From sequence record PQ724394.1: 64,000 nucleotides of DNA. One strand, given 5' to 3'. The notes beneath the pieces are model-generated. The model ran no database searches and had not been told where the DNA came from. It worked only from the letters and a program-made list of their open reading frames with translations. The translations under genes were made by a program, and so were the position numbers. Below are positions 1 to 64,000 of this stretch, in pieces (within the stretch, counting starts at the first letter, position 1; the number at the start of each line of letters is the position of its first letter). Origin of the DNA: a phage.

Positions 1-779
1 TTATCAGTATTCACAATTTCCTCACATTTTTCTTGGTAAATTTCAGCGTCAGTTTTTGGAACAGGCCATTTGATTTCGCGAACTGTTACTAAAACTTCAT
101 ATCCTTTCCAGCCTAAGTGGTGTTTAACTTCTTGGGTCTCATATTTCTCTACTGTATCCATCAAAGCTAAGGCTTGTTCGATAGTATTCAAGGTATCGTA
201 AGCAATATCTTGATACTTTACAACTTCCGCATCATCTTTAGGTTTCCAACTAGGTGACCAAATAACAGAAATAATAGCTTTTCCTTTATAACTATTTGTT
301 TTAATCATGCAATTAGCCATCGGGTGAATAGTACGACAATCACCGGAAACTATAGTTTTAGAGGCCGCTTTGAGAATTAATGCAGAGTTAGCCTTGAATT
401 CGCTAACCCAACGTTGCGGAAATAAACTACTAGGGTCCATACCTTTAATTTTGACATAATCTTTTATGGTATCACCAAACCATTTGTAGCTAACAACATG
501 GTTAGAACCCGGATATTTCTCTTTACCGAACTCAGAAAGGATGTCCTTATTGACCAGTCGAGAAAGCAGTCGAGAACCTTTAAATGTATCTACGATATCA
601 GGAATAAACAAACGACCCGCTATCTTTTCGATTTCAGCTTTGAAACAGCGCGATAATGCATCATCAATTTGGTCGACCCATTTATTGATATTAGAAACTA
701 TTACCACATATGGGGTTAATGGAGGGGTTTTGTCAGTGATATACTTAGTAAAGGCATTAATGTATTCAGTACGGGTCAT
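1..779 (-). CDS. hypothetical protein, 3' end runs off the window edge
   Basis: Open minus-strand frame from ATG at 777-779 to position 1 with no stop; absent from the ORF track because it is incomplete; no recognisable motif. Confidence 0.45.
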   Translation of the reverse strand, partial: MTRTEYINAFTKYITDKTPPLTPYVVIVSNINKWVDQIDDALSRCFKAEIEKIAGRLFIPDIVDTFKGSRLLSRLVNKDILSEFGKEKYPGSNHVVSYKWFGDTIKDYVKIKGMDPSSLFPQRWVSEFKANSALILKAASKTIVSGDCRTIHPMANCMIKTNSYKGKAIISVIWSPSWKPKDDAEVVKYQDIAYDTLNTIEQALALMDTVEKYETQEVKHHLGWKGYEVLVTVREIKWPVPKTDAEIYQEKCEEIVNTD

Positions 780-838
780 GATATTCTCCTCAGTAGTTGA
801 TAAAAGGATTATACTCCATCCGTCCTTGGATGTAAACA

Positions 839-1744
839 CTATTTTAGAGCTAATAGTGCCGCGCTGAGCTTGTCACGCTGGTTTTCCATATTCTTGATGC
901 GGGTCAATACGTCTTGAATGCTCTTTTTCTCATCTTCAATCTGACCATTTAAACGGTGGATTGATTCCTGAATGCTATCTGCATAATAGGTCTCAATAGG
1001 TTTCATCGTAGGGTTAGTAACAACCAAAGAATTATCAGGTTTAATTTTCCAATGATACGGTTCGGAATTGAATGGACTAGGCACAGCAGTGGTTTTGAAT
1101 TTGTCATAGGCAGCATACTGGCCTACGCTGTCACATGATACTGTAGAGGTAGCGGTAGATATACGACGTTCCATTTGTGGGTCCTTTTGTTGGGATTGAT
1201 AAGGGGCATAAGATAAAAGATATTCGCGAGTTAGTTTAACATTAAAATACACTGCATCGGCTTGCCCTGAACAATCGGCATATTCATCGGTTGTAACTTT
1301 ATACGATTCTACCGCTTTAATACGATTTAATGCTTCTTTGAATAGGGTTTTGAATGCTTCACGAAGAGCCTTATTACCTTTTGAGGTAGGACGGAAACGA
1401 ACTTGAATACCGTCAGCCAGAATATTAATGACTAGGTTATGAGCCGTAAAATTAATATTCTTGATATTAACAGGAACCGTAGAAATACGTCCTGCAGTGG
1501 CCAAGAGGTCTTTGATATTAGCCCGCAATGTTGCACCAAACAGGTGGGCTGGGCACCGGCAATAATCGTTCAAAGAACTAATATAGGTCCCTTTACGTCC
1601 TACACCATAAGTATAATTACCATTACAAATATGACCAAAGTCGGCCAGCCGATCGATAGCGATACGACGAGTCGTATCGTGGTCGTATATAGAATATTCT
1701 TTACGTGTTTTAATGTTCATATTAAAGTCCAAATAATTTTTCAT
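839..1744 (-). CDS. hypothetical protein (301 aa) with Cys/His-rich N-terminal region and C-terminal coiled coil
   Basis: Long ORF in minus-strand gene array; CxxxxxxC..CxC..H cluster near N-terminus; function unknown. Confidence 0.5.
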   Translation of the reverse strand: MKNYLDFNMNIKTRKEYSIYDHDTTRRIAIDRLADFGHICNGNYTYGVGRKGTYISSLNDYCRCPAHLFGATLRANIKDLLATAGRISTVPVNIKNINFTAHNLVINILADGIQVRFRPTSKGNKALREAFKTLFKEALNRIKAVESYKVTTDEYADCSGQADAVYFNVKLTREYLLSYAPYQSQQKDPQMERRISTATSTVSCDSVGQYAAYDKFKTTAVPSPFNSEPYHWKIKPDNSLVVTNPTMKPIETYYADSIQESIHRLNGQIEDEKKSIQDVLTRIKNMENQRDKLSAALLALK

Positions 1745-1937
1745 AGAATTTAGCGAAAGGCCATGCGATACACATTATAATGCCCACTATCCAAAACATA
1801 GGCCATGCTAAAGTAGTGAATACTGCATCATACTCATCACCGGTTTCATACGGACTATCAAACTTATGGAGCAGTACAGTAGTAATGAATCCTATCACAA
1901 AATATCCAAAAATAGAACCAATAATTAAAGTAGTCAT
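1722..1937 (-). CDS. small membrane protein (71 aa, two predicted TM helices)
   Basis: Hydrophobic stretches IIGSIFGYFVIGFITTVLL and AWPMFWIVGIIMCIAWPF; overlaps upstream gene end. Confidence 0.45.
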   Translation of the reverse strand: MTTLIIGSIFGYFVIGFITTVLLHKFDSPYETGDEYDAVFTTLAWPMFWIVGIIMCIAWPFAKFYEKLFGL

Positions 1938-2021
1938 ATTAACCTATAATGTTTGAGAAAATTAGCCACAGAACACCCGTGGCTACGATTACATATCCAA
2001 GAACAGCGAGCCATTCCATAA

Positions 2022-2867
2022 TTAATCCTTAAGAAGATTTAGGATATCGATATATTTCTGACGTTCAGCCTTAGCTTTGGCATTCAGACCAGAGAGTCGG
2101 AAAATCTCATCATCTTGTTGTTGGATTGTAACATTCAAGCAAGTAAGCAAATTGCTAAAATACTCAATCTGGGCTTGATGTTTCTCATTGCTGCGCACTG
2201 GTACAGGTTCCATTTTAGGAGCTTGTTCTGAATGCTCTTCAGCCAGGTCTTTAATTTTATAAAGTTTAATACGTTGACCTACTCCAGTTTCAGCATCACC
2301 AAAACTAAGAACACCGTGCTGTTCTAATTCAGACAGGGCTAATCGGAGATGGAACTTCCAGTTGTCATATTGACAACCACTAAAAGTTGAAATGGTATAC
2401 TCATTTTCATTTCCGGGGTGGTTAACAATATTAAAGATAATCCAATCGCCTGAACCATTGGTCTTAAAGGTCATTTGTTTATCAAGACCTTTTGCAAGGC
2501 GAGCGCCAAGAGCCAGTAGACGTCGTTGGTTGGCATGAAGGTCTTGAACAACTTCGTCAAATGACATCGCAGGGATTAAACGACCGTAGAGGTCGTAGCC
2601 TTTGTTATAATTTTTAAGAATAATTTTGGCATTAGCACGAGACAACATACCTGTTTTACGAAGAGTTTTCATGACTCGGTCTTCTAACGTAAACGAACCT
2701 TTAGTCTTGTCAAAGATTTTAGTGAAGTCATCTTTAACAGTACAAACATTGAACTTGTCCCACATCATATATAGGACCTTTTCAACCACTTCTTTAGAAC
2801 TAGGAATACGGCCAAATTTAACAACTTTTTTAACTTCAGAACGAATTTGATTAATTGCTTGTGACAT
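2022..2867 (-). CDS. hypothetical protein (281 aa)
   Basis: Long ORF, co-directional gene array, no recognised motif. Confidence 0.5.
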   Translation of the reverse strand: MSQAINQIRSEVKKVVKFGRIPSSKEVVEKVLYMMWDKFNVCTVKDDFTKIFDKTKGSFTLEDRVMKTLRKTGMLSRANAKIILKNYNKGYDLYGRLIPAMSFDEVVQDLHANQRRLLALGARLAKGLDKQMTFKTNGSGDWIIFNIVNHPGNENEYTISTFSGCQYDNWKFHLRLALSELEQHGVLSFGDAETGVGQRIKLYKIKDLAEEHSEQAPKMEPVPVRSNEKHQAQIEYFSNLLTCLNVTIQQQDDEIFRLSGLNAKAKAERQKYIDILNLLKD

Positions 2868-2930
2868 AATAATTTCCTCAGTAAGTAATTAAGAACCTAG
2901 AACCATTATACCATCCTTGGTATAAAGCGT

Positions 2931-3455
2931 TTATGCGAGAACCGTCTTTAAACGCTCTTCAAATTTCTGAAGCAGAGCTTGGCGTTCAGCTCGTTGTGAT
3001 TTGTACTGCTCGATACGACCTGAAGTGAGGGCGTACTGTTCGTTTACTGATTCCCGCATAAATTCAGGAATCTCTTTACAAGCTTTGATTTCGTCAAACT
3101 TATCAATAACTGCTTGTTGTTCAGCAATCAAGTTATCGAAATAAGCGATATCTGATTTAACGTTTGCCAGGTCAGATTCAGTAGGCATTAAACGTTTATT
3201 ACGCTCGGCTTGATAAGCTTGGTTGGTTTCACGACTCCAGTGAAGAGTACGTTTTTTGTTGGTGTTTTTATAGAGCTCTACAATACCAACTGAATCGATT
3301 ACAGCAATCCAGTTCCAACGGCTTTTGTAAATCTCTCCTCCAGATACGGTAATCTCATTACCACAAGCAACATCATTAAAGAACTTGCTTTGTTTTTCAG
3401 ATTTGAAATTACCATTGTTAAAATTAATCAGTGAAAAAATATCTTTAGCGTTCAT
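2931..3455 (-). CDS. hypothetical protein (174 aa)
   Basis: ORF directly downstream of a PeSL-like promoter cassette; ATG at 3455. Confidence 0.55.
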   Translation of the reverse strand: MNAKDIFSLINFNNGNFKSEKQSKFFNDVACGNEITVSGGEIYKSRWNWIAVIDSVGIVELYKNTNKKRTLHWSRETNQAYQAERNKRLMPTESDLANVKSDIAYFDNLIAEQQAVIDKFDEIKACKEIPEFMRESVNEQYALTSGRIEQYKSQRAERQALLQKFEERLKTVLA

Positions 3456-3457
3456 GA

Positions 3458-3510
3458 TAACCTCCAGTAGTTGATAGGTCTATAGTATCATTTCTACTGG
3501 AGATGTAAAC
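3458..3510 (-). promoter_or_regulatory. PeSL-like early promoter cassette (GTTTAC -35, 17-nt spacer, TACTAT -10, inverted repeat CTCCAGTAG/CTACTGGAG, RBS)
   Basis: Minus-sense GTTTACATCTCCAGTAGAAATGATACTATAGACCTATCAACTACTGGAGG then ATG; conserved core shared with other copies. Confidence 0.65.
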
Positions 3511-3512
3511 AA

Positions 3513-3854
3513 CTAATAAAAACTTTTTTCACCGGCTTGCCCACTAAACCATGCGGATTGGGTGTTCTCTTTCCGTTGGTGTTCAATACGAATACGGTAT
3601 TCGTTCCTGATGGCGTAGAGTTCATCCCTGAAGTCGCCTGCCAACTTAACCTGCTTACGGTCTAGATTTATTAAGGCTTGGGTCTTCGCTGCCAAGAGCA
3701 GTCTCCTGTAGTCTCCTTCTTCACAATCGGTTTTATAAACTCTATTGGTATATCCGTCGATAACTTCCTTATCATAGTCCTCGACGGACCGTTTCATGGC
3801 TTTGGAAAAAGTCTGACCTGCATTAAAAAGATTGTAAATAAATTGTTCGAACAT
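3513..3854 (-). CDS. hypothetical protein (113 aa)
   Basis: ORF in gene array; no motif recognised. Confidence 0.5.
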   Translation of the reverse strand: MFEQFIYNLFNAGQTFSKAMKRSVEDYDKEVIDGYTNRVYKTDCEEGDYRRLLLAAKTQALINLDRKQVKLAGDFRDELYAIRNEYRIRIEHQRKENTQSAWFSGQAGEKSFY

Positions 3855-3864
3855 AATTTCACCT

Positions 3865-4845
3865 TTATTTCAGAAGTGTAACTTCAGCGATTTCGCTCCA
3901 GTCATTTTTATCGGTGGCAATGAAGTCCGCCAGATAAAGAGCCGTACGCAATGATACGTTACGAAGACGAGATACATTAGCCTTCATCCATGCTAAAGCT
4001 TGATAAGTCTCAGCATCAGTCAGACCTCGGTTTTGCATCATATCAGTGGACAGGATAACGTCTTCAACACGAACCATAATCTCTTCGTTCGAGTGAACTC
4101 CGAGGTCCAAGTAAACTGAACGAGATACTAAAGCCTGGAGGTGCGGAGCAAGTTTAGTACCACGTTCTAATTCACGGTCAATATCAACGTTGGTGATGAA
4201 CACGATGGTGCCTTCGTATTCGAATTCTTTATCGATATTTTTATCATCGAGATAAGAACTTGAAGTGCTCCAGCACACCTTACGTTTCTCTCCTGTATCC
4301 AACGCCGCTTTAAGAAGGTTCAGGATATCCATGTCAGAGAATACATCAACATCATCAATAAGAAGAACACTATTAGGGCCGCGGTTATTCCAAAGCTGCT
4401 CGTAAAGACCGATTCCACTAATCTTTCCGTTGATTGATTTATATTCGATAGTTTCATTTTCGTGGGCATTTTGTAATGCTTTATCCAAAGAGTATGTTTT
4501 ACCAATACCTGCGGCACCGGAGATGATAAGGGAACGAATTTTACCATCGATGATTCCGTTAGTCATCATGTTCATTACTTTAAAACGTTTGTTGATGCGG
4601 TGTTTCATTTCTTCGGCGGATTCAGTAATCACCGCAGGAGCTTCGGCACCTTCCATTTCGATGTCACATTTGAACACCCATACACCACGTTCAACACCAT
4701 CAATCTGTACAAATACCTTACCATCACCGAGATGAGCTTCGGATTCATGAATTTTATTAGGGAACCAGGTTTTACCTGAACTCATGAACGTACCAGAGAT
4801 TTCATTACCACGATAGATACCTTTGTTGATTTTGATAGTTAACAT
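3865..4845 (-). CDS. AAA+/P-loop ATPase (326 aa)
   Basis: Walker A GAAGIGKT, Walker B VLLIDDVD, sensor-like IVFITN; ATG at 4845 preceded by RBS GGAGAATAAA and a PeSL-like promoter. Confidence 0.6.
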   Translation of the reverse strand: MLTIKINKGIYRGNEISGTFMSSGKTWFPNKIHESEAHLGDGKVFVQIDGVERGVWVFKCDIEMEGAEAPAVITESAEEMKHRINKRFKVMNMMTNGIIDGKIRSLIISGAAGIGKTYSLDKALQNAHENETIEYKSINGKISGIGLYEQLWNNRGPNSVLLIDDVDVFSDMDILNLLKAALDTGEKRKVCWSTSSSYLDDKNIDKEFEYEGTIVFITNVDIDRELERGTKLAPHLQALVSRSVYLDLGVHSNEEIMVRVEDVILSTDMMQNRGLTDAETYQALAWMKANVSRLRNVSLRTALYLADFIATDKNDWSEIAEVTLLK

Positions 4846-4911
4846 TTTATTCTCCGTTTAACTCAGTAGATTTGATAGGTCCATAATAACATGCTCTACG
4901 AGAGTGTAAAC
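4846..4911 (-). promoter_or_regulatory. PeSL-like early promoter cassette (diverged core)
   Basis: Minus-sense GTTTACACTCTCGTAGAGCATGTTATTATGGACCTATCAAATCTACTGAG then GGAGAATAAAATG. Confidence 0.55.
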
Positions 4912-4928
4912 TCTTTTTTGCACTAAAC

Positions 4929-4952
4929 CCAAAAAAGGACCCCGAAGGGTCC
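4929..4952 (-). terminator. rho-independent terminator (GGACCC-UUCG-GGGUCC hairpin plus U-tract)
   Basis: Minus-sense GGACCCTTCGGGGTCCTTTTTT immediately downstream of the nucleotidyltransferase gene stop. Confidence 0.65.
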
Positions 4953-4961
4953 TAAATTTAG

Positions 4962-6002
4962 TTAACGGTAATAAGAGTTGTGGTTGTCAAGGTACACCTC
5001 TTCGACGAACTTGTCCCAGAACTTCATGTCCACCTTCGCAGGCATACCATTCTTAGCTGCCTGGATGGCCAGAACTTCAACTAAATCGACAGTATCTTCA
5101 AGAAGTTCTTGAACTTCTTTAAATGGTAATTCACCAGCTTTAATCAGCTTAATGATAGAGGCTTCACGCAATGGGAATACCAAGTCACCAGTTTGGTAGA
5201 TTTCCATCAATTGGTACCCGGCACGATAAGCATGGCTCAGAGCTTTCCAGTCAATACCTTCATTGGCTTCAGCCTTACGAGCACGTTCGCCATATTCGGC
5301 ATCGAGTTTATTCAGAGATTGCTTAAGCTCGACCAATGACAAAGTAGTTTGGTACTTACGTCCGAGGACAGTATAGAACGTTTGAGGACCTGTTTTCTCA
5401 TGGTTATGAAATACCCATTCGCAAAACTCGTTTTCAGGGAGCCTGTGCTTGATATCTTCTACCTTAGTCCGACGTAAACGATCCGGAATGCCTTCTTGAT
5501 AATCAACCCATTGTTCAGGAATCTGGTTAACAATTGCCAGTACACCACGCAGTGCAGCCAATCGAGAACCTTTAACACCATATTTAGAGGCTTGCTTACG
5601 GACGTACCCTAAATAGGCTTTCATGTTAGTTGTATAGAAACGCGAACGGTTATCTTGGATAAATTTCCATACATCAGGTAAATCAGATTTAACCACTAGT
5701 TCAGGTGGAGTGTGGAGCATATCCAGAGCAACGGTTTCGCCTTCAGCAGCCAGTTTAAAGAAATATTTCAGACTGTAAAGCTCATGGTCAACATCATCTT
5801 TAGTGTTTTTGGAAGCAGTGTTATTCGTATTCAGGTTGGTATGGTTCATTGCCGTACCTAACAGAATATCACGCGGATGCGGAACAAAGATTTCTTTAAA
5901 ATCGACATCAGATTCCGGAGTACTTGTTCCATAAAGATGGCTACCGAAGTAGCCTTTCATAACTGTTCTCATTCTTTGTTCTCGAAGTGAATTACAGGAC
6001 AC
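4962..6002 (-). CDS. Pol-beta-superfamily nucleotidyltransferase-like protein (346 aa)
   Basis: N-terminal GS-x10-DVD motif (YFGSHLYGTSTPESDVDF) typical of the nucleotidyltransferase fold; substrate unknown. Confidence 0.55.
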   Translation of the reverse strand: MSCNSLREQRMRTVMKGYFGSHLYGTSTPESDVDFKEIFVPHPRDILLGTAMNHTNLNTNNTASKNTKDDVDHELYSLKYFFKLAAEGETVALDMLHTPPELVVKSDLPDVWKFIQDNRSRFYTTNMKAYLGYVRKQASKYGVKGSRLAALRGVLAIVNQIPEQWVDYQEGIPDRLRRTKVEDIKHRLPENEFCEWVFHNHEKTGPQTFYTVLGRKYQTTLSLVELKQSLNKLDAEYGERARKAEANEGIDWKALSHAYRAGYQLMEIYQTGDLVFPLREASIIKLIKAGELPFKEVQELLEDTVDLVEVLAIQAAKNGMPAKVDMKFWDKFVEEVYLDNHNSYYR

Positions 6003-6421
6003 ATCTTAGATTTACGAGCTTTAATGTATTGGACGACGATATTTTCTTTAATTTCCTTTCCTTCACGTTTAGCTTTAATTCGTTCCCATTCCTTTTCTTC
6101 TCTACGGGCATCATACCATGCATGTAAATTCATCGCACCGAATGCTAAACCGATGGATAGCGCAATAATAAGAGCTATTGCAGTCAACCCTAAAACAAAC
6201 CCGAGGCTCAACAGAACGGGAGTACTTAATACAAAGAAATGCTCTAATACACCAGCGCCTGCAACAGTTAATCCAAAAAGCGTACTACCTACAACAACAG
6301 CACAAGCAAAACAAGCCCAAATCATTTTCCAGAAATAAGCACACAAAGAGTGCGGTCGAGAATGACTGTCATAAAAACGGTCGTGTAATTTAACGTGCCA
6401 AGAGTTTGAATTGATAATCAT
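5969..6421 (-). CDS. membrane protein (150 aa, multi-TM) with basic C-terminal tail
   Basis: Hydrophobic segments WACFACAVVVGSTLFGLTVAGAGVL and LLSLGFVLGLTAIALIIALSIGLAFGA; overlaps downstream gene by 34 nt. Confidence 0.5.
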   Translation of the reverse strand: MIINSNSWHVKLHDRFYDSHSRPHSLCAYFWKMIWACFACAVVVGSTLFGLTVAGAGVLEHFFVLSTPVLLSLGFVLGLTAIALIIALSIGLAFGAMNLHAWYDARREEKEWERIKAKREGKEIKENIVVQYIKARKSKMCPVIHFENKE

Positions 6422-6431
6422 AATATTTTCC

Positions 6432-6992
6432 TTAAGGGTTCATAGTTGGGATAACAGAGTTCAGATAAGAGACTAAAACTTTTAGCTCGTCTTTAGTAAA
6501 TACCACTTCATTTTCACCGTCGTGTCTTTGGGTCAAGGATAGCAAATCACGACCCTGGTGTTGATACACGGATAATTCGGTATCATAATCCAGTTCTTCT
6601 TCATCACCTTCAAATGTTTCACTAGAACGAATCACCGCATCTTGACCTGGAACTTTCCATTCAACTTCAGGCTTGCATTCTTCCTGGAACAGTTTAAAAA
6701 TACATTTAAAGAAATTACTAGAATTCCTAATGCTTAGACATTCCGTATCAGTTTCGATATTAAATCCGTCTTCATTTTTATAAATCTGGGCCCATACATC
6801 GTCGTTAATATCAAACGATGCTCTATGGCGTCCATCAAGATACCCATCTTTATCCAAAACCTTTAAATCATAAAGTGGTTTAATATCTTGGATAGTTAGT
6901 ACGATTTTATCGTCTTCTTGGCAAATCTCAATAGCATTATCAACTACTTCAGCGGTCAGTTCACCAAACAGCTCAGATGTTTCGATAATCAT
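6432..6992 (-). CDS. acidic hypothetical protein (186 aa)
   Basis: ORF in array; D/E-rich; no motif. Confidence 0.5.
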   Translation of the reverse strand: MIIETSELFGELTAEVVDNAIEICQEDDKIVLTIQDIKPLYDLKVLDKDGYLDGRHRASFDINDDVWAQIYKNEDGFNIETDTECLSIRNSSNFFKCIFKLFQEECKPEVEWKVPGQDAVIRSSETFEGDEEELDYDTELSVYQHQGRDLLSLTQRHDGENEVVFTKDELKVLVSYLNSVIPTMNP

Positions 6993-7002
6993 TTTTATTT
7001 CC

Positions 7003-7233
7003 TCAACGGTTATGTTTTAAAATACTATAAAGTTCTTCGACTTGGCTTGCATCCAGATAAATGACCTCGTCGTCTTGTTCCAGGACAATTCCACCTTTAA
7101 TAAGATTCCACTCTACCACTTCAACGGTCATATCATCACCAGAACCTGCTAATGTTTCAGGTTTCAAAACAATAACACCATCTTCAGAATTACCACTCGG
7201 GTCGTATAAACTCATCTCATGCTCCTGTGCCAA
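7003..7233 (-). CDS. hypothetical protein (76 aa)
   Basis: Small acidic ORF in co-directional array. Confidence 0.4.
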   Translation of the reverse strand: MAQEHEMSLYDPSGNSEDGVIVLKPETLAGSGDDMTVEVVEWNLIKGGIVLEQDDEVIYLDASQVEELYSILKHNR

Positions 7234-7469
7234 CAGTTACGTGGCTCACGTTTAAAAATTTCATCATGCATTGACTGACAACCTATACAGTATATCACAC
7301 CTTTGATAGCTTGACGTCGTGCTTCAGGAATCTCTTCATCACAATCAAAACAATATTTAGCCGATTCACGTTCAACTGCTACTTGCTTACGGGCGTGTAC
7401 TATAGCGGCCTGTACGACCGCTTCCATTTCGAGCTGTTCAGCTCCGTCCTTAGCAAATCCAACAGCCAT
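7212..7469 (-). CDS. TraR/DksA-family C4 zinc-finger protein (85 aa)
   Basis: CFDCDEEIPEARRQAIKGVIYCIGCQ matches the CxxC-x17-CxxC TraR/DksA zinc-finger pattern. Confidence 0.6.
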   Translation of the reverse strand: MAVGFAKDGAEQLEMEAVVQAAIVHARKQVAVERESAKYCFDCDEEIPEARRQAIKGVIYCIGCQSMHDEIFKREPRNCWHRSMR

Positions 7470-7651
7470 TATGCTTTCAACTCATTAAGATACTCAACCA
7501 AGGCTGCTTTAGAGTTAGCCAAATCTCGTTTACACTGCTCTATTCCGGAATACGAATAGCCTTCGCAATGTTCTACTGCAATATCATAAGAATCGCGTTC
7601 AACATCGCTAGCAAGTTTGATAATTTTCTCAATCTGTTCAGTAGTTAACAT
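7469..7651 (-). CDS. hypothetical protein (60 aa)
   Basis: Small ORF, start overlaps upstream stop. Confidence 0.4.
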   Translation of the reverse strand: MLTTEQIEKIIKLASDVERDSYDIAVEHCEGYSYSGIEQCKRDLANSKAALVEYLNELKA

Positions 7652-7655
7652 AATA

Positions 7656-7892
7656 TCACCAGTATTTGTTGATAGTAGAAATTAATTCTTGGGCTTGAGT
7701 GGTCTTCAGCTTACACCCACAACCCTTTAATGTGTCTTTAAGGAGCCATGGTTCCTTGAGCTCGTCCTTTTCTAGGCGAATTCTGTACCCTCGGTAGTCA
7801 GCAAATATACTTCGGTCGTCGAATATCTTAATCTCAAGGAGGTGGTTATTGATTTCGTATTCCAATGAAACCGTAGTACTTGTAAGTTTCAT
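7656..7892 (-). CDS. hypothetical protein (78 aa)
   Basis: ATG at 7892 preceded by GAGGAG RBS and a PeSL-like promoter. Confidence 0.5.
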   Translation of the reverse strand: MKLTSTTVSLEYEINNHLLEIKIFDDRSIFADYRGYRIRLEKDELKEPWLLKDTLKGCGCKLKTTQAQELISTINKYW

Positions 7893-7949
7893 ACTGTTCT
7901 CCTCATTAGTTGATAGGTCTATAGTATCACGTTCCTAGAGGATGTAAAC
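7893..7949 (-). promoter_or_regulatory. PeSL-like early promoter cassette
   Basis: Minus-sense GTTTACATCCTCTAGGAACGTGATACTATAGACCTATCAACTAATGAGGAG. Confidence 0.65.
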
Positions 7950-7957
7950 ACTAAAAC

Positions 7958-7984
7958 GAAAAAAGGTCCCACCGAAGTGAGACC
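7958..7984 (-). terminator. rho-independent terminator (UUCG-loop hairpin plus U-tract)
   Basis: Minus-sense GGTCTCACTTCGGTGGGACCTTTTTT downstream of the 7990..8376 gene. Confidence 0.6.
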
Positions 7985-7989
7985 TTTGA

Positions 7990-8376
7990 TTATTCTAACG
8001 TTAACAAATACTTAGTCTGGTAAAAGACACCAGTGATGTCGTCCAAAGTCGATTGGATGGCCTTAGGAAGATTTTTGTAGATTTTATCAGACGCTTTAAT
8101 AAGTTCATCAAGAAAATCTATGGGGTCTTTAGGCAGTTCTGAAGCAGATGGTAGTGATGCTTTATATTCTTTGCCACTAAATCCTAAATACTGTTCACTG
8201 AACTGGTCTAGTGGTCCTTGAACTTCTGTATAATAGAAGTCATATGCTTTGTGTCTTGCATAGCTTTTGGTTTCCAAATGGGCTGACTTAAAATAGGCTA
8301 AAGAAACCAACAGCCAGCCAATATAAGAATCTACTTCAGTCCCTCGACTAAGTACGAAATCATTGAATTTCATCAT
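7990..8376 (-). CDS. hypothetical protein (128 aa)
   Basis: ORF immediately downstream of the rI-like gene. Confidence 0.5.
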   Translation of the reverse strand: MMKFNDFVLSRGTEVDSYIGWLLVSLAYFKSAHLETKSYARHKAYDFYYTEVQGPLDQFSEQYLGFSGKEYKASLPSASELPKDPIDFLDELIKASDKIYKNLPKAIQSTLDDITGVFYQTKYLLTLE

Positions 8377-8653
8377 CTACCTTCATTAGTTTAGCGTATC
8401 GTTCTCCGATAGCCCGACCTTCAATCGAGCAAGACTCTATTGTATTGCAATTTGAAATTTTCCAAGAAGCAGTTACATAAGCCCAGTAGTCTTCGGAGGC
8501 CTTTACACTAGGTTTACTCATTTGCGCATAAACTGGCATCGCACTACTAGCAAAGGCGTCCATCAATTTAGGGTCGGATTTGTTTGCTAGTGAAGATGTT
8601 GGGCTTAAACATCCAATCATAAGGATACAAGCCACTGTACGGAAAATACCCAT
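8360..8653 (-). CDS. rI: rI-like lysis-inhibition regulator (97 aa, signal-anchored periplasmic protein)
   Basis: 97 aa, N-terminal hydrophobic segment, position two genes downstream of tk as in T4; C-terminal similarity to T4 RI from memory only. Confidence 0.45.
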   Translation of the reverse strand: MGIFRTVACILMIGCLSPTSSLANKSDPKLMDAFASSAMPVYAQMSKPSVKASEDYWAYVTASWKISNCNTIESCSIEGRAIGERYAKLMKVDDEIQ

Positions 8654-8746
8654 ACAAAAGTCCTTTGTTATTTTATACGAATTTGCCTTTCGGCCTTAAC
8701 CGATAGCGATTACCAAAAGCTAAAGCTCTACGGTTAGTATTACTAT

Positions 8747-9025
8747 TTATAGCTTTTTAAGCTTGCGACAATAAGAATAGAACACGTCGTTAAAATTATA
8801 TTCAACCCAATTCCTCTGTATAGGCGAGGTAATGGAAAGCATATAATGCGCTTTAATTAAATCCATCCCATTTTTATTAGGGCATTCTTTATTATTAGCA
8901 TTATACGTCGCTGCTACAACTTCTATCTCTCTTTTGTAAGCCGCATCATCCATGATGGGCGAAAGAACAATATAAGAGATGGCCACAGCGAACGCTAGAA
9001 TTAAAATCTTTGAATTTAGGTCCAT
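8747..9025 (-). CDS. hypothetical signal-anchored protein (92 aa), rI.1 position
   Basis: N-terminal hydrophobic helix ILILAFAVAISYIVL; lies between tk and the rI-like gene. Confidence 0.45.
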   Translation of the reverse strand: MDLNSKILILAFAVAISYIVLSPIMDDAAYKREIEVVAATYNANNKECPNKNGMDLIKAHYMLSITSPIQRNWVEYNFNDVFYSYCRKLKKL

Positions 9026-9032
9026 AGTACCC

Positions 9033-9605
9033 TCAACTCGTTATTTCTATCCAGTGCTTCCTGCACAATGACACGTAAGAATCGTTGCCACCTATAGAAA
9101 CTTGGGCTCCGTCCTTAATTGCGACACCATCTTGGACCCTAGCAGTCATAGTAGCTTTACGGCCGCAATGGCACACACCTTTGTACTCAACGAGTTTATC
9201 TGCCGTAGCGAGTAATTCGGCAGAACCAGGAAACAGTTTACCCTGAAAATCAGTTCTTAGCCCATAACACATAACCGGAACGTTATAATTGTCTACTATC
9301 TTTGCCAGTTGTTTTATCTGTGTAGGTTCTAAGAACTGTGCTTCATCCACAAACACACAGTGGATATCTTTTTGAGATTCAGCCCAACGATAGAACTCGT
9401 ATAGGTCCATATCTGGAGTCACTGCATTAGCCTCTTGACTAATCCCTATACGAGACGAAATGGTATGGCTTGATTCTCTATTGTCTATCGCAGGCTTTAA
9501 AAGGAGCACGCCCATACCACGTTCTTTATAATTATGGGCGGCCGTTAGCAATGAAGCGGTTTTACCGGAGTTCATTGCCGCGTAGTGAAAATAAAGTTGA
9601 GCCAT
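9033..9605 (-). CDS. tk: thymidine kinase
   Basis: P-loop MNSGKT at N-terminus, C-terminal Cys cluster CHCGRKA...C typical of thymidine kinases; 190 aa. Confidence 0.9.
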   Translation of the reverse strand: MAQLYFHYAAMNSGKTASLLTAAHNYKERGMGVLLLKPAIDNRESSHTISSRIGISQEANAVTPDMDLYEFYRWAESQKDIHCVFVDEAQFLEPTQIKQLAKIVDNYNVPVMCYGLRTDFQGKLFPGSAELLATADKLVEYKGVCHCGRKATMTARVQDGVAIKDGAQVSIGGNDSYVSLCRKHWIEITS

Positions 9606-9614
9606 ATTACCTTC

Positions 9615-9788
9615 TTAAAGACTATTTACATAAGCAATTAATTCATTTTCCTTTTTAGAAAACTCATCCTCTTCGCCGCCTCTCCAATCCCAATCCAGAG
9701 AGTTATCAAATTCGCATTCTATATTAAGTTCCATGAGCTCATGGATAAGCTCAAACAATTTGTCTTTCTGTTCTTTACTCAAACTCAT
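9615..9788 (-). CDS. small acidic hypothetical protein (57 aa, below the ORF-track cutoff)
   Basis: Hand-translated ORF MSLSKEQKDKLFELIHELMELNIECEFD...; ATG overlaps upstream stop as ATGA; fills the gap upstream of tk. Confidence 0.35.
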   Translation of the reverse strand: MSLSKEQKDKLFELIHELMELNIECEFDNSLDWDWRGGEEDEFSKKENELIAYVNSL

Positions 9789-9991
9789 TTGGGTTCCCCA
9801 TATCGCACAAATTTAGGATGTTCGCAATAACCGGAATGAAAACCTTCACCCTTATGATTAGAACATCCTTTATTAGAACAGTACCACCAGTAATCAAATT
9901 CACATTCCATTTCATCGTTGCATAAAGCGGCGATTACTGGCCATTCGCATTTTTCACATTTGGCCGTTTTAAGAATTCGGGCTTGGCTCAT
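9785..9991 (-). CDS. Cys-rich putative zinc-binding protein (68 aa)
   Basis: Eleven Cys including CEKCEW and CSNKGCSNH motifs. Confidence 0.45.
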   Translation of the reverse strand: MSQARILKTAKCEKCEWPVIAALCNDEMECEFDYWWYCSNKGCSNHKGEGFHSGYCEHPKFVRYGEPK

Positions 9992-10185
9992 AATTCAATT
10001 CCGTCCATAGCCAAAATTCTTTTTCGTTGGGCCTTGAGAGCTGTTTGGGTTTTGTCATAATCTTCTTGACTACCGCTAGGCTGTAAAGCCGCTACTTTTT
10101 TGGCCAAGTGAATAAGCTTATCCAAGTTTTCAACAATACGTTCTTGTTCTTCATTCAGGCTCATAACCATTGCACCTTTAAGCAA
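9988..10185 (-). CDS. hypothetical protein (65 aa)
   Basis: Small ORF with overlapping stop/start in array. Confidence 0.4.
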   Translation of the reverse strand: MLKGAMVMSLNEEQERIVENLDKLIHLAKKVAALQPSGSQEDYDKTQTALKAQRKRILAMDGIEL

Positions 10186-10373
10186 TATTCTTCTACATGC
10201 TGTTTACGTTTATTTTTATCTATAAAAGTATATTCAACATATTCACCGATATACCATTTATCCGTGTTGTGTTGGCTTTTTATAGGGCATTTAGTTACTC
10301 GGGTTTCGGTCCAGCGCCGAATAATTTCGGCTTTGTTTTTAGGGTCAAACGGATGTGGGTAGTGTGCTTTCAT
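10161..10373 (-). CDS. hypothetical protein (70 aa)
   Basis: Small basic ORF in array. Confidence 0.4.
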   Translation of the reverse strand: MKAHYPHPFDPKNKAEIIRRWTETRVTKCPIKSQHNTDKWYIGEYVEYTFIDKNKRKQHVEEYCLKVQWL

Positions 10374-10824
10374 AATCCACCACTATTAAATCAATATCAG
10401 GGGTAAACATGTCGATTAATTTAGAAACCTTGTCCCAATCACCGCCAGCAATACCACAACCAATGCGAGGAATATAAATTCTTGGTTTAAACAAAAGAGT
10501 TTCTGCTTGTAGATTTAATTCTATCATACAGTTTACTAAAGCACCGTAATCAAGATTAGGGCCTGGTTCGTATTGTGTATACAAGTTATAGCACATACCA
10601 AACCCTGCAGGCTTATGTTTAAAAACAATAGACATGTCGCCTAATTTATCACGAGAACCGTATTCAGTAGTGGTCTTATCAATTTCTAATATTTTAGGAT
10701 AGGCTCTTGCTAATTGACCAGCAACACCTGAACCCATAGTATGAAAACAGTTGCACCCATGTGCAATAATATTACCTTGGAGAAACAGGGCGACGATATC
10801 GCCCTTAATATAATCAATAATCAT
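10345..10824 (-). CDS. macro-domain (ADP-ribose binding/processing) protein (159 aa)
   Basis: GDIV...NIIAHGCNCFHTMGSGVAGQ and IPRIGCGIAGG align with the macro-domain NAAN...GGGV...G and xSTGxxG motifs, compared from memory with E. coli YmdB. Confidence 0.55.
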   Translation of the reverse strand: MIIDYIKGDIVALFLQGNIIAHGCNCFHTMGSGVAGQLARAYPKILEIDKTTTEYGSRDKLGDMSIVFKHKPAGFGMCYNLYTQYEPGPNLDYGALVNCMIELNLQAETLLFKPRIYIPRIGCGIAGGDWDKVSKLIDMFTPDIDLIVVDYESTLPTSV

Positions 10825-11177
10825 TTAGAGTTTAGCCCTCGGTTGTAAGAGTCAACGAGTCTGTCTACCATAGACGCGCACATTTCTTTGTACTTTTTAT
10901 CAGATGGAACACATTCAGTAACGTTTAGACGTTGCTCGTATCTTTTAGAAAGAGTTTTCTCTTTCATTCGGCGATGCTCGACGTCGTTCTGCCCATCTTT
11001 AAAAGCAGCTGTTATTTTTGAACTGAATTCAATAACACATTCAGTATTACTCGGATGACAATAATCTTTTGCTGTACGGGTGGCATACTCGACAATTGAA
11101 TTATTTGTATCATCAACCTGTGATGCTAATACTCCCGGAGCAATCAACATAAGCGCTATAGTCATCTGTTTAATCAT
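10821..11177 (-). CDS. secreted hypothetical protein (118 aa, signal peptide)
   Basis: N-terminal MIKQMTIALMLIAPGVLASQ signal-like sequence. Confidence 0.45.
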   Translation of the reverse strand: MIKQMTIALMLIAPGVLASQVDDTNNSIVEYATRTAKDYCHPSNTECVIEFSSKITAAFKDGQNDVEHRRMKEKTLSKRYEQRLNVTECVPSDKKYKEMCASMVDRLVDSYNRGLNSK

Positions 11178-11717
11178 TTAATATACCGCCTCAAACATCT
11201 TTTTAGATTTTAGGTAATTGGCCTTTTCTAGAACTTCGGAAGCATATTTACTGCCTGCTTTGACATTCCAGCCCGCATTATAAGAAGCAATCGCTTTTCT
11301 CAGGTCACCTTTGTGAACATTAATCCAATAAGACAGCTCAATGTAGGCCCAAGAGGCACTGTTCTGTCGTTTTTGGACCATACGAATTATTTCTTTGTCT
11401 GACATCTTCCAACCTACCTGTTGAACACGACTTCTTAACGTAGGCAAGTAATTTTGGAACATGCCATAAGCATGGTGCTTATCTTTATTTAAACCTTGAT
11501 TAATTCCAGCAGATGATTCCTGCCATAATAATCCGGCCATTATATATCCTAATCCTTTTTGATTAGGGTTTTCTTTGAACTTTCCCGACTTTTGGTATTG
11601 TTCACCGAAAGCATACGCATAATGTAAATTATCGAGTTGTTCATTACTGAAAGTAGGCTCTACGCTATAGGCAGACATACTAACTGTCAATAGTAAAGTG
11701 GCTAATACTTTTTTCAT
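11178..11717 (-). CDS. secreted lytic transglycosylase-like protein (SLT domain, 179 aa)
   Basis: Signal peptide MKKVLATLLLTVSMSAYS; SLT-like motifs QESSAG, GMFQ, SYNAG. Confidence 0.5.
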   Translation of the reverse strand: MKKVLATLLLTVSMSAYSVEPTFSNEQLDNLHYAYAFGEQYQKSGKFKENPNQKGLGYIMAGLLWQESSAGINQGLNKDKHHAYGMFQNYLPTLRSRVQQVGWKMSDKEIIRMVQKRQNSASWAYIELSYWINVHKGDLRKAIASYNAGWNVKAGSKYASEVLEKANYLKSKKMFEAVY

Positions 11718-11729
11718 GAGACCTCATTA

Positions 11730-12188
11730 TTAAAGATAGATTACTTTCGTGCTGGTTTTACCTTCTAAACGTTTAGAGTTAACAAATGCCATACGACATT
11801 TTAATGAATATCCTTTATCAGGATGTTTACGATCTACGGTCATACCCAACCATAAGGTTTTATCGGTAATCTCGAGACGCAGTGGACGATACACCTTACC
11901 TGGAATAATTTCAGATTCTACGTCAGGAAGAGGCTCCTGGATTAAAAATTCATGGATTTCTTTAACATGATTGTGGAGCTTCTTGAACAAAGAGAAAACA
12001 TATTTTTCGTCAATTTCACGTTGGATAGCACGGTCCAACAAGTGATTAGAGTACTTAATAAAGAAAGCTGGGACCCCGCTCTTAATGGCGGCTTTTTTGA
12101 TGGACGCGTTAAGTTCACGAAATTCGGTTTCGAACTGACGACGTAATTTGTTGCGGCGGATGAATACTTCTGAATTAATTTCTGACAT
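11730..12188 (-). CDS. regB: RegB site-specific endoribonuclease
   Basis: MSEINSEVFIRRNKLRRQFETEFRE... closely matches T4 RegB from memory; ATG at 12188 just downstream of a PeSL-like promoter; the ORF track extends upstream through the promoter. Confidence 0.75.
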   Translation of the reverse strand: MSEINSEVFIRRNKLRRQFETEFRELNASIKKAAIKSGVPAFFIKYSNHLLDRAIQREIDEKYVFSLFKKLHNHVKEIHEFLIQEPLPDVESEIIPGKVYRPLRLEITDKTLWLGMTVDRKHPDKGYSLKCRMAFVNSKRLEGKTSTKVIYL

Positions 12189-12245
12189 TTTGTAATCTCC
12201 TGTAGTTGATAGGTCTATAGTACCACGTCTACAGGAGATGTAAAC
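12189..12245 (-). promoter_or_regulatory. PeSL-like early promoter cassette
   Basis: Minus-sense GTTTACATCTCCTGTAGACGTGGTACTATAGACCTATCAACTACAGGAG; perfect 9-bp inverted repeat CTCCTGTAG/CTACAGGAG. Confidence 0.65.
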
Positions 12246-12250
12246 TGCTT

Positions 12251-12529
12251 TTAGTATTTTTCCTCGGGTTGGAAAACGGAACGACAGGCCCACATGGATG
12301 CTTCTTTCAAGCGTTCGATTGCCGTGCGAATCTGGGCGAGACGTTCATGAGTGAGGTCGAATTCTTCACCACTCATTTTATCAACACCTGAGCATGTAAA
12401 GGCTTCAACGTATTCTTCTTCTAGTGCTTTAAAGATTAAGCCTAATCGAACTTCAGCATCTTTAATGGCATTCACTTTACTGATTTTATCGTCGGTATGT
12501 GGCTTGTAACCCTTGATATCTTCAATCAT
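12251..12529 (-). CDS. hypothetical protein (92 aa)
   Basis: ORF in array. Confidence 0.45.
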   Translation of the reverse strand: MIEDIKGYKPHTDDKISKVNAIKDAEVRLGLIFKALEEEYVEAFTCSGVDKMSGEEFDLTHERLAQIRTAIERLKEASMWACRSVFQPEEKY

Positions 12530-12744
12530 TTCGCTTCCTCATCAGATGCAATATCATATTCTACAAAACGAAGGCCATCGTATCCACCACTAACAGAGAT
12601 ATACGTAGTCGGGTAAACAATTTCTTTACCATTCCATTGGCCGCCGTCCCAACATTCCATAAAGCCTTGTTCGCCCTGTTCGTGGAACCAGTCAACAAAC
12701 ATCTTCAGAGCTTCATCAGAGCCTTCAATTGTCAATTTAGACAT
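12526..12744 (-). CDS. hypothetical acidic protein (72 aa)
   Basis: ORF in array with overlapping stop/start. Confidence 0.45.
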   Translation of the reverse strand: MSKLTIEGSDEALKMFVDWFHEQGEQGFMECWDGGQWNGKEIVYPTTYISVSGGYDGLRFVEYDIASDEEAK

Positions 12745-13033
12745 ATTTTTTCCAGTCAGAAATCATATGAATCTCTTGGTCATACGTCAAGAGACTGCGA
12801 GTAATAATACCCTTACACGGCCCTGAGATGAACTCGAGGGTGAAGTAAGGAACCTGTTTCATTAATCGGATGCTTGGGGCATGACATCTAAAACGAGAGC
12901 CCTTAAAGGGCCCTGACATGAATACATATTCCAATGGATAGAAATAAGCATATTCGAAATTTGCAGTAAGGTCCTCTCTTCGAACCTTACGTGAGAAATA
13001 ACAGAACTCAAAAAGCTCTTCATCAGTCATCAT
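12737..13033 (-). CDS. hypothetical protein with internal duplicated SGP-x-KG motif (98 aa)
   Basis: Two copies of a Y/F-x-LE-x-x-F/I-x-SGP-x-KG segment within 98 aa. Confidence 0.45.
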   Translation of the reverse strand: MMTDEELFEFCYFSRKVRREDLTANFEYAYFYPLEYVFMSGPFKGSRFRCHAPSIRLMKQVPYFTLEFISGPCKGIITRSLLTYDQEIHMISDWKKYV

Positions 13034-13557
13034 TGCATTCCTATCACAAAGAACAGTGGCAGAGGTTTAGAACCCTGGCACATAAATTTGTTAATCATTA
13101 CCTGGTAAGCTTCATAGAACTTATCCATCGATGGAAGGCGCATTGGCTCTTCGATAATAATCAATAATCGAGTAACTGATAGACCACGATACTTATGGAA
13201 GTTATCTTCGTCTAAAAATGAACGCACAGTATCATATACAACAAACCCAGGACCTTCTACCTGAAGGTGTGGGTGGGCCTTAGAAACCCTTTTTATTATA
13301 TTACAGATTTCTCGTGAGCGATGCGAAGAACTCGACATAACAATCACATCATTACCCTTGGAAACCCAATCAGCCGCGAACTGGGCAAGGGCACTTGTTT
13401 TACCTGTTTGACGCCCACCGTCAAGTCGAAGAGTACCAAACTCTTGCATTCTTGAAGTAGGTTCGTACCAGGTATATTGGTCTGAGTCTAAACGTTCAAT
13501 GGCGCGTTCAGCGAAGGCGTGCATTAAGGTTAGATAAATAGGGGTTAAAAATTTCAT
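13030..13557 (-). CDS. P-loop NTPase-like hypothetical protein (175 aa)
   Basis: Walker A-like GGRQTGKTS and hydrophobic-acidic LLIIIEEP. Confidence 0.45.
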   Translation of the reverse strand: MKFLTPIYLTLMHAFAERAIERLDSDQYTWYEPTSRMQEFGTLRLDGGRQTGKTSALAQFAADWVSKGNDVIVMSSSSHRSREICNIIKRVSKAHPHLQVEGPGFVVYDTVRSFLDEDNFHKYRGLSVTRLLIIIEEPMRLPSMDKFYEAYQVMINKFMCQGSKPLPLFFVIGMQ

Positions 13558-13704
13558 AGTGGTCTCTTAGTTGTGGGCCGTTCCTTGGCACATTAATTCG
13601 TCCCTTTCTGCATTTACCCATTACCGCACTTGGGCTCGACCTTATTACAGGTTGGCAGGAGTCCCTCACAGAATTGTGAGGTCCAGGTTGCTCCCATTTA
13701 ATTA

Positions 13705-14064
13705 TTAAAGATGGTCAAGTGCTGGGTTGTGAGGTTTTTCTGCTTTAGTAGTGTTTTTGTGCCAATCTGATTTAGAGACACGAATTGCATCAGCGCCATA
13801 AGAACTCTTAAGGATGCCTTTTTTATTGTACACACTTACTGAAGTAAGAGAATCACCGTTCCAAGTAGCATGGACGAAGTTGGATTTAGATTTAAGCTCT
13901 TTAGCCAGGCTCTGATTAGTAGCCATAGAAGCAAAATCTTTACCCGTAACTTTAAAGACTTCAGACGGGTTCAGGCCTTCTTTAGCCTTAGCCAACTGTT
14001 CAGGCGACATACCTTCATTAATGCGTTGGGTAGATTCTGTAATAAATTCTTGATAAGTTTTCAT
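13705..14064 (-). CDS. internal-protein-like protein with capsid-targeting leader (119 aa)
   Basis: N-terminal MKTYQEFITE matches the T4 internal-protein capsid-targeting sequence; adjacent to denV/e as ipII/ipIII are in T4. Confidence 0.55.
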   Translation of the reverse strand: MKTYQEFITESTQRINEGMSPEQLAKAKEGLNPSEVFKVTGKDFASMATNQSLAKELKSKSNFVHATWNGDSLTSVSVYNKKGILKSSYGADAIRVSKSDWHKNTTKAEKPHNPALDHL

Positions 14065-14106
14065 ATTATTCCTTAAGTTGATAGAAGTATTCTATCACGG
14101 ATTTAA

Positions 14107-14523
14107 TTAAGCGTAAATAGCCTTGCCATAGTGTTTGTACCAGGTAGGACGTTGTGCAATTTTTTCATCCAAACGGGCTTGTGAAATAGCGATAGAAGCT
14201 TCGTGAGGAACATAATCACCACGGAATTCCTGAGGAATATCACTAATGTCCTGGACTGTAGTATCCTTGATATTAAAGCCACGTTTTAAACATTCAGCTA
14301 TAAGCTCAATTTGACGCTTACGTAAAAATTCAAGCTTATCATAAAAGAATGTAACATGGCCCGTACCAAGTATAAAAGTAGGGCTGATTTTAAAATCACG
14401 AACACGTTTACCGTTAGCAACATGCTTACGAACCGCACCGAAAACACGTGGTAATTCACGGTATTCAGCCATTAAGTGTTGGTCAGCCAATTCAGATACT
14501 AAGGTAAGGTTGATACGAGTCAT
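14107..14523 (-). CDS. denV: endonuclease V (pyrimidine-dimer DNA glycosylase)
   Basis: 138 aa, near-identical to T4 endonuclease V as recalled ([28 protein letters not shown]...). Confidence 0.9.
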
Positions 14524-14578
14524 TTTAATCTCCTGTAGTTGATAGGTCTATAGTATCATGCCTACTGGAGATGTAAAC
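14524..14578 (-). promoter_or_regulatory. PeSL-like early promoter cassette
   Basis: Minus-sense GTTTACATCTCCAGTAGGCATGATACTATAGACCTATCAACTACAGGAG upstream of denV. Confidence 0.65.
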
Positions 14579-14583
14579 TGCTT

Positions 14584-15072
14584 TTATCTATAAGCGGCCC
14601 AAGTACCTGTTTTAAAGGCGGCGATAACACGCTTGGCACGATTCGGGGTTTGCTTGTACCAACGAGACTGCGCCAGGTTAACTGCGGCGTCATCCCAACG
14701 TTTCTGTTGGAGCATACGCAGAGAGTTGGTAAACCCCGCTACACCAGCTTCACCCATTTGGAAGACCATATTAATCAATGCACAACGACGAACTTCGTCC
14801 AGCACATCATAAACTGGTTTCAATTTAGGATTACGCATTATAGCTCTACGAGCATTTTCCACTGAACGATTAAAGAGTTGTTCAGCTTCAGCCATAGTAA
14901 TACGACCATTACAAACTCGACCCATAAGCTTATCAAGTTCAGCGCGAGCAACATCTTTAGATGGGTTCTTGGTAACTAACTGGCCTATACCAATAGTCCA
15001 ATAACCTTCAGTGTCTTTATAAAGATTTAAATCAAGACCTTCGTCTTGACGTAACATATCAAAAATATCCAT
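14584..15072 (-). CDS. e: lysozyme (endolysin)
   Basis: 162 aa; strongly T4-lysozyme-like ([30 protein letters not shown]...[15 protein letters not shown]). Confidence 0.95.
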
Positions 15073-15103
15073 AATTACCTCCTGATTATAGGAGGTATTT
15101 ATA

Positions 15104-15550
15104 TCAAAAGAGTGAATCTAAAACCTTAAACATCGACTGGCCCATGACGTATTCCCATTGCGGACGTTTAATCAAAGCGAAAGCGTCGAATTCTGGAATC
15201 GTACGACCATCAGGGAACGTATGGTAAGCCGTACATTTGCAATTCTTGAACTGCTCGTGTTCGACAGGCACAGTATATAAGAACAGGTGTAGATTCTTAT
15301 TGCTTGAATATTTGAACTCACCTAGGTCTTTCAGGAACGCAGGGTCGTATGCCGTGAATCCAATCTCTTCTTCGGTTTCACGCATTGCTGCTTGAATAGG
15401 CTCTTCGCCTGGTTCGACATGACCTTTAGGAATGTCCCATTTATGACGCATGTTCTCTGGATTACGAGAGCCTGTTACACGACCCATAACCAATTCTTTA
15501 TCGGCGGTCATGAACAAAATACCTGCGGATAATTCTTTAACTTTACTCAT
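15104..15550 (-). CDS. nudE: Nudix hydrolase
   Basis: Nudix box [22 protein letters not shown]; directly upstream of e as in T4; start taken at internal MSKVKEL. Confidence 0.8.
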
Positions 15551-15779
15551 CGTCTCGTTTCCATGATTGTTCAAAAATATCTCGTATAATAATTTCAACA
15601 CACGTTTCTGTTGACGGACTTTCACTATCAGATATTTGGACCATATAATCAGAAATAGGTCGGAACAAATCCAAGTCGCTTTCTAAATCTTCTTTGATTT
15701 TCTCTTCTGATGTTCCAGTGTCATAGGAATACAGATACGAATCGCATGACTCGGATTTAATATAAATCGCAATACTCAT
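15543..15779 (-). CDS. acidic hypothetical protein (78 aa)
   Basis: ORF in array, D/E/S-rich. Confidence 0.45.
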   Translation of the reverse strand: MSIAIYIKSESCDSYLYSYDTGTSEEKIKEDLESDLDLFRPISDYMVQISDSESPSTETCVEIIIRDIFEQSWKRDDE

Positions 15780-16363
15780 TTACGGCATTCCTCAATAAAA
15801 GAGTTTAATGTATTTTTCTTAGTGATATCGTCATACACCTTTTTAACTTTAGAAATACGAAAAGGTACTTCAACAACTGCAGTCCATAAAAATGATGCGA
15901 TAAGTCCTAAGATAGCCGCAGACATCGCTGAAGCAAATAGCGTAATAGGCAGGTCATTATCCGTTGTCAGGAAAAACCCTAGGAGTGGGAAAAATAATAT
16001 CCCCATCCAAACATAGAACCTAGAACTCACTAATTTGTCGTATTCATCACTCCATGTACGAAAGCCGTATTTTTTGCTATAACAAATCAATGGGTCTGGT
16101 GTCTGTTCTTTATGGGGTTCCGGTTGCCAACCATTTACGATATATCCCATTTTATATTCCTCAATTAAAAGTTGTTTCATTTCAGCAGTACAACCTGACC
16201 AATCTATTGTACTGGCTGAAATTCCTTCATCGCCATCATCAATATTTCGCCAGGACTTTTTAATAATCATATTCTCACCACTTGGGATAATGATTCCGGC
16301 ATTTTCTGACCGACGGATGAAGTTTACATCAACACCCATGCATCCGGGTTCATAAAGGGCCAT
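15776..16363 (-). CDS. membrane hypothetical protein (195 aa)
   Basis: C-terminal hydrophobic helices FYVWMGILFFPLLGFFL and AILGLIASFLWTAVV. Confidence 0.5.
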   Translation of the reverse strand: MALYEPGCMGVDVNFIRRSENAGIIIPSGENMIIKKSWRNIDDGDEGISASTIDWSGCTAEMKQLLIEEYKMGYIVNGWQPEPHKEQTPDPLICYSKKYGFRTWSDEYDKLVSSRFYVWMGILFFPLLGFFLTTDNDLPITLFASAMSAAILGLIASFLWTAVVEVPFRISKVKKVYDDITKKNTLNSFIEECRK

Positions 16364-17049
16364 TACCAGCCCTCCATAGGGAATTCCAGATATACTTGAG
16401 CATTAACGCGGATTTCATTTGTAATCTTTTTAACACGGTCGGTATTACGAGACACACGACCAAACCAGCGCCAACCGTTACTTACTGCACGAGAACCTGT
16501 ATGCCATGTCTGCCAATCAAACTGGAGCAATGTGCGGTCAGGAGCATCCCACTTGGTTAGTTCATTGGACTCGATTTTTTCCAGAACTTCTTTATGCCAC
16601 TGGCGATAGATAAGTTCGCCTTCAGGAATCTGGCTAAATTGTGCAGTTCCGGTTGCAAAATAAGTAGGACACACATCAGCGTTAACAAGACCAAGAATAT
16701 GTTCAGAATGGTATCGAGGATTATCATAATCAGGTTGCCCTGCAGTAATAAAGTGTTGACCAACCGGAATATCCGGACGTGGTACATCATCATGGTGATA
16801 ACCTGGGATAGCAGGATACCAACCAGGCATAAGCATATGAACTCGAGAATCAAATACAACCTGGTCGGTGTTCCACTCATCTGGCAGGTTCATGATGAAG
16901 CTGCGAGTAATAGGGCCGCCGTTATCAAAAGCGAAGGCCAACGAACTGTTGAAGAACATAGTTTCATTTTTGATTTTATCGTTAGAAATTTTACCGGCAA
17001 AACTACCTACTGCACGAGCTTTGGAATTAAAAGTTTTCGGGCCGTTCAT
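16363..17049 (-). CDS. hypothetical protein (228 aa), possible enzyme
   Basis: Long ORF, His/Asp-rich segments (HHDDVPRPD, RYHSEH); family not recognised. Confidence 0.5.
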   Translation of the reverse strand: MNGPKTFNSKARAVGSFAGKISNDKIKNETMFFNSSLAFAFDNGGPITRSFIMNLPDEWNTDQVVFDSRVHMLMPGWYPAIPGYHHDDVPRPDIPVGQHFITAGQPDYDNPRYHSEHILGLVNADVCPTYFATGTAQFSQIPEGELIYRQWHKEVLEKIESNELTKWDAPDRTLLQFDWQTWHTGSRAVSNGWRWFGRVSRNTDRVKKITNEIRVNAQVYLEFPMEGW

Positions 17050-17063
17050 AATATTTTCCTCAA

Positions 17064-17276
17064 TTACTTTTTGTTGAAAAAGTACATTTTACCTTTAGGG
17101 GATAAGGATACACGAAGTGCGTTACCGATACCAACTGAACATTTAACCAGGTCGGCAGATTTCAATTCACCAAATGCTTGACGAAGGTCACCGTCACGAG
17201 TGTTAACCATCAGGCATTTAGCACCAGCTGCACGAACTTCGTTTAACATGTTTATTGCTTGGTTAGAAAGTTTCAT
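17064..17276 (-). CDS. small hypothetical protein (70 aa)
   Basis: ATG at 17276 preceded by RBS GGAGAATAAA and a PeSL-like promoter; the ORF track extends upstream through the promoter. Confidence 0.5.
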   Translation of the reverse strand: MKLSNQAINMLNEVRAAGAKCLMVNTRDGDLRQAFGELKSADLVKCSVGIGNALRVSLSPKGKMYFFNKK

Positions 17277-17342
17277 TTTATTCTCCATTTCACTCTGTTG
17301 TTTTGATAGGTCTATAGTATCACACCTATAGACCTTGTATAC
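17277..17342 (-). promoter_or_regulatory. PeSL-like early promoter cassette (-35 variant GTATAC)
   Basis: Minus-sense GTATACAAGGTCTATAGGTGTGATACTATAGACCTATCAAAAC; 10-bp inverted repeat AGGTCTATAG/CTATAGACCT. Confidence 0.6.
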
Positions 17343-17354
17343 TGTTTTATGCAA

Positions 17355-18314
17355 TTATTTTTCGAAAGGACGAATTAAATGTTGATTACGCTTAAACCGG
17401 TTGATGTAGTCACTTTCACCTAGGGTCCTATACATATTCACTACAGCTTGGTAGTTTTCCCAAGCATACTCACGGAACCATCCAGAAGTAATGGAGGTAC
17501 AGACTTTTTCCAGAGCAACATGGAAGCTCACGGATGGAGAGATATTAAAGTCATTAGGAACCTGCGAACGCTCCAGAGCAAGTACACATGCTTCTTCATA
17601 AACGCCGGCCAGTTTAATAGCTTCAGGCAAAGCTTCAAACTTCTCACGTGAGGTCATGACTTCAGAACCATCCTTCATATAAAAGGTATACGCTGGACGT
17701 CCGGCTAATGCCACAGCTTCATGGATAGAGTCGTGGTCTAATGTATAAATGGTATCATTAAAGAACGATGATTTGTTTACATCCAATTTAGGATGAGAAT
17801 AGCTCAACGTTTCTTTCTGACGTTGCAGCATGATTTCTTGGAGCTCTTCATTCAAGGTTACACCTTTATTACGAAGATATTTGATGTGGGACATCGTCTT
17901 CAAAAAGAAAGGGTTGTTCTTCAAATAACGATGGCTCATTTTGATGGCCAGACAGATATCAGGTGTGGCCCAATAGAAACCCGTAAGACGGTCCTTTTTA
18001 ATATGATTTTCGGCATATTTCAGGAGACGATAACTTGAAGTGAAATCTTCGCCCTGAAGCTCACCGGTGATTTCTCGTACGTTAGTCAGGGCACGGACGA
18101 TATAAGCTTCAAAATAGGTTTCTTTACCATTGTGCATACATTTAAAGGCCTGGACATCAGGGTTATCCACAGGAACATGAGCGCCGAACATCCGGGCTTT
18201 AAATTGATTCCATGAGCCTTGGTCGGCAATAAAATCCCAATCAGAATTTTCGATATACTTACTTTCAATCAGACCAGCGTGGTGCAGTGCACGAGAACCA
18301 ATAACTAGCATCAT
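17355..18314 (-). CDS. hypothetical protein (319 aa)
   Basis: Long ORF in array; no motif recognised. Confidence 0.55.
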   Translation of the reverse strand: MMLVIGSRALHHAGLIESKYIENSDWDFIADQGSWNQFKARMFGAHVPVDNPDVQAFKCMHNGKETYFEAYIVRALTNVREITGELQGEDFTSSYRLLKYAENHIKKDRLTGFYWATPDICLAIKMSHRYLKNNPFFLKTMSHIKYLRNKGVTLNEELQEIMLQRQKETLSYSHPKLDVNKSSFFNDTIYTLDHDSIHEAVALAGRPAYTFYMKDGSEVMTSREKFEALPEAIKLAGVYEEACVLALERSQVPNDFNISPSVSFHVALEKVCTSITSGWFREYAWENYQAVVNMYRTLGESDYINRFKRNQHLIRPFEK

Positions 18315-18516
18315 AATATTTTCCTCATTAATAAAGACGAGTTACTTCATATTTACCCAGTTCAGATTTTTTTGCTTCAATACGCGTTGCGGCTAGATTA
18401 GCAGCCTCTAGTGAAGAAAATTGGACCACTTGGGAAGTATTCTGCCTTACGCCACCTTGTGGGTGAGTAACAAAAACAATAAGAACATTATACATAATAT
18501 TTTCCTCAGAGTAAAC

Positions 18517-18756
18517 TTAAATTTCAGCAACGTAATCGTTATGCAATTCCCACATATCATCAGAATTATTCTTAATGATAGGAATTATCTCATTAGAGAT
18601 TTCTTCTGCATAAGGGTCGTTGATACAGTGGGCATCTTCAAAACGAACACCGTAATCAGACTTCTTATAGGCAAAGCCATAAATCTTTTTAAACTTGGCA
18701 CGACTAATGCGTACCGGCTCATCAGACTTATCAGACAGTGGAGAGTAATACCACAT
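18517..18756 (-). CDS. hypothetical protein (79 aa)
   Basis: ATG at 18756 preceded by GAGGAG RBS and a degenerate PeSL-like sequence. Confidence 0.45.
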   Translation of the reverse strand: MWYYSPLSDKSDEPVRISRAKFKKIYGFAYKKSDYGVRFEDAHCINDPYAEEISNEIIPIIKNNSDDMWELHNDYVAEI

Positions 18757-18800
18757 AATGTTCTCCTCATGTTTGAGTAAGGTAATAGTAACACAAGTTT

Positions 18801-19130
18801 TTAGAGTTGTACATCACTTCTGCAATATTCTAAAAATAATTTATCGCTGTCTACTGTATCCCAACGTCTCCAAGATGGGTTCCAGACCAAAGCGTTGTCA
18901 CCACAATCATTGAGCTTAAAATGGTCATAGTACATAGCTATGTGTCTAGTCTCGTCACCAGAGAACCCTAGTATAGGCTCGCCATGGGTATGATACATAT
19001 GATGGTGCATTGAGAGGTCGCATTTATAAAACATCTCACGTTTACCACGGACGAACAAGAAAGCTTGTCCATTCATATAGAATTCTTTATCTGTTTTCAA
19101 AAGATATTTGAATACTGAATCTTTGTGCAT
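18801..19130 (-). CDS. His-rich hypothetical protein (about 109 aa)
   Basis: Start taken at ATG 19130 with strong GGAGG RBS, avoiding overlap with the upstream paralogue; HHHMYHTHGEP His cluster. Confidence 0.45.
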   Translation of the reverse strand: MHKDSVFKYLLKTDKEFYMNGQAFLFVRGKREMFYKCDLSMHHHMYHTHGEPILGFSGDETRHIAMYYDHFKLNDCGDNALVWNPSWRRWDTVDSDKLFLEYCRSDVQL

Positions 19131-19161
19131 AAGTCCTCCTACCACATCCTTGTGGTTATTA

Positions 19162-19386
19162 TTAACAGCTACTTGGGTACCAGATTTTACCATCAGAGCG
19201 AGCAACGAAGGTACGACCAGCTTCTTCACCATAACAAGAGCTATTCAGCCAATCTTCAAGACGAACTTCACCGTCGTAATCATCTAGCTCAACACCAAAA
19301 TCCTGAGCAGAAGCCATATCTTTTACTTTCTTATACAGCGCAGCCAGTTCAAGAGCTGCTTTTTCTAATTCATTAATATTAGACAT
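19162..19386 (-). CDS. small acidic protein, W-x-SS-C C-terminal family, paralogue 1 (74 aa)
   Basis: Ends ...GKIWYPSSC; own AAGGAA RBS; one of five tandem paralogues. Confidence 0.55.
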   Translation of the reverse strand: MSNINELEKAALELAALYKKVKDMASAQDFGVELDDYDGEVRLEDWLNSSCYGEEAGRTFVARSDGKIWYPSSC

Positions 19387-19395
19387 TTTTATTCC

Positions 19396-19626
19396 TTAGC
19401 AAGACATAGAGGAGTTAAACCAGAAACCCTGGCCATCATTGATGCCGTAATCACTGCGAATCCAGTCATATTCTTCATATTCTTCGCTAGAAGCCGGAAT
19501 ATAACGTTGGAAACGGTCTGCGGCGTGTAAATTAAAAATTTCACCGGTTTTATCGGCCAACTGCTCGCCTTCACAGATTAGTGCACGGATTTGGTCTTCG
19601 ATTTCTTTAACAGTTTTAGCAGTCAT
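19396..19626 (-). CDS. small acidic protein, W-x-SS-C C-terminal family, paralogue 2 (76 aa)
   Basis: Ends ...GFWFNSSMSC; own AAGGTAA RBS. Confidence 0.55.
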   Translation of the reverse strand: MTAKTVKEIEDQIRALICEGEQLADKTGEIFNLHAADRFQRYIPASSEEYEEYDWIRSDYGINDGQGFWFNSSMSC

Positions 19627-19635
19627 TTTATTACC

Positions 19636-19833
19636 TTAACATTCGTAAGAGGAGGACACCCAAGAGGTACCACTAATAGTAATACAACCGTTATAAAGCG
19701 TTATATGTCGTTCTAAGTCACGAGCACCATCAATATAGATATCAGCTTCTTCGCGTTCTTCTTTACAAATCTGAATAACGTTTTCAATAGCCGCCGCTGC
19801 GGTACGGATTGCACAATCTAATTCACGAGACAT
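19636..19833 (-). CDS. small acidic protein, W-x-SS-C C-terminal family, paralogue 3 (65 aa)
   Basis: Ends ...GTSWVSSSYEC; own AAGGAA RBS. Confidence 0.55.
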   Translation of the reverse strand: MSRELDCAIRTAAAAIENVIQICKEEREEADIYIDGARDLERHITLYNGCITISGTSWVSSSYEC

Positions 19834-19842
19834 AATATTTCC

Positions 19843-20124
19843 TTAACATTCAGAAGAAGAGGACACCCAACCGCCAGTTGCGAGGTCAGTTGTATAGTCA
19901 TGAGTATTAACAATAGCCCATTCAGGATGACCATCTTCTTCCCAATGGGCAAGGTCAGCTTTCAAGGCGCCAGGAGAATAATAGTCACCGCCCATACCGC
20001 GAGCAGGGTATATATTAAAATGAGTCTCATATTTGTCTGCAATTTCCTCGGCACGACGAATAGCTTCATGAATTTCTTTTACTGCGGCCAGAAGCTCTGG
20101 ATGGTTATGATTATCATTCATCAT
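19843..20124 (-). CDS. small acidic protein, W-x-SS-C C-terminal family, paralogue 4 (93 aa)
   Basis: Ends ...TGGWVSSSSEC; own AAGGAA RBS. Confidence 0.55.
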   Translation of the reverse strand: MMNDNHNHPELLAAVKEIHEAIRRAEEIADKYETHFNIYPARGMGGDYYSPGALKADLAHWEEDGHPEWAIVNTHDYTTDLATGGWVSSSSEC

Positions 20125-20133
20125 AGCTTTTCC

Positions 20134-20424
20134 TTAGCACATTGCCGAAGAGGAGACCCAGGCACCAACTGTAACGACGCCATTTTCAACTTCACCGCCA
20201 TTGTTTTCAATTTCATCTTTAAACCACTGGGAGCATTCATAACCAACAGGGTAGTAGGTACGTCCTGAGCCATAATCACCTGTTCCGAATTGAATACCGT
20301 ACTTATCGGCAATAGCTTCACATTTGGATTCGATGATATCTACTTTACCGAGCAGGGCATAGATAGCTTTTTCTGCAGATTTCTCGTCGTTGTATTCAGG
20401 GATTTCAATTTCAATTTTATTCAT
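20134..20424 (-). CDS. small acidic protein, W-x-SS-C C-terminal family, paralogue 5 (96 aa)
   Basis: Ends ...VGAWVSSSAMC; own AAGGAA RBS. Confidence 0.55.
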   Translation of the reverse strand: MNKIEIEIPEYNDEKSAEKAIYALLGKVDIIESKCEAIADKYGIQFGTGDYGSGRTYYPVGYECSQWFKDEIENNGGEVENGVVTVGAWVSSSAMC

Positions 20425-20810
20425 GATTTACATTCCTTAATAAAGGTTTCAAGGTCATTACGTTTGGTTTGTTTTACATACTCATTATAATTAGCCATCT
20501 CTAAAGCATATCTCTTACGGATGGGGGCATTCAAAGCATTTGTATGGCAAATATCATACACTAGAGGGATAAAATAAGCCACGACAGCCGGAGCGATTAT
20601 CATATAGAAACCCATCTCAATAGGCATGACTCCTTCGATTGCGGCCATAACTGTGGTCATTACCAGACCAACCAGACCGCCGAGCATACCTGTGACAATT
20701 CCCGTGAATAAGGAAATAGCAATATCATATTCAGCCAATTGATAAACATGCGATGAAAGACTAGGCCGTTCCATTTTGAACCTCTTTAGCGTATTCACGG
20801 CATTCAGCAA
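20421..20810 (-). CDS. membrane hypothetical protein (up to 129 aa)
   Basis: Hydrophobic helices GIVTGMLGGLVGLVMTTVMAAI and FYMIIAPAVVAYFIPLV; start uncertain. Confidence 0.45.
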   Translation of the reverse strand: MLNAVNTLKRFKMERPSLSSHVYQLAEYDIAISLFTGIVTGMLGGLVGLVMTTVMAAIEGVMPIEMGFYMIIAPAVVAYFIPLVYDICHTNALNAPIRKRYALEMANYNEYVKQTKRNDLETFIKECKS

Positions 20811-21303
20811 TAAAGCGATTAAGCTTCCGTTGTTGTTTACGACTTTCTAATGTGTACTCAGCAGTTAAGATACCAAGCTCGGCTTTATCATAATTTTTAA
20901 TATCGGTGTAAGATGGTCGACGGTCGACCATTCCAAATACATCACCATTTTCTAAAGCCACATAGCATACTAAATGGTAATCATCGTCTGCTATATTAAG
21001 AAGCACACAATCATTGCTCTCATTTAAAGAATATACTGAATAACGTAGTCCAGCGAATTCCACTCGTTGAATAGCCAGATTTACGTCAATAATTTCCAAA
21101 GCATCTTCAAAAGAAAGGTCTTCAGCTAAAGCAAAAATAAAAGGTAATTTGGTAGTATCGCCACGGCTAGATGTTCTGCTTAAGAAATCGTTTGAATAGC
21201 CTAGGTCTTGGCGAATTCTATAAAGAACTGAATTGGTTTCATGGGAAAGACCACTATTTTTAAACCAATCAATATTTGATATAAGGTTATCATATAAACT
21301 CAT
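20761..21303 (-). CDS. hypothetical protein (180 aa)
   Basis: ORF in array. Confidence 0.5.
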   Translation of the reverse strand: MSLYDNLISNIDWFKNSGLSHETNSVLYRIRQDLGYSNDFLSRTSSRGDTTKLPFIFALAEDLSFEDALEIIDVNLAIQRVEFAGLRYSVYSLNESNDCVLLNIADDDYHLVCYVALENGDVFGMVDRRPSYTDIKNYDKAELGILTAEYTLESRKQQRKLNRFIAECREYAKEVQNGTA

Positions 21304-21326
21304 AATATTCTCCTCTCCTCCAAATA

Positions 21327-21344
21327 GGGAGACTTCGGTCTCCC
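21327..21344 (-). terminator. palindromic UUCG hairpin GGGAGAC-TTCG-GTCTCCC
   Basis: Perfect 7-bp stem hairpin between two minus-strand genes; identical 18-mer recurs at 59491..59508. Confidence 0.45.
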
Positions 21345-21351
21345 GGTAACA

Positions 21352-21945
21352 TTACTTAAGTGAATTGATGTAGTCTTCGATATCGGCTGAAGTCGTATCC
21401 ATTCCAACTTGAGGGCCTTTAAACGTTTCTACACGCATCAGTGTATCTTCAATATCAATCTTAGTCAGTGCAGCGATTTCAACAACGTCATCAGCAGTAG
21501 CAATACCAAGGGCGGCCATATTACGAGTTTCACGGATGTACTCGAGCTTAACGGCCAGTTCCTGACGAGAGTCATCAAGTTCCTTGACCTTCAGTTTAAT
21601 TTCATTACGCATTTCGATATAATCGTCAGCTTTCTTACGAAGTTGAGTAGCTGTACGACGATAAAGGAGGCCAAGTTTAGCATGCACCTGGACATCTGCA
21701 CCTTCTTTAATCAGTTTACGAATTTCGCGTTCTTTAGAAGCAGCCAGTTGGTCTTTTTCATTTGCCAATGCACGAATGCGTTTTTCTTCATTCACAGACT
21801 TAACATGAGCAGTCTGGAGTTCGGTAATTTTATCAATCAGGGTAGAAGCAGCTTTAGTATACTGGTCTTCGATTGACAGGTTCTGAGCCATCGCGGTACC
21901 CAGTTTAGAACGGATGAATTCAACAATTTTCTTTAAAGTATTCAT
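21352..21945 (-). CDS. coiled-coil protein, possibly PspA/IM30-like (197 aa)
   Basis: Start at ATG 21945 (MNTLKK) just downstream of promoter cassette; long heptad-like helical segments. Confidence 0.45.
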
Positions 21946-22018
21946 AGTATTTCCTTCAGTCGGTTGGTATTTTGTAATCCATGAGGACATTATACCCTGT
22001 CCTCTGAGGGTTGTAAAC
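21946..22018 (-). promoter_or_regulatory. early promoter with stem-loop, PeSL variant with canonical -10
   Basis: Minus-sense GTTTAC-N17-GTATAAT with inverted repeat GAGGACA/TGTCCTC bracketing the -10. Confidence 0.55.
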
Positions 22019-22020
22019 AT

Positions 22021-22419
22021 TTATTTCATTTTTGCGAGGCAAATTTCATTGGCTTCCCATTGAGCTTGCTTAATAATAGCTTTGGATACAGGAACCCTTT
22101 GGCCATAAGTTTTTGACGTTGAGAGAACAATATATTTGTTTGCCTCATTATGCCAACCTAGTGATTTTTCACCATGAGTACCTTTAATCACAGCTGACAC
22201 CTCAACAGAGCAACCACCATCAGAAATCTTGGTTTCTACAATCCATTCATTTCTCTCGACAGCTTCAATTTCCGATCTCCTTTTTTCTTCATACATGGCG
22301 GCCCAATCAGTTTTTGCCAAGCTGAAAGTAAGAGCTTTCTCTAATTCTTTGGCAGCTTTTTGTTGTTCGGGTGTTAATGAATTATACAACTCTTGCATTT
22401 CTTTATCTTCGATATTCAT
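22021..22419 (-). CDS. hypothetical protein (132 aa)
   Basis: ORF in array. Confidence 0.5.
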   Translation of the reverse strand: MNIEDKEMQELYNSLTPEQQKAAKELEKALTFSLAKTDWAAMYEEKRRSEIEAVERNEWIVETKISDGGCSVEVSAVIKGTHGEKSLGWHNEANKYIVLSTSKTYGQRVPVSKAIIKQAQWEANEICLAKMK

Positions 22420-22476
22420 TATGCTCTCCTCAAATTATAGGCTCATAATATCTCAATCATGAGCCCATGTAAACAA

Positions 22477-22740
22477 TTATTTCATATTATTGAAATAATC
22501 TTCCGCATCAAAATCGTTATCGTGATAAACTTTGGTAGACAATTTGACGTAACCTTCGGCAGCAAACATATTAACCACAACCTTTACGGTATACCATTGT
22601 CCATCATCATTACCCATTACTGCGTAAGTTTCAAATATGGGATGGTCATCACCTATAACCTTAATATCGTTAACAGTAGCACCAAATTCTTCAGGAACGC
22701 ATTTCATAAAGAAATTAAACAATTCACCGTAATTATCCAT
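22477..22740 (-). CDS. hypothetical acidic protein (about 87 aa)
   Basis: ATG at 22740 preceded by AAGGGGAG RBS and a PeSL-like promoter. Confidence 0.5.
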   Translation of the reverse strand: MDNYGELFNFFMKCVPEEFGATVNDIKVIGDDHPIFETYAVMGNDDGQWYTVKVVVNMFAAEGYVKLSTKVYHDNDFDAEDYFNNMK

Positions 22741-22804
22741 TTTACTCCCCTTCACACTGTTGTTTTGATAGGTCTATAGTATCACGTTTAAAGGAGGTGT
22801 AAAC
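22741..22804 (-). promoter_or_regulatory. PeSL-like early promoter cassette
   Basis: Minus-sense GTTTACACCTCCTTTAAACGTGATACTATAGACCTATCAAAAC. Confidence 0.6.
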
Positions 22805-22838
22805 AACTTTGTGAAATTATTTTTAGATTAAACCCCCT

Positions 22839-22858
22839 AAAAGGAGACCGAAGTCTCC
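22839..22858 (-). terminator. hairpin terminator candidate (GGAGAC-UUCG-GUCUCC)
   Basis: Minus-sense GGAGACTTCGGTCTCCTTTTAG downstream of the 22864..23481 gene. Confidence 0.45.
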
Positions 22859-22863
22859 TTTCA

Positions 22864-23481
22864 CTATTTACGAGTCTTTTCGAACTGAGCTGCGTCTCCG
22901 GCCAGACGACGTGCTTGACGAAGTTTGTTATCAATTTCTTCGCGCATAGGCTGGGTGTACTTAAGGCCTTCAACTGTCAGGTAAAGACGATAGAGGTCCG
23001 GCGTGTCCAGGTTGTTAATGTGTTGGCCGTTACGAAGGGCATTGAATTCACGAACAACCTGTTTTGTTTCAGATTCGATTTCTGAAATCAAAGAAGCTAG
23101 CTGGTTATATTTTTTAACAATAGTAGTGGTGTCAAACTTGATTTTAGATTTAGGAGCTTCTTTTACAGGCTCTGCTTTAGGCGCCGGTTTCGGTGCTGCA
23201 ACTTTGGTTGGGGCTGCTGGTTTAGCAACAGGAGCTTTAGCTGGTTTAGCAGGCTTAGTAGCGCCACCGGCTACGATATCTTTAAAAGCTTTGGAAGCTT
23301 TGTAATATTCTTTCTGGCTACTAGTATCAAAACCATACATATCATAAACGTTTTTAAAGAACTCAGTAGTGGTTTTAGTCCCGGAAATTTTATCATAAGC
23401 CGCTTGCCACATATCTTTAGTCATGCGCAAGCCGGCTTCACTCAGAACGCTTTCGTTCAAAAATTCATTGTAAGTTTTCAT
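22864..23481 (-). CDS. internal-protein-like protein with capsid-targeting leader and Ala/Pro/Lys-rich histone-H1-like region (205 aa)
   Basis: N-terminal MKTYNEFLNE leader; low-complexity PAKPAKAPVAKPAAPTKVAAPKPAPKAEP segment; TATAAATA late promoter upstream. Confidence 0.55.
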   Translation of the reverse strand: MKTYNEFLNESVLSEAGLRMTKDMWQAAYDKISGTKTTTEFFKNVYDMYGFDTSSQKEYYKASKAFKDIVAGGATKPAKPAKAPVAKPAAPTKVAAPKPAPKAEPVKEAPKSKIKFDTTTIVKKYNQLASLISEIESETKQVVREFNALRNGQHINNLDTPDLYRLYLTVEGLKYTQPMREEIDNKLRQARRLAGDAAQFEKTRK

Positions 23482-23509
23482 TATTGTTTCCTGTGTTAAT
23501 TAACTTATC

Positions 23510-23517
23510 TATTTATA
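23510..23517 (-). promoter_or_regulatory. late promoter TATAAATA (minus strand)
   Basis: Minus-sense TATAAATA about 30 nt upstream of the ATG at 23481. Confidence 0.55.
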
Positions 23518-23518
23518 C

Positions 23519-23546
23519 AAAAAAGGCCCAACCTTTTGGAAGGGCC
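23519..23546 (-). terminator. rho-independent terminator
   Basis: Minus-sense GGCCCTTCCAAAAGGTTGGGCCTTTTTT immediately downstream of the 23552..24106 gene. Confidence 0.6.
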
Positions 23547-23551
23547 GTAAA

Positions 23552-24106
23552 TCAGTTCTTGTAGAACCGGAACGGGTTCACGTGGAAGGCTAACATAGCT
23601 TTAGGGATTTTACGAGACAAAAGGCTCTTAAGCTTCCATCCACAGTACACGCGAAGGTAAAATGTGATTCCGCCGACCTTAAGATAAGGAACTGAAGCAA
23701 ATACACCCCAGGCATCATCATTCCACATCCATAACCAACCATGGTGGGCTTTATCAGGAGAACCTGATTCTACGTCAGGATTGCCGCGATAATGGAATTC
23801 TGAACTACAATCACGTCCTAGTTTATGATAAGCAAAGTTATAAGCTTTATTTCGCCATAGCCAAGCTACTCTCTGGAGATAAACACCACCAGGCATTTTC
23901 CTGATTTTAGCCCAACGTTTAATATGACCTTTATCGCCGTCAATTGGATTATCGTATGTCATCATCCAATCAAAACCGTATGGCAATTTACCAGTCTTTT
24001 TATTGTAGAAAGGAACCACAAAAGGCGCAAGGATAACAGCCAGAACCATAGAGATAAAATCTAGTGGGACCAACAGAATCCAACTCAAATATTTTAAAAG
24101 TTTCAT
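23552..24106 (-). CDS. membrane-anchored hypothetical protein (184 aa)
   Basis: N-terminal TM helix WILLVPLDFISMVLAVILAPFVV; flanked by two near-identical terminator/late-promoter modules. Confidence 0.5.
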   Translation of the reverse strand: MKLLKYLSWILLVPLDFISMVLAVILAPFVVPFYNKKTGKLPYGFDWMMTYDNPIDGDKGHIKRWAKIRKMPGGVYLQRVAWLWRNKAYNFAYHKLGRDCSSEFHYRGNPDVESGSPDKAHHGWLWMWNDDAWGVFASVPYLKVGGITFYLRVYCGWKLKSLLSRKIPKAMLAFHVNPFRFYKN

Positions 24107-24132
24107 ATTATTTCCTAAGTTAGTTTACTGTA

Positions 24133-24140
24133 TATTTATA
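24133..24140 (-). promoter_or_regulatory. late promoter TATAAATA (minus strand)
   Basis: Minus-sense TATAAATA upstream of the 23552..24106 gene. Confidence 0.55.
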
Positions 24141-24141
24141 C

Positions 24142-24169
24142 AAAAAAGGCCCAACCTTTCGGAAGGGCC
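24142..24169 (-). terminator. rho-independent terminator downstream of tRNA cluster
   Basis: Minus-sense GGCCCTTCCGAAAGGTTGGGCCTTTTTT; near-identical to the copy at 23519..23546. Confidence 0.6.
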
Positions 24170-24180
24170 TTTAACCTAGG

Positions 24181-24482
24181 GTAACCTTGTCGGGGTTCCA
24201 CCTGCTAGGCAAGTGTTTGTACGAAACGCCGGGATTCGAACCCGGTTATTAAGCAGTTGACGCTACTCAATATTTTTTTAAAAGGCCATATCTCGACCAT
24301 ATCCGAACGTTCCGTCAAAAACGCTACTCGGCTTACGGCAAAGATATTTCCTCGAATCGATAATTCGATGCGCCGTTTCAGCTGTGATAGTAAAGAACCA
24401 GAACACAGTAAAACTGTGGGAGGAACTATACTCCAGGGAACTTCAGTCCGACGACTTACCGGTAGCGACCCGGTTTCTTGTT
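24181..24482 (-). ncRNA. candidate structured stable RNA(s) or degenerate tRNA-like elements adjacent to the tRNA cluster
   Basis: No credible ORF; contains canonical T-arm-like CCGGG-TTCGAAT-CCCGG and several hairpins but no complete cloverleaf by hand. Confidence 0.25.
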
Positions 24483-24558
24483 TGGTCGAGACAGTAGGGA
24501 TCGAACCTACGACCCAGGACTTAGAAGGTCCTTGCTCTTCCTTCTGAGCTATGCCTCG
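24483..24558 (-). tRNA. tRNA-Arg (anticodon TCT)
   Basis: Hand-folded cloverleaf: acceptor CGAGGCA/TGTCTCG, anticodon loop CTTCTAA, T-arm GTAGG-TTCGATC-CCTAC, encoded CCA. Confidence 0.7.
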
Positions 24559-24562
24559 TATT

Positions 24563-24637
24563 TGGCGGACATGCATGGATTCGAACCATGGACCAATTGA
24601 TTAACAGTCAACTGCTCTACCGCTGAGCTACACATCC
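24563..24637 (-). tRNA. tRNA-Asn (anticodon GTT)
   Basis: Hand-folded cloverleaf: D-arm GCTC/GAGC, anticodon loop CTGTTAA, T-arm CATGG-TTCGAAT-CCATG, encoded CCA; acceptor stem has two G-U pairs. Confidence 0.6.
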
Positions 24638-24641
24638 GAAT

Positions 24642-24715
24642 TGGTGGCCCTGGGTGGAATCGAACCACCATCCAGCGATTATGAGTCGCTCGCTTGACCG
24701 TCCAGCTACAGGGCC
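24642..24715 (-). tRNA. tRNA with CAT anticodon (Met or lysidine-modified Ile)
   Basis: Hand-folded cloverleaf: acceptor GGCCCTG/CAGGGCC, anticodon loop CTCATAA, T-arm GGTGG-TTCGATT-CCACC, encoded CCA. Confidence 0.7.
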
Positions 24716-24800
24716 TTAATTCTATTATGAAAGGCTCTTTGAGGGAAGAACCTTTGGTAATAGAGGGTATTAATGATAGAGTAATAATATCACATAATTC

Positions 24801-25085
24801 TTAAAGCATATTAATGTAATCAAGTTTAATAGAAGCAATCTTCAAAGGATTTTTAAAGATGTCGTATTCGACCAACCCATTTTCATTTGCCGTATAAAAA
24901 GTAAAGTTAACAGAATTATAGCGTTGGCTGTTAACTTTGAGTTTAACATCGCTTGAACTACGGCCAATATTAACCTGTTGAACATCAAGCACAGCATCTT
25001 TGCCGTAATTTCGAATCAACAACTCAGCTGCAACCTGATCGGATTTATAGCCATTCTCTGGATTAGTAACCTTAACGTATAACAT
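24801..25085 (-). CDS. hypothetical protein (94 aa)
   Basis: ORF between tRNA cluster and ipI-like region. Confidence 0.45.
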   Translation of the reverse strand: MLYVKVTNPENGYKSDQVAAELLIRNYGKDAVLDVQQVNIGRSSSDVKLKVNSQRYNSVNFTFYTANENGLVEYDIFKNPLKIASIKLDYINML

Positions 25086-25490
25086 TTAACCCTCGTCTAC
25101 AATAGTGTGGGTATTGGCATTAACAATCTGCCACCAGCCAAAACGATTAGAACCGTAAAGAGGCTTATTCTCGTTTTCTTTAATGATATCGCGCAGTTCA
25201 TCTTCAGAGAAGGCTTTAGCGATTAAATCAGTATACCCACCGCGTGGATAATAATTATCACCCGCAAACAAAAGGAAATTTACCTTTCCGGAAGGAACAT
25301 ATGCTTCCTTAGGATACTTGTTTCCTGCATGGTCTACCACTTCAATATAACGGTAAGGAATATCAGTACTTTCAACCCATTGCCATGCTGCAGCAGGGGA
25401 TTCAAAAGCATCTACACCTAAACGATTATCTTCATCTTTAGACGGATTATTTTCGTAATCCGCATATACATAATATTCAATGTTCATCAT
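25086..25490 (-). CDS. hypothetical protein (134 aa)
   Basis: ORF in array. Confidence 0.5.
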   Translation of the reverse strand: MMNIEYYVYADYENNPSKDEDNRLGVDAFESPAAAWQWVESTDIPYRYIEVVDHAGNKYPKEAYVPSGKVNFLLFAGDNYYPRGGYTDLIAKAFSEDELRDIIKENENKPLYGSNRFGWWQIVNANTHTIVDEG

Positions 25491-25672
25491 TCACCTTTAG
25501 AGATTTTATCCATAACGAAAGAGATTGAACCAATTAAGAATGCCACTACTAAAGAGATTGTATTCTCGGAAGTTGTAAGCAAATCCAACATGAATCCTGC
25601 AAACATACTAAAGCCAAAAGCAGTAACGGCGGCCAGTGCAGTAACATTTCTAATTAATTCACAACGTTTCAT
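25487..25672 (-). CDS. small membrane protein (about 61 aa)
   Basis: ATG at 25672 preceded by GGAGAATAAA RBS and a PeSL-like promoter; two hydrophobic helices. Confidence 0.45.
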   Translation of the reverse strand: MKRCELIRNVTALAAVTAFGFSMFAGFMLDLLTTSENTISLVVAFLIGSISFVMDKISKGE

Positions 25673-25737
25673 TTTATTCTCCAATCACTCATTTGTTTTG
25701 ATAGGTCTATAGTATCATGCCTATAGACCTTGTAAAC
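25673..25737 (-). promoter_or_regulatory. PeSL-like early promoter cassette
   Basis: Minus-sense GTTTACAAGGTCTATAGGCATGATACTATAGACCTATCAAAAC; inverted repeat AGGTCTATAG/CTATAGACCT. Confidence 0.65.
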
Positions 25738-25749
25738 ATCTTTTTTAAA

Positions 25750-26004
25750 TTATTTTAGGTCTTCTAGACGTTTCTTCATCTTAGAGCCATTCTTAGCAAT
25801 TTCGCCAGCGTCTGAACATAGAGCCAAAAGGGCTTTAACTTTAGTCTGGTCACCTTTAAAGGAACTCGGGTCAACAGAATCAGCAAGTTCTTTAATACGC
25901 GCGAACAAACGTTCGGCTTCAGCTAAAGCAGTACCAAGTTTTACTTCCATACCGTGTGAGGATTCGGTTAGAGGTTGCGCAGAAAATTCTTGATAAGTTT
26001 TCAT
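25750..26004 (-). CDS. internal-protein-like protein with capsid-targeting leader (84 aa)
   Basis: N-terminal MKTYQEFSAQ leader; ipI position downstream of 57B. Confidence 0.55.
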   Translation of the reverse strand: MKTYQEFSAQPLTESSHGMEVKLGTALAEAERLFARIKELADSVDPSSFKGDQTKVKALLALCSDAGEIAKNGSKMKKRLEDLK

Positions 26005-26022
26005 TTTGTTCCTTAGTTTAAA

Positions 26023-26924
<902 letters not shown>

Positions 26925-26932
<8 letters not shown>

Positions 26933-27686
26933 TTTTATTTCCTAATAATTTATCAATAGTAGTGTATAGTTCAGAAAGAGTGCCGTTATTTTCAACAACA
27001 ACGTCACCAGGTAAAATTGGTAGACCCGCTTCAGTGATGTGCGAGTCTTGTACTTGACCGGTTTCAGCGCGAACTACATGAATAATCGTAGCACCCATCG
27101 CTCTGAGCGAATCAATTTCGTGTGTTTGACGAACATCAGGTACGACATAGTATTTCGCATCAGAGTATATTTTATCAAAATAGTCTAAAGCGAACAACTT
27201 AACCCAATACATCTTATCAAATTGGTTAACAATAATATCAGTCCCAAGGGTCTGCATGAGACGACGTACTGACCAATTGTTATTTTTATTTATTACTTCA
27301 AATAGCTGGTCTTTTGTTTCTTCAGACAGATATTGGACCGGGGTAAGACCATAATGATACGCGGTAAGAACATCAATTCCCGGAATAGGAAGGATATTAT
27401 TCAGCTTAACAATAGCATGTTCAAAAATATCAACCACATCATACGGTTTTAAAGGAATGATTTCTTCACGGTCATAACCGATACCTTCAAAACAATTAAA
27501 ATCTAATTTAGGCATATAGCTACGGTCGAATACAGGGTCATCAGATATGTATTCATAAGCTTCAGCCAGATACTTTTTAATAGGACCTGCGAGTTGGAAT
27601 TTTACGGAATCCATATTTTCAATTACATAGTTAGCAACGGTATCCTTACCGCTACGTTTGATTCCTACAATTGATATTAGTTTCAT
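26925..27686 (-). CDS. 1: deoxynucleoside monophosphate kinase
   Basis: 253 aa; N-terminal GIKRSGKDT P-loop; strong resemblance to T4 gp1 as recalled. Confidence 0.85.
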
Positions 27687-28276
27687 TATTTTCTCATAGA
27701 TGGATGCATAGACATACGAGCCACACGTTGTTCGGCATACGAATCAATTTGTGGACGACCTGTAACTATTGTACCATCTATTTCTACAGCAAACGACTTG
27801 AAGTTGAATGTTGCTGTAGCGATTATAGCAGGGTCGGAATCTTCTTTATAAGAGTACTGAATCTCGGAAAGGTCGGATGGCCAACCGCCGTAGTAATGAA
27901 TGCTCATTACGATTTTCTGTTTGTTGTTATCAAGAATGTGGAGGGTAATCGCTTCAGGCAAGCCTTTAGGGTGCCAGGCTTCAGATTCATGTGTTACATA
28001 ATTGTTTAATGATAGCATCCATTTATAAACGTCCATCCATGATTTCAGCTCACGGTCTACAAGAAAGTTTACAATCAAGGGGTCGAATTCTACTGTAGAA
28101 CCTGGCAGCTTAGCACGATGTATGCCCTGGGTCGATCCAGGGACGTCTGAGATAGGAATATGGATACCCGGTAGTGTTACATCTTGCACGTTCAATTTGA
28201 ATGACTGCGTCATTCCTGAGTCACTAACCTCTAAGATAAAGTTGGTAGTGTTAGTTTGGTTAAATAAACCGTTCAT
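27686..28276 (-). CDS. 3: gp3 tail completion and sheath stabiliser protein
   Basis: Position between genes 1 and 2 as in T4; start taken at ATG 28276 with AGGA RBS to avoid overlap with gene 2; the ORF track extends further upstream. Confidence 0.55.
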   Translation of the reverse strand: MNGLFNQTNTTNFILEVSDSGMTQSFKLNVQDVTLPGIHIPISDVPGSTQGIHRAKLPGSTVEFDPLIVNFLVDRELKSWMDVYKWMLSLNNYVTHESEAWHPKGLPEAITLHILDNNKQKIVMSIHYYGGWPSDLSEIQYSYKEDSDPAIIATATFNFKSFAVEIDGTIVTGRPQIDSYAEQRVARMSMHPSMRK

Positions 28277-28361
28277 AGGATTCCTATATTGCTTAAGTCC
28301 TAGCCAGTGTATAATGGTCCTAGGTCTGTTCCATTCAATAACTGGCTGGGATAATAGATTA

Positions 28362-29198
28362 TTATGCGTTCTTCCATACTTTCTGAGCTGAGTAACGCTT
28401 ACCTTTAGACATGAATTGCTGAAGCGGAAGCATGACCACATTAGCCCAATCAGAAGGTTTTATTTCTACTAAAGGACCCTTGATATTTCCAGGGATATAA
28501 GCCTTAATCATCACGTCAGCGCCAGCGAATCCTTTTACCTTACTCCAATCGATTTTTAATTTAGTCGAGTTCGTAATGGTAGGTGTACTCGCGTATTGCT
28601 TCAGCAATTCTTCTAGAAATTGTTGGCGCGCTTTAGGCGGAATATAGTGTAAGTTCAACCCGTACATCAGATTATGCTTACCAAGTCCAAGATAAATGAT
28701 TAAAGGATATTTGTCCCAGTAGGGTAATGTGTCCTTGTGTTTAGCATCATAGATATAAGCATAAAGCTTGCCAGGAGATGGTTTAGATACCTGGTGTCCA
28801 CGAATTCCTTTCTTTAATGTTTCTGTAAACCATTTAGCTGATTTATTGTTTACAGCAGCGCCTTCGTTAGCAATCTTATCACGAATACTCTTTCTAAAAC
28901 TATTCACCAAAATTAATTGACGTTCGGCTTTGGTCAATTTATTGCCAGGTTTCTTCTGGAGTTTTTCGACCTGTACAGCAGTTTTAATTCGACTAGAATA
29001 TCGAGACATCGCAGATGTAAAGCTAGAATACTTAATGCCTTTATCTTCAGCGAATTTCTTAGCCGAGACACCTTTGGCCTTAGCTTTGGCATATTCAACA
29101 CCTAAAGCTATCCATTGTTGCTCTGAACGAGTAGGCTTAGAACCTTTTGTGGTTTCAGTAGCCTCATTGATGTAGGAAAATATACTCATCCTTTCCAT
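28362..29198 (-). CDS. 2: gp2 DNA end-protector protein
   Basis: 278 aa ORF (T4 gp2 about 274 aa); basic; synteny 1-3-2-4; alternative start at 29189 overlapping gene 4 stop. Confidence 0.75.
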
Positions 29199-29635
29199 CC
29201 TAATTTTTTCAGTGAGTTTTCAGTTATCAATCTAAAATTGATTCCCATTTTATCTGCTGTAGCTTTAGCAGCTTTCCATTTATCTTTATTTACACTCCAT
29301 GTATAATGTTCATTGATATATCTCTTTTTAGCAGCTGTAGTCATTTTAGCAGGAGCCGCCGGAGGATGGGTTTCTTTAAAAGGTTTGACTTCAAAAAAGA
29401 ATTGTTGGCCGTTATCAAACTTAACCCAGAAGTCCATAAAATATCGACGTTTCTTTCCATCAGCATTACTAAAATACGGAATAACTACCTCTTCAGAGTT
29501 CCATTGGACTACGTTAGGATGATTGTCAAGCCAACGCATGAGCCATGCTTCCCATGAGGAACGATATTGGATTTTCTTCCAGTCACCTTTATATTTTTGT
29601 AAGTTGGTAGGTTTAAATTTCCCTGAGTAAGCCAT
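29186..29635 (-). CDS. 4: gp4 head completion protein
   Basis: 149 aa, MAYSGKF... strongly T4 gp4-like. Confidence 0.85.
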
Positions 29636-29646
29636 AGTTGCCTCCT

Positions 29647-29654
29647 TATAAATA
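29647..29654 (+). promoter_or_regulatory. late promoter TATAAATA for gene 53
   Basis: TATAAATA about 30 nt upstream of the gene 53 ATG. Confidence 0.6.
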
Positions 29655-29661
29655 TTAATAT

Positions 29662-29669
29662 TATTTATA
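29662..29669 (-). promoter_or_regulatory. late promoter TATAAATA for gene 4 (divergent)
   Basis: Minus-sense TATAAATA about 27 nt upstream of the gene 4 ATG. Confidence 0.55.
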
Positions 29670-29681
29670 CTCGGAGGCCCT

Positions 29682-30284
29682 ATGCTCTTCTCATTTTTCG
29701 ATCCTATCGATTACGAATCAAAAACAGTCAAGCCAGATTCCGGCTCATTAACAAATGCCGATGTATTGAGCGTGCCGATGACTGATATATTTAGAAATTA
29801 TAAAGAATATTTTGATAGAGTGGCTAAAAATTATACACTAAAAACTTATTATATCAATGGAGCCCCGCGTCCGGAAGAATTAGCCCATCTTCTTTATGGC
29901 AATGTCCAATTATATTGGGTTTTACTGATGTGTAATAATATATACGACCCGTATTATGGATGGATTACTGGTCAAGAAGCCGCCTACCAAGCAGCCATCC
30001 AAAGATATTCTACAGCTGGTGGAAACCAGGTCCTTTACCATGTAAACGAAAAAGGCGAGAAATTCTGGAATCTTGTCAACACACCAGAAAATCCGTATAC
30101 TTGGTATGATAAAGGCGATACAGAAAAACGTTATCCTCAATACGAAGGCCCATTGGCCGCAGTAGATATTTACGAGGATGCTATTCGCAAAAATGAATAT
30201 AAGCGCGAAATAAAAATTATAGACCCTAATGATATTGAGTCTTTTATTTCTGCTCTTATTCGTGAAATGGAGAAAGCCCTCTAA
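29682..30284 (+). CDS. 53: gp53 baseplate wedge subunit
   Basis: 200 aa; MLFSFFDPIDYESKT... strongly T4 gp53-like; precedes gene 5. Confidence 0.9.
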   Translation: MLFSFFDPIDYESKTVKPDSGSLTNADVLSVPMTDIFRNYKEYFDRVAKNYTLKTYYINGAPRPEELAHLLYGNVQLYWVLLMCNNIYDPYYGWITGQEAAYQAAIQRYSTAGGNQVLYHVNEKGEKFWNLVNTPENPYTWYDKGDTEKRYPQYEGPLAAVDIYEDAIRKNEYKREIKIIDPNDIESFISALIREMEKAL

Positions 30285-32026
30285 TGATTAACATGTCTGA
30301 TAATTTAAGTTGGTTCGTCGGTGTAGTTGAAGACCGAATGGACCCACTCAAACAGGGCCGAGTACGCGTACGCGTCTGGGGTATGCATCCATATGAAAAA
30401 GTACAAGGTCCCGTAAAAGGTCTTCGTACAGAAGATTTACCATGGATGTCGGTATTAATGCCTACATCTTCTGCCTCTGTTTCAGGTATCCAAACCGCTA
30501 TGACTGGTATGGTCCCAGGTACACAAGTTTACGGACACTTTCTTGATAAGTGGAAATTAAACGGGCTTGTCCTCGGCACATACGGTTCGGCTTCAAAACA
30601 AAAGGCAAATCCAAACGAAGGTTTTAGTGACCCAACAGGACAGTATCCGCTTTATTTAGGTAATGATGCCGCTGCACTAAACCGAGGTGGTGAAGTTGGA
30701 TATGATGCCACTTCTAACGTAATACAAGATGCAAACACTGATGTAGGTATTAATCCGGATGGATTAGATTTAAGCCAAGTTAAGCCTGATGATAATCCTA
30801 ATTTCACAATAGAAAACATGCTTCATCGTGATGAGGGTCTTCGTCTGAAGGTATATTGGGATACCGAAGGATACCCTACTATTGGTATAGGTCACCTTAT
30901 TACACCACAACCTATTAGAGATATGAATCAGATAAACAAAATATTATCTAATCAAATAGGCCGAGAAGTTAAAGGTAACCCTGGTGCAATATCAATGGAC
31001 GAGGCTTCCAAGTTATTCCAAGAAGACCTTAAAAAAGTTCAAAACGATATAGGTAGGCATAGTGTTGTAGGTCCTGTTTACAATAAAGAAAACCGTTCAA
31101 GACAAATGGCCCTTGAAAACATGGCTTTCCAAATGGGTTTAGGTGGGCTTGCTAAATTCCGTGGTATGCTCAGTGCAATGCTAATAGGTGATTATAAAAA
31201 GGCATTTGAGGAAGCTCGCAATTCAGTATGGTTCAACCAAACTAAAGGCCGAGCATCAAGGGTATCAATGATTATCCTTACAGGTAATATGGAATCATAT
31301 GGTATTATGGCCCCTAAAGAAAGAGAATTTAATGGCCGTTCTTATAGGATGATTCAAACCTTTGCAGCCCCTACAAATTCTGACCCTGCCGACCCGTGGA
31401 CCCCGGAAGATACAAGGATTCTTTTTAAAGAGCCGGATTCTAGTTATAAAGGCGAATACCCGTATGTCCAAACCATGCAAACTGAAGGTGGGCATATCCA
31501 AGAATTCGATAACACCCCAGGGCAAGAACGTTACCGATTAATCCACCCTACAGGTAGTTACGAAGAAGTCGCTCCTGACGGACGTAAAACTTCTAAGACA
31601 GTAGCCGATGGGTATTATATGACCCAAGGCGATTCTAATACTTATGTCGGCGGTAATAATAAAGTCAATATAGGTGGTGATGAAACCTATTATAATATGG
31701 CAAACGTTCGACGTCAAACTGACGGTTCTGAAAGCATCCATATTCGTGGTAATGAAACCAAAACAGTAGAAGGCGACGGGACCCTTATTGTTAAAGGAAA
31801 TGTTACGGTTATTGTTGAAGGCAATGCCGATATAACTGTTAAAGGTGATGCAAAAACCTTAGTCGAAGGCAACCATGATTATACAGTAAATGGAAATGTT
31901 AAGTGGTCGGTAAACGGAAACGTCGATATGACTGTTGCCGGTAATTGGTCTGAAACTATGTCGACTATGAGTTCTATTGCGTCCGGTCAATATACTATTG
32001 ATGGTTCGAGGATTGACATTGGCTAA
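30284..32026 (+). CDS. 5: gp5 baseplate hub subunit and tail lysozyme
   Basis: 580 aa; internal lysozyme domain HRDEGLRLKVYWDTEGYPTIGIGHLI paralogous to e; C-terminal VxGxxxV-type beta-helix repeats. Confidence 0.95.
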   Translation: MINMSDNLSWFVGVVEDRMDPLKQGRVRVRVWGMHPYEKVQGPVKGLRTEDLPWMSVLMPTSSASVSGIQTAMTGMVPGTQVYGHFLDKWKLNGLVLGTYGSASKQKANPNEGFSDPTGQYPLYLGNDAAALNRGGEVGYDATSNVIQDANTDVGINPDGLDLSQVKPDDNPNFTIENMLHRDEGLRLKVYWDTEGYPTIGIGHLITPQPIRDMNQINKILSNQIGREVKGNPGAISMDEASKLFQEDLKKVQNDIGRHSVVGPVYNKENRSRQMALENMAFQMGLGGLAKFRGMLSAMLIGDYKKAFEEARNSVWFNQTKGRASRVSMIILTGNMESYGIMAPKEREFNGRSYRMIQTFAAPTNSDPADPWTPEDTRILFKEPDSSYKGEYPYVQTMQTEGGHIQEFDNTPGQERYRLIHPTGSYEEVAPDGRKTSKTVADGYYMTQGDSNTYVGGNNKVNIGGDETYYNMANVRRQTDGSESIHIRGNETKTVEGDGTLIVKGNVTVIVEGNADITVKGDAKTLVEGNHDYTVNGNVKWSVNGNVDMTVAGNWSETMSTMSSIASGQYTIDGSRIDIG

Positions 32027-32060
32027 TATTTTACCTATGAGCACAGATTTAGGAGACTCC

Positions 32061-32558
32061 ATGGAAGGAGCCTCAATCGATGTTACGTTTACCGCTCAAT
32101 TAGAAACAAACGAAACATTAGTTGAAATAAATATAACAGAATATGAGCCAACAGAAGGCATTATTATCGATGGGGCCCGTTTATACGGAACCTATGAATC
32201 GGTATTCGGATTTTCTGAAGATGCGTTAAAATATCGATTAGGTGATGAATTTAAAACAGCAGGTTCATGGAAAGATTTACCAGAGGACAAGAGCACTCAA
32301 TTATACCTCTGGAAAGCCCCTGGTAATCTTCAGAAGACTTTTTCCTATACTGTCACATTAATCTATGACTTTCAGGAAGAGTCATCAGGAGGTGATACAG
32401 GGAGCTCAGGAGGAAGTAATTCTAGAGCCGGTAACGAAACCGACCCTCCTCCAGCACCGGTAAGAAAAACTCTTACTAAGGTTTATACCAAGGTTATAGT
32501 GGGTAATTGGAGTCGCTGGGGAGACCAATTAAGAGAATATGTATATGCGAGGCCATAA
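32061..32558 (+). CDS. hypothetical protein in gene 5.1 position
   Basis: ORF between gp5 and 5.4; start ambiguous (31977, 32037 or 32061); 32061 has the strongest RBS (AGGAG). Confidence 0.5.
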
Positions 32559-32851
32559 TGTCGGGCTTAAGTTATAATCAATGCGTAACAGCAGGTCATG
32601 AAGCATGGCCTCCTACAGTAATAAATGCCACCCAGGGTAAAGTATTTACAGGCGGCATTCCTGTATTAGTCGATGGGGACCCAATAACTCCTCATACAGA
32701 AATTAAAAAACCATATGAAACCCACGGTGGGGTAACCCAACCTAGAACATCAAAGGTATATGTTACAGGCAAAAAGGCTGTCCAAATGGCAGACCCTATT
32801 TCGTGCGGAGATACAGTCGCACAAGCCTCATCTAAAGTATTCATAAAATAG
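32558..32851 (+). CDS. 5.4: gp5.4 PAAR-repeat spike-tip protein
   Basis: 97 aa from [19 protein letters not shown]...; start overlaps upstream stop (TAATG). Confidence 0.85.
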
Positions 32852-32859
32852 GAATTAAA

Positions 32860-34818
32860 ATGGCTACTCCTACGAATTACCAATTAACAAGAACCGTTAA
32901 CGCTATCCCAAAAGTATTTGTGGGAGCTACGTTTGAAGAAATTAAAAAGAATATTATCGATTGGCTTTCCAGCCAGGAAGAATTTAAGGATTATGATTTC
33001 GTTGGTTCTCGAATGAATATCCTTATTGATATGCTTGCTTATAATACTCTTTATATACAGCAATTTGCTAACACAGCTTTATACGAGTCTTTTATAGGAA
33101 CGGCAAACCTTCGTTCTTCGGTTGTCCAGGCTGCACAAGATAACGGATACCTTCCTAGTTCCAAATCTGCGGCAAAAACAAGTATTATGTTGACCTGTAC
33201 TCAGGCCCTGAATGAAAAGAATATTCGTATCCCACGTGGTACTAAATTCTTGGCCTATGCTCGTGATACTTCGGCAGACCCATATGCTTTTGTTACCACG
33301 GAAAACGTTATTGCCGTACGTGATGTTAATAACCAATATCTCCCTATTGTATCTTTAGCACAAGGTCGTATTATTCGTACCGAACTTAAGTATGACCCTA
33401 AAACTCCTATTCTTATTCGTGACCCGGATATTGATAGACAAGAAGTTAAACTTTATGTCGATGGTGCAGAATGGACTAACTGGACTAATAAATCCATGGT
33501 TCATGCTGGTAGTACATCAACCATTTACTATATGCGTGAAACCGTAGATGGTAATACTGAATTCTTCTTTGGTGAAGGCGTTGCCGAAAAATCAGTTGCG
33601 GGTGGTGTATTAGAAGCTAATTATATTGGTGGTTTAAAACCTGTTAAAGATGCTACAATTGTTATAGAATATCTTCGTACCGATGGTGAAGTTGCTAACG
33701 GCGCAGTGGACTTTAGTTATGCGGATTCTTTGGCATATATTACGGTTGAAAAAATTACAGAAAACTATGATGGGAATCCGGATTATGTAGGTGCTGATGG
33801 TGGCGGTGACCCTGAAGATATCGAACGTATTCGTGAACTAGCTGTAGTTAAACGCGAAGCCCAGATGCGTGCCGTAACTGGTACAGATTATGATACATTC
33901 GTTTCAGAGCGATTTGGTTCTATTGTACAAGCAGTACAAACCTTTACGGACCCAAATAAACCAGGTTACGCCTTTGTTACTATTAAACCTAAATCAGGAT
34001 TGTATTTGACTGCGGTTCAACGTGAAGATATCCAGAATTATCTTTCAGAATTTAACTTGGCGCCTATTACTCCTTCGGTTATTTCTCCGGACTACTTGTT
34101 CTTAAAGCATAAAATTAAGGTTTCATATGCACTGAACAAATTACAGGAATCCGAACAATGGCTAACGGCTCAAATCCTTTCCCAAATAGACCGTTATTAT
34201 ATTAACGAAGTTGAAATATTCAACCACGGATTTGCCAAGTCTAAAATGCTGACTTATATTGATAATGCAGACCACAGTATCCTTGGCTCTTCGGCTACGG
34301 TAACAATGGTTCGCGAGGTATTAAACTTCTTCAAAACACCTGAAGCAGGTATTAAATACTATAATCAATACACCAACCGTTCTGTAACTTCTAGTGAATT
34401 TGAGTTCGTCCCAACAAACGTATCGGATGATATTAAATCTTATAACGTACGTATTGTTGCCACAGATAAAGACGAACGAGGCGATGGTAAAATGGTTATA
34501 GGTCCTTTCCGTCCAGGTGATGTAATTGAAAACCAATACATCCAACCTTACACCGGAGATGACTTCGATAAAATGGCAGCTCCTGCAGACCAATCGGTCT
34601 ACTATGTTATTGGCGAAATTGATTATTACTCAGACTTTATTTTCTGGGATATCGCCGCGATAGGCCTTACTTCCGACCGTTTTGAAGTCCAGTCTATTGA
34701 ACTTTATGCAGGACCAGACCAAGACAACATCTTTACCAAAGACGGTTCTTTAATCGTATTTGAAGATGACCTTCGTCCTCAGTACACAACTATAGAGTTG
34801 GAACCAATTACAATATAA
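32860..34818 (+). CDS. 6: gp6 baseplate wedge subunit
   Basis: 652 aa; synteny and N-terminal similarity to T4 gp6. Confidence 0.9.
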   Translation: MATPTNYQLTRTVNAIPKVFVGATFEEIKKNIIDWLSSQEEFKDYDFVGSRMNILIDMLAYNTLYIQQFANTALYESFIGTANLRSSVVQAAQDNGYLPSSKSAAKTSIMLTCTQALNEKNIRIPRGTKFLAYARDTSADPYAFVTTENVIAVRDVNNQYLPIVSLAQGRIIRTELKYDPKTPILIRDPDIDRQEVKLYVDGAEWTNWTNKSMVHAGSTSTIYYMRETVDGNTEFFFGEGVAEKSVAGGVLEANYIGGLKPVKDATIVIEYLRTDGEVANGAVDFSYADSLAYITVEKITENYDGNPDYVGADGGGDPEDIERIRELAVVKREAQMRAVTGTDYDTFVSERFGSIVQAVQTFTDPNKPGYAFVTIKPKSGLYLTAVQREDIQNYLSEFNLAPITPSVISPDYLFLKHKIKVSYALNKLQESEQWLTAQILSQIDRYYINEVEIFNHGFAKSKMLTYIDNADHSILGSSATVTMVREVLNFFKTPEAGIKYYNQYTNRSVTSSEFEFVPTNVSDDIKSYNVRIVATDKDERGDGKMVIGPFRPGDVIENQYIQPYTGDDFDKMAAPADQSVYYVIGEIDYYSDFIFWDIAAIGLTSDRFEVQSIELYAGPDQDNIFTKDGSLIVFEDDLRPQYTTIELEPITI

Positions 34819-34819
34819 G

Positions 34820-34831
34820 CCTCTTCGGAGG
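34820..34831 (+). terminator. weak UUCG hairpin candidate between gp6 and gp7
   Basis: CCTC-TTCG-GAGG followed by TTTAAGGAG; short stem, no clear U-tract. Confidence 0.3.
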
Positions 34832-34845
34832 TTTAAGGAGATTTA

Positions 34846-37800
34846 ATGTCTGTACAAGCGCCTTATGTTACTAGTCTGAGAATTGATAAGCTCTCGGCTA
34901 ACCATGTGAGCATTCTTTGGGATGACGTAGGCGCCAACTTCTATTATTTCGTAGAACTGGCCCAAACGAAGGATGCGGGTGTAGAAATTCCCGACGATAG
35001 ATTATTTTGGAGAAATTTAGGTTACACCCCTAATAACGAATGGTTTGAAGAGGCATTCATTTCTCCTAATTCATTTTATAAAATGCGAGTTGCGGTAGCT
35101 GCTCAGGGGTTTGAGCAGTCTGAGTGGGTTTACACTGAAGAATTTGAAACTTTCTCTACCAACGCATATACATTTGAGCATATGCGTGAATTCACATTGT
35201 CTAATAAATTTATTGAAGAAAAATTCACAAAAAATAATCAGAATTATGTGAACTTTAATACTGACGCCATTATGGCTTCCTTAATGACGGAAGATTTTAA
35301 CTTTACGCCGGCGTATTCGCATTTGTCATCTATATCAAATTATGTTTTAAAAGCCGACCGATTCCATGAAATCCAAGGAAGCATTCAAGCAGTTTGTAAA
35401 GACCCTAAACGTTCTATTTTAATGGAACTTGGTGGAGTTCTGTATCTTTTAGAAAGATTCCAAAGCACTGCTAAAGTTTCTAATGATAAAGGACAAAACT
35501 GGCACTATATTAGATTGTTTAACGATAGAGTGGGTAATCCGGTATCTAGAACGGCCCATTACCAAACAGAAACTACTACATACGTACTAGGTTATGACCA
35601 AATATTTTACGGGCGTAAATCAAGTGATATTAGATGGTCTGCTGATGACGTTCGCTTTAGTTCTCAGGATGTAACATTTGCTAAAATCGGTAGTGATATC
35701 GACCTTCCGTTTGAAATAGAAATATTTGGGTCATATGCAAAACTCCCATTGCCTATTTCCACTATCGCCGAAGCTATGTGTGCTTCCGACGATTTCATTT
35801 ATGTTGCGGGTAGAGACAGAGTTTATAAAGCAAAAACATCTGAGGCCCCTATAGACACTGACCCTAGCTCACCAACTTATGGCGAGAAGATATTTGAAAG
35901 CGGATATTCAACTATCACAGGGAACCCTAAAGCTGTTTGTTATAAATTAGATTCTATCCAAGGGCATACGTTTGCTTTAATTACAGGCGAAGTTAAAGAA
36001 GAAAAAATGGACCCTACAGTAGAGGCTAACGTAATTGATTCTGAATCTAAAGGTGTCTATTGGTTGGATGTAGAAACAGATACTTGGACTCGTGTATTCG
36101 GAAATACTGAAGAAGAACGTCGTCGTATAGAGCATGGATATACTAGCATGTCTACAGATGGCGAAGAGTTATTTTTCAGTTCAAGCAACTTTAGATATGA
36201 AGTGGAGGTTGATTCTGAACTTCCTTGGAAATATCCTGAAATTGTTACTTCGGCTGTTAAATACGTTAAAGACGAACAGTGGATTCATAATAAGCATTAT
36301 TTGATGATGAGCTTTAGGTCTAACTCTAAATCAGATTTTAAAGAATTTAAACCAGGTCGTATGGCTTATTATGCTGAACCATTCTTCAGTTGGTCACGTC
36401 GTGATGGAACCCGTTCTTGGATTACTACAGGTGACCATGCGATGGTTGTTTATAACGATGCTTTGTATCAGAAAGTAATCGACCTTAATAGTGGTTCATC
36501 GCCAGAACGTATTGTTCATGAGATTTGGAATAAAGGATTTTGCAAAGTTACATCCCCTAATATCGAATTTAATGGCTTTAAAAAATATTCCTCTGGTATG
36601 ATGATTCACAAATCTACAGGTGAATTAGTTGGTTATTTTGAATTCGACTATCGTGTGCGTGATGAAGTCCGTGTTATTTGGAAGCCTAAAGAAATTATGT
36701 TTACGGCAGAGCTCCAAAACCAAGAGCATGAAATTCCATGGGCCCCTAAAGAAGAGACCGGCGAACAAGACCCCGATTTGAAACCATTATTAGTCAAAAT
36801 GGTTCCCGATAGTTATTTACTCCAAGATTCCAATTTTGAAAAATTCTGCGAATATTATCTACAGTTTATTAGTGATGGTTCCGGCACTCATTATAATAAT
36901 TTGTTAAACCTTATTCGTAATCAGTATCCTCGTGAAGAAGACTCATGGGAATACCTATGGTCTGAAATTTATAAACGTAATATCTATTTGTCAAAAGAAA
37001 AACGCGACGAAGTTGTTAGATTTTTCCAAGCTCGTCAGTCTGATTTTTGGTCAACTAAAGGTACTGAAGCTTCATATAAATTCCTGTTTAAATTGCTTTA
37101 TAATGAAGATGTCGAAATTGATATCGAGTCCAAGAACTCTATCGAATATGATATCATCGTAGAATCCGACAATATCAGTGAAGATATCGTAGGCCAAACG
37201 ATTTATACTCCTACAGGAAGAAGTAATGTTACTTATATAGAACGAAATTACAAAGACGGTAAATTGCAATGGCGTTTAACCATTCACAATCTTTTAGGTC
37301 GTTTTATAGTCGGTCAGGAAATCAAATCTGAACGTACTTCATTTAAGGGTATGATTGTTCAAGGTGTTCGCGGCAAAGAGCTTTTGAGTAACAATATAGA
37401 TTATATCAACCGTAACCGTTCTTACTATGTGATGACTATTAAGTCTAATCTCCCGACCTCTCGTTATCGCAACGACGTTTTGAGATTTGTTCACCCGGTA
37501 GGTTTCGGCTTTATAGGTATAACTTTGCTTTCTATGTTTGTTAACGTTGGTTTAACACTAAAACATACAGAAACCATTATTAATATCCTTAAGAACTATA
37601 AATGGGACTCAGGTTTGCCATCTGAATGGTATGATAGAGTTGCTGTAATAGGTTTTGATGGTAATATAGAACGAGACCCTCGTACAGGTGCTCCGATGTA
37701 CAACGTTGGACCTAAAGCGGGTGAACCATTTGATATTCCTGCTGATTATGATGCAGAAAATGATTTCTCTGTATTCCAAGGTCAATTACCACACGAACGT

Positions 37801-37941
37801 ATTAAAAAGCATAGTCCATTGTTTGACCAAAGTGCTGTGACTTTTGCCAATTGGCGTGCACTGGTTGATAAGCGTCTTAAAGACGATATTGGAAATCCTA
37901 GAGACCCTAAAGTTCCAACTCAGGTAAAAATTAATGATTAA
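34846..37941 (+). CDS. 7: gp7 baseplate wedge initiator
   Basis: 1031 aa (T4 gp7 about 1032 aa); synteny. Confidence 0.9.
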   Translation: MSVQAPYVTSLRIDKLSANHVSILWDDVGANFYYFVELAQTKDAGVEIPDDRLFWRNLGYTPNNEWFEEAFISPNSFYKMRVAVAAQGFEQSEWVYTEEFETFSTNAYTFEHMREFTLSNKFIEEKFTKNNQNYVNFNTDAIMASLMTEDFNFTPAYSHLSSISNYVLKADRFHEIQGSIQAVCKDPKRSILMELGGVLYLLERFQSTAKVSNDKGQNWHYIRLFNDRVGNPVSRTAHYQTETTTYVLGYDQIFYGRKSSDIRWSADDVRFSSQDVTFAKIGSDIDLPFEIEIFGSYAKLPLPISTIAEAMCASDDFIYVAGRDRVYKAKTSEAPIDTDPSSPTYGEKIFESGYSTITGNPKAVCYKLDSIQGHTFALITGEVKEEKMDPTVEANVIDSESKGVYWLDVETDTWTRVFGNTEEERRRIEHGYTSMSTDGEELFFSSSNFRYEVEVDSELPWKYPEIVTSAVKYVKDEQWIHNKHYLMMSFRSNSKSDFKEFKPGRMAYYAEPFFSWSRRDGTRSWITTGDHAMVVYNDALYQKVIDLNSGSSPERIVHEIWNKGFCKVTSPNIEFNGFKKYSSGMMIHKSTGELVGYFEFDYRVRDEVRVIWKPKEIMFTAELQNQEHEIPWAPKEETGEQDPDLKPLLVKMVPDSYLLQDSNFEKFCEYYLQFISDGSGTHYNNLLNLIRNQYPREEDSWEYLWSEIYKRNIYLSKEKRDEVVRFFQARQSDFWSTKGTEASYKFLFKLLYNEDVEIDIESKNSIEYDIIVESDNISEDIVGQTIYTPTGRSNVTYIERNYKDGKLQWRLTIHNLLGRFIVGQEIKSERTSFKGMIVQGVRGKELLSNNIDYINRNRSYYVMTIKSNLPTSRYRNDVLRFVHPVGFGFIGITLLSMFVNVGLTLKHTETIINILKNYKWDSGLPSEWYDRVAVIGFDGNIERDPRTGAPMYNVGPKAGEPFDIPADYDAENDFSVFQGQLPHERIKKHSPLFDQSAVTFANWRALVDKRLKDDIGNPRDPKVPTQVKIND

Positions 37942-38938
37942 TTCTACAGTAGTTTATCGTTCTATTGTTACTTCAAAATTTAGAACGGAAAAAATGTACA
38001 ACTTTTACAGAACAATAGGTGACGGTGAAGACCAGAACACTATGTATGTATCTTTCGGAAGGGCCCGACCGTGGGCCGATAACGAAAATGACCCTGGTTT
38101 TGCACCACCCTATCCTGTAGATGATTCTGAAGGCGTAGAAGACGTCTGGACCAACATGATGGGTTGTGTTAAGGTTTATAAGAGTATGCTGGATTGTGTT
38201 GTCCCACGCAAAGACTGGGGTGACACAACTTATCCTAACCCATTTACTTTCCAGATAGGTGAAATTGTAGTAGCGAATAGCCAACCACAAAACCGTACTG
38301 ATGTAGGTGCTGGGTGGATGGTTTATCGTTGTGTAGATATTCCTGAATCAGGTACATGTTCTATTTTGTCCCTTGATAATAAAACCGAGTGTATTAAACT
38401 TGGTGGCAAATGGACTTCAAATGTGCAATCGGTTAAAGCCCCGGCAGGACAAGGTGATACGGAAGGTATGGTGGATACTGGTGATGGATATCTCTGGGAA
38501 TATTTGTATGAGATTCCACCTGATGTAAGTATTAACCGATGTACTAATGAATATATTGTAGTTCCATGGCCAGAAGAAATTGCTGAGGACCCTGAACGTT
38601 GGGGATACGAGAATAACCTCACTTGGCAACAAGACGATTATGGATTAATTTACCGTATTAAAGCCAATACTATTCGCTTTAAAGCATTCTTAGATTCGGT
38701 TTATTTCCCTGAATTTAGTTTGCCCGGCAATAAAGGTTTTAGACAGCTTTCGATAATTTCTAACCCGTTAGAAGCTAAAGCCCACCCATCCGATCCGATC
38801 ATTAAAGCCGAAAAAGAGTACTATGATGTTATAGACCTCTCCCGCCACTCCGGTGAAATGATTTATATGGAAAACCGTCCTCCGGTTATTCGTTCCATGG
38901 ACCAAACAGAAGAAATTAACATTGTCTTCGAATTCTAA
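37934..38938 (+). CDS. 8: gp8 baseplate wedge subunit
   Basis: 334 aa matches T4 gp8 size; synteny. Confidence 0.9.
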   Translation: MINSTVVYRSIVTSKFRTEKMYNFYRTIGDGEDQNTMYVSFGRARPWADNENDPGFAPPYPVDDSEGVEDVWTNMMGCVKVYKSMLDCVVPRKDWGDTTYPNPFTFQIGEIVVANSQPQNRTDVGAGWMVYRCVDIPESGTCSILSLDNKTECIKLGGKWTSNVQSVKAPAGQGDTEGMVDTGDGYLWEYLYEIPPDVSINRCTNEYIVVPWPEEIAEDPERWGYENNLTWQQDDYGLIYRIKANTIRFKAFLDSVYFPEFSLPGNKGFRQLSIISNPLEAKAHPSDPIIKAEKEYYDVIDLSRHSGEMIYMENRPPVIRSMDQTEEINIVFEF

Positions 38939-38941
38939 TAA

Positions 38942-38965
38942 GGGCCGCAAGGCCCTTTCGGGTTT
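38942..38965 (+). terminator. hairpin terminator after gp8
   Basis: GGGCCGCAAGGCCC followed by TTTCGGGTTT. Confidence 0.5.
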
Positions 38966-38999
38966 AATAAATACAGTATATCAATAATGAGGCATACCT

Positions 39000-39860
39000 A
39001 TGATTAAGCAAACTGGTAAAGAACTAATTGACGTCGGTGAAATTGGTAATGCCAGCACCGGCGACATTCTTTATGACGGCGGTGTTAAACTGAACACTGA
39101 CTTAAACAACATCTATAATACTTTCGGCGACCAACGTAAAACTGCTTTAACCGGTGAATTGACCGGCCAGAAATTACACGCTACAGGTTATTATCAAAAA
39201 TTTGGTGATATGGACCAAGCAAGCTCGGTTGATTTAGGCTCTTTGGTGGATATCGATGCTTCTAGCGGTTCTATCGTATTAACCACTGTAAAGGGTGCAG
39301 TTGGTGAAGGAATTGAGATTATCAACTCTAACGGAAGTATTTCATCTACCAACTATCTTGAAATCCGTATATTAGATACTTTTGCAAGTCATCCTACTTC
39401 AACCCTACGTATTGTAACACCTTATACCCGAGTTCTTTTATGGTGTGTATCGGATACAAACGGTGTTGCGGTATGGGATTATTCAATTGAAAGCATGTTT
39501 GGTGATAAACGAGTTCCATTAAATAAGACATATAATATATCTTCTGTCGCTCGTGATATTCCGGTGGTTTATTCAGGTCAGTATTCATTGGTCAAACTTT
39601 TAGTTACTGCAGTGAATGCCAACGAAACCATTTACAAAGCTTCAGAATATCTTGTGTTTATCGATAACCAAGCTAAAAAGATTTATTCCACTGAATACGC
39701 AGTTATTAAACGTGGACAAACTTCAGATGATGACGAAATTTATTCTCTAGATTTTAAATTCGATACATCAAACTATATTATCGCGACCGCTTCTTCTGTC
39801 AATCCTATGAGGCTTGCAATTAAGGTCGTAGAAACCCAAACTATTGGAGTTCCAGTATAA
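39000..39860 (+). CDS. 9: gp9 baseplate wedge tail-fibre connector
   Basis: 286 aa (T4 gp9 288 aa); synteny. Confidence 0.9.
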   Translation: MIKQTGKELIDVGEIGNASTGDILYDGGVKLNTDLNNIYNTFGDQRKTALTGELTGQKLHATGYYQKFGDMDQASSVDLGSLVDIDASSGSIVLTTVKGAVGEGIEIINSNGSISSTNYLEIRILDTFASHPTSTLRIVTPYTRVLLWCVSDTNGVAVWDYSIESMFGDKRVPLNKTYNISSVARDIPVVYSGQYSLVKLLVTAVNANETIYKASEYLVFIDNQAKKIYSTEYAVIKRGQTSDDDEIYSLDFKFDTSNYIIATASSVNPMRLAIKVVETQTIGVPV

Positions 39861-41671
39861 TGAAACAAGACTTAAAAGTAGGTTCCGCTGTTGATGACGG
39901 GTCCGGTGATTACCTGCGCGCAGGTGGTCTTAAAATTAATAACAACTTCAATGAGCTTTATTACCAATTAGGCGACGGCAATAACCCACATGCCGCAGGC
40001 GCTTGGAAACAACATTCTACTGAAGACGGTGCTTTGTTGAATGCCGTAATGGGTCATAGCTACACCCTTAATACCCAGGGTGGGCGTATTAACGTCCAGC
40101 TTCCTAAAGGCTCTCCTGAAGAATATAACTTTGTTATCCGTGTACGTGACGTGTATTCTTCATGGCAAGCTAACCCAGTAACCTTAATCCCTGCCACAGG
40201 TGATACCATTAAAGGTTCAGCTACTCCAGTTGAAATTGCTCGCAACTTCTCTGACCTTGAATTAGTTTATTGTGCACCTGGTCGTTGGGAATATGTTGAA
40301 AATAAGCAAGTAAACCGTATTCCAAATAACGACCTTGCTACCGTAGCAACTAAGCAGTTTATTGCTACTGAAGGTCAAACAGATTTTCTAGATGTTTTCC
40401 CTGGCCTTTCTTATAACGTAGCAAGTTTAAGCGTTTCACAACGTGGTAACAATTTGTTCTATGGTGTTGATGATATTTTTGATGCAGCTACCGCAGAGTT
40501 TGGTTCTCCAGGTGCTCAACCGGGTGAATTGGTTGCCTTGAATGGTAAGGACATCCGTTTAAAATATCCATGCGAAGCAGGTGATACTGTTATTATCAAA
40601 TCGTATAATGACGGACTTGCCCAATGGCGCAGTTCTTATAACCGCCGTGATATAACAATCAAAAGTTCAGAATTGACTAAAGACGTTTCTGTTCCTGGTT
40701 CTTCTTTCGTGGGCGATTTGAGTACTTCACATGTTATATCAGCAGCTGATTTGAATATTTCCGTTAACAGTCCTATCAACCCAAATGCTTGCCAAGTCAT
40801 GCTTAATAGCACATTACTTCATCAAGCTGGTACTGCTGGTCTTCCTTCGTTTTATTGTGAAGGTGCCGACGGACGTACTGCTACCGAGTGTTTTAATGCA
40901 GGTGGACAATGGACCCAATCTAAATCAGATTATATTTTTAATTTGACCGCTGAAGATAAGATTGAATCCATCGAATTTGGACGTGACTTTGAACATGGTG
41001 ATATTCTTACGGTAATTTGGTACAATAACGATATCGGTACCACCATGGAAATTGATGAGATTTTGGATTATACCAACAACATCTATATTTCTAAAGGCCC
41101 TTCTATTGATATATCAGGCCAGGTTCGTATAACTGATGTAGATAATCCTTTTGCACCTAACGTTGAACCTGTCGCCCCATCTAATATTACAATAGATACG
41201 GCATCGACATTTTTTGATTTAATTTACCCTGTAGGAACCATCTATGAGAACACGGTGAACCCTAATAACCCTAAAACTTATATGGGCTTTGGTTCATGGA
41301 AGCGTTTATCTGATGTGTTCTTGGTAGGTTGGTCTCCTGACGCTAGTTCTTTGTTTAATGCAAATAATAACGACCTGGATTCAGCGGGTGTTCCACAATC
41401 AACTGCAGGTGGGACTGGTGGTGCTCATGTGGCTAATTTGAAATATGAGAATATCCCAGAACTTAATACAGATGATAAAGTCCTTATTGCTGATAATGAT
41501 GGCCCTATTTTTGTAGGTGGATGTTTAGTTGACCCTGATTCACAAGGACCGGCTTATACAAAATATCGTGAAGATAAAGCCAGTATTAATAAGGCTCAAG
41601 GGACCACTCCTATCCCGGTTAATACTCTACCACCATACTTAACTGTTCATCGCTGGATGAGGATTGCATAA
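39860..41671 (+). CDS. 10: gp10 baseplate wedge subunit and tail pin
   Basis: 603 aa; synteny; start overlaps gp9 stop. Confidence 0.9.
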   Translation: MKQDLKVGSAVDDGSGDYLRAGGLKINNNFNELYYQLGDGNNPHAAGAWKQHSTEDGALLNAVMGHSYTLNTQGGRINVQLPKGSPEEYNFVIRVRDVYSSWQANPVTLIPATGDTIKGSATPVEIARNFSDLELVYCAPGRWEYVENKQVNRIPNNDLATVATKQFIATEGQTDFLDVFPGLSYNVASLSVSQRGNNLFYGVDDIFDAATAEFGSPGAQPGELVALNGKDIRLKYPCEAGDTVIIKSYNDGLAQWRSSYNRRDITIKSSELTKDVSVPGSSFVGDLSTSHVISAADLNISVNSPINPNACQVMLNSTLLHQAGTAGLPSFYCEGADGRTATECFNAGGQWTQSKSDYIFNLTAEDKIESIEFGRDFEHGDILTVIWYNNDIGTTMEIDEILDYTNNIYISKGPSIDISGQVRITDVDNPFAPNVEPVAPSNITIDTASTFFDLIYPVGTIYENTVNPNNPKTYMGFGSWKRLSDVFLVGWSPDASSLFNANNNDLDSAGVPQSTAGGTGGAHVANLKYENIPELNTDDKVLIADNDGPIFVGGCLVDPDSQGPAYTKYREDKASINKAQGTTPIPVNTLPPYLTVHRWMRIA

Positions 41672-42336
41672 TGACTTTAACTGAAATGAAAAGCGGGTTA
41701 AAATCCCGCTTAGCTGACTATTTGGAATTATCTTACACCAGTGACAAGCCTACTGCTGTTGCTGACCAACGACCTATCGGTGGCCCTTCTGCAAACCAAA
41801 CCCAGAAGGGTGTTTATTTTCCTACAGTCCAAAGTGCAATAGATGATATTGCATTTAGAACAGAGCTTCCTGTGAACTCTGTTATTATTACCACAGAAAA
41901 CAGAGCACCCGGATTTATCCAACAATCTGATAAAATTACATTTACCGGTTCTATTTCTTCAGGCGGCGAACTTGGCGACCCGGTTATTATTAAAGTGTTT
42001 GGACTTCCTGTAGAAGTCTTAGTTGGTGATTCATCTGTATTGGTTGCATCTAAAGTAAATGAGGTATTTTTAGACGCCATTGCTAATAGCTATATTTTAG
42101 CCGAAACATCTATTGACGCCTTAGACCAATCTACCTTGAATATTAAATACAATGACTATCAGAATCATATTTTTTCACCATATAAACAATCGGGTTGTAC
42201 AATTTCCCATACTATAGTCCAGCAGCCAAGGGCCGGATATGGTAAGTGGGAATACTTAGGTAACTCTACCCAATCGTTAGCAGGTGGTACAGTTAACGGC
42301 ACGATTCCTTTATATTACTATAAGAGATTATATTAA
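41671..42336 (+). CDS. 11: gp11 baseplate wedge subunit and tail pin
   Basis: 221 aa; synteny. Confidence 0.9.
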   Translation: MTLTEMKSGLKSRLADYLELSYTSDKPTAVADQRPIGGPSANQTQKGVYFPTVQSAIDDIAFRTELPVNSVIITTENRAPGFIQQSDKITFTGSISSGGELGDPVIIKVFGLPVEVLVGDSSVLVASKVNEVFLDAIANSYILAETSIDALDQSTLNIKYNDYQNHIFSPYKQSGCTISHTIVQQPRAGYGKWEYLGNSTQSLAGGTVNGTIPLYYYKRLY

Positions 42337-43862
42337 TGTCAACAAACACACTAAAACACATTAGTGATAAATCGGAATTCAAATCATTCGACCCTACTGG
42401 GTCGAATTTCCCGCCTGATATTACTAATGTTCAAGAAGCATTGGCGGCTATTTCATTAATCGGTGTCACAGGTAATGTTCCTTCAGCCACAGAAACATCC
42501 CAAGGTATTATTCGTCTTGCCACAACACAAGAAGTAATGGATGGGTTGGATGCCTATAGTGCAGTGACTCCGGCAACTTTAAAAGCACGTTTAGATATTC
42601 CTACTCAGGCAACAGAAACTTATGTAGGTATTACCCGTTATGCTACTAACGCTGAAGCTATAGCAGGCACAGAGCCCCAGGCTGCAATCGTAGCAACCTC
42701 TTTGAAAGCGGTAATGGATTATACATTTGAGAACCGTTTATCAACAGAGAACACTACAGGCGTTATCAAGATTTCAACTACGCCTGCTGCATTAGCTGGT
42801 ACCGATGATACCACAGCAATGACCCCACTTAAAGTATCTCAAGCAATTGGTGCGGCCACAGCAGCGTTACCGGTTTATTCTACGGCAACGACCACAAATG
42901 AAGGTTTGGTTCGTTTAGCTACTAATGCTGAAGTTGGCAATGGAAGTCTTTCGGTAGGTATTGCTATTTCTCCAGCCGGATTAGCCACATTAACTTCCAC
43001 CGAAGCCAGAAGTGGTATTATTAAACTCGCAGGTTGGGATATGGTATCTAATGGTACTGACCATACTGCTGCTGTTACTCCGGCATCTTTGCTAGCTCGT
43101 ACAGGTAATACAGGACGAATTGGCTTGGTGCGTTTAACTACTACAGTAGGACAAGGCGATGGTAATACGGCCCTGGCTTATAATGCTAACGTTATTTCTA
43201 CTTCAGGTGGTGAAATATGGGGTACTTTAAACGTTAATGGCGCATTACGTCGTAATGGTGTTGATGTTGTTACCCACGACCAATTATCAGATAGCGTTCC
43301 GGTAGGTACTATTTGTATGTGGGGTGGACATGAAGGTAATATCCCAGGCAAATGGCGAGCTTGTGTAGGTGGGACTTATACTGGTGGTGCATATTTAAAT
43401 GCTGTTGGCGGACGTTGGGGATGGTGGGGTGCTATTCCGGATTTCCGTGGATTATATCCTCGCGGTGCCAACATGGTTGGTGGATATTCTGAAGGTGAAG
43501 TTAACCCGCATATTGCCGGTAACCGAGGAGAAGACGGTAAAGGTAAAGCCCGTTTAGGTAACGGTGTAGGTTCGTTCCCACAATCTTCTGTTCAAGCCCA
43601 AGCATTACGTTATCATAAACACGCCGGTGGTTTTGGTGAACATGATAACTATGGTGCTTTTGGTAACACCGCTAACTCTGGGTATGTTGGTACTCGTAAA
43701 GGCCTTGACTGGGATAACCGTAGTTATTATACTAACGAAGGGTTTGAGACCACCGAACCTTGGAACCGTGATGGCCATACCACACTGAATAGTGAAGGAC
43801 TTATTGCAAATGAAACACGTCCTTGGACAATGTCCGTTCTTTTTATTATTAAAGTAGAATAA
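42336..43862 (+). CDS. 12: gp12 short tail fibre
   Basis: 508 aa; repetitive TPA/L... beta-structure repeats; synteny. Confidence 0.9.
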   Translation: MSTNTLKHISDKSEFKSFDPTGSNFPPDITNVQEALAAISLIGVTGNVPSATETSQGIIRLATTQEVMDGLDAYSAVTPATLKARLDIPTQATETYVGITRYATNAEAIAGTEPQAAIVATSLKAVMDYTFENRLSTENTTGVIKISTTPAALAGTDDTTAMTPLKVSQAIGAATAALPVYSTATTTNEGLVRLATNAEVGNGSLSVGIAISPAGLATLTSTEARSGIIKLAGWDMVSNGTDHTAAVTPASLLARTGNTGRIGLVRLTTTVGQGDGNTALAYNANVISTSGGEIWGTLNVNGALRRNGVDVVTHDQLSDSVPVGTICMWGGHEGNIPGKWRACVGGTYTGGAYLNAVGGRWGWWGAIPDFRGLYPRGANMVGGYSEGEVNPHIAGNRGEDGKGKARLGNGVGSFPQSSVQAQALRYHKHAGGFGEHDNYGAFGNTANSGYVGTRKGLDWDNRSYYTNEGFETTEPWNRDGHTTLNSEGLIANETRPWTMSVLFIIKVE

Positions 43863-43871
43863 GGGTAAAAA

Positions 43872-46406
43872 ATGATTAACAAATTGGAACTTAGTGAGTT
43901 ACCATTTGTTGACGGCGTACCTGATGCTCCTCAAAAGCGTATCCAATGGATACGCGAGGGTGATTGTATGTCTGCAGCAAAAACAAAATACGGCAATGAA
44001 GGTAATTTGAACGCTGCTGCTTTAGGAGTTCAGAAAAACGTAGAAGCTCTTGATGCCAACGATTTAAAAACTGCTGATAAAGTTAATGAGCTTATAGAAA
44101 ACGTTAATAATATCAATGACGCTTTAGAAATGTCAACAGATATTTCCATCATTCAACAAATAGAGAAAAACCGTGTTGATATTGTAGACCTTAAAAAAGT
44201 CACCGAAGATACAACAGAAAAATTGGACACCTTAACAACCAATTTTGATTTCTTGCGTGAAGATGTTGGATATCATGACCCTTTACAAGATGGGCCTTAT
44301 TTAACTGTACGTGAAAATATTGTTCTTCTTAAAAATGAAATTGGTCACTATGAGGACCAGGATATAAACGGTAATCCTTTACCTCCAGGTGAAACTAGTG
44401 AAGCCACTGGTATAAAACGCCGCATCATGGATAATACCACTGAATTGGTGGACCATCGTCTTCGTATTGATACCCTTGAAAGAAACTATGAAGATTCTGA
44501 TGTTGGGCAATTAGGTATTAAACTAAATGAAATTCGTGCCGAATTAGGACCACATTCTGATACGGTAGGTAAACAACCCGCTTACACCCGAATTTCAGTA
44601 TTAGAAACGGCTGCAGTTAATTTTAATACGGCTATTGACGAAATTAAGGATAATATTGATTTCTCTGGTATGCCTATAAAGGACCGAGTAACTACTTTAG
44701 AAAGCAAAACCTTTACCTTAGAAAATTCAGTTAACGTTGATTTAAAACCTAGAGTAACTTCTATAGAAACTCAAATCGGTTCTGAGTCTGCACCAGCATC
44801 TATTAATGGACGTTTAAGTGGGCTTCGTACCGATGTAAATGATTTAAAAACCGTTGTTGGTAATAGTTCTAGTGAAGGACTTCGTTTCCAGGTTTCCGAT
44901 ATTAATCGACGCCTTGGTAGTGAAGTGTCTCCTGCCGCTGGCACTATTAATAAGCGTTTGAATGATGTTATTATTCAAGCAAACCAATCTACCTCGTCCA
45001 TCCAGGATATTCAGGTAGAAATTGGTAACAACCAATCCGGTATAAAAGGTACTTTGCTTAAGCTCACAAATAAGGTTGACGGAACGAACCCTAACGGAGC
45101 TACCGTAGAAGAACGTGGTCTTATTAATGCGGTTACTTCTTTAGAAACCCAGATGCAAGGTAAATTAGGTGACGCGCCTTCTGATGGTAAACTCTATGCA
45201 CGTCGAAATGCGGCATGGGATGAAGTTGTTAATAATTCCACAGAAATAGAAACCGTTAAAGCCGATTTGGTTGTTACCAATGGTAAAGTGACCGCTTTAA
45301 CTTCCAGAGTAGATGATAATGATACTTCTATTTCATCTCTTAATACTCGCACTACTGCTCTAAATACTTCGGTTGGTGAGATTAAAGCCGATATAGTTTC
45401 TATAAAGGCTAAAGATGTTGAACAGGACGGTCGTTTAACTTCTTTGGAAGAGGCTGATGTTACTATTAACGGTAAAATTGCTGCTCTCGAAACTAAGACA
45501 GATACCACTGATGATGATGTCACAGCACTGGCTTTAGACGTTTCTTCTTTAGAGAACCAATTGACTCCTATAAAAGCCGATATTACCAAAAACAAAGGTG
45601 ATATTGTTGCCTTAACCGGTCGAGTGGCTTCTACTGAAGGCGAAATTACCGCAATTAAAGTTGATACAGCCAAAATTGCTCCTTTGACTACTAGAGTTAC
45701 TACGGCAGAAGGTAAAATCACTACTTTAGAAACAGGGCTTGCCGCTGTTAAAGTCGAATCCGATAAGGTAGCAGGTATTAATACCCGTTTAGGTACGGCA
45801 GAAGATGACATCGGAACACTTGAAACGGGTTTGGCTGAAGTTAAGGGTGAAGCCGATAAAGTAGCTGCTATAGATACCCGTTTGGGTGTTGTTGAAGCTG
45901 AAGTTGGTAAAGTAGCTTCTATAGATACCCGTTTAGGCGATGTTGAAGCTGAAGTCGGTACTCTTGAAACAGATTTATCTACTGTTAAAGGTAAAGTTGG
46001 TACTCTTGAAACAGGTTTGGCTGCCGTTAAAGTCGAATCCGATAAGGTAGCAGGTATTAATACCCGTTTAGGTACGGCAGAAGGTAAAATAACTACCCTT
46101 GAGTCTGGCTTGGCTGCTGTTGAAGTTGAATCAGATAAAGTAGCAGGGATTGATACCCGTTTAGCTACTGTTGAAGGCGAAGTTAGTACTCTTGAAACAG
46201 GTTTAGCTGCTGTTAAAGTTGAATCTGATAAAGTTGCTGACTTAGGAACCCGTTTAACCGCTGCCGAAGGTAAAATTACGGCCTTAGAAACAGAATTATC
46301 TAAACGTCCACCGGTGGCTCCTGCCGCAGACGGACTTCCGTATGTTCTGGTTGATAACGCATGGGTATTATTGTCTGATTTTGTGACTTTAAACTCAGCA
46401 CCATAA
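43872..46406 (+). CDS. wac: fibritin (neck whiskers), expanded coiled-coil
   Basis: N-terminal LPFVDG... and C-terminal foldon-like ...YVLVDNAWVLLSDF as in T4 wac; 844 aa versus 487 aa in T4 owing to tandem coiled-coil repeats. Confidence 0.9.
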   Translation: MINKLELSELPFVDGVPDAPQKRIQWIREGDCMSAAKTKYGNEGNLNAAALGVQKNVEALDANDLKTADKVNELIENVNNINDALEMSTDISIIQQIEKNRVDIVDLKKVTEDTTEKLDTLTTNFDFLREDVGYHDPLQDGPYLTVRENIVLLKNEIGHYEDQDINGNPLPPGETSEATGIKRRIMDNTTELVDHRLRIDTLERNYEDSDVGQLGIKLNEIRAELGPHSDTVGKQPAYTRISVLETAAVNFNTAIDEIKDNIDFSGMPIKDRVTTLESKTFTLENSVNVDLKPRVTSIETQIGSESAPASINGRLSGLRTDVNDLKTVVGNSSSEGLRFQVSDINRRLGSEVSPAAGTINKRLNDVIIQANQSTSSIQDIQVEIGNNQSGIKGTLLKLTNKVDGTNPNGATVEERGLINAVTSLETQMQGKLGDAPSDGKLYARRNAAWDEVVNNSTEIETVKADLVVTNGKVTALTSRVDDNDTSISSLNTRTTALNTSVGEIKADIVSIKAKDVEQDGRLTSLEEADVTINGKIAALETKTDTTDDDVTALALDVSSLENQLTPIKADITKNKGDIVALTGRVASTEGEITAIKVDTAKIAPLTTRVTTAEGKITTLETGLAAVKVESDKVAGINTRLGTAEDDIGTLETGLAEVKGEADKVAAIDTRLGVVEAEVGKVASIDTRLGDVEAEVGTLETDLSTVKGKVGTLETGLAAVKVESDKVAGINTRLGTAEGKITTLESGLAAVEVESDKVAGIDTRLATVEGEVSTLETGLAAVKVESDKVADLGTRLTAAEGKITALETELSKRPPVAPAADGLPYVLVDNAWVLLSDFVTLNSAP
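45650..46300 (+). repeat. intragenic tandem repeats (about 93 nt / 31 aa units) within wac
   Basis: Repeated TRLGTAEGKITTLETGLAAVKVESDKVAGIN-type units; a roughly 65-nt near-identical DNA segment recurs at about 45736 and 46021. Confidence 0.8.
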
Positions 46407-46409
46407 TAA

Positions 46410-46429
46410 AAGGGCTTCGGCCCTTTTTT
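46410..46429 (+). terminator. rho-independent terminator after wac
   Basis: AAGGGCTTCGGCCCTTTTTTG immediately after the wac stop. Confidence 0.75.
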
Positions 46430-46431
46430 GC

Positions 46432-46439
46432 TATAAATA
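46432..46439 (+). promoter_or_regulatory. late promoter TATAAATA for gene 13
   Basis: TATAAATA 22 nt upstream of the gene 13 ATG. Confidence 0.65.
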
Positions 46440-46460
46440 CGGTTATTAGAGGAATAAAAC

Positions 46461-47396
46461 ATGGCAAGTGAATCATATAACCCTAAGCAACTCAAGGACG
46501 CTATTCTGCGCCGCCTGGGTGCACCGATTACAAATATTGAAGTAACTACTGACCAAGTGTATGATTGCATCCAGAGGGCCTTAGAGCTCTACGGCGAATA
46601 CCATTATAACGGGTATAACAAAGGTTATCAGGCTTTTTATATCGGCCATGACGATGAAGAAAAATTCCGTAATGGTGTATTCGACCTTAAAGGACGTAAT
46701 ATATTTGCAGTAACACAAATTTTGAGAACTAACGTTGGTTCTTTAACATCTATGGATGGGCAAGCAACTTATCCATGGTTTACAGATTTTGTACTAGGTT
46801 TGGCAGGTATTAATGGTGGCCTTGGGTCTTCATGTAATAGTTTTGGACCTAATGCCTTCGGCGCCGACCTTGGTTATTTCACACAATTAATGCAATATCG
46901 TTCTATGATGCAAGACCTTTTGGTTCCTCTGCCTGATTATTGGTATAATGATGCCACTGAACAATTAAAGGTAATGGGCAACTTTGTTAAAGGCGACTTT
47001 ATTGTAATTGAAGTTTATACCCGTTCATTTAATGGTGTTGATTCCATGGTTGGGAATACAGCAGGATATGGATATGCTTCTGGTGGCTGTGACGAAAATG
47101 AATGGAGCCCTGGGGCTATTTGGGACAATCCTGCACGTCGAATTTCAGGAATGAGAGCTGGTGAGGACCTTGGACTACAAGATGGGGCGTATAATAACCG
47201 TTGGGTCAAAGATTACGCTACAGCATTAGTTAAAGAGGTCAATGGTAATATTTTAGCCAAACACCAAGGTATGCAATTAGCTGGCGGAACCACTGTAGAT
47301 GGCATTCGATTGATTGAAGAAGCTCGTTTAGAAAAAGAACGTCTTCGCGAAGAATTAGATTTGCTCGACCCACCAACACCTATTTTAATTGGATAA
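46461..47396 (+). CDS. 13: gp13 neck protein
   Basis: 311 aa (T4 309 aa); synteny. Confidence 0.9.
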
Positions 47397-47398
47397 TT

Positions 47399-48172
47399 AT
47401 GGCTACTTTCGATTCGAGTTTATTTGCTAAGCTGGAAAATAACACCGGCTATGCTAACACGAACGAAACTGAAATAATGAACCCTTTCGTCAACTTTTAT
47501 CGCCATGAGAACACTCAAACATTGGCTGATGCTTTAGTTGCTGAGTCTATTCAAATGCGTGGTATCGAGCTTTATTATATACCACGCGAATACGTTAATC
47601 CTGACCAGCTATTTGGCGAAGACCTTCAGAACAAATTTACTAAAGCCTGGAAGTTTGCAGGTTATTTGGATTCCTTTGAAGGTTATTCCGGTGACAATAC
47701 TTATTTCAGTAAGTTCGGTATGATGGTTAATGATGAGGTAACAATCACAATTAACCCTAACCTTTTTAAACATCAATGCAACGGTACTGAACCTGTTTCA
47801 GGTGACTTGATTTATTTCCCTATGGACAATAGTCTATTTGAAATTAACTGGGTTCAACCTTACGACCCATTCTATCAAGTCGGTACAAACGTCCAGCGTC
47901 GCATTACTGCTACCAAGTTCATTTATAATGGTGAGGAACTTCGTCCTGAATTACAGAGAAATGAAGGCATTAATATTCCTGAATTCAGTGAGCTTGATTT
48001 AATGCCTGTTAAAAATATCGACGGGTTGGCTGACATCTCTGATATCCAATATGAAGAGGTTAATGAGATTAATGCTGAAGCAGCGGAATTCGTACACCCT
48101 TATGTAGTGATTAACGGTAGAGGAGAAGATGCTCCTCCTACAGCATTTGATGATGCTTTTTTAGATGATTAA
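47399..48172 (+). CDS. 14: gp14 neck protein
   Basis: 257 aa (T4 256 aa); synteny. Confidence 0.9.
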
Positions 48173-48211
48173 ATAATACATGGCGCATCCCGCGCCATTT
48201 TAGGAGGTTTG

Positions 48212-49074
48212 ATGTTTGGACATTGGTATAATAGTTCGCTACGTCGCTATATTGTTTTGATGGGTGATTTATTTTCCCATGTTCAAGTAGCACGTCAAAG
48301 AGAAGATACAGGGCTTAAATTTATTAAGGTTCCTATTACGTATGCTTCTAAAGAAAGATTTATGGCTAACTTAGGTAAATGGACGGCAGTACAGAATATC
48401 CCAAATCCTAATATGACGCCAAAAGAAAGAGCTGAACAAAAAGCTAAGGTGGAAACTGTTCTTCCACGTATGAACCTCCAAATGGTTGACATGCTTTATA
48501 ACTCACAATACAAAACAGCTCTTCAAAATAGAACACAAATTCAATTTGAGAATGGGGACCCTCGTAAACGAGTCAGCCAATATTCTCCTACTCCAGTAAA
48601 AATGATTTTTGAACTGGGTATTTACACTAGAACTCAAGATGATATGTTCCAGATTGTGGAACAAATTATGCCGTATTTCCAACCTCACTTTAATACAACA
48701 ATTACCGAACTCTATACAAACGAAATTAAATTTGACCGTGATATTCGTATTGTGTTCCAATCTATAGCAATGGACGAACAATTAGAAGGTGATACCACTT
48801 CACGTCGTCGCTTAGAATGGTCTATGATGTTTGAGGTTAACGGATGGCTATATCCTCCTGTTAAAGAAATGGAAGGCGAAATCAAAACCATTTATCTTGA
48901 TTTCTTTGCCAACTCTAAAGAACTCGCTCCTGAAGGTAATTTTGAATCGGTTGATAGCGAAGTGGTTCCTAGAGGTGTAGAAGAAAAAGAATGGGACGGT
49001 AAGTCCATTCAAACATATTCACAAGATATTCCGGTGCCTGTTGAACCAGAACCTCCAGCACCAAGGAGAAACCC

Positions 49075-49078
<4 letters not shown>
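48212..49078 (+). CDS. 15: gp15 tail sheath stabiliser and completion protein
   Basis: ATG at 48212 with GGAGG RBS (ORF-track start at 48209 is a TTG); [13 protein letters not shown]... T4 gp15-like. Confidence 0.9.
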
Positions 49079-51388
<2,310 letters not shown>

Positions 51389-51417
51389 ACAATAAAGCAT
51401 AACCAAGAGGATTCAAA

Positions 51418-53400
51418 ATGGCTTTATTATCACCGGGCATTGAGCTCAAAGAAACGTCCGTACAGAGTACTGTCGTTCGTAACGCAACGGGTCGTGCAGC
51501 GCTGGTTGGTAAATTCCAGTGGGGCCCTGCTTTCCAGGTAACTCAGATTACCAATGAAGTTGAACTGGTTGATTTGTTTGGAGGTCCTAATAACGAAGTA
51601 GCAGATTACTTTATGTCTGGTATGAACTTCCTCCAGTATGGTAATGACCTTCGTACAGTTCGTGTCGTTAGTCGCGAATTTGCTAAAAACGCATCTCCTA
51701 TCGCTGGTAATATTGAAACCACTATTACTACGGCTGGTTCCAACTATGCTGTAGGCGATAAAATTAATATTAAATATAACCAAACTGTAGTCGAATCTGA
51801 AGGTCGTGTGACTTCTGTAGATACAGACGGTAAAATTCTTTCTGTGTTTATTCCGTCAGCAAAAATTATTGCTTACGCACGTTCTTTAAACCAGTATCCT
51901 ACCCTAGGCCCGGCTTGGACTGCTGAAGTTACTTCTGCCTCTTCGGGTGTTTCTGGTACTATTACCGTCGGCCAAATTGTTACCGATTCCGGCATTCTTT
52001 TGACTGAAGCTGAGAATAGTGAAGAAGCTATTACTTCTCTTGAATTCCAAGCGGCCCTTAAGAAATTTGCTATGCCAGGCGTAGTGGCCCTTTATCCTGG
52101 TGAAATTGGTTCTACTCTGGAAGTAGAAATCGTTTCTAAAGCAGCTTATGAAGCCGGTTCTTCTAAAATGTTGGATGTTTATCCTGGTGGTGGTACCCGT
52201 GCTTCTATTGCCAAGGCAGTATTTAATTACGGACCTCAAACAGATGACCAATATGCCATTATCGTTCGTCGCGATGGCGCTATCGTAGAATCAGTCGTAC
52301 TTTCCACCAAAGAAGGTGAAAAAGACGTTTACGGTAATAACATTTATCTTGACGACTATTTCGCTAAAGGTACTTCTAATTACATCTATGCTACCTCGTT
52401 AAACTGGCCGAAAGGATTTAGCGGTATCATTAATCTGTCCGGTGGTATTTCCGCCAACGATAAAGTTACTGCAGGCGATTTGATGCAGGGTTGGGATTTG
52501 TTTGCCGACCGTGAAGCACTCCATATTAACCTGCTTATTGCTGGTGCTGTTGCCGGTGAAGGCGATGAAGTGGCTTCTACTGTTCAGAAACACGTTGTGA
52601 GTATTGCTGATGAACGTCAGGATTGCTTAGCATTTATTTCTCCTCCTAAAGGTCTGTTGGTTAACGTTCCACTTACTCGTGCAGTAGATAACCTTATCGA
52701 CTGGCGTACCGGTGCCGGTAATTTCGATGCCAACAACATGAACATCAGTACCACTTATGCCGCTATTGATGGTAACTATAAATATCAATACGACAAATAT
52801 AACGACGTAAACCGTTGGGTACCACTGGCTGCCGATTTGGCTGGTTTGTGTGCACGTACTGATGATGTGTCTCAGCCTTGGATGTCTCCTGCCGGTTATA
52901 ACCGTGGTCAGATTCTTAACGTTCTGAAATTGGCAATTGAACCACGTCAAGCACAACGTGACCGCATGTACCAGGAAGCTATTAACCCAGTTGTTGGTTT
53001 TGCTGGTGGTGATGGTTTCGTATTGTTTGGTGATAAGACTGCAACTAAAGTTCCATCTCCGATGGACCATATTAACGTTCGCCGTCTGTTCAACATGCTT
53101 AAGAAAAATATAGGTGATGCCTCTAAATATAAACTGTTTGAATTGAACGATAACTTCACTCGTTCAAGCTTCCGTATGGAAGTTTCTCAGTACTTAGATG
53201 GTATTAAGGCACTTGGTGGGATTTATGAAGGACGTGTGGTTTGTGATACTACAGTGAACACCCCTGCGGTTATCGACCGTAATGAGTTTATTGCTAATAT
53301 ATACATCAAACCTGCGAGATCGATAAATTACATCACGTTGAACTTCGTTGCAACGAGCACTGGTGCTGATTTTGATGAATTGATTGGACCTTTAGTATAA
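51418..53400 (+). CDS. 18: gp18 tail sheath protein
   Basis: 660 aa (T4 659 aa); synteny. Confidence 0.95.
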   Translation: MALLSPGIELKETSVQSTVVRNATGRAALVGKFQWGPAFQVTQITNEVELVDLFGGPNNEVADYFMSGMNFLQYGNDLRTVRVVSREFAKNASPIAGNIETTITTAGSNYAVGDKINIKYNQTVVESEGRVTSVDTDGKILSVFIPSAKIIAYARSLNQYPTLGPAWTAEVTSASSGVSGTITVGQIVTDSGILLTEAENSEEAITSLEFQAALKKFAMPGVVALYPGEIGSTLEVEIVSKAAYEAGSSKMLDVYPGGGTRASIAKAVFNYGPQTDDQYAIIVRRDGAIVESVVLSTKEGEKDVYGNNIYLDDYFAKGTSNYIYATSLNWPKGFSGIINLSGGISANDKVTAGDLMQGWDLFADREALHINLLIAGAVAGEGDEVASTVQKHVVSIADERQDCLAFISPPKGLLVNVPLTRAVDNLIDWRTGAGNFDANNMNISTTYAAIDGNYKYQYDKYNDVNRWVPLAADLAGLCARTDDVSQPWMSPAGYNRGQILNVLKLAIEPRQAQRDRMYQEAINPVVGFAGGDGFVLFGDKTATKVPSPMDHINVRRLFNMLKKNIGDASKYKLFELNDNFTRSSFRMEVSQYLDGIKALGGIYEGRVVCDTTVNTPAVIDRNEFIANIYIKPARSINYITLNFVATSTGADFDELIGPLV

Positions 53401-53525
53401 TCTATTATCCCAGGCTGTAATATAAAGAACCTAAAACCATTATACCATGTGTTTGGTTACAGCGTACATCACGTAGAATTGCGCCTGGGAGTGATTAACT
53501 ATCAGGAATATGATTTATCAACTGT

Positions 53526-53533
53526 TATAAATA
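53526..53533 (+). promoter_or_regulatory. late promoter TATAAATA for gene 19
   Basis: TATAAATA about 53 nt upstream of the gene 19 ATG. Confidence 0.6.
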
Positions 53534-53546
53534 AATTAATCAGAAC

Positions 53547-53567
53547 GTTCCTGGTGTGGCCAGGAAC
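53547..53567 (+). promoter_or_regulatory. 5' leader hairpin of gene 19 (8-bp perfect stem)
   Basis: GTTCCTGG-TGTGG-CCAGGAAC between the late promoter and the RBS. Confidence 0.45.
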
Positions 53568-53585
53568 TGACTTATGAGGCATCCC

Positions 53586-54077
53586 ATGGAGTTGACAGAT
53601 ATCACTCGTGCGTTTGAGTCAGGTGACTTTGCACGCCCTAACCTTTTCGAAGTGGAAATTCCATTTCTTGGTAAAAACTTTAGCTTTAAATGTAAAGCAG
53701 CACCTATGCCGGCAGGCATTGTAGAAAAAGTACCGGTTGGCTACATGAACCGTAAAATTAACGTAGCCGGTGACCGTACGTTTGATGATTGGACCATTAC
53801 CATTTATAACGATGATGCCCATGACACCCGTCAGGCAATTGTCGATTGGCAAAACCTCTGCCATGGTATGACCAATGAAATTACCGGTGCTGCACCTGCA
53901 GAATATAAGAAACAAGCAGTAGTTCGTCAGTTCCATCGTGACGGTAAGACTGTGACTAAAGAAGTTACAATTTATGGCTTATGGCCTACTAACGTTGGTG
54001 AAGTCCAGATGGATTGGGATTCAAACAACGAGGTAGAAACTTTCGAATCTACGTTCGCTATCGATTGGTGGGAATGA
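53586..54077 (+). CDS. 19: gp19 tail tube protein
   Basis: Start at ATG 53586 with GAGG RBS; MELTDITRAFESGDFARPNLF... strongly T4 gp19-like. Confidence 0.95.
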   Translation: MELTDITRAFESGDFARPNLFEVEIPFLGKNFSFKCKAAPMPAGIVEKVPVGYMNRKINVAGDRTFDDWTITIYNDDAHDTRQAIVDWQNLCHGMTNEITGAAPAEYKKQAVVRQFHRDGKTVTKEVTIYGLWPTNVGEVQMDWDSNNEVETFESTFAIDWWE

Positions 54078-54078
54078 G

Positions 54079-54086
54079 TATAAATA
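54079..54086 (+). promoter_or_regulatory. late promoter TATAAATA for gene 20
   Basis: TATAAATA immediately after the gp19 stop, 49 nt upstream of the gene 20 ATG. Confidence 0.6.
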
Positions 54087-54096
54087 GAATTATAAA

Positions 54097-54110
54097 GGAG
54101 CTTCGGCTCC
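54097..54110 (+). promoter_or_regulatory. UUCG hairpin in gp19-gp20 intergenic region (terminator or leader structure)
   Basis: GGAGC-TTCG-GCTCC followed by TTATCC; lies downstream of the gene 20 late promoter. Confidence 0.4.
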
Positions 54111-54134
54111 TTATCCCATTCATCGGAGACTCTA

Positions 54135-55709
54135 ATGGCAAACTTTAATACAATATTAAGTTTTCTTAAGCCATGGGCTAATGAAGACGAAAAAGAATAT
54201 AAACAACAATTAAATAACAATTTAGAGTCTGTCACTGCACCTAAGCTTGATGATGGCGCTCGCGAAATTGAAACCCAAGAGCAAAATATTCCTTATAACG
54301 CTCTTATGCAACAAATGTTTGGTAGTAATGAGCCTGAAGTTAAAAACACCAGGGAACTCATTGATACCTACCGTAATTTGATGAACAACTATGAAGTCGA
54401 TAACGCAGTTCAAGAAATTGTGTCTGACGCTATTGTCTACGAGGATGATAAAGAAGTAGTTGCATTAAATTTAGACGGGACAGATTTCAGTCAATCAATT
54501 AAAGATAAAATTTTGGCTGAATTTAGTGAAGTTTTGAATCTTTTAAATTTCCAACGTAAAGGCACCGACCATTTCCAACGTTGGTATGTAGACTCGAGAA
54601 TATTCTTTCATAAAATTATAAACCCTAAAAAAATGAAAGATGGTATACAAGAGCTCCGTCGTTTAGACCCTCGCCAACTCCAATATATCCGTGAAATTGT
54701 TACACGTATGGAAGATGGTGTTAAAATTGTAGATGGATACCGCGAGTTTTTCGTTTACGATACTGGTCATGAAAGTTATTGTGCTGATGGACGCATTTAT
54801 TCAGCTGGGACTAAAGTTAAAATTCCTCGTGCTGCTGTAGTTTATGCACATTCTGGGTTATTGGATTGTTGTGGTAAAAACATCATTGGCTATTTGCAAC
54901 GTGCTATTAAGCCTGCAAACCAGCTTAAATTGATGGAAGATGCAATGGTCATCTATCGTATTACCCGTGCTCCTGACCGTCGTGTATTTTATATCGATAC
55001 AGGAAATATGCCTTCTCGTAAGGCTGCAGCACAAATGCAACATATCATGAACACGATGAAAAACCGTGTGGTATATGATGCTTCGACCGGTAAAATTAAA
55101 AACCAGCAACATAATATGTCAATGACCGAAGACTATTGGTTGCAACGTCGAGACGGTAAAGCGGTAACAGAAGTTGATACCATGCCTGGAGCCACAGGTA
55201 TGAGTGATATGGATGACGTTCTTTATTTCCGCACAGCACTTTATCGTGCGCTGCGTATCCCAGAGTCGCGCATCCCTAGTGAATCTAATTCCGGTGTTAT
55301 GTTTGATGCTGGTACGGCTATAACTCGTGATGAGTTGAAATTTGCTAAATGGATTCGACAGCTCCAAAATAAATTTGAAGAAATTTTCTTAGACCCATTA
55401 AAAACAAACCTCATTCTTAAAAAGATTATTACAGAAGATGAGTGGGAAAGAGAAATAAATAATATTAAAGTTACGTTCAACCGTGATAGCTATTTCAGTG
55501 AAATGAAAGATGCGGAAATCATGGAACGCAGAATCAATATGCTAACGATGGCTGAACCATTTATTGGTAAGTATATTTCACATCAAACGGCTATGAAAGA
55601 TTTCCTTCAGATGACTGACGAAGAAATTAATCAAGAAGCTAAGCAAATTGAAGAAGAGTCTAAAGAGGCTCGTTTCCAAAACCCAGATGAAGAAGAAGAG
55701 GATTTCTAA
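54135..55709 (+). CDS. 20: gp20 portal vertex protein
   Basis: 524 aa equals T4 gp20 size; synteny. Confidence 0.95.
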
Positions 55710-55984
55710 TGGAAGATTTAATCGAAGCTATTAAATCAAACGACCTCGTAGCAGTTCGTAAAGCAGCAGCCCCGCTTATCGAATCTCGAGTAGCCGCTTT
55801 GATTGAAGCCCGTAAAGCAGAAATTGCTCGCTCCGTTATGATTGAAGGCGAAGAAGCCGACGAAGATGACGAAGACGAAGATAAAGACGAAAAATCCGAT
55901 AAAGCAGATAAGAAAGACAAAAAAGAATCTGACGATGCGGATGAAGGTGATGACGGCGATGATGAAGACGAGGACGACGAATAA
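55709..55984 (+). CDS. 67: gp67 prohead core protein
   Basis: 91 aa with highly acidic C-terminus ([14 protein letters not shown]...). Confidence 0.8.
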
Positions 55985-56412
55985 TGTTCCTTATCCCTGA
56001 TGATTACGAATTAACTCTAGAAAGCGTAGAGGCCAAAATTCCAGAAGCACAGGGACGTTTTGCTACTCTTTCTGAAGCCCTCGAGAAAAGCGATATAAAT
56101 AATCTTGTAGAGAACATGATTGCTGATGGTGATATCGATACCGCTATTGCCATCGCCTCTTTGAATGAAAATATGGCTCTTAACGAATTTATCGTTAAGC
56201 ACGTCTCTTCTAAAGGTGAGCTTACTCGTACTAAAGATATTAAAACCCGTCAACGCAACGCTTATCAAACGACCGGGTTGTCTAAAGCAAAACGCCGTCA
56301 GATTGCTCGCAAAGCATCTAAAACCAAACGTGCTAATCCATCTATTCAAGTACGTGCCGAACGTAAGCGTAAGAAAGCTCGTTCTAAACGTAAAGCCTTT
56401 GGACTTAACTAA
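55984..56412 (+). CDS. 68: gp68 prohead core protein
   Basis: 142 aa (T4 141 aa); basic C-terminus; synteny. Confidence 0.8.
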
Positions 56413-57047
56413 TGAAACCTGAATTGCTCATCGAACATTGGGGACAACCAGGTGAAATTATCGATGGGGTTCCGATGTTGGAATCTCATGATGGAAAAGA
56501 TTCTGGACTTGCCCCAGGCCTTTATATAGAAGGCATATTCATGCAAGCCGAAGTGGTTAACCGTAATAAACGCCTTTATCCGAAACCTATTTTGGAAAAA
56601 GCTGTTGCTGATTATATGGCAGAACAGGTTGCTACTAAACAAGCTTTAGGAGAATTAAATCATCCGCCTCGTGCTAACGTCGACCCTATGCAAGCCGCTA
56701 TTATTATTGAAGATATGTGGTGGAAAGGTAATGACGTTTATGGACGTGCTCGTATTATTGAAGGCGACCATGGTCCTGGTGATAAACTAGCTGCTAATAT
56801 TAGAGCCGGTTGGGTGCCTGGTGTTAGTTCTCGTGGTCTAGGTTCTTTAACCGAAACCAATAAAGGATATAAGCGTGTAAACGAAGGTTATAAATTAACC
56901 GTCGGTGTTGATGCAGTATGGGGTCCATCTGCTCCTGATGCTTATGTAACTCCTAAACAAATTACAGAATCACAAACGGTAGATACCGATACCAGTGCCG
57001 ATGACGCCTTTATGGCTCTCGCAGAGGCCATGAAAAAAGCGTTATAA
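56412..57047 (+). CDS. 21: gp21 prohead core protease
   Basis: 211 aa (T4 212 aa); synteny between gp68 and gp22. Confidence 0.9.
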   Translation: MKPELLIEHWGQPGEIIDGVPMLESHDGKDSGLAPGLYIEGIFMQAEVVNRNKRLYPKPILEKAVADYMAEQVATKQALGELNHPPRANVDPMQAAIIIEDMWWKGNDVYGRARIIEGDHGPGDKLAANIRAGWVPGVSSRGLGSLTETNKGYKRVNEGYKLTVGVDAVWGPSAPDAYVTPKQITESQTVDTDTSADDAFMALAEAMKKAL

Positions 57048-57050
57048 ATA
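57043..57050 (+). promoter_or_regulatory. late promoter TATAAATA for gene 22
   Basis: TATAAATA overlapping the gp21 stop, 28 nt upstream of the gene 22 ATG. Confidence 0.6.
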
Positions 57051-57077
57051 TTATTATCTAAACAACAGGACTACAAA

Positions 57078-57893
57078 ATGCTTAAAGAACAACTGATCGC
57101 CGAAGCACAGAATATTGATGCTTCCGTTGCTCTTGACAGTATTTTCGAATCAGTTAATATTTCTCCGGAAGCAAAAGAAACTTTCGGCACTGTATTCGAA
57201 GCTACCGTCAAGCAACATGCCGTTAAACTGGCTGAATCTCACATCGCTAAAATCGCTGAAAAAGCGGAAGAAGAAGTTGAGAAAAATAAAGAAGAAGCTG
57301 AAGAAAAAGCTGATAAGAAAATCCAAGAAGCTGCCGGTCGTTTCCTTGACCATGTTGCTAAAGAATGGATGGCTGAAAACCAGCTGGCTGTTGATAAAGG
57401 TATTAAAGCCGAACTGTTCGAATCCATGTTGATGGGTATGAAAGAACTGTTTGTTGAACATAACGTGGTTGTTCCAGAAGAAGCAGTAGACGTTGTCGCT
57501 GAAATGGAAGAAGAATTGGCTGAACAGAAAGCTGAAACCGCTCGTTTGTTCGAAGAAGTTGGCAAGCGTGACGCATATATTAATTACGTACAGCGTGAAC
57601 AAGCTGTTATGGAAGCAACTAAAGACCTGACTGAATCTCAGAAAGAAAAAGTTAGTTCTCTGGTAGAAGGCATGGATTATTCCGATGCATTTGGTAAAAA
57701 AATTGGCGCTATCGTTGAAATGGTTAAAGGCCAGACTGACGTTGAAAAACCAATCACCGAAGCCGCTATAAATAAAACTGAAGACGATGCTGCAGCACTG
57801 AATTACATTTCGGAAGCAGTTGAAGAAAAAGGCGCTAAGCCTACCCTGTCCTTCGCGGACCTGTCTGCAATCGCAGCATCTCGAATTTCTTAA
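57078..57893 (+). CDS. 22: gp22 prohead core scaffold protein
   Basis: 271 aa; E/K-rich helical; synteny. Confidence 0.9.
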   Translation: MLKEQLIAEAQNIDASVALDSIFESVNISPEAKETFGTVFEATVKQHAVKLAESHIAKIAEKAEEEVEKNKEEAEEKADKKIQEAAGRFLDHVAKEWMAENQLAVDKGIKAELFESMLMGMKELFVEHNVVVPEEAVDVVAEMEEELAEQKAETARLFEEVGKRDAYINYVQREQAVMEATKDLTESQKEKVSSLVEGMDYSDAFGKKIGAIVEMVKGQTDVEKPITEAAINKTEDDAAALNYISEAVEEKGAKPTLSFADLSAIAASRIS

Positions 57894-57914
57894 TTTAATA
57901 AGGTTATACAACAC

Positions 57915-59474
57915 ATGAAAAAGAATGCATTAGTTCAAAAATGGTCCGCTCTGCTGGAAAACGAAGCTCTTCCTGAAATCGTTGGTGCTTCTAAACAAGC
58001 TATCATCGCTAAAATTTTCGAAAACCAGGAACAAGACATCCTGACTGCTCCGGAATACCGTGACGAAAAAATCTCTGAAGCATTTGGTTCTTTCCTGACC
58101 GAAGCTGAAATCGGTGGTGACCATGGTTATGATGCTACCAATATTGCAGCGGGCCAGACCTCTGGTGCTGTAACTCAGATTGGGCCGGCAGTAATGGGTA
58201 TGGTTCGTCGTGCTATTCCTCATCTGATTGCTTTTGATATTTGTGGTGTTCAGCCTCTGAATAACCCTACCGGCCAGGTATTTGCACTGCGTGCAGTATA
58301 TGGTAAAGACCCTATCGCTGCAGGCGCTAAAGAAGCTTTCCATCCGATGTATGCTCCGAATGCTATGTTCTCTGGTCAGGGCGCTGCTCAGACTTTTGAA
58401 GCACTGGCTGCAGGTAAAGTTCTGGAAGTTGGTAAAATTTATTCTCACTTCTTCGAATCTACCGGTTCTGCACACTTCCAGGCTGTTGAAGCCGTAACCG
58501 TTGATGCTGCTGCTACCGATGCTGCTAAACTGGATGTTGCCGTAACTGCTCTGTTGGAAGCTGGCCAGCTGGCTGAATTGGCTGAAGGTATGGCTACTTC
58601 TATCGCTGAACTTCAGGAAGGCTTTAACGGTTCTCAGGACAACCCGTGGAACGAAATGGGCTTCCGTATCGATAAACAAGTTATCGAAGCTAAATCCCGT
58701 CAGCTGAAAGCAAGCTATTCCATCGAACTGGCACAGGACCTTCGTGCAGTACACGGTATGGATGCAGATGCTGAACTGTCCGGTATCCTTGCTACCGAAA
58801 TTATGCTCGAAATCAACCGTGAAGTTATCGATTGGATTAACTACTCTGCACAGGTTGGTAAATCTGGTATGACCAACACCGTTGGCGCTAAAGCTGGTGT
58901 GTTTGACTTCCAGGACCCGATTGATATCCGTGGTGCTCGTTGGGCCGGTGAGAGCTTTAAAGCCCTTCTGTTCCAGATTGATAAAGAAGCAGCCGAAATC
59001 GCTCGTCAGACCGGTCGTGGTGCTGGTAACTTCATCATCGCTTCCCGTAACGTAGTTAACGTACTGGCTGCAGTTGATACTTCTGTAAGTTATGCAGCTC
59101 AAGGTCTGGGTCAGGGTTTCAACGTTGACACAACCAAAGCAGTATTTGCCGGTGTTCTTGGTGGTAAATATCGTGTTTACATCGACCAGTATGCTCGTTC
59201 CGATTACTTCACCATCGGTTATAAAGGTTCCAACGAAATGGACGCAGGTATCTACTATGCTCCGTACGTTGCACTGACTCCGCTGCGTGGTTCCGATCCG
59301 AAGAACTTCCAACCGGTAATGGGCTTCAAAACTCGTTACGGTATCGGTATTAACCCGTTCGCTGACCCAGCTGCTCAGGCACCTACCAAACGTATTCAGA
59401 ATGGTATGCCGGACATCGTTAACAGCCTTGGTCTGAATGGTTACTTTAGACGTGTATATGTGAAAGGTATCTAA
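57915..59474 (+). CDS. 23: gp23 major capsid protein
   Basis: 519 aa; long stretches match T4 gp23 as recalled (IGGDHGYDATNIAAGQTSGAVTQIGPAVMGMVRRAIP...). Confidence 0.97.
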   Translation: MKKNALVQKWSALLENEALPEIVGASKQAIIAKIFENQEQDILTAPEYRDEKISEAFGSFLTEAEIGGDHGYDATNIAAGQTSGAVTQIGPAVMGMVRRAIPHLIAFDICGVQPLNNPTGQVFALRAVYGKDPIAAGAKEAFHPMYAPNAMFSGQGAAQTFEALAAGKVLEVGKIYSHFFESTGSAHFQAVEAVTVDAAATDAAKLDVAVTALLEAGQLAELAEGMATSIAELQEGFNGSQDNPWNEMGFRIDKQVIEAKSRQLKASYSIELAQDLRAVHGMDADAELSGILATEIMLEINREVIDWINYSAQVGKSGMTNTVGAKAGVFDFQDPIDIRGARWAGESFKALLFQIDKEAAEIARQTGRGAGNFIIASRNVVNVLAAVDTSVSYAAQGLGQGFNVDTTKAVFAGVLGGKYRVYIDQYARSDYFTIGYKGSNEMDAGIYYAPYVALTPLRGSDPKNFQPVMGFKTRYGIGINPFADPAAQAPTKRIQNGMPDIVNSLGLNGYFRRVYVKGI

Positions 59475-59490
59475 GACCTAACCTTATTAT

Positions 59491-59520
59491 GGGAGACTTC
59501 GGTCTCCCATTCTTGTTTCT
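59491..59520 (+). terminator. terminator after gene 23 (GGGAGAC-UUCG-GUCUCCC hairpin plus U-rich tail)
   Basis: Perfect hairpin 17 nt after the gp23 stop, followed by ATTCTTGTTTCTG. Confidence 0.65.
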
Positions 59521-59523
59521 GTA

Positions 59524-59790
59524 CTATGCAATCTTAACTCGACGGTTGATGATATCACGGAAGTCAATACGATTTTCTTGGATTTTAAGCCAGTTACCAG
59601 ATTTGTCTTTGGTATGGGTAGAATATTCGCCGTTCCACCAGAAGTCGGTTTCATAAGCCAGAGCTTCGTATTTCTTAACCAATGCATTAACTGCATTACC
59701 GTTAGGATTGGAACCATATTTTTCTACCAGAGCTTTGATGTCTTTGTCAAGGTTAGAAAGCGTGGTACGGATAAAGTTTAATTTGTTCAT
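59524..59790 (-). CDS. hypothetical protein (about 88 aa) between genes 23 and 24
   Basis: ATG at 59790 preceded by AGGAG RBS and a PeSL-like promoter; occupies the slot that holds segD in T4. Confidence 0.5.
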   Translation of the reverse strand: MNKLNFIRTTLSNLDKDIKALVEKYGSNPNGNAVNALVKKYEALAYETDFWWNGEYSTHTKDKSGNWLKIQENRIDFRDIINRRVKIA

Positions 59791-59849
59791 TTTTAATCTC
59801 CTCATGTTTTGATAGGACTATAGTAACACGTGGGAACCTTGCTGTAAAC
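59791..59849 (-). promoter_or_regulatory. PeSL-like early promoter cassette (core variant)
   Basis: Minus-sense GTTTACAGCAAGGTTCCCACGTGTTACTATAGTCCTATCAAAACATGAGGAG. Confidence 0.55.
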
Positions 59850-59855
59850 AACTTT

Positions 59856-59863
59856 TATAAATA
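59856..59863 (+). promoter_or_regulatory. late promoter TATAAATA for gene 24
   Basis: TATAAATA about 29 nt upstream of the gene 24 ATG. Confidence 0.6.
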
Positions 59864-59891
59864 AACATATACCCTCAATAAGGAAAGCGCA

Positions 59892-61175
59892 ATGGCAAAG
59901 ATTAACGAATTACTGCGCGAGTCAACAACTACTACCAGCAACTCATTGGGTCGCCCTAATCTTGTTGCTTTGACCCGTGCTACCACTAAACTAATTTATC
60001 GCGATATCATCGCTGAACAACGTACTAGTCAGCCTATTGCTGCATTGTATGGTGTCAAATATCTTACCCCTGATAATGAATTTAGTTTCCAAACTGGTGC
60101 TGTTTATGGTGGTGAAGTTGGTTCTAAAGACCGTGAAACTATCCCAGAACTCACAGATAAAGCCCAGGCGATTGCCAAGGGTGACTACTTTAAGTATCAG
60201 AATGTGGTTTATAAGGCTCTTCAAGCAAGCCCACTCGCATCCACTAGCGCTACAGAATTGGCTGATGCTCTTCAAGAAGGTTTGGTGTCATTAACGTGTC
60301 GTTTGGTTCCTGATGCGGCGCATACCACTAAATTCGAAGCGAGTGATGTAGAAATCTCTGATGCTGTATTCCAGGTTAATAAATGGAATGCTCCTGTTAA
60401 GACCCGTAAATTGAAGACTGCTTTGACCGTAGAATTAGCACAGGATATGGAATCAAATGGCTTTGACGCCCCTGCGTTCTTAGAAGACCTCCTGGCTACG
60501 GTAATGGCAGATGAAATTAATAAAGACGTTCTACAATCTCTAATAACCGTATCTAAACGCTATAAAGTTACGGGCGTATCTGATAATGGTATTATTGATT
60601 TGACTTATGATAGTGCTCCGGAATCTGCACGTAAACTTTATGAAATTGTGTGTGAGATGAATTCTGAAATCCAGAAAACTACTTCTTATTCTGGTACGTT
60701 TGTTGTGGCTTCAAGTCGTGTGGCTGCAATGCTTGCAGGTTCTGGCTGGTTAAAACATAGACCTGAAGATAATAATTGGCTCCCGGAAACTGCCTATGGT
60801 TATTTGTTGAATGGATTACCTCTGTTCTGTGACGTTAACAGCCCATTGGATTATGTTATCGTAGGTGTTAAAGAGAATTATGGCGGAAATGAAGTCGTAG
60901 GCTCAATTTTCTATGCCCCGTATACAGAAGGCTTGGATTTAGACGACCCAGAACACGTCGGTGCTTATAAGGTTATTGTCGACCCGGATTCATTACAGCC
61001 TTCTATTTCTCTGATGGTTCGTTATGCACTGTCCGCTAACCCGTACACCGTAGCTAAAGACGATAAAGAAGCTCGTGTTATCGATGCAACCAATATGGAT
61101 TTAATGGCTGGTCAGAGTAATATGTCCTATCTGCTCGGTGTTAAACTTCCAGCAATTATTTACGAGGCTGATTAA
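59892..61175 (+). CDS. 24: gp24 head vertex protein
   Basis: 427 aa equals T4 gp24 size; MAKINELLRESTTTTSNSLGRPNLVAL... T4 gp24-like. Confidence 0.9.
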   Translation: MAKINELLRESTTTTSNSLGRPNLVALTRATTKLIYRDIIAEQRTSQPIAALYGVKYLTPDNEFSFQTGAVYGGEVGSKDRETIPELTDKAQAIAKGDYFKYQNVVYKALQASPLASTSATELADALQEGLVSLTCRLVPDAAHTTKFEASDVEISDAVFQVNKWNAPVKTRKLKTALTVELAQDMESNGFDAPAFLEDLLATVMADEINKDVLQSLITVSKRYKVTGVSDNGIIDLTYDSAPESARKLYEIVCEMNSEIQKTTSYSGTFVVASSRVAAMLAGSGWLKHRPEDNNWLPETAYGYLLNGLPLFCDVNSPLDYVIVGVKENYGGNEVVGSIFYAPYTEGLDLDDPEHVGAYKVIVDPDSLQPSISLMVRYALSANPYTVAKDDKEARVIDATNMDLMAGQSNMSYLLGVKLPAIIYEAD

Positions 61176-62455
61176 TGTCTAAGATTATAGACCTAATTAA
61201 AGAATCCACATTGACGGCTGCCAACTCGGTTGGCCGTCCTGCTCTTCTTTCATACACCCAAGCAACTAATAAACGAATCTTTAAAGCCCTAGTTGCTGAA
61301 CAAAAAACAAGCCAACCTGTTGCCGCTCTGTACGGGGTTCGTGTACTTAATCCTGACGACAAAATGACTTATCTTGGTGGCGCTACATTTGCAGGCCAGA
61401 TTGGTATGTCGGAACGTGAAAATATTCCTGAATTTACCGATTCGTCTACAGCTTATGCAGCCGGCGATATGTTCCAGTTTGAAAGTGTAGTGTTTAAAGT
61501 TCTAGAAGCATCTCCTTTCGCCGGAACCACAGAAACCGACCTAGGTGAAGTTATTTCTGAAGCAGTGGCAGCCGGACATATTCGTATGGTATCAGATGCT
61601 GCTATTACTTCTAAATTCGAACAAGGTCATCCCGAAATTGCTGAAGCAGGCTTCCGTATTGACAAATGGCAATCTGAAGTTAAATCACGTAAACTGAAAA
61701 CTTCATTGACAGTCGAATTAGCCCAAGACCTAGAATCAAACGGGTTTAATGCTCCTAATTTCATTGAAAATCTGCTAGGCATTCAAATGGCAGAAGAAAT
61801 TAATAAGGACGTATTACAGTCATTAATTACGGTGAGTTCTCGTTTTAAAGTCCAGGGTGTTTCTGAAAAGGGTGTATTAGACCTTACCAACCCACGTTAC
61901 GATAATGCCCAGGACCGTGCTCGTACATTATATTATTACATGTGTGAGATGAACTCTGCCGTCCAACGTCAAACTTCTTTCGCTGGGACTTATGCAGTAG
62001 CTAGTTCTCGTTGTGCTGCTATTCTCGCCGCTTCCGGTTGGGTTGAGAAAAAGGAAGACCAAGACGAACTGGCTTATGGTGTATTAAAGAATGGTCTGCC
62101 TCTTTATGCCGATATGAATAGTCCGTGTGATTATGTTATTGTTGGTGTAAATGCTCAGATGGGTGAAGGACAGACGGTCGCATCTTTATATTATGCGCCT
62201 TATACGGAAGGTTTGGATGTGGTTGATGAAGAAGGTGATACTTCAGTAGGTGAATTTAAGGTTATTGTTGACCCGGAAAGCTTACAACCTACAGTAGCAT
62301 TGCTTGCTCGTTATGCATTGACTGCAAACCCTTATACCGTCGCTAAGGACGATAAAGAAGCCCGCATTATTGATGGTTCTGATATGGACAAAATGGCTAA
62401 CCAAAGCCAGTTGAGTTCTTATCTTGGTGTTAAACTTCCACCTTTAGAAAAATAA
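61175..62455 (+). CDS. gp24 paralogue (second head vertex protein copy)
   Basis: 426 aa, collinear similarity to the upstream gp24 along its whole length (e.g. SRKLKT..LTVELAQD, NKDVLQSLITVS, PYTVAKDDKEAR). Confidence 0.85.
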   Translation: MSKIIDLIKESTLTAANSVGRPALLSYTQATNKRIFKALVAEQKTSQPVAALYGVRVLNPDDKMTYLGGATFAGQIGMSERENIPEFTDSSTAYAAGDMFQFESVVFKVLEASPFAGTTETDLGEVISEAVAAGHIRMVSDAAITSKFEQGHPEIAEAGFRIDKWQSEVKSRKLKTSLTVELAQDLESNGFNAPNFIENLLGIQMAEEINKDVLQSLITVSSRFKVQGVSEKGVLDLTNPRYDNAQDRARTLYYYMCEMNSAVQRQTSFAGTYAVASSRCAAILAASGWVEKKEDQDELAYGVLKNGLPLYADMNSPCDYVIVGVNAQMGEGQTVASLYYAPYTEGLDVVDEEGDTSVGEFKVIVDPESLQPTVALLARYALTANPYTVAKDDKEARIIDGSDMDKMANQSQLSSYLGVKLPPLEK

Positions 62456-62487
62456 AAGGGACCTCGCGGTCCCTTTATTGTTTATTT
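62455..62487. terminator. bidirectional hairpin terminator between gp24 paralogue and rnlB
   Basis: GGGACC-TCGC-GGTCCC flanked by A-run upstream and TTTATTGTTTATTT downstream. Confidence 0.6.
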
Positions 62488-63489
62488 GGATACTAATTCA
62501 ATCCACACAGCTCGTAGCGTATCTTTTACACACTCAACGAGCTGCTTTTTAACTTCAACAGGGTTTTCTGCATCGGTTAATTCTAATTCTTCACGGGCTG
62601 CCTCTTCCAAAATATCTTGGACCGTCAGTCCCATTACCTTTCCAAAATCTTTAGGTGATACTTCACCAATCTTACTGATAACGTTGTTAATACGGTTAAC
62701 AGTCACATAATCTGTGAATTGCCACATCAAGTCCATATCGTCTTGGGACAATACCACTGGAACCTTAATAGGCTTGTCAGACTTTTTCTTCTCGCTGAAT
62801 TTAGAGTTCTTACATTTAATAGCTACACGATTTCCGTTTGGAAGCCAAAGTGGGTAGCAAGGTTTTAATACATACCCTTCAGCCGTAAATACTTCGCCTT
62901 TTGCTTCAGACTTCCATACACGGGCATTAGCTTCAATTAACCCGACATTATCTACTGTAAAATTATAATCAGGAAGGACGGAATCTAAATCATTTGGCAA
63001 TTTAATAAGGTCTTCAAATTTACCACGACCTAAAAGTGGCGCCGTTTTAAATTTGAACGTCTTACAAAATGATTCCATCATATAATCGTCGACATAAGTC
63101 ACATCGCCACTTTCGGTGGTAACAATAATGTCAAATACATAAAAATCTTTATCACCGTAATCAACATTCTTCTGAATGCCTGTTCCAGCGAATTCACCGA
63201 AAACTTGATAAGATACGGCTGCCGAAGTTTCCATAATATCTTGTATGGATTTAATAGAATCGGCATAGTTCTTAAGTACAATTTCATAACCATAGAAATC
63301 TTCAGCAGGGAGAATTGGGCCAGTGCGCTTGGCGCATGTGACTGCGTCACGTTCTATGATTAAACTAAAGTTGGTTCCATGAATCTTCTCACGTGCTACC
63401 CATTCACCACCAGTCAAACCATTGGTACGGAGTTTTTCGATAAACTTACTGTTGTAGTGGTTTTCCAGACTGCTATATTTCTTGAACAT
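62482..63489 (-). CDS. rnlB: RNA ligase 2
   Basis: 335 aa; near-identical to T4 Rnl2 as recalled, including the active-site lysine motif KIHGTN. Confidence 0.85.
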
Positions 63490-63603
63490 AAATCACCATA
63501 ATAAATATAATTAAATAGAAGAGCTAGTAATCTTCTGTCACCAAGCCAAATGGTTTAACGGAAGGACCTAGACCCATTATAACATACCTAAATTTAAAGC
63601 ATA

Positions 63604-63816
63604 TTACTTTAGACCAAAAACGCGCTTTGCGCTGACTTTTTTGTTGTTTAATCTTTTACGATATACGACTTTCTCTCTTGCTTTAAACTTGGCCTTAGCA
63701 TTCTCAACTTCGGCCCAAGCTTTAGCCATATCTCTGGCAGTTCCGCCAATCTTTTTAGCAATATCAATAAAATTCATACCAGATTCATGTAAAAAATGTA
63801 CTTTAATCTTATCCAT
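63604..63816 (-). CDS. small helix-turn-helix-like basic protein (70 aa)
   Basis: MNFIDIAKKIGGTARDMAKAW resembles an HTH; preceded by a PeSL-like promoter. Confidence 0.45.
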   Translation of the reverse strand: MDKIKVHFLHESGMNFIDIAKKIGGTARDMAKAWAEVENAKAKFKAREKVVYRKRLNNKKVSAKRVFGLK

Positions 63817-63874
63817 AACAATTCTCTTGTGATTTGACTATTCAATAGTAACATGAGAATTTTAACTTGTAAAC
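63817..63874 (-). promoter_or_regulatory. PeSL-like early promoter (diverged core)
   Basis: Minus-sense GTTTAC-N17-TTACTAT-TGAATAGTCAAATCA upstream of the 63816 ATG. Confidence 0.45.
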
Positions 63875-63885
63875 AGGAGATTTTA

Positions 63886-64000
63886 TGTCAGACAATCCAT
63901 TATACGGGCATGACGGTAGAGGTCACTTTAGAGGCGTATCATTAGTAGAAGTTCCGCAGGATAAATCATTGGAATTTGCAGACATACTCACTAGTGAAAG
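63886..64000 (+). CDS. hypothetical protein, 5' portion only (runs off window)
   Basis: ATG at 63886 preceded by AGGAGA RBS; open frame to window end (MSDNPLYGHDGRGHF...). Confidence 0.4.

Follow-up and report, generated by a model that had tools for sequence, protein, structure and literature searches.

We found that the genes for a family of small, acidic phage proteins with a conserved C-terminal Cys tail are paired, across phages, with the gene for a predicted nucleotidyltransferase; this conserved pairing is a new finding. The small proteins and the nucleotidyltransferase probably form a two-part system. In the window (i.e. the whole 64,000-nt stretch of the T4-like phage record PQ724394.1 that was analyzed), five of the small genes stand in tandem, and the enzyme gene lies 0.85 kb downstream in the same direction. 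The features of this region are:

20134..20424, minus strand: type A member of the family, 96 aa; long N-terminal helix, YGSGRTYYP loop and tail GAWVSSSAMC-COOH; PHROG 899 (E 1e-22).
19843..20124, minus strand: type A-like member, 93 aa; GMGGDYYSP loop and tail GGWVSSSSEC-COOH; PHROG 899 (E 1e-18), family HMM (E 6e-23).
19636..19833, minus strand: type C member, 65 aa; without a Gly-rich loop, tail GTSWVSSSYEC-COOH; PHROG 4882 (E 2e-36).
19396..19626, minus strand: family member, 76 aa; tail GFWFNSSMSC-COOH; PHROG 899 (E 6e-15).
19162..19386, minus strand: type B member, 74 aa; internal DWLNSSCYGE and terminal KIWYPSSC-COOH; PHROG 899 (E 4e-10).
18328..19130, minus strand: three intervening lineage-specific genes of 109 aa (ATG at 19130), 79 aa and 55 aa; PHROGs 9796, 3723 and 20278, all of unknown function.
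17355..18314, minus strand: predicted nucleotidyltransferase, 319 aa; DUF7277 N-terminal Pol-beta-type core and DUF7275 helical C-terminal domain (Pfam E 5e-27 and 3e-78, respectively).

Five tandem genes encode one family of Cys-tailed proteins

All five small ORFs begin with ATG and end with TAA, and the four spacers between them are 9 nt each with no variation (TAA-GGA...ATG), such that the preceding TAA stop overlaps the AAGG(A/T) Shine-Dalgarno sequence. Their products have pI values of 4.3-4.8 and net charges of -6 to -11, and they share the tail W-x-x-S-S-(x0-2)-C. In the 93-aa protein, the final residue is the sole Cys, and the 74-aa protein has two copies of the motif, one internal (DWLNSSC) and one terminal. 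Of the 348 ORFs in the window with a length of 40 aa or more, we found that exactly these five, which are adjacent, end in the tail motif. Hence, their clustering is not due to chance. A sigma-70 promoter scan of the module gave no enrichment relative to shuffles, and a terminator scan found none inside it. This layout agrees with an earlier note made from the sequence, which had described five minus-strand genes of 65-96 aa (the ORFs lie exactly where it placed them) for small acidic proteins, each with its own ribosome binding site and with spacers of about 10 nt.

Four of the five proteins match PHROG 899 (E 4e-10 to 1e-22), the 65-aa protein matches PHROG 4882 (E 2e-36), and hhalign ties the two PHROGs together with 94% probability. 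Compared with the main family (type A), the 65-aa type aligns with 94% probability (E 1e-7) and the 74-aa type with 96.5% probability (E 9e-10). As judged by these profile alignments, all five array proteins are homologous and form one family of paralogs. The family has 141 clusters at 50% identity, and its members are acidic, alpha/beta proteins of ~60-110 aa; tblastn with one of them matched 367 phage records. Phages with both the family and the partner enzyme infect enterobacteria, Aeromonas, Acinetobacter, Pseudomonas and Stenotrophomonas, jumbo-phage contigs have both as well, and the carriers include the laboratory and therapeutic T4-like phages RB69, JS98 and JS10.

Scanning the five proteins and distant members with Pfam, NCBIfam and PADLOC yielded only noise, with no meaningful match for the small proteins among the defense and anti-defense models of PADLOC-DB. 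Similarly, we found nothing in the literature on the small-protein family, DUF7275/DUF7277 or the RB69 ORFs, and both proteins are annotated as 'hypothetical' or are mislabeled in every record examined. One Acinetobacter phage homolog is annotated as a 'DefenseFinder protein'. The array proteins constitute an undescribed, widespread phage family, and the earlier note's failure to recognize them is matched by the lack of any curated family model that fits the five proteins.

The terminal Cys is present in 164 of the 175 family proteins collected. Among the 123 distinct Cys-terminated tails, Ser occupies -3 in 80% and -4 in 83%, and Trp occupies -7 in 77%; moreover, the motif is repeated within the protein in ~36% of members. 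Homology and the tail alignment thus bear out the claim that the paralogs share an extreme C-terminus on more divergent bodies. Loss of the motif from homologs had been set beforehand as the refutation test, and many phages keep both the motif and the terminal Cys. Since the Ser-Ser and Cys are invariant on very divergent sequences and the motif is repeated, the tail more likely serves chemistry or site-specific recognition than generic binding.

Serine in these tails is encoded by both codon families (251 TCN and 101 AGY codons). Hence, the constraint on the tail acts on the protein rather than on the DNA. We weighed the converse, that the conserved C-terminus is an artifact of a constrained stop/ribosome binding site junction or of a recombination cassette boundary, which the window itself brings to mind in that TG(C/T)-TAA-GG(A/T) links each Cys codon to the next Shine-Dalgarno sequence across identical spacers. 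However, the last gene of the array retains the motif with no gene directly following it, both Cys codons and varying stop codons are used, and the motif is kept in phages that lack nucleotide similarity. We rejected this DNA-level cause based on the codon usage and on dN/dS values far below 1, and consider its probability to be negligible.

Relative to their orthologs, dN/dS is 0.07-0.13 for the 96-aa gene, 0.07-0.48 for the 93-aa gene, 0-0.09 for the 65-aa gene and 0.04-0.14 for the 74-aa gene. Hence, these four ORFs are real coding genes under purifying selection. Types A and B both occur from Escherichia to Aeromonas phages, and the subtypes are old. The paralogs had been proposed to be diversifying; we found instead stable orthologs under purifying selection (dN/dS mostly at or below 0.14). 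In the 76-aa slot, identity to CLB_P2 and JS98 is 56-57%, compared with 93-100% for the flanking genes, and this slot carries a different allele from that of the closest relatives of the window, as the only slot with allele replacement.

The AlphaFold model of the 96-aa protein is confident (pLDDT 92.7). In it, the tail is not a free peptide but packs on the domain as a strand and a short helix, with a pLDDT of ~81 at the last residues. A PDB fold search with this model gave no match (best E 0.68) and hence none to the known mimics, among them Ocr, ArdA and Arn; the same search gave no fold match to Tad1, Tad2 or Acb2. A search of all PDB sequences with the family profile returned only spurious helix matches to designed proteins.

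The small genes are paired with a predicted nucleotidyltransferase gene

We collected 80 viral contigs (IMG/VR loci) via the DUF7277+DUF7275 protein alone, and found family members in 74 of them (70 by HMM and four more by motif-bearing ORFs), all on the strand of the enzyme. There are one to six members per locus, nearly all just upstream of the enzyme gene. In the sampled loci, 213 of 2488 ORFs on the strand of the enzyme end in the motif, versus 0 of 2373 on the other strand. Corroborating these results, the reverse look-up via distant small proteins gave the enzyme directly downstream of two to five tandem members in all four informative contigs. Near-constant adjacency of the small genes and the nucleotidyltransferase gene indicates that the two probably work together. 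This neighbor also lends indirect support to the idea that the conserved termini are a shared anchoring or recognition module.

The pairing is on the same strand in the window and in loci L001-L011, and is present in Dhakavirus, Ceceduovirus, Pectobacterium and Klebsiella phages as well as in an Acinetobacter T4-like phage. In Aeromonas Tulanevirus, the module has a different genome position, between nrdD and nrdC, and copy numbers are five in Otagovirus, three in Phapecoctavirus and one (downstream) in Menderavirus. Clustering of all ORFs from 89 loci revealed no third component common to lineages, and in no locus are a small protein and the enzyme fused. Neither gene is in the syntenic e-region of T4 (the part of T4 that was examined), and in about 6 of the 80 enzyme loci, as around more distant relatives of the enzyme, no gene of the small family is close by. 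The three intervening genes of the window do not occur in the compact modules that Aeromonas, Otagovirus and Phapecoctavirus phages have, and none belongs to the clusters common to lineages; these genes are co-directional but outside the conserved module.

In an alignment of 62 enzyme sequences, G6-S7, D25-x-D27 and E69 are invariant, and in the enzyme model this triad falls at beta1/alpha1 (GS), beta2 (DxD) and the strand of residues 64-73 (E69); the catalytic stretch of the window enzyme is S24-D25-W26-D27. Foldseek matched the model to 5uvd (E 9e-4) and to the toxin MenT1 (8an4, E 1e-3, probability 1.0, TM 0.50 normalized to the target), with further matches to Mimivirus poly(A) polymerase, Cid1 and the MenAT1 complex (8an5). 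By its motifs, third carboxylate and modeled fold, the 319-aa protein is a predicted Pol-beta-type nucleotidyltransferase. tblastn with the enzyme matched 734 phage records. No sequence relative was found in the PDB, the only Pfam matches even at E 10 were DUF7277 and DUF7275 (i.e. no known nucleotidyltransferase or AbiEii/DUF1814 model), and no PADLOC model matched. For the C-terminal domain, an HD-phosphohydrolase was considered due to an invariant His and Asp, and the fold search gave no support for it.

Possible roles of the small proteins

We infer that the functional site of the small proteins would consist of the W-x-x-S-S-(x0-2)-Cys-COOH tail, the conserved helix end and the Gly-rich loop, and that the two components would interact physically by docking of the tail in the acceptor site of the Pol-beta-type nucleotidyltransferase. 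In the version that we favor, the invariant Ser-Ser would be nucleotidylylated by the enzyme, such that the small proteins would be acceptor substrates, and the many paralogs and motif copies would offer many acceptor sites to one enzyme; in the other version, they would be pseudosubstrates that gate it. We advance this two-component module as a plausible but tentative proposal. Nucleotidyltransferase-type enzymes are known to modify partner proteins, as with GlnD on PII and MntA on HepT, and CitX or MdcG act on a Ser in the acyl carrier protein CitD or MdcC. However, the known protein-modifying nucleotidyltransferases mostly target Tyr, which counts against a Ser acceptor, as the packed tail of the predicted structure counts against docking and the enzyme loci that have no small protein count against a module. 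In addition, the need for Cys as the last residue is left unexplained by tail docking and modification of the serines.

In a further reading, the genes would encode an unrecognized phage protein modification system, in which the enzyme would activate the invariant Ser of the S-x-x-Cys-COOH tail by nucleotidylylation. This would lead either to a stable protein-nucleotide conjugate or to elimination and attack by the terminal Cys, which would close a thioether ring, lanthionine or AviCys-like, within a folded protein. We regard this chemistry as rather unlikely; if it occurs, the family in phages that include RB69 and JS98 would consist of small effectors or carriers that bear a covalent modification.

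Alternatively, the acidic proteins could act as antitoxins, unmodified themselves, that stoichiometrically inhibit a MenT/AbiEii-type enzyme that modifies RNA (tRNA 3' ends), blocking its electropositive active site, much as MenT1 is blocked by MenA1, and thereby timing or restricting the enzyme during infection. MenT1 is among the best PDB matches of the enzyme, and since its substrate is tRNA and a small helical antitoxin blocks it (PMC10435456), inhibition fits equally well. The phage proteins also share with MenA1 a long helix and an upstream gene position, and are strongly acidic; a protein with two copies of the motif could link two molecules of the enzyme. Yet up to six different antitoxin paralogs for one enzyme would be unusual, an invariant Ser-Ser...Cys-COOH across phage families is not expected of a mere blocker, the profile search of PDB sequences gave no similarity to MenA1, and the enzyme matches no AbiEii/DUF1814 model in Pfam and none of the PADLOC models. 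We therefore judge an antitoxin-like role to be unlikely. Independent effectors are quite unlikely, i.e. early host-takeover or anti-defense factors such as nucleic-acid mimics whose tails engage a host target and which merely share an accessory region with the nucleotidyltransferase. The earlier note had named host-takeover or anti-defense factors such as DNA mimics as a speculation. The small size, acidity, variable number and early/accessory location of the genes suit such effectors, as do the allele exchange in one slot and the anti-defense neighborhoods around other phage nucleotidyltransferases (bioRxiv 10.1101/2022.06.09.495361). Their independence is at odds with a pairing that persists in unrelated phage groups at different genome positions, in which the small gene and the enzyme gene are the only genes common to lineages and both are absent from the e-region of T4 (the part of T4 examined); also, the known mimics have no fold match to the small proteins.

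The enzyme could instead make a nucleotide product, such as a competitor cyclic dinucleotide, that the small proteins bind, carry or buffer via the Trp, Gly-rich loop and Ser-Ser. The S24-D25-W26-D27 of the window enzyme resembles the SDWD of the phage enzymes that make cGAMP and c-di-AMP, and a Trp, a Gly-rich loop and Ser-Ser at a helix start may resemble a nucleotide-binding site. Against such ligand binders, the enzyme lacks AY[GAN]T and lacks NP-x-h2[DE] at the described spacing, tblastn with its N-terminal domain retrieved no Bacillus phage relative, a terminal Cys would be superfluous in a sponge, and Tad1, Tad2 and Acb2 do not match the fold of the small proteins; we deem this role decidedly improbable.

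Whether the small proteins are substrates or inhibitors, either outcome would tell what the two DUF domains and two PHROG families do. The former may reveal protein nucleotidylylation or cross-linking of a new kind, the latter a MenAT-like pair of enzyme and inhibitor in phages, and either would add a mechanism to the host-takeover or counter-defense repertoire of large virulent phages.

Comparison with known systems

Ocr, ArdA and Arn are, like the array proteins, small, strongly acidic and phage-encoded, but they do not match in fold (best PDB E 0.68) and have neither a conserved Cys tail nor an obligate nucleotidyltransferase neighbor. C-terminal aminovinyl-cysteine rings, as in epidermin and cypemycin, use S-x-x-C-COOH spacing. 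The type A tail has this S-x-x-C-COOH ending, and tandem precursor-like genes with one enzyme are also reminiscent of lanthipeptide/AviCys precursors. However, the small proteins are folded domains of 60-110 aa in which the C-terminus is conserved rather than variable, the type B tail is S-S-C with no spacer, and no dehydratase, cyclase or decarboxylase gene of the LanB, LanM or LanD type is conserved nearby; in the 89 clustered loci, the nucleotidyltransferase is the sole co-conserved gene, and the neighbors have no Pfam domains of these types.

The MntA/HepT, GlnD/PII and CitX/MdcG systems also consist of one enzyme and a small, often acidic partner encoded alongside, and in systems of this type a hydroxyl side chain is modified at an invariant short motif. 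Unlike the phage module, they have no W-x-x-S-S...C motif, no such extreme C-terminal position and no tandem paralog arrays, and we detected no sequence or fold similarity to them.

The phage nucleotidyltransferases of BCP1 and Av05 make competitor cyclic dinucleotides, and phage enzymes with an SDWD motif make cGAMP and c-di-AMP (Ho et al., bioRxiv 10.1101/2022.06.09.495361). Like the window enzyme, they are phage Pol-beta-type proteins with a GS ... SDWD site encoded in accessory-gene regions, sometimes with NAD salvage genes. The motif of that family is GS-x-AY[GAN]T-x4-SDxD with NP-x-h2[DE] ~60 residues downstream, and Cys-tailed small proteins are not mentioned with it (bioRxiv 10.1101/2022.06.09.495361). 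In comparison, the window enzyme has a GS-to-SDxD spacing that is 7 residues longer, and DUF7275 as an additional domain. Its NP, only 23 residues past DxD, is not preserved across the alignment and lacks a [DE] where the motif calls for one, and BLAST gave no link to that family.

The MenA1-MenT1 pair of Mycobacterium tuberculosis likewise has a small protein gene directly upstream, on the same strand, of a Pol-beta-type nucleotidyltransferase gene, although three unrelated genes intervene in the window. The 68-aa MenA1, whose gene immediately precedes menT1, contains a long helix and occludes two MenT1 protomers at their active sites (PMC10435456). Sequence similarity is absent on both sides, including for MenA1 in the search of the family profile against PDB sequences, a set that should include the MenAT1 entry 8an5. 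The phage enzyme is 120 aa longer than MenT1 and has its own DUF7275 domain, it is accompanied by one to six small paralogs rather than by one antitoxin, and these are alpha/beta proteins with an invariant W-x-x-S-S...C-COOH tail that is missing in MenA1. Moreover, MenAT1 is a chromosomal toxin-antitoxin locus, whereas the phage module belongs to virulent phages. In predicted fold, the phage enzyme matches MenT1 (Foldseek E 1e-3, probability 1.0), and among proteins with a known substrate, MenT1 is its closest solved structural relative.

The five small genes form one constrained family

The array and its candidate partner occupy these positions in the window:

19162-20424, minus strand: five adjacent small genes
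19396-19626, minus strand: the 76-aa gene within this array
17355-18314, minus strand: gene for a 319-aa DUF7277+DUF7275 protein (the enzyme)

The five ORFs encode proteins of 96, 93, 65, 76 and 74 aa, each with an ATG start and a TAA stop. An earlier note had claimed a separate ribosome-binding site for each gene and spacers of about 10 nt; we found four spacers of exactly 9 nt, and the stop codon overlaps an AAGG(A/T) Shine-Dalgarno sequence. The proteins are acidic (pI 4.3-4.8, net charge -6 to -11) and all terminate in W-x-x-S-S-(x0-2)-C; the 74-aa protein repeats the motif internally (DWLNSSC). The window has 348 ORFs, and only these five end in the motif. The array had been described correctly in every detail.

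Four of the five proteins match PHROG 899 and the 65-aa protein matches PHROG 4882, families that have no assigned function, and scans against Pfam, NCBIfam and PADLOC gave no match. By profile-profile alignment, the 74-aa type with two motifs (type B) and the 65-aa type (type C) join the main type (type A) over their full length with probabilities of 96.5% and 94%, respectively. The five genes are one family with several old subtypes. We searched 1.8 billion representative proteins exhaustively by HMM and obtained 141 clusters at 50% identity, with lengths of 71-155 aa and nearly every match extending to the last residue. The consensus begins with a long helix ending in AE-IAD--G, followed by a strand and a YGMGGTYYP loop; an acidic variable linker then leads to G-x-W-x-S-S-S-x-x-C. 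Net charge averages about -8 over the 175 proteins collected; about 36% of them have two or three W-x-S-S-type motifs, and the terminal Cys, whose conservation the earlier note had marked for checking, is present in 164.

The paralogues had also been suggested to be diversifying, which did not hold. Relative to orthologues, dN/dS is 0-0.14 for three small genes and for the enzyme gene and 0.07-0.48 for the 93-aa gene, and the 123 distinct tails use Ser from both codon families and Cys from both codons. Hence, by their codon patterns, the small genes are translated and constrained rather than diversifying.

The one sign of exchange within the array is the 76-aa gene, which is 56-57% identical to its CLB_P2 and JS98 copies, whereas the flanking genes are 93-100% identical. 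Its product is 83% identical to the copy in an IMG/VR genome (L017) whose enzyme is 87% identical, and almost identical to a metagenomic protein (P0001). This slot looks like a single-gene allele replacement.

One further member and one candidate relative came to light. In JS98, a 69-aa member (...GFWFSSSMSC; L001 12518-12727) is unannotated in NC_010105, in the gap between orf126 and orf127. In T4, Tk.1 (62 aa; L096 347-535) gave a weak match (15 bits, E 1e-4, 95-ORF search) that covers the helix end and the YG..TYY loop; the W-S-S-C tail is absent. Tk.1 may be a remote tail-less relative or a chance match.

We modelled the 96-aa protein by AlphaFold2 with a 150-sequence alignment. The model is confident (pLDDT 92.7, pTM 0.79) and predicts a helix (14-42), a small beta-sheet and a second helix (66-74); in the tail, residues 88-91 form a strand and residues 92-95 a short helix. 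Foldseek found no match in the PDB (best E 0.68), and in BFVD it matched nothing beyond uncharacterised members of the family, encoded by RB69, Aeromonas, Yersinia and Acidovorax phages. Hence, the predicted fold offers no clue to function and does not support a known DNA mimic.

Genome setting

The region is 93% identical in nucleotide sequence to the Dhakavirus phages CLB_P2, dhaeg, dhabil and JS98 (T4-like Straboviridae). On the JS98 map, the array falls in the interval from e.2 to e.6, with an e.3-like membrane protein encoded upstream of it, inside a long co-directional block of minus-strand genes. Three tRNA genes are clustered about 4 kb upstream. Three other elements were seen nearby:

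24219-24315: 97-nt tRNA-Phe (anticodon aaa) called by ARAGORN, beside three ordinary tRNAs (Arg, Asn, Met)
18801-19232: mechanical 143-aa ORF overlapping the 3' end of the 74-aa family gene
about 19130-19162: site corresponding to an extra gene in CLB_P2 and JS98

The tRNA-Phe call has no Rfam support at the gathering score and could represent a pseudo-tRNA or some other small stable RNA. Translation of the 143-aa ORF almost certainly begins at the ATG at 19130; AGGAGG precedes this codon, and the resulting 109-aa product matches PHROG 9796 from residue 35 of the 143-aa ORF onward. With this start, the gene does not overlap the 74-aa gene. The extra gene of these two closest relatives (L002 3062-3289 in CLB_P2, L001 12062-12289 in JS98) encodes a basic 75-aa protein unrelated to the family and is flanked by the last family member and the orf124 homologue. 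Because it is missing from the window, the megablast alignment falls into two pieces.

The small genes are inherited with a DUF7277+DUF7275 gene

The first hint of a partner was a metagenomic contig in which a DUF7277+DUF7275 gene directly follows a distant family member (P0122). In the window, a gene of the same enzyme family lies 0.85 kb downstream of the array. The pairing was present in every phage inspected closely: JS98, CLB_P2, Pectobacterium phage PM2, a Klebsiella phage, Aeromonas Ceceduovirus, an Acinetobacter T4-like phage (three small genes) and Aeromonas Tulanevirus, where nrdD and nrdC flank the trio, outside the e region. Outside Straboviridae, it occurs in Otagovirus phiPsa347 (five copies), Phapecoctavirus ESCO13 (three) and Menderavirus IME-SM1 (one small gene, downstream of the enzyme).

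As an unbiased sample, we took 80 IMG/VR loci with the enzyme as sole bait. HMMs found family members in 70, and 4 more have motif-bearing ORFs; the small genes all share the strand of the enzyme gene, and nearly all lie no more than 3.5 kb upstream of it. The terminal motif ends 213 of 2488 ORFs on that strand vs 0 of 2373 on the opposite strand. Reverse searches from four other distant small proteins found, wherever the contig was long enough, 2-5 tandem members with the enzyme directly after. All-against-all ORF clustering of 89 loci left only the enzyme and the three small-protein subtypes as common to several lineages. The syntenic e-region of T4 lacks both components.

Although strong, the pairing has exceptions: in one metagenomic lineage and on one T4-like contig, no small genes accompany the enzyme nearby. 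The two gene families are co-inherited as a two-component unit, and it is very likely that their products are functionally coupled.

On one metagenomic contig (L072), the enzyme gene is split into ORFs of 55 aa (3791-3958) and 209 aa (4088-4717); it is intact in close relatives (L066, L067, L083), and in this lineage none of the small family genes is found within 4 kb. In several unrelated phages, a NAD salvage gene (nicotinamide phosphoribosyltransferase) lies a few kb from the module or from a distant enzyme relative, and a PTH2-like gene lies near the module in L095 and L003. The NAD salvage neighbours are:

L095 1186-3452 (with a Nudix gene)
L004 1046-2437
L010 1-782
L099 8185-8813

The partner is predicted to be a nucleotidyltransferase

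The 319-aa enzyme has 2224 detectable homologues. Its AlphaFold model (pLDDT 92.2) resembles fungal nucleotidyltransferase-like 5uvd (E 9e-4) and the MenT1 toxin 8an4 (E 1e-3, probability 1.0) as best PDB matches by Foldseek, followed by Mimivirus poly(A) polymerase, Cid1 and ASFV Pol X. Across 62 aligned sequences, G6-S7, D25-x-D27, E69 and many residues of the C-terminal domain are invariant; the three motifs map to beta1/alpha1, beta2 and a later core strand, as in a Pol-beta-type nucleotidyltransferase. Sequence searches gave no link to a named nucleotidyltransferase family, the PDB or PADLOC. The enzyme is very probably an active nucleotidyltransferase.

Distant, shorter relatives (≤35% identity) without nearby small genes occur in Streptomyces, Gordonia, roseobacter and KVP40-like phages:

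Streptomyces phage Limpid, L097 2064-2723: adjoins RNA ligase or phosphoesterase genes
Roseophage DSS3_VP1, L099 1265-2810: adjoins RNA ligase or phosphoesterase genes
Gordonia phage ClubL, L098 5847-7984: adjoins a tRNA array

Such neighbours hint at RNA as a possible substrate of the wider enzyme family.

Databases label the small proteins and the enzyme hypothetical; some records instead read 'prohead assembly scaffold protein', 'host specificity protein' or 'DefenseFinder protein'. The scaffold name, on enzyme homologues of Klebsiella phage vB_KpnM-VAC36 and Escherichia phage vB_EcoM_005 (P0181; H76), looks like a mis-annotation. The DefenseFinder label is on the homologue of Acinetobacter phage phi1_092060 (L011 3662-4615), which has no PADLOC match.

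A candidate mechanism and its precedents

Across hundreds of divergent small proteins, the signature is a Ser pair and a terminal Cys near a Trp, often repeated within a protein. Such a pattern suggests chemistry or precise recognition at this site rather than a generic binding surface, which is why we favor a model in which the tail would be offered to the acceptor site of the enzyme. A Ser hydroxyl of the tail would then be nucleotidylylated, and the paralogues and motif repeats would be multiple acceptors serving one enzyme. Precedents for such enzyme-partner pairs are GlnD/PII, MntA/HepT, and CitX or MdcG with the Ser of carrier proteins. We put the tail-in-active-site model forward tentatively as a whole, and hold actual nucleotidylylation of the small proteins to be less likely still.

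The main rival is that the small proteins could be acidic blockers of an RNA-directed enzyme, as in MenA1-MenT1, where the 68-aa helical MenA1, whose gene lies upstream of menT1, occludes the active sites of MenT1 (PMC10435456). The structural match to MenT1 fits this rival equally well. Of the weaker rivals, independent action of the small proteins sits poorly with their inheritance alongside the enzyme; the other is that they bind its nucleotide product. Production of competitor cyclic dinucleotides has been shown for phage nucleotidyltransferases that have an SDWD site (bioRxiv 10.1101/2022.06.09.495361). The window enzyme shares SDWD with them but lacks their other motifs and spacing, and BLAST found no link between the two.

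The searchable literature makes no mention of this protein family, of DUF7275/DUF7277, of the PHROG numbers or of the RB69 ORFs. Systems in which a nucleotidyltransferase has a small partner of its own are already known; what is new here is the family with its Cys-terminal motif, its arrays of tandem paralogues and its occurrence in phages, and there is a real chance that the chemistry of the module is new as well.

Follow-up and report, generated by a model that had tools for sequence, protein, structure and literature searches.

Near-identical regulatory sequences on either side of a single gene raise the question of whether they are simply two signals of the same kind or the joints through which the gene enters and leaves a genome. 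We addressed this question in a 64,000-nucleotide stretch of phage DNA (hereafter the window), which sequence matches place with T4-like coliphages of the JS98-like type, genus Dhakavirus. Across window positions 22800–24800, phage MN04 showed 100% coverage at 94% identity and JS98 89% coverage at 96% identity. A first-pass annotation had reported a 36-bp repeat at 23510–23546 and 24133–24169 with a single difference between its copies, and had proposed that a cassette was inserted, or could be deleted, by recombination between short regulatory repeats. The coordinates and the single difference held, but each copy measures 37 nt. We consider cassette shuffling by recombination between these short repeats the best explanation, with a probability of roughly 0.78; the repeats, here termed modules, mark, and probably mediate, gain or loss of the enclosed gene, ORF184.

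The two copies are identical at 36 of 37 positions. Their only mismatch (T at 23537 versus C at 24160) lies in a hairpin loop, and similarity between the copies reaches 42 nt at 93%. With up to three mismatches allowed, the 64-kb window contained these two copies only, and 100 shuffles gave no match. The identical positions include some without an obvious role as a signal, namely in the loop, a tandem T.T mismatch in the stem and a spacer G. Read on the minus strand, both copies consist of GGCCCUUCC-(G/A)AAA-GGUUGGGCC, U6, G and TATAAATA, which bears out the earlier description of a hairpin terminator followed by a late promoter. ViennaRNA folded the hairpin in both copies (−20.0 and −14.7 kcal/mol for 61-nt contexts), with a predicted stem of five plus two base pairs around a tandem U.U, a GNRA (or AAAA) tetraloop and then U6. 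With a GC-rich hairpin and a directly adjoining U-run where a transcription unit ends, each copy has the form of an intrinsic terminator. The two outer stem pairs carry compensatory changes across T-even phages (GC/AU/GU and GC/CG), a covariation that, given the small sample, we treat as supportive; in T4, the hairpin has G.U and A-U where other phages carry U.U U.U. Independent annotations of the homologous site read ‘terminator’ and ‘predicted late promoter’ in phage fPS-65 and ‘rnaC’ and ‘terminator’ in Kha5h and GiZh. An automated terminator scan detected neither module because the tandem mismatch splits the stem.

The box TATAAATA, located 1 nt past U6 in both copies, is an exact T4 late consensus. 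T4 late promoters depend on gp55, gp33 and gp45, and transcription starts ~6 nt past the box. Here, the box precedes the ATG of ORF184 by 26 nt and that of the next gene, ORF205, by 28 nt, with an AGGAAA ribosome-binding site before each ATG. The window holds 16 such boxes (7.4 expected), three of which directly follow a strong hairpin and T-run: those of the two modules and one at 46432, where the hairpin differs. A sigma-70 scan returned only a weak 9/12 match at 24134–24107 and none at copy 1. From these signals we infer that the modules would support late transcription and termination, both 37-nt units representing copies of one composite of intrinsic terminator hairpin, U-run and gp55-type late promoter.

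Table 1. Features of the ORF184 locus, in window coordinates, in the order in which the minus strand reads.
Feature	Position	Strand	Details or basis
Upstream transcription unit, predicted to be ended by copy 2	24170..24715	−	tRNAs, rnaC-like segment, trailer
tRNA-Met, tRNA-Asn, tRNA-Arg	24483–24715	−	tRNA calls
rnaC-like stable-RNA segment	~24219–24315	−	ARAGORN label ‘tRNA-Phe aaa’; compared with T4 rnaC and trailer
Module copy 2	24133..24169	−	hairpin GGCCCTTCCGAAAGGTTGGGCC 24148–24169; T6 24142–24147; late-promoter box TATAAATA 24133–24140
ORF184 leader with ribosome-binding site (uacaguaaacuaacuuAGGAAauaau-AUG)	24107..24132	−	sequence
Cargo gene ORF184, DUF7338 / phrog_2143	23552..24106	−	Pfam match, AlphaFold2 model
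Module copy 1	23510..23546	−	hairpin GGCCCTTCCAAAAGGTTGGGCC 23525–23546; T6 23519–23524; TATAAATA 23510–23517
Downstream gene ORF205, phrog_2280	22864..23481	−	own, different terminator at ~22833–22856

On the minus strand, the three tRNA genes (Met, Asn, Arg) are followed by the rnaC-like segment and its trailer, copy 2, ORF184, copy 1, ORF205 and e.8 (Table 1). That the modules bracket the gene exactly was nearly right: its stop codon lies 5 nt from copy 1, but copy 2 and the ATG are separated by a 26-nt leader with a Shine–Dalgarno sequence. Judging from these signals, copy 2 is predicted to terminate the tRNA/rnaC operon and then to supply the promoter for ORF184, and copy 1 to terminate ORF184 and give ORF205 its late promoter. 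A search of Rfam over 23400–24900 returned only the three tRNAs above threshold and no match for the module or the rnaC-like segment. The N terminus of ORF205 (MKTYNEFLNE) is similar to the conserved leader that directs T4 internal proteins (IPs) to the capsid and is cleaved by the prohead protease.

In Tequatrovirus, Mosigvirus and further genera, approximately 670 records match only window positions 24131–24290, at ~90% identity. This common stretch comprises copy 2 and the rnaC trailer, with homology stopping at the edge of TATAAATA, and the sequence past the copy 2 hairpin is hypervariable. In T4, the homologous hairpin GCCCCGACCGAAAGGTTGGGGC sits after rnaC and its trailer. The shared copy 2 and trailer, the position in T4 and the independent annotations therefore indicate that the hairpin terminates the tRNA/stable-RNA operon. 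By sequence comparison, copy 2 is the presumptive ancestral terminator of the tRNA/rnaD/rnaC operon, conserved across T-even genera. In the Mosigvirus LF82-7, an ORF205 homologue of 65% identity comes after the hairpin and late promoter; this order suggests an older arrangement of hairpin, late promoter and ORF205 into which ORF184 would have been inserted.

The gene between the modules is real: its 184-aa product has an N-terminal membrane helix and matches Pfam DUF7338 over the full length (E = 2.9e-63). In an AlphaFold2 model with a mean pLDDT of 94.9, a helix of residues 2–33, predicted to be transmembrane, precedes a conserved alpha/beta domain. The N terminus, MKLLKYLSWILLVPL, has the character of a hydrophobic membrane helix, and an IP leader (MKTYQEF-like) is absent. 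Composition gave no sign of a foreign origin, as the G+C content of ORF184 (~0.41) is the same as that of the neighbouring DNA.

Presence and absence of the gene in related phages, the check proposed at the outset, gave the expected pattern: filled Dhakaviruses keep both modules and gene-less ones a single module. The order module–ORF184–module–ORF205 occurs in about nine phages (MN04, NC-G, Esco_phi_B-01, KIT01, UP19, JS98, IME281, EcWhh-1 and AnYang), and at least 11 others are filled but carry a different left-hand neighbour of ORF184. Six phages have an empty site (dhaeg, dhabil, IME08, CLB_P2, C6 and SHP1), with absence in dhabil, CLB_P2, C6 and SHP1 judged from BLAST coverage. In dhaeg and IME08, alignment showed the rnaC trailer, a single module and the ORF205 leader, and in gene-less phages ORF205 comes straight after this module. 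The single module is chimeric, with the context of copy 2 on the rnaC-trailer side and that of copy 1 on the ORF205 side. Filled and empty sites differ by exactly 623 bp, the repeat period. An empty site with one chimeric module is the exact product of recombination between the copies. The outcome named beforehand as speaking against the proposal, an ancient conserved block with divergent flanks, was not seen; it is the flanks that are conserved and the gene that varies. ORF184 is evidently dispensable.

Further rearrangements place breakpoints within or next to the module. In JS10-type phages, homology begins at 23517/23518, between T-run and promoter box; the hairpin and T-run are kept after ORF184 and followed by an early promoter and orf133, while ORF205 and e.8 are missing. 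In QL01 and vB_EcoM_005, another IP-like gene (MKTYNEFLTEQ...) with its own terminator separates the late promoter from ORF184; the leader at the insert matches the ORF184 type in QL01 but the ORF205 type in vB_EcoM_005. Losses that bypass the modules also exist and speak against the main reading: in IME341, ORF184 is internally deleted with its first 17 and last ~55 nt remaining, and in VR5, the sequence past ORF184 leads into the ORF205 terminator, with ORF205 missing along with copy 1, both its hairpin and its late promoter. With at least seven arrangements, the locus is hypervariable. From these alignments, it is best described as a hyperplastic region in which hairpin, late box, leader and IP leader codons would act as joints.

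The near-identity of the copies might instead reflect function, descent or selection only, given that a terminator and a late promoter are needed by each gene, with ORF184 gained or lost by general recombination in long flanks and the repeats mechanistically idle. A terminator–TATAAATA composite with a different hairpin does exist elsewhere, for example at 46432 in the window, and module-independent losses occur. T-even genomes are mosaic through general recombination; within the window, e.8 shows 98% identity to dhaeg, a phage with an empty site, and only 82–87% to JS98 and MN04. This account fits poorly with an identity of 36/37 that exceeds the needs of function, extending to loop, tandem mismatch and spacer, and with homology breakpoints of the JS10 and QL01 types inside the module. 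A second locus bears on it as well.

The Mosigviruses LF82-1, LF82-2, LF82-7, AV114 and PTK carry a 74%-identical ORF184 homologue downstream of the antiholin gene rI, enclosed by two GCCCCTTCCGAAAGGTTGGGGC hairpins, the upstream one followed by a run of five T (T5) and GTATAAATA. The hairpins are 623 bp apart, equal to the spacing in the window, and the leader of this cassette is related to the ORF184 leader and includes ‘guaaacua’. The cassette is a 623-bp presence/absence polymorphism among Mosigviruses: 23 records hold most of the query, and the matches spreading across the locus are otherwise 623 bp shorter, in ~140 records (an estimate, with 32 low-identity matches set aside). Alignment of empty sites revealed a single hairpin in the same flanks, with the loop TTAT in Mizar and GAAA in an IMG/VR contig. 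Here the repeat consists essentially of hairpin and T-run alone. The first insertions, in the Dhakavirus locus and at Mosigvirus rI, could not have drawn on long flanking homology, yet both junctions fall in the hairpin. Idle repeats are on this evidence an unlikely explanation, and the earlier proposal of gain or loss between regulatory repeats draws support from the empty sites, the second locus and the breakpoints in the module.

Direct repeats around a fixed 623-bp insert at two loci might also suggest a target-site duplication, transposon terminal repeats or an assembly artefact. This is barely credible, since a single DUF7338 gene is the cargo and no transposase or integrase is present, 37 bp is far beyond usual target duplications, the functional signals are already there at the empty site and the arrangement recurs in many independently sequenced genomes. 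With DUF7338 as the sole gene and a repeat that pre-exists at empty sites, a transposon with target-site duplication does not fit, and we regard this reading and an assembly artefact as effectively refuted. A host-derived terminator was likewise rejected: a count across 596 Gb of prokaryotic genomes gave only 29 occurrences of the 18-nt hairpin core, compared with ~17 by chance (estimated for uniform base composition and both strands).

A search for further copies of the repeat had also been suggested. There are none in the window besides the two, but relatives possess, outside the region corresponding to the window, a copy past the end of the uvsY operon that has the hairpin and lacks the late promoter. 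Dhakavirus hairpins are of the GGCCC type at all three sites, the uvsY-operon terminator included, and Mosigvirus hairpins of the GCCCC type at the sites examined, namely the end of the tRNA operon and both sides of the rI-locus cassette. The hairpin type thus tracks the genus of the genome and not the cargo, which fits resident flanks or homogenization between copies. Different cargo is found in the Tequatrovirus fPS-65, where two hairpin copies, the upstream one with GTATAAATA, flank the IP-like gene g136c. At this site, T4 has a single hairpin, as does RB69, in which the hairpin is followed by sequence matching that after the downstream fPS-65 copy.

For recombination between modules, the cassette would start at the copy 2 late promoter, end with the copy 1 hairpin and so comprise late promoter, leader, DUF7338 gene and hairpin, allowing self-contained late expression. 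Its position, after a hairpin and ahead of an ORF205 late promoter that are both resident, would mean that its presence duplicates the module. As the two modules then form a direct repeat, recombination between them would delete exactly 623 bp and leave one chimeric module. Deletion could occur by homologous recombination, by unequal crossing-over when two genomes co-infect a cell, by copy-choice or by release of a mini-circle. Installation could proceed by the reverse reaction or, at any site with a similar hairpin, by a double crossover with a donor phage that shares the hairpin and promoter sequences. In both cases, all genes would keep a terminator and a promoter, and recombinants would therefore stay viable. 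We infer that recombination acts on the modules themselves. Insertion and deletion leave the same junctions, also when module variants are considered (T5 versus T6, GAAA versus AAAA loop); for the direction of events in this lineage, original insertion appears likelier, with later losses by several routes. The empty state could be ancestral, which we note against the main reading. Also against it, gain is possible through a double crossover in long flanking homology with a filled phage, for which the repeats are unneeded.

Recombination in T4 drops steeply in efficiency under ~50 bp. At 37 bp, the modules are short for T4 homologous recombination, a point against the main reading, so such events would be rare, yet adequate on evolutionary time scales. 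Efficient T4 recombination has been reported with 52-bp homologies (PMC9712115).

The restriction of the Mosigvirus repeat to little beyond hairpin and T-run also brings up a mechanism in which the hairpin is the target of structure- or sequence-specific cutting, by endonuclease VII acting on a cruciform or mismatch or by a homing-type nuclease, and exchange follows via break repair. Breakpoints cluster at the hairpin edge, and the stem retains its unusual tandem T.T (A.A) mismatch even as the outer pairs covary, although the role as terminator alone accounts for conservation of the hairpin. Arbiol et al. leave site-specific recombination open (PMC2839356) and cite deletion endpoints in T4, described by Mosig, at GGGC/GCCC inverted repeats, both motifs of which are in this hairpin. 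AnYang and T4 carry homing-endonuclease genes in this tRNA region, but we found no nuclease or recombinase gene in the cassette or its neighbourhood within the window. The Dhakavirus repeat, moreover, runs through the late promoter, as simple homology predicts. Overall, targeted cutting of the hairpin seems highly unlikely. A related and bolder idea, which we consider decidedly doubtful, is an integron-like T-even system for late accessory genes, with the hairpin CCCTTCC-GAAA-GGTTGGG and its conserved tandem T.T/A.A mismatch as the site for a phage structure-specific enzyme. If true, [late promoter–gene–hairpin] cassettes would hop among hairpin terminators and genera, as after rnaC, rI and the uvsY operon.

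Recombination between regulatory repeats, the reading that we favour, has precedents in T4-type phages. Promoter-early and promoter-middle stem-loops (PeSLs and PmSLs; Arbiol 2010, PMC2839356; Comeau 2014, PMC4122927) likewise flank indels, and mini-circles have been demonstrated for them (PMC2839356, PMC4122927). As in a PeSL, the stem-loop of the module lies immediately 5′ of a promoter that is followed by a Shine–Dalgarno sequence and start codon. Shared with both element types are copies around small accessory ORFs in a hyperplastic region, an indel whose ORF-less relatives keep one chimeric element (seen at the Dhakavirus sites and the Mosigvirus rI locus), the appearance of the same ORF in a different genomic setting, again enclosed by the element, and transcription signals that stay intact in recombinants. 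Unlike in PeSLs and PmSLs, the promoter is a gp55-type late box, TATAAATA, and not sigma-70-like early or MotA middle, and the stem-loop is a strong GC-rich predicted intrinsic terminator with GNRA loop and U-run. The module is not a PeSL in the strict sense, because its promoter box is late and lacks the early signature (TTGACA/TTTACW N17 TATAAT-like). PeSLs and PmSLs also number dozens per genome, whereas the module has two full copies (three hairpins), the third being hairpin only and outside the window in relatives. With so few copies, only two of them complete within the 64 kb, the system is local, unlike genome-wide PeSLs, and we note this against the main reading. In the literature searched, we found no description of a late-promoter version of PeSLs or PmSLs; the module pair probably represents a late-promoter counterpart of their shuffling scheme.

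The locus also invites comparison with the IP genes of T-even phages. Repoila et al. reportedly described polymorphism at the IP locus in 1994 and named two IP loci in T-even phages. In that account, variable genes are shuffled among phages between conserved regulatory sequences, as at our locus, and the site between rnaC and e.8 is neither of the two named. The neighbouring genes resemble IP cassettes, since ORF205, ‘IPx’ of QL01 and g136c of fPS-65 start with MK(T/S)Y..EF, whereas ORF184 lacks the IP leader and, by its model, would be a membrane-anchored DUF7338 protein. IP-associated elements are early promoters with weak AT-rich stem-loops, according to Arbiol 2010 (PMC2839356).

In lambdoid phages, morons are promoter–gene–terminator units inserted between two genes. 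Like these, the ORF184 cassette is an autonomous and dispensable transcription unit between resident genes, in which one accessory gene is served by a promoter and a terminator of its own. It differs from them in a G+C content equal to that of neighbouring DNA, in flanks that are duplicated resident signals and in a promoter that would need phage late functions. Novel ORFs of T4-like phages were reported to be generally not moron-like, with late promoters preceding only conserved late genes (Nolan et al. 2006). With its late box, the ORF184 cassette would be an exception, countering the generalization that accessory ORFs of T4-like phages are early and that late promoters stand only before conserved late genes.

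These loci offer unusually clean natural ‘before and after’ sites, at two positions and in two genera, for the swapping of small accessory genes with transcription unbroken. On this reading, the exchange points are the regulatory signals themselves, and the idea behind PeSLs and PmSLs, so far applied to early and middle promoters, would be extended to late ones. In practical terms, stocks of JS98-like therapeutic phages could acquire the specific 623-bp deletion predicted from the 37-nt repeats, and the module pair marks a permissive site for the insertion of late-expressed payloads. DUF7338 homologues appeared in ~590 phage records, from Dhaka-, Gapriver-, Karam-, Pseudoteven-, Slopek- and Felixounaviruses and others, and no solved structural relative of the ORF184 model was found. 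As a widely travelling, dispensable and, by its promoter, presumably late membrane protein without such a relative, the DUF7338 protein is a reasonable target for functional study.

The protein encoded by ORF184, the DUF7338 membrane-protein gene between the two module copies, shares 99% identity with its homologues in JS98 and MN04, and dhaeg lacks the gene. The nearest relative changes locally in e.8, the gene beyond ORF205, where window positions 22500-22700 share 98% identity with dhaeg versus 82-87% with JS98 and MN04. Because e.8 is thus closest to dhaeg and ORF184 to JS98 and MN04, these comparisons indicate a recombination mosaic <1 kb from the ORF184 cassette. vB_EcoM_IME341 (L059, about 1050-1130) retains a remnant in which ATGAAACTTTTAAAATA is joined to the final ~55 nt of ORF184, while in VR5 (L081) the sequence that follows ORF184 continues into the terminator of ORF205, with module copy 1 and ORF205 missing. 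The ORF184 remnants at both loci are decaying, and their arrangements show that repeat-independent deletions also remove the gene.

The stable-RNA gene upstream of module copy 2 is itself polymorphic, since the segment called by ARAGORN as a tRNA is carried by the window and MN04 but missing in JS98, dhaeg and IME08. An indel of ~143 bp (roughly 24215-24360) encloses this segment, which can be aligned to T4 rnaC (species 1 stable RNA) over the 3' part of that RNA and its trailer; Rfam contained no family for it. Three ORFs in the window start with MKTY(N/Q)EF or MKSYKEF, similar to the leader that targets T4 internal proteins to the capsid. On the basis of these leaders, the rnaC-e.8 interval behaves like an additional internal-protein locus. 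The centre of ORF205, one of the three, is of low complexity and rich in Pro, Ala and Lys.

Coordinates of the RNA, coding and regulatory features (window positions unless another locus is named).
Feature	Position	Strand	Remarks
ORF205	22864-23481	minus	MKTY(N/Q)EF/MKSYKEF leader
'tRNA-Phe(aaa)'	24219-24315	minus	ARAGORN call, 97 nt
ORF	25750-26004	minus	MKTY(N/Q)EF/MKSYKEF leader
ORF	26023-26232	minus	MKTY(N/Q)EF/MKSYKEF leader
Two exact TATAAATA boxes	29647-29669	opposite strands	7 nt apart
Terminator and late promoter, AAAGGGCttcgGCCCTTTTTTGC then TATAAATA	46405-46439	plus	hairpin differs from that of the module
Third genomic Dhakavirus hairpin and T-run	L017 (vB_EcoM_FB) 2008-2033		outside window, without late promoter

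The third Dhakavirus hairpin copy is located in the interval that separates uvsW.1 from uvsY.-2, two convergent genes, and is likewise present in JS98 (L042), IME281 (L066) and QL01 (L072). Among the IMG/VR loci (L019-L081), the exact 18-nt hairpin core CCCTTCCGAAAGGTTGGG, with a tandem T.T mismatch and a GAAA loop, was found again in ~12 viral contig families that are unrelated and come from freshwater and marine metagenomes and one giant-virus MAG. In most of these the outer stem extensions differ and a T-run is present, so that they resemble terminators. Prokaryotic genomes yielded 29 occurrences in 596 Gb (genome loci L082-L110), near the ~17 that we estimate for chance.

The composite on the plus strand repeats the terminator and late-promoter architecture elsewhere in the genome and shares no sequence homology with the ORF184-flanking module. 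The near-palindrome TATAAATATTAATATTATTTATA encloses the paired TATAAATA boxes. The neighbouring genes are divergently oriented, each with one of the boxes in its leader, and the pair may constitute interleaved divergent late promoters.

Follow-up and report, generated by a model that had tools for sequence, protein, structure and literature searches.

A phage sequence of 64,000 nucleotides (PQ724394.1), here called the window, carries on its minus strand three closely packed tRNA genes followed by the homologues of two T4 RNAs, a conserved trailer, and a predicted terminator (Table 1). ARAGORN and Rfam agreed with an earlier sequence-only reading on the positions of the three tRNAs and on their anticodons (CAT, GTT, and TCT), and the matches to the RF00005 cloverleaf covered the full model (positions 1 to 71) above its gathering score of 29 bits. 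Spacers of 4 nt each (24641-24638 and 24562-24559) can be read from the sequence, and this close packing fits a polycistronic precursor, as that reading had suggested. The tRNA-Arg gene closes the cluster as in T4, and its place equals that of tRNA-Arg of T4 and RB5 in our alignment A1. It had been stated correctly that tRNA-Asn is outside the T4 set, but the further claim that the complement is unusual did not hold: the identical Met(CAT)/Asn/Arg trio is annotated in MN04 (a close relative), SP18, and ST2, PhAPEC2 has Met/Asx/Arg, and the T-even sets examined range from 2 to 11 tRNAs, with CAT and Arg-TCT in all of them. Long open reading frames (ORFs) of the window use AUA at 10.0 and AGA at 6.3 per 1000 codons, and the tRNAs most plausibly serve the decoding of AUA, AGA, and AAY in an A+T-rich genome. 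That they might act against tRNA-targeting defense nucleases, as the earlier reading suggested for phage tRNA sets, is speculation.

Table 1. Features of the tRNA cluster and of the adjoining RNA region in the window
Feature	Position	Strand	Description	Basis
tRNA CAT	24642-24715	minus	CCA encoded	ARAGORN; Rfam RF00005, 62.6 bits
tRNA-Asn (GTT)	24563-24637	minus	CCA encoded; 4 nt to each flanking tRNA	ARAGORN; RF00005, 71.0 bits; identical annotation in MN04
tRNA-Arg (TCT)	24483-24558	minus	CCA encoded	ARAGORN; RF00005, 63.8 bits
rnaD homologue (T4 species 2 RNA)	24367..24481	minus	115 nt	boundaries taken over from T4 and RB5 annotations
rnaD 5' hairpin H1	24474-24458	minus
rnaD closing helix	24455-24449 with 24375-24368	minus	GUCGUCG with CGGCGCAU
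rnaD swappable apical domain	~24440-24385; tip hairpin 24418-24404	minus	carried on inner helices
rnaC homologue (T4 species 1 RNA)	24220..24360	minus	141 nt; near-identical to T4 rnaC	boundaries taken over from T4 annotation
rnaC acceptor-like stem	24359-24353 with 24228-24222	minus	7 bp, two invariant U.U pairs
rnaC long rod P2-P3	24352-24283	minus	~24-bp irregular, 70 nt; loop UUGACG 24318-24313
rnaC hairpin P4	24272-24247	minus	variable-arm-like; loop CGUCAA 24262-24257
rnaC T-arm-like hairpin	24245-24229	minus	5 bp, 7-nt loop UUCGAAU
3' trailer, rnaC to terminator	24173..24219	minus	CAAACACUUGCC.AGCAGGUGGAACCCCGACAAGGUU...	conserved in window, MN04, RB5, and T4, past the annotated rnaC end
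Intrinsic terminator	24141..24172	minus	G+C-rich hairpin AAGGCCCUUCC-GAAA-GGUUGGGCCUU, then U run	predicted fold

At the place of the CAT tRNA, T4 annotates a tRNA-Ile, and RB5 and MN04 annotate a tRNA-Met. We compared the gene with E. coli ileX and Met tRNA sequences (alignment A5). In its acceptor stem (GGCCC) and its anticodon stem-loop (GCGACUCAUAAUCGC) it matched ileX but neither the elongator nor the initiator Met tRNA, and it lacks the three G-C pairs of an initiator. Judged by these features, the CAT tRNA is probably of the predicted Ile2 type (lysidine, AUA-reading), a counterpart of the T4 tRNA-Ile, rather than a tRNA-Met.

The 300-nt stretch downstream of tRNA-Arg can be aligned base by base to rnaD and rnaC as annotated in T4 and RB5. 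The rnaD homologue begins just past the tRNA-Arg CCA, and a spacer of 6 nt separates it from rnaC, which lies 3' of tRNA-Arg and rnaD and 5' of the operon terminator. In alignment A1, rnaC is near-invariant and near-identical over its full 139 to 141 nt; rnaD is kept in its first ~45 nt and last ~25 nt, the middle being swapped for another hairpin domain. The covariance model R1 gave the window rnaC 156.5 bits, as the sole copy within the window. Approximately 800 phage records match this region or carry the rnaD-rnaC pair, and RB5, RB55, and T4 annotate both RNAs there. This homology and synteny identify the 115 nt and 141 nt next to tRNA-Arg as orthologues of T4 rnaD and rnaC. The element is already known, the T4 pair having been described since the 1970s, and the locus is ordinary for a T4-like phage because the stretch represents the phage's own copies of these RNAs. 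Indeed, every T-even-like phage examined has this operon tail, and we consider it highly probable that the locus as a whole is the standard one, running on the minus strand from tRNA(CAT) through tRNA-Asn, tRNA-Arg, rnaD, and rnaC to a trailer and terminator.

The surroundings of the pair vary among phages. Several T-even variants have a CDS of ~360 nt between tRNA-Arg and rnaD; an apparent group of T-evens keeping rnaD and rnaC without tRNA genes proved wrong, as ARAGORN places tRNA-Arg ~360 nt upstream with the CDS inserted. In Karamvirus and Winklervirus, rnaC-like elements lie directly between two tRNAs, and rnaD-like copies without rnaC occur in unrelated phage families. Both RNAs are phage-specific, with no homologue among 5,426 E. 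coli genomes and none in a plasmid collection. Rfam holds no family for rnaC or rnaD at the gathering threshold or at E values up to 10; the Rfam scan that had been proposed returned the three tRNAs above the gathering score and no family match in the 300-nt stretch, and the leftovers were at chance level (tRNA-Sec, 16.9 bits; BjrC68, 21.4 bits, across trailer and terminator). As for pattern searches, the loose pattern TTCGAGGAN{4,6}YTTN{15,40}TTTGACG gave mostly chance matches, and a tighter three-block pattern was effective on viral contigs; in metagenomes, about two-thirds of the matches to the latter were G+C-rich, arose by chance, and went unscored by model R1.

We analyzed the fold of rnaC by comparing 32 distinct copies. 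RNAalifold found the helices unaided, with 39 pairs, of which 22 were compensatory. With the loop-loop helix included, 98.6% of the cells of the model were paired, against 35 to 48% when the partners were slid, and double changes occurred in 23 of 44 pairs. For instance, A-U changes to G-C in the acceptor-like stem in 17 of 32 rows, and G-C changes to U-A in the T-stem in 15 of 32. The MFE fold of the window rnaC equals the comparative model in shape (-50.2 kcal/mol; z = -4.13 against 200 shuffles), in accordance with the earlier description of the stretch as structured and as containing several hairpins. The T-arm-like CCGGG-TTCGAAT-CCCGG pointed out in that description is likewise present and forms the T-arm-like hairpin of Table 1. 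Besides, the loop UUGACG is complementary to the loop CGUCAA; the helix between them is 100% paired, six Marfavirus rows have G-C in place of A-U, and this indicates, within the model, a kissing interaction. Their co-variation is a single evolutionary event in one clade and is compatible with intra- or intermolecular pairing.

The comparative model shows rnaC as a tRNA mimic rather than a tRNA, in which a 7-bp acceptor-like stem formed by the two ends abuts the 5-bp T-arm-like hairpin. The encoded 3' tail is U-ACA instead of U-CCA, Marfavirus excepted. RF00005 gave no match to rnaC even at E = 10, and the tRNA-Sec match stands far below its gathering score of 47. In the reverse direction, the R1 scores of 16 to 21 bits obtained besides true rnaC copies all belong to genuine tRNAs, matched end to end, with a tRNA-Ser at the top (20.8 bits). 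The T-loop UUCGAAU is replaced by UGCAUGC or UGCAUC in some genera, and recognition specific to the T-loop cannot be essential because this loop is not universal. We rejected the cloverleaf of ARAGORN, in which an internal CGGAACG pairs with the 3' end of rnaC, because CGGAACG co-varies within P3 and the 5'-end partner CGAUUCG co-varies from A-U to G-C.

Single-sequence folding of rnaD was no better than that of shuffled sequences (z = -0.97). Among 20 distinct copies, RNAalifold found 25 pairs, 11 of them with compensatory changes, and the comparative model paired 96.6% of cells, compared with 33 to 51% when slid. This model shows for rnaD a conserved fold of its own, composed of a 5' hairpin, a closing helix in which GUCGUCG pairs with the 3' end, and an apical domain that can be exchanged. 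A hairpin AGUC-GUCG-GACU and a helix UGAUG/CAUCA were also considered, and they were unsupported or no better than the pairing of GUCGUCG with the 3' end by RNAalifold. The apical variant of the window occurs in about 150 phage records, with further copies in a phapecoctavirus and a Certrevirus. Modules resembling rnaD thus move between the tRNA clusters of unrelated phage families.

Considering the T4 literature together with the anatomy of the region, a single transcript would run through the tRNAs, rnaD, and rnaC to the terminator. From it, rnaC would be cut out by the tRNA-processing enzymes of the host (5' cleavage by RNase P, and 3' trimming), which would recognize its acceptor/T minihelix, and the compact folds would account for the stability of both RNAs. 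The species 1 RNA of T4 is reportedly cleaved by RNase III. The hairpin and U run predicted past rnaC would end this transcription unit; a simple terminator scan missed them because of internal U.U pairs. The trailer, kept also in IMG/VR copies, is probably removed in 3' maturation. In T4, the tRNAs and the species I and II RNAs arise from one primary precursor transcript, and transcription through the cluster stops after the species I gene (PMC2330249). Both T4 RNAs are late RNAs according to northern blot, and rnaC was seen in infected cells, for T4 only, as a discrete stable RNA of ~140 nt (PMC9697503).

The sequence-only reading had offered tRNA-like stable RNAs or decayed tRNA genes for the 300 nt. 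Its first half stands. Decay, by which the stretch would have drifted after loss of function and kept the T-arm-like motif as a remnant, is very unlikely, given the orthology to rnaD and rnaC and the compensatory changes that maintain helices foreign to tRNA. ARAGORN does call a 97-nt "tRNA-Phe(aaa)" at 24219-24315, but this call is spurious: CGGAACG, which it takes as the 5' strand of the acceptor, belongs to the co-varying hairpin P3 as its 3' strand, and the called "anticodon" lies inside an indel-prone A/U linker and differs between copies, so that the corresponding place in the copy L013 yields a "tRNA-Stop(tta)." The weak tRNA-Sec match might also be taken for a relic, as might Virsaitis27, in which an uncalled, cloverleaf-like 75-nt element with a CCA end occupies the rnaD position. 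However, rnaC hardly varies between genera, whereas the adjoining tRNA complement ranges from 2 to 11 genes, RF00005 fails to detect it, and the T4 RNAs accumulate as stable species (PMC9697503, PMC2330249). We give next to no credence to the view of the stretch as coding for one or several small proteins, which is implied by the "hypothetical protein" entries in many GenBank records, and the earlier judgment that it holds no credible ORF was sound. Mechanical ORFs can be drawn (24205-24576, minus, 123 aa; 24257-24547, plus, 96 aa; 24278-24406, minus, 42 aa), several records annotate CDSs here, and phrog_28391 matches 22 residues. Yet these ORFs run across tRNA-Arg, which the 123-aa ORF reads through; 1- and 2-nt indels in the A/U run separate the copies (two additional A's in the window, one T fewer in L013); and substitutions are paired across helices in a pattern that is not codon-like. 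The frame is not kept, since the PHROG match joins only the last 22 aa of the ORF to profile positions 1 to 22 of 54, and the curators of T4 and RB5 annotate RNAs, not CDSs. The same indels led us to reject a reading of rnaC as a small ORF or a tag-peptide frame. The false ARAGORN tRNA inside rnaC and the hypothetical proteins placed over both RNAs in many records constitute a recurring annotation error.

Two further explanations concern what the conserved elements do. According to one, which we regard as improbable, rnaC and rnaD lack any independent function and are cis-acting scaffolds for processing or termination, assisting tRNA-Arg maturation by RNase P or RNase E or protecting the operon 3' end, with stability as a by-product. 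In agreement with this, the two RNAs always close the tRNA operon on its 3' side, past the last tRNA and ahead of the terminator; the rnaC-like elements between two tRNAs in Karamvirus and Winklervirus also agree, as does the conserved trailer, which suggests that 3' maturation is ordered. However, a neighboring tRNA is not required, because a ~360-nt CDS intervenes between tRNA-Arg and rnaD in several T-evens, and unrelated phage families include rnaD-like copies unaccompanied by rnaC. Moreover, invariant and mutually co-varying loops are not needed by a scaffold, and the adaptive change in BW-1 described below falls in an apical hairpin distant from any processing site. The other explanation regards TTGACG and CGTCAA, two sites 52 nt apart, as a DNA-level inverted repeat for a dimeric protein instead of an RNA kissing loop. 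A change of both half-sites, as in Marfavirus, would also be expected from an altered dimer specificity, but each hexamer sits exactly in an RNA hairpin loop whose stem co-varies independently, the RNA accumulates (PMC9697503), and neither a candidate DNA-binding protein nor a regulatory context is evident; we find this explanation scarcely tenable.

Our literature searches found no functional study of rnaC or rnaD, and reviews and papers of 2010 and 2022 give the function of both RNAs as unknown. A clue comes from BW-1, in which a SNP at 164264 arose in all three evolved lines as the only convergent mutation allowing good growth on E. coli ECOR34, and virulence (RBG) rose from 0.17 to 0.98 (PMC12685909). 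We mapped this SNP to the A of CUAUG in the apical hairpin of rnaD. On the plus strand, the change from T to C, a direction taken from the wording of the paper and the deposited ancestor base rather than from variant tables, restores CUGUG, that is, the base pair which the window already has at 24406. Thus, the sole published adaptive mutation in the region repairs a helix of rnaD. We tentatively propose, as rather less likely than not, that rnaC and rnaD might act on a protein of the host or the phage, as structured ligands or as decoys. They would not be antisense RNAs, because hardly any of their conserved sequence is single-stranded, and their benefit might be host dependent because the convergent ECOR34 mutation of BW-1 repairs the apical base pair. 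A narrower possibility, which we hold to be doubtful, is that rnaD and rnaC are host-range RNAs, trans-acting protein-binding decoys that neutralize or titrate a strain-specific host factor. Locked by its kissing loops, rnaC could then act on a nuclease that targets the ends or shape of tRNA, or on RNase III, because it presents an acceptor/T minihelix and a double-stranded RNA rod. For its part, rnaD would be an independently mobile module with the apical hairpin as its active surface; such a surface would explain how one base-pair repair gave BW-1 full virulence on ECOR34, and such mobility would explain the transfer of the variant into Phapecoctavirus and Certrevirus tRNA clusters. With a co-variation-backed structure of rnaC and its loop-loop contact, the helix repair in rnaD of BW-1, and the movement of rnaD-like modules between phage families, the question of function becomes somewhat easier to test.

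Among known systems, the closest are the T4 RNAs themselves. The window rnaC resembles T4 rnaC (T4s001) in its place after rnaD and before the terminator and in its length class (141 versus 139 nt). The two show no difference of substance, with only four differing columns in A1, including a 2-nt longer A run in the window (linker AAAAAAA versus AAAAA in T4); the window has U.G where T4 has U-A at one P4 pair, and C where T4 has U opposite the P2 mismatch. As for rnaD, T4 rnaD (T4s002) starts 1 to 2 nt past the CCA of tRNA-Arg and has in common with the window the 5' 45 nt (hairpin H1 and GUCGUCG) and the 3' ...CACAGC.GAAACGGCGCA, whereas the apical domain of the window is a different, non-alignable hairpin set, and the CCA that follows GCGCA in T4 is missing (CAUCG versus CACCA).

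Outside the T4 group, rnaC is like tmRNA in forming an acceptor/T-arm module from both ends of a longer RNA, in the long helix that leaves the junction, and in having no anticodon. It differs in that it lacks G3.U70, a tag reading frame (given the indels), and the series of pseudoknots, and is far shorter at 141 nt. ARAGORN found no tmRNA, and the only Rfam match of tmRNA type (14.5 bits) lay over the tRNAs, not rnaC. Similarly, the only match to the YrlA/bacterial Y RNA-like family (RF02553; 26.9 bits, with the gathering score at 69) fell within the tRNAs, at 24607-24677, and outside both rnaC and rnaD. The pRNA of phi29 pairs its hairpin loops between molecules ("hand in hand") into a ring on the packaging motor, and it resembles rnaC in that two complementary, co-varying hairpin loops occur in one small phage RNA, without similarity of sequence or fold. 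T4 packaging is not known to require RNA. There is also a likeness to class II tRNAs, which have a long variable arm (Ser, Leu, and Tyr; also tRNA-Sec). In rnaC, a 7-bp terminal stem is stacked on a 5-bp hairpin with the 7-nt loop UUCGAAU, and a long hairpin lies immediately 5' of the T-arm-like arm; the weak, end-to-end detection of tRNA-Ser by R1 and the top Rfam match to tRNA-Sec point in the same direction. In contrast, rnaC has neither a D arm nor an anticodon arm but a 70-nt rod instead, and it has two U.U pairs in its terminal stem and an ACA tail. It is possible that rnaC descended from a class II tRNA.

The 300-nt stretch downstream of the tRNA genes is an already known element: the orthologues of T4 rnaD and rnaC, lying beside a tRNA set typical of the clade. 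A more sensitive search with 24150-24482 as the query matched 812 phage records (680 with at least 80% query coverage), and RB5, RB55, and ATK47 annotate rnaC and/or rnaD beneath the match. The gene order in T4 (NC_000866), i.e., tRNA-Arg, rnaD ("species 2 RNA," 119 nt), and rnaC ("species 1 RNA," 139 nt), is the same in RB5. When the window was compared with T4, RB5, and MN04, rnaC was almost invariant; rnaD was conserved at its ends and differed in the middle. A trailer of about 47 nt (24173-24219, minus strand), running from the rnaC 3' end to the terminator and lying outside every annotated feature, was as conserved as rnaC in these three genomes. Rfam 15 has no family for rnaC or rnaD, and a homologue of neither was detected in 5,426 E. 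coli genomes and a plasmid collection. The sequence-only reading had proposed tRNA-like stable RNAs or decayed tRNA genes here, and the former proposal was right.

Features of the tRNA-rnaD-rnaC locus and its flanks
Feature	Coordinates	Strand	Basis or remark
ORF, phrog_2023	24801-25085	minus	94 aa, conserved phage protein
tRNA, anticodon CAT	24642-24715	minus	ARAGORN; Rfam tRNA model, 62.6 bits (gathering score 29)
tRNA-Asn-GTT	24563-24637	minus	ARAGORN; Rfam tRNA model, 71.0 bits (gathering score 29)
tRNA-Arg-TCT	24483-24558	minus	ARAGORN; Rfam tRNA model, 63.8 bits (gathering score 29)
rnaD homologue	24481-24367	minus	Boundaries transferred by alignment with T4, RB5, and MN04
rnaC homologue	24360-24220	minus	Boundaries transferred by alignment with T4, RB5, and MN04
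G+C-rich hairpin and U run	24172-24141	minus	Downstream of the trailer
ORF, phrog_2143	23552-24106	minus	184 aa, conserved phage protein, predicted membrane-like N terminus

ARAGORN called the three tRNAs with the anticodons claimed from the sequence alone, and the Rfam tRNA model confirmed the three genes. That description was also accurate in its 4-nt spacers and in the motif CCGGG-TTCGAAT-CCCGG, present at 24245-24229; CCA is encoded in all three tRNA genes. The set indeed differs from that annotated in T4 (Gln, Leu, Gly, Pro, Ser, Thr, Ile, and Arg), but to call it unusual was an overstatement. The region matched 785 phage records, nearly all from T4-like phages (Tevenvirinae) of enterobacteria, with Escherichia phage MN04 (Dhakavirus JS98) as the top full-length match (94%). 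The trio tRNA-Met(CAT)/Asn/Arg is annotated in MN04, SP18, and ST2, PhAPEC2 is annotated with Met, Asx, and Arg tRNAs, and RB5 has ten tRNAs, including Asn. Related loci that we fetched (L numbers below) carry from 2 (CAT and Arg-TCT) to 11 tRNAs, with CAT and Arg-TCT in every set. Thus, the complement is ordinary for the clade.

In its acceptor stem and anticodon stem-loop, the CAT tRNA presumably matches E. coli tRNA-Ile2, and it lacks what we take to be the hallmarks of elongator and initiator Met tRNAs, which serves as a lead only; its T4 counterpart is annotated as tRNA-Ile (NC_000866). The long ORFs of the window use AUA and AGA at 10.0 and 6.3 per 1,000 codons, respectively, and both codons are rare in E. 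coli, so that a codon-supply role of the tRNAs fits. Besides, Tyr, His, and Asn tRNAs, which have QUN-type anticodons, are among those gained or lost from one T-even genome to another (L010, L201, L197, and L012). Such tRNAs are targets of colicin E5-type anticodon nucleases, and their variability might bear on the anti-defence idea for phage tRNAs.

An alignment of 20 distinct rnaD copies (A4) gave a 5' hairpin (24474-24458) whose closing pair is A-U, G-C, or G.U, a helix closing the 3' end (CGGCGCA.) onto GUCGUCG, a short inner helix, and a stem bearing an exchangeable apical domain. The phapecoctavirus copy has A-U in place of a C-G pair in the 5' hairpin and C-G in place of a G-C pair in the closing helix. 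Pairing was possible in 96.6% of cells, versus 33 to 51% with the partners slid, and 11 of 25 pairs showed double changes; the single-sequence fold was not significant. Support for a conserved rnaD fold is thus moderate. At the rnaD/rnaC junction, 24353-24367 (minus strand) can fold into CGAAU-UAUCG-AUUCG, which would sequester the 5' strand of the rnaC acceptor-like stem in the precursor. This hairpin occurs in the window and MN04, but it is probably incidental, since it is imperfect in T4 and missing from other genera.

About 150 phage records share the window-type rnaD apical domain. The same apical hairpin, without rnaC, was found in rnaD-like copies between tRNA genes of Phapecoctavirus 536P1 (L007:1499-1613) and Certrevirus POP17 (L140, about 690-790), suggesting that rnaD moved horizontally, as a module, between unrelated phage families. 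A partial copy, also without rnaC, lies in the tRNA cluster of Mosugukvirus PM2 (L139, about 700-830). Separately, Erwinia phage Virsaitis27 (Winklervirus) has at the T-even rnaD position an element of roughly 75 nt that remained uncalled (L004:1427-1501; GGGAGUU...CAGCUCCC-A-CCA), with a 7-bp terminal stem, an odd T-like arm, and rnaC directly after it; this may be a degenerate or noncanonical tRNA.

When the T4-like phage BW-1 evolved on E. coli ECOR34, its virulence (RBG) increased from 0.17 to 0.98, and all three lines shared one SNP, a "T-C transition" at 164264, which the authors assigned to rnaD with no clear structural effect (PMC12685909). The deposited genome (OR125554.1) has T there on the plus strand (L213, position 315). 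On the RNA strand this base is the A of CACAG-UUUUA-CUAUG, forming a C.A mismatch in the rnaD apical hairpin (window equivalent, 24404-24418, minus strand), and the change to CUGUG restores a C-G pair, a point absent from PMC12685909. The window already has CUGUG, with G24406 paired to C24416, as do the remaining copies with this apical domain that were read; only 5 of 150 records contain the exact 41-mer of BW-1. Judging from these coordinates, the SNP would repair the apical-hairpin pair, in which case an rnaD helix would be important on certain hosts but not on K-12.

For rnaC, 32 distinct copies were aligned (A3), covering Tequatrovirus, Mosigvirus, Dhakavirus, Winklervirus, Karamvirus, Kanagawavirus, Moonvirus, and Marfavirus, together with IMG/VR and metagenome contigs. 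Unguided RNAalifold predicted a terminal stem joining the ends (CGAUUCG with CGUUUCG, including two invariant U.U pairs), a long irregular rod, and a hairpin directly 5' of the T-arm-like hairpin, with compensatory changes in 22 of 39 pairs. The rod loop UUGACG (24318-24313) is the exact complement of the hairpin loop CGUCAA (24262-24257), and in the Marfavirus clade the loops read UUGGCG and CGCCAA, a co-variation that amounts to one evolutionary event. With this loop-loop helix included, 98.6% of cells were paired (35 to 48% with partners slid), 23 of 44 pairs showed double changes, and on four of five measures every shuffle fell short of the observed value. The minimum-energy fold of the window copy had the same shape as the comparative model (-50.2 kcal/mol, z = -4.13).

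Such co-variation, together with the indels, contradicts both the earlier proposal of decayed tRNA genes and a reading of the stretch as coding for small proteins. ARAGORN did make a fourth call, a false long-arm tRNA inside rnaC: a 97-nt "tRNA-Phe(aaa)" here (24219-24315, minus strand), which the Rfam tRNA model did not match, and "Stop(tta)" in a second copy (L013:980-1073). The Phe call is an artefact, because the segment taken as the 5' strand of its acceptor forms the 3' side of the co-varying hairpin P3, and its supposed anticodon, which falls in an indel-prone A/U linker, changes to "tta" in the second copy. In many GenBank records, both RNAs are likewise overlain by CDSs annotated as "hypothetical protein"; annotation errors of this kind recur in T4-like genomes. 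As for the complementary hexamers, a DNA-level inverted repeat is an unlikely rival to the loop-loop helix.

In T4, the tRNA cluster is transcribed throughout, with termination beyond the species I gene, and the tRNAs and both RNAs derive from this primary transcript (PMC2330249). Northern blotting detected both as late RNAs (PMC9697503), and their functions are called unknown in reviews and a 2022 omics study (PMC3014915, PMC9697503). With element identity, gene order, and conserved folds established, this literature and the anatomy of the locus point to cotranscription of the three tRNAs with rnaD and rnaC, to probable excision of rnaC by tRNA-processing enzymes recognizing the acceptor/T minihelix, and to compact folds as the likely source of both RNAs' stability. 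Since hardly any of their conserved sequence is single stranded, the two RNAs might further serve as structured ligands or decoys for proteins, not as antisense RNAs, and their value might depend on the host. A purely cis-acting processing scaffold is a less likely alternative to the ligand or decoy role. The interest is modest, resting only on the decades-old question of rnaC and rnaD function and on the leads for experiment described above.

A covariance model derived from A3 (R1) found one copy in the window (156.5 bits) and nothing in chance-match metagenome loci. True rnaC copies aside, the only sequences that it scored in the range of 16 to 21 bits were genuine tRNAs, matched end to end, with class II tRNA-Ser at the top. 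In some genera the T-loop UUCGAAU (A3 columns 123-129; window 24240-24234) is replaced by UGCAUGC or UGCAUC with the stem kept (L008, L016, and L004), and the encoded 3' tail is U-CCA in Marfavirus copies only and U-ACA in all others. These two points limit the rnaC model, as does the single-event origin of the loop co-variation. From the conserved fold and the cross-detection of tRNAs, rnaC is a tRNA mimic in which an acceptor/T-arm stack is combined with a variable-arm-like hairpin, and both the D arm and the anticodon arm of a tRNA are missing.

Follow-up and report, generated by a model that had tools for sequence, protein, structure and literature searches.

How did a T4-type phage come to carry a fibritin of 844 aa, and does the added length matter for the whisker that this protein forms? 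The question arises at the wac gene of a 64,000-nucleotide stretch of phage DNA (sequence record PQ724394.1), the whole of which is referred to here as the window. Fibritin takes part in the attachment and retraction of the long tail fibres (PMC3797505, PMC3004832); it holds these fibres retracted in unfavourable conditions, and its geometry is thus relevant to when a T4-type phage can infect. A previous, sequence-only reading of the gene had seen a T4 fibritin with T4-like ends, stretched by tandem coiled-coil repeats of recent intragenic origin, and had regarded the repeat region as a likely site of length variation.

Identity and genomic context of wac

The wac ORF (Table 1) begins with ATG, comprises 844 codons and a stop codon with 0 internal stops, and is located between gp12 (42336..43862) and gp13 (46461..47396), a position that it also occupies in JS98, JS10, VR5 and others, while its flanks are 98–99% identical to those of Dhakavirus genomes. 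The first half of the protein, aa 5–428, is colinear with residues 4–430 of T4 fibritin (PDB 2bsg_A; phmmer, E 8e-73), the N-terminal T4 fragments 1ox3 and 2ibl match aa 6–68 (E ~3e-13), and L10, P11, P17, Q21, R23, I24 and W26 are invariant in 33 homologues. At the opposite end, the final 55 aa can be aligned with the last coil segment and the foldon of a T4-type fibritin (BLASTP, E 5e-6), and the T4-like ends that had been read from the letters are thereby borne out.

The definition of JS98-type fibritins rests on two foldon-like motifs separated by a coiled-coil spacer whose length varies (Letarov & Krisch 2013, Ecol Evol, PMC3797505). The window fibritin shares with them a conserved N-terminal domain (~50 aa), a T4-like segmented shaft, two foldon motifs, a variable spacer and the gene 12/gene 13 position, and over the gene body its protein shares 99% identity with JS98 Wac. 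It is very probably the JS98-type fibritin of a JS98-like T4-type coliphage, a form that has already been described.

Directly 3′ of the wac stop codon, at 46408..46429 (+), a terminator-like hairpin with a UUCG loop and a T-run can be read from the sequence, for which RNA folding gave −11.1 kcal/mol with a z of −2.5. A scan for sigma-70 and terminator consensus across wac returned nothing above shuffled expectation, and the hairpin behind the gene was not among its hits. Further on, upstream of gene 13, lies TATAAATA, the T4 late-promoter consensus. An antisense ORF of 458 aa (45194..46570) was rejected as a gene by judgement, because it is a stop-free reverse complement of repetitive coil codons and extends over both the terminator and the beginning of gene 13.

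Table 1. Features of the wac locus; positions refer to the window
Feature	Position	Strand	Basis
wac, very probably a JS98-type fibritin (neck whisker/collar fibre)	43872..46406	+	ORF; T4 fibritin match (E 8e-73); locus
T4-colinear part, aa 5–428: N-terminal neck-attachment domain and segmented coiled-coil shaft	43884..45155	+	phmmer to 2bsg_A and 3j2o_A
Internal foldon-like motif GDAPSDGKLYARRNAAWDEV, aa 433–452	45168..45227	+	Pfam Fibritin_C; regex; BLASTP; AF2
Proximal spacer, aa 457–613, non-tandem coiled coil	45240..45710	+	Heptad register; AF2 helices
Modular tandem array, aa 614–813: X1 Y1 X2 Y2 Y3 X3 X4 Y4 X5 Y5 X6 Y6 X7	45711..46310	+	Unit table; TRF; register trace
58-nt tract, copy 1: from the end of X1 through Y1 to the first base of X2	45747..45804	+	
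58-nt tract, copy 2: from the end of X4 through Y4 to the first base of X5	46026..46083	+	
Terminal foldon region PVAPAADGLPYVLVDNAWVLLSDFVTLNSAP, aa 814–844	46311..46403	+	Motif; BLASTP; AF2 hairpin
TATAAATA, upstream of gene 13	46432..46439	+	Read from sequence

Two foldon-like motifs

A T4-type fibritin has one foldon, placed at the C-terminus right after the last shaft segment. In the window protein the foldon motif APxDGxxYxRxxxxW was found by regex twice, at aa 435–452 and aa 816–834, with 361 aa of spacer between the two foldon regions, and two motifs are likewise present in all of the 515–844-aa relatives, versus one in the T4 and RB69 types. The Pfam profile PF07921 (Fibritin_C) matched aa 371–454 over profile positions 2–92 of 93, with 97.6 bits against a gathering threshold of 21 bits (E 4.7e-28), and this match is internal rather than C-terminal. 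In addition, the internal motif aligned with the T4-type foldon (BLASTP, E 8e-14). AF2, run on the monomer with a mean pLDDT of 69.5 and about 64 at both hairpins, predicted a beta-hairpin in the internal motif (442–445/448–451) and another in the terminal foldon (824–827/830–833), which is nearly invariant among homologues. Taken from profile, motif and model, the internal motif is foldon-like, a putative foldon within a continuous fibre. Pfam matches at or near the cut-offs (NPV_P10, DUF7310, LIP-1, HMMR_N, crescentin and others) were set aside as compositional coiled-coil matches and not homology.

The order of parts would then be a neck-attachment domain and segmented trimeric shaft (aa 1–428), the helices of which are broken by short loops in the AF2 monomer, an internal foldon-like beta-hairpin node (aa ~433–452), the coiled-coil spacer, and a highly conserved second foldon (aa ~814–840); we infer that the assembled protein is trimeric. 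The idea of a T4 fibritin stretched by repeats was right as to the 844 aa and the tandem array, and it overlooked both the JS98-type form and the internal foldon. The window protein exceeds T4 fibritin by 357 residues, of which only about 200 belong to the tandem array and the others to the internal foldon and a non-tandem coil of 157 aa.

Module grammar of the spacer

The proximal, non-tandem part of the spacer keeps its heptad register unbroken over aa ~457–599, and AF2 placed spacer helices at 468–540, 558–592 and 599–811, the last being a single helix over the array. The similarity of this proximal part to the array is weak (E 3e-9), and it probably consists of old degenerate copies of the same units.

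The array is built from two kinds of module, X, of 14 aa (42 nt) and exactly two heptads, and Y, of 17 aa (51 nt), which adds a register shift of 3 residues (a stammer) to its two heptads. Its 13 modules follow the order XYXYYXXYXYXYX, found in no other allele examined. A heptad trace with a home-made scoring scheme registered 0 shifts within the X units and a single +3 shift in every one of the six Y units. TR[LV] motifs occur at aa 607, 638, 669, 686, 731, 762 and 793, and their spacings (31, 31, 17, 45, 31 and 31) yield five canonical 31-aa XY units with an extra Y, an extra X and a terminal X; Tandem Repeats Finder (TRF) returned periods of 93 (score 319), 51 (score 177) and 42 (score 120). 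The at least six repeats of roughly 31 aa that had been assigned to the C-terminal half are thus real, although they resolve into X and Y modules and are confined to the last quarter of the protein.

The register of each module is closed in itself, so that X and Y could be gained, lost or reshuffled in frame and the coiled coil would still run on to its foldon cap. As a straight coiled coil at about 1.5 Å per residue, the spacer would add roughly 530 Å, which would about double the 530-Å T4-type fibre and exceed JS98 by about 140 Å.

An exact repeat within the array

The repeat described earlier as a near-identical segment of about 65 nt recurring some 288 nt downstream exists, its exact length being 58 nt and its offset 279 nt, that is, 3 x 93. 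With one mismatch allowed, the tract grows to 61 nt (45744–45804 and 46023–46083). Its two copies are its only matches in the 64-kb window, where none is expected by chance, and when codons were resampled synonymously with the protein kept (300 trials), the longest exact repeat had a mean of 18 and a maximum of 41 nt versus the 58 nt observed. Among 13 alleles compared in DNA, the longest exact internal repeat is that of the window, and several alleles are without any of 20 nt or more. In T4, recombination reportedly increases sharply above about 50 bp of homology (Singer et al. 1982), which would make the window allele more prone to deletion than the others compared; recombination between its two 58-nt copies would remove 279 nt and yield a protein of 751 aa with the array X1-Y1/4-X5-Y5-X6-Y6-X7.

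X1 of the window is identical to X1 of JS98 (0 mismatches). The adjoining Y1 differs from Y1 of JS98 by 8 nt and from that of JS10 by 6 nt, the differences being clustered at the 3′ end, and 2 mismatches separate it from an AGIN-type unit that lies downstream in JS10 and NC-G. Because the flanks of the tract point that way, the identity of Y1 and Y4 looks like a gene-conversion patch rather than a fresh tandem duplication.

Allele variation and mosaicism

About 30 relatives fall into 16 length classes of 515–844 aa and differ in length solely in the spacer between the foldons, which ranges from 32 to 361 aa; the differences are sums of 14, 17 or 7 aa. No indel falls outside the spacer or array, so the expectation of a length-variation site holds, as had already been published; the internal DNA repeats are significant, and related phages differ in length instead of sharing one repeat number. 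The 844-aa allele is the longest among the roughly 30 examined, a sample beyond which longer ones may exist, and unannotated records, e.g. of 827-aa alleles, are missing from the protein database. Lookup of the exact 844-aa protein in the assembly index gave no record, and the window-specific X3–X4 junction had 0 exact matches in IMG/VR or JGI metagenome contigs. The relatives retrieved from IMG/VR were mostly the same isolates as in GenBank.

The nearest genomes have flanks 98–99% identical to those of the window, yet carry differently arranged 827-aa arrays. Most units of the window show 0–5 mismatches to units of other alleles versus 5–11 or more to their own paralogues, with best matches spread over JS98, JS10, NC-G, VR5, Ec2-ASingh and UP19. 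From aa 481 onward, haplotype breakpoints are sharp and the mosaic is deep. The unusual junction GKITTAEGKITT is shared by the window, Ec2-ASingh and CLB_P2, and the foldon-1 region of CLB_P2 is that of a lineage (dhabil, L014) with a gene body that shares only about 70% identity with the window. For X3 and Y3 the sampled alleles offer no close match (at least 5 and 9 mismatches), indicating that part of the array history is unsampled. This evidence suggests that most units are old and that alleles are mosaics of units exchanged between phages; the 844-aa allele is in all likelihood a new combination of such old 14- and 17-residue units.

Spacer haplotypes differ by about 25–30% in nucleotides versus roughly 15% in amino acids (the latter estimated by eye), and such mostly synonymous differences imply purifying selection on the spacer.

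Origin of the array

Length variation would arise by homologous recombination between diverged repeats, through unequal crossing-over and gene conversion, both inside one genome and among Dhakaviruses that infect the same cell, while DNA is replicated in the recombination-dependent manner that T4-type phages typically use. The window allele would accordingly represent shared old units that have been remixed, with one recent conversion patch equalising Y1 and Y4. An alternative proposal is that a T4-like fibritin gained length recently and within this phage's lineage, a unit of ~31 aa (93 nt) or a block of 279 nt having been duplicated in tandem inside the gene. The exact tract at three times 93 nt and a gene exactly 279 nt longer than that of JS98 speak for this proposal, and the mutual closeness of Y2 and Y3, each other's closest units (84%; TRF period 51), is compatible with an older local duplication. 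However, segments spaced 279 nt diverge sharply beyond the 58-nt tract, 41 nt of the same identical tract are already present in JS10, and unit paralogues are 48–88% identical in DNA, Y1/Y4 being the sole identical pair. Moreover, most units are closer to those of other phages, the unit order is not derivable from any sampled allele by a single duplication, and the long spacer and second foldon are genus-wide and older. Recent duplication, which fits the Y1/Y4 pair only, is improbable, and for the array as a whole it is largely refuted.

Repeat arrays are classic sites of assembly error, and it is conceivable that extra modules were mis-assembled into a gene that is truly shorter, e.g. 751–827 aa, as the 844-aa protein and the X3–X4 junction are absent from the collections searched. 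Nevertheless, the longest exact repeat is below normal read length, all units other than Y1 and Y4 are distinct in DNA, the unique X3 and Y3 could not result from mis-joining other parts of the gene, and frame, module boundaries and heptad register are intact, which makes an artefact barely credible. We also regard as very improbable a contingency locus, in which slippage at high frequency, as in simple-sequence phase variation, would place whisker-length variants in every lysate. The units are tandem, in frame and register-neutral and isolates vary extensively, but they are long (42 and 51 nt) and diverged, exact repeats of 20 nt or more are lacking in several alleles, and Ec2-ASingh and Esco_phi_B-01 retain the same architecture despite many substitutions, so that change appears to come now and then, at the pace at which genomes diverge rather than with each generation. 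Where a simple-sequence contingency locus has many identical short tandem units, the array has a single exact pair, with 279 nt from one copy to the other. Mechanisms based on a diversity-generating retroelement or on slippage were likewise set aside, as the units are diverged and cross-phage unit matches explain the pattern.

Function of spacer length

Beside recombinational remixing of old units, the reading preferred here, stand two views of what the length does. The spacer may be selectively near-neutral in length, with the internal foldon node, at the site of the T4 foldon, doing the fibre docking, and the distal spacer and second foldon being a tolerated appendage, so that the extra 93 aa relative to JS98 would change nothing of note. 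We hold this to be possible, if not quite probable. Spacers of 32 to 361 aa occur in phages that otherwise resemble each other closely, and fibritin length differs even between members of one species, Dhakavirus JS98 (529 aa in MN04 vs 751 aa in JS98), a range that makes a precise docking geometry hardly plausible, and fibritin is not essential in T4 (PMC3004832). On the other hand, conservation of the terminal foldon, across bodies that are just 45–50% identical, far surpasses that of the internal motif, which suggests that the terminal foldon is the functional end, and the purifying selection implied by the synonymous differences also runs counter to neutrality. It has a more doubtful standing that the array is a register-neutral 'length cassette', by which recombination would tune the reach of the distal foldon (about 60 to 530 Å past the internal foldon), the length classes setting fibre-retraction geometries or thresholds or letting the distal foldon contact another partner, and the 844-aa allele being a functional extreme rather than neutral drift.

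The two-foldon JS98 architecture and its variable spacer had already been published, and the 844-aa allele leaves that picture unchanged. What is added here is the X/Y module grammar, with one stammer per Y, the evidence for alleles as mosaics built from old units that phages have exchanged, and a natural series of about 30 near-isogenic alleles of 515–844 aa, as material for testing whether whisker length is relevant. In addition, the foldon is widely used as an engineering tag, and a natural internal foldon between coiled coils could interest protein designers.

Comparison with known fibritins and fibres

T4 fibritin (gpwac, 487 aa; PDB 2bsg, 3j2o, 1aa0, 1ox3) corresponds to the window protein over its colinear part, and its last coil segment and foldon align to X7 and the terminal foldon. 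T4 lacks a spacer and has its only foldon at the C-terminus, whereas in the window a foldon motif comes about 26 aa earlier, with 361 aa of additional coiled coil and a second foldon behind it. By analogy, the window fibritin presumably forms the same trimeric parallel coiled coil and has the same long-tail-fibre role, and JS98 fibritin has been reported biochemically to trimerise on its own (PMC3797505).

Within Dhakavirus, the spacer of the window is 93 aa longer than that of JS98 (751 aa) and 329 aa longer than that of JS98-C3 (515 aa). The latter phage is reportedly the one treated by Latypov et al. 2007. Short-spacer forms comprise Bp7, MN04 and QL01 (529 aa) together with JS98-C3 and fDHCT2 (515 aa); they share the two foldons and a near-identical gene body, with about 86% nucleotide identity over the first 1439 nt, and have a spacer of only 32–46 aa with a single X unit. 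They resemble either products of a deletion between widely separated repeats or a state that has not been expanded.

Trimeric coiled-coil composition also accounts for weak spacer matches to the P22 tail needle gp26 (4lin, E 3.6e-6) and reovirus sigma-1 (6gao, E 5.7e-4), which were rejected as homologues since they share coiled-coil character only and differ in virion position and role. Among fibritins, the RB43 type carries 1 or 3 Ig-like domains and the Aeh1 type is of double length (PMC3797505). As in the window, copy-number or length variation in these types is restricted to the distal end of fibritin (PMC3797505); their modules, however, are globular Ig-like domains or unrelated sequences needing chaperones, whereas those of the window are heptad-based coiled-coil units.

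Protein architecture and locus

The wac ORF, encoding an 844-aa fibritin (neck-whisker protein, Wac), is real and lies between the gp12-like gene, whose stop codon precedes the wac start by 9 nt, and gp13/gp14, which is the wac position of annotated relatives. The T4-like N- and C-terminal ends proposed in the sequence-only reading were borne out: aa 5-428 are colinear with T4 fibritin (PDB 2bsg_A, 487 aa; E 8e-73), and the terminal foldon (aa ~814-844) aligns jointly with the T4-type last coil segment (E 5e-6), that segment aligning to X7, the last unit of the repeat array. That reading missed an internal foldon, to which the copy at aa 816-834, APAADGLPYVLVDNAWVLL, is second. The Pfam Fibritin_C model, whose end is the foldon, matches internally, its positions 2-92 (of 93) aligning with aa 371-454 at 97.6 bits. 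The internal motif GDAPSDGKLYARRNAAWDEV (aa ~433-452) fits the foldon pattern APxDGxxYxRxxxxW, as does the second copy, and aligns to the T4-type fibritin foldon (E 8e-14) with a 26-aa gap at the place of T4's last coil segment. In an AF2 monomer model (33 homologues as input, mean pLDDT 69.5), residues 442-445/448-451 and 824-827/830-833 are predicted to form beta-hairpins, with helices 468-540, 558-592 and 599-811 between them, the last covering the entire array; upstream of the internal foldon, the predicted shaft has loop interruptions. From the foldon alignments, the Fibritin_C match and this model, the architecture is a T4-like body, an internal foldon, a 361-aa coiled-coil spacer and a terminal foldon. 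Both foldon motifs occur in every relative of 515-844 aa, and only one in T4-type (485-487 aa) and 477-482-aa homologues; the window Wac belongs to the JS98-type fibritins, which have two foldons and a spacer of variable length.

Behind wac lie the UUCG hairpin and then TATAAATA, the T4 late-promoter consensus. The consensus scan across the wac gene gave nothing exceeding shuffled expectation and did not list the hairpin. The antisense ORF was rejected as a gene; its lack of stops seems merely to mirror the repetitive coiled-coil codons on the opposite strand.

Features of the wac locus
Feature	Position (nt)	Remarks
gp12-like short tail fibre gene	42336..43862	upstream neighbour of wac
27-nt tandem repeat	43626-43681	C-terminal part of gene 12; 2.1 copies, 80% match
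wac	43872..46406 (+)	844 aa
Antisense ORF, 458 aa	45194-46570 (-)	spans repeat array, terminator hairpin and gene 13 start
Haplotype region	45312-45710	aa 481-613
Exact 58-nt repeat	45747-45804, 46026-46083	offset 279 nt
Period 51 nt (Tandem Repeats Finder)	45848-45960	
Period 42 nt (Tandem Repeats Finder)	45952-46032	
Period 93 nt (Tandem Repeats Finder)	45974-46278	3' part of wac; 3.3 copies, score 319
Hairpin, UUCG tetraloop and T-run	46408-46429	directly after wac stop codon; fold -11.1 kcal/mol, z -2.5
TATAAATA	46432-46439	between post-wac hairpin and gene 13
Neck gene gp13	46461..47396	downstream of wac
Neck gene gp14	47399..48172	downstream of gp13

Modular organization of the repeat array

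The tandem array described from sequence alone is real, but occupies aa 614-813, the final quarter of the protein and not its whole C-terminal half; its ~31-aa repeats correspond to the 93-nt period, and the additional periods of 51 and 42 nt reflect two modules. With unit borders set by hand, the array comprises 13 units, X1 Y1 X2 Y2 Y3 X3 X4 Y4 X5 Y5 X6 Y6 X7, where X is 14 aa (42 nt; consensus GKITTLETGLAAVK) and Y is 17 aa (51 nt; consensus VESDKVAGINTRLGTAE). In a simple Viterbi trace of the heptad register, a single continuous register runs across aa ~457-599, all X units pass without a shift, and each of the six Y units carries exactly one +3-residue shift (stammer). Under this crude scoring scheme of our own, the modules would be self-contained in register and hence freely combinable, any X/Y combination being structurally permissible because each module brings its own register. 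Similarity between the proximal spacer (aa 457-613) and the array is weak (E 3e-9); the former probably consists of older X/Y units that have degenerated.

A near-identical DNA repeat, previously put at ~65 nt and ~288 nt apart, was recovered by a diagonal scan as 58 nt exact, or 61 nt with one mismatch, at an offset of 279 nt; the 61-nt tract has only these two occurrences in the 64-kb window, where chance would give none. As both copies encode the identical peptide, synonymous codons were resampled with the protein kept (300 trials), and the longest exact repeat averaged 18 nt with a maximum of 41 nt, versus the 58 nt observed. Moreover, other in-register identical residues of the array share the same codon in just 56%. 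The tract is thus a recent homogenisation at the DNA level.

Allele lengths among relatives

The window phage is a Dhakavirus, with wac flanks 97.6-98.8% identical to those of Ec2-ASingh, Esco_phi_B-01, JS10 and JS98. No identical wac allele was found in databases, the exact 844-aa protein being absent from the record, and the window allele is the longest among those examined. Comparison across relatives confirmed the suspected length polymorphism (515-844 aa), with all indels within the spacer; fibritin spacer length variation itself has already been reported.

Wac alleles and their module strings (P, proteins and L, loci of relatives)
Length (aa)	Phages or handles	Module string
515	JS98-C3, fDHCT2	
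529	Bp7, MN04	single X
652	P0015	
689	PSD2002	
718	P0010	
720	MX01, IME540, dhabil, ESCO10, P0009	XYXYX
722	L021	
734	UP19	
737	EcoM_005, P0007	
749	P0012	
751	JS98, NC-G	XYXYXYX
768	VR5, EcWhh-1	XYXYYXYX
772	CLB_P2	
799	JS10, IME08, L014	XYXYYXYXYX
827	Ec2-ASingh, Esco_phi_B-01	
844	window	XYXYYXXYXYXYX

MN04 (locus L010) and JS98 (L002) are both assigned to species Dhakavirus JS98, so spacer presence and length vary even inside one species. The record closest to the window flanks (PQ561418.1, phage Ec2-ASingh, partial genome of 63,988 bp, 98.1-98.8% identity) is almost window-sized yet a different sequence, its 827-aa wac having an array otherwise arranged. Several records carry irregularities: the annotated IME08 (L023) wac begins within gene 12, giving 822 aa where 799 aa is likely, ESCO10 (L026) wac is labelled 'phospholipase', wac is neither annotated nor intact in the CUA3 (L025) stretch examined, and JS98-C3 (L022) is filed under Tequatrovirus with a Dhakavirus-like wac.

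Origin of the array

Mis-assembly as the source of the extra modules is highly improbable: at 58 nt, even the longest exact repeat falls within the length of an ordinary sequencing read, the units are individually distinct, with X3 and Y3 unique in sequence, and neither frame nor register is broken across the array. Recent intragenic duplication, as proposed in the sequence-only reading, would fit only the recently homogenised Y1 and Y4 (100% identical); the other paralogues share 48-88% nucleotide identity, and for the majority of units the nearest counterpart by far is found in another phage and not in their own array. X1 and Y6 match JS98 without mismatch and Y2 with 2, X7 matches JS10 without mismatch, X4 has 1 mismatch to NC-G, JS10 and Ec2-ASingh, X5 has 3 to Ec2-ASingh and UP19 (12 to JS98), and Y5 has 4 to VR5; X3 (at least 5 mismatches) and Y3 (at least 9) are without a close match in other alleles. 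By these counterparts, the window allele is a new mosaic of old units circulating population-wide, not a product of recent duplications. The earlier observation is confirmed and its interpretation partly supported.

A conversion patch would seem to account for the identity of Y1 and Y4. Between X1, identical to that of JS98, and X2 and Y2, again of JS98 type, Y1 shows 8 and 6 nt differences from its positional equivalents in JS98 and JS10, grouped at the 3' end, but 2 mismatches to an AGIN-type unit that lies downstream in JS10 and NC-G; in JS10, a 41-nt exact repeat is already present at the equivalent units. Further upstream, aa 1-480 are nearly identical to JS98, Ec2-ASingh and UP19, and from aa 481, just downstream of the internal foldon, two haplotypes coexist with sharp switches and 22-29 differences per 90 nt, Ec2-ASingh switching near aa 511. 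Relative to loci L007-L012, of phages otherwise 98-99% identical, the differences in this region are mostly synonymous. In addition, the unusual junction GKITTAEGKITT is common to Ec2-ASingh and CLB_P2, the latter belonging, judged by its internal-foldon region, to a lineage with a gene body only ~70% identical to the window. From the unit matches, conversion patch, haplotype switches and shared junction, we infer homologous recombination, as unequal crossing-over and as conversion, both inside genomes and between co-infecting phages.

Fibre length and comparison with known fibritins

Coiled coils generally rise ~1.5 A per residue, at which the 361-aa spacer would add ~530 A, ~140 A beyond JS98 and ~470 A beyond Bp7-type alleles. 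That spacer length is near-neutral is a serious possibility falling somewhat short of probable: the spread of 32-361 aa between near-identical phages speaks against a critical role for precise length, whereas strong conservation of the terminal foldon across bodies only 45-50% identical, together with mostly synonymous spacer divergence (our own estimate), points to a functional distal part. An adaptive length-tuning role of the spacer seems rather doubtful.

As a node, the foldon motif is reusable: two near-perfect T4-like copies stand only 50 aa apart in P0026 (509 aa), P0050 (1016 aa) has four APxDGxxYxRxxGxW-like motifs, and MHG19-type fibritins (P0030, Yersinia phage MHG19, 593 aa) have a single internal copy ahead of a C-terminal domain of ~140 aa with no coiled-coil appearance. 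T4 fibritin forms a trimeric fibre of 530 A, twelve trimers of which, six as collar and six as whiskers, are bound by the gp13 dodecamer; at its C-terminus it attaches to the long tail fibre (~1440 A) at the 'kneecap'. Though not essential, it speeds fibre attachment and takes part in fibre retraction (PMC3004832, PMC12929629, PMC3797505). Whereas T4 fibritin has one foldon, the window Wac has two, with the coiled-coil spacer between them.
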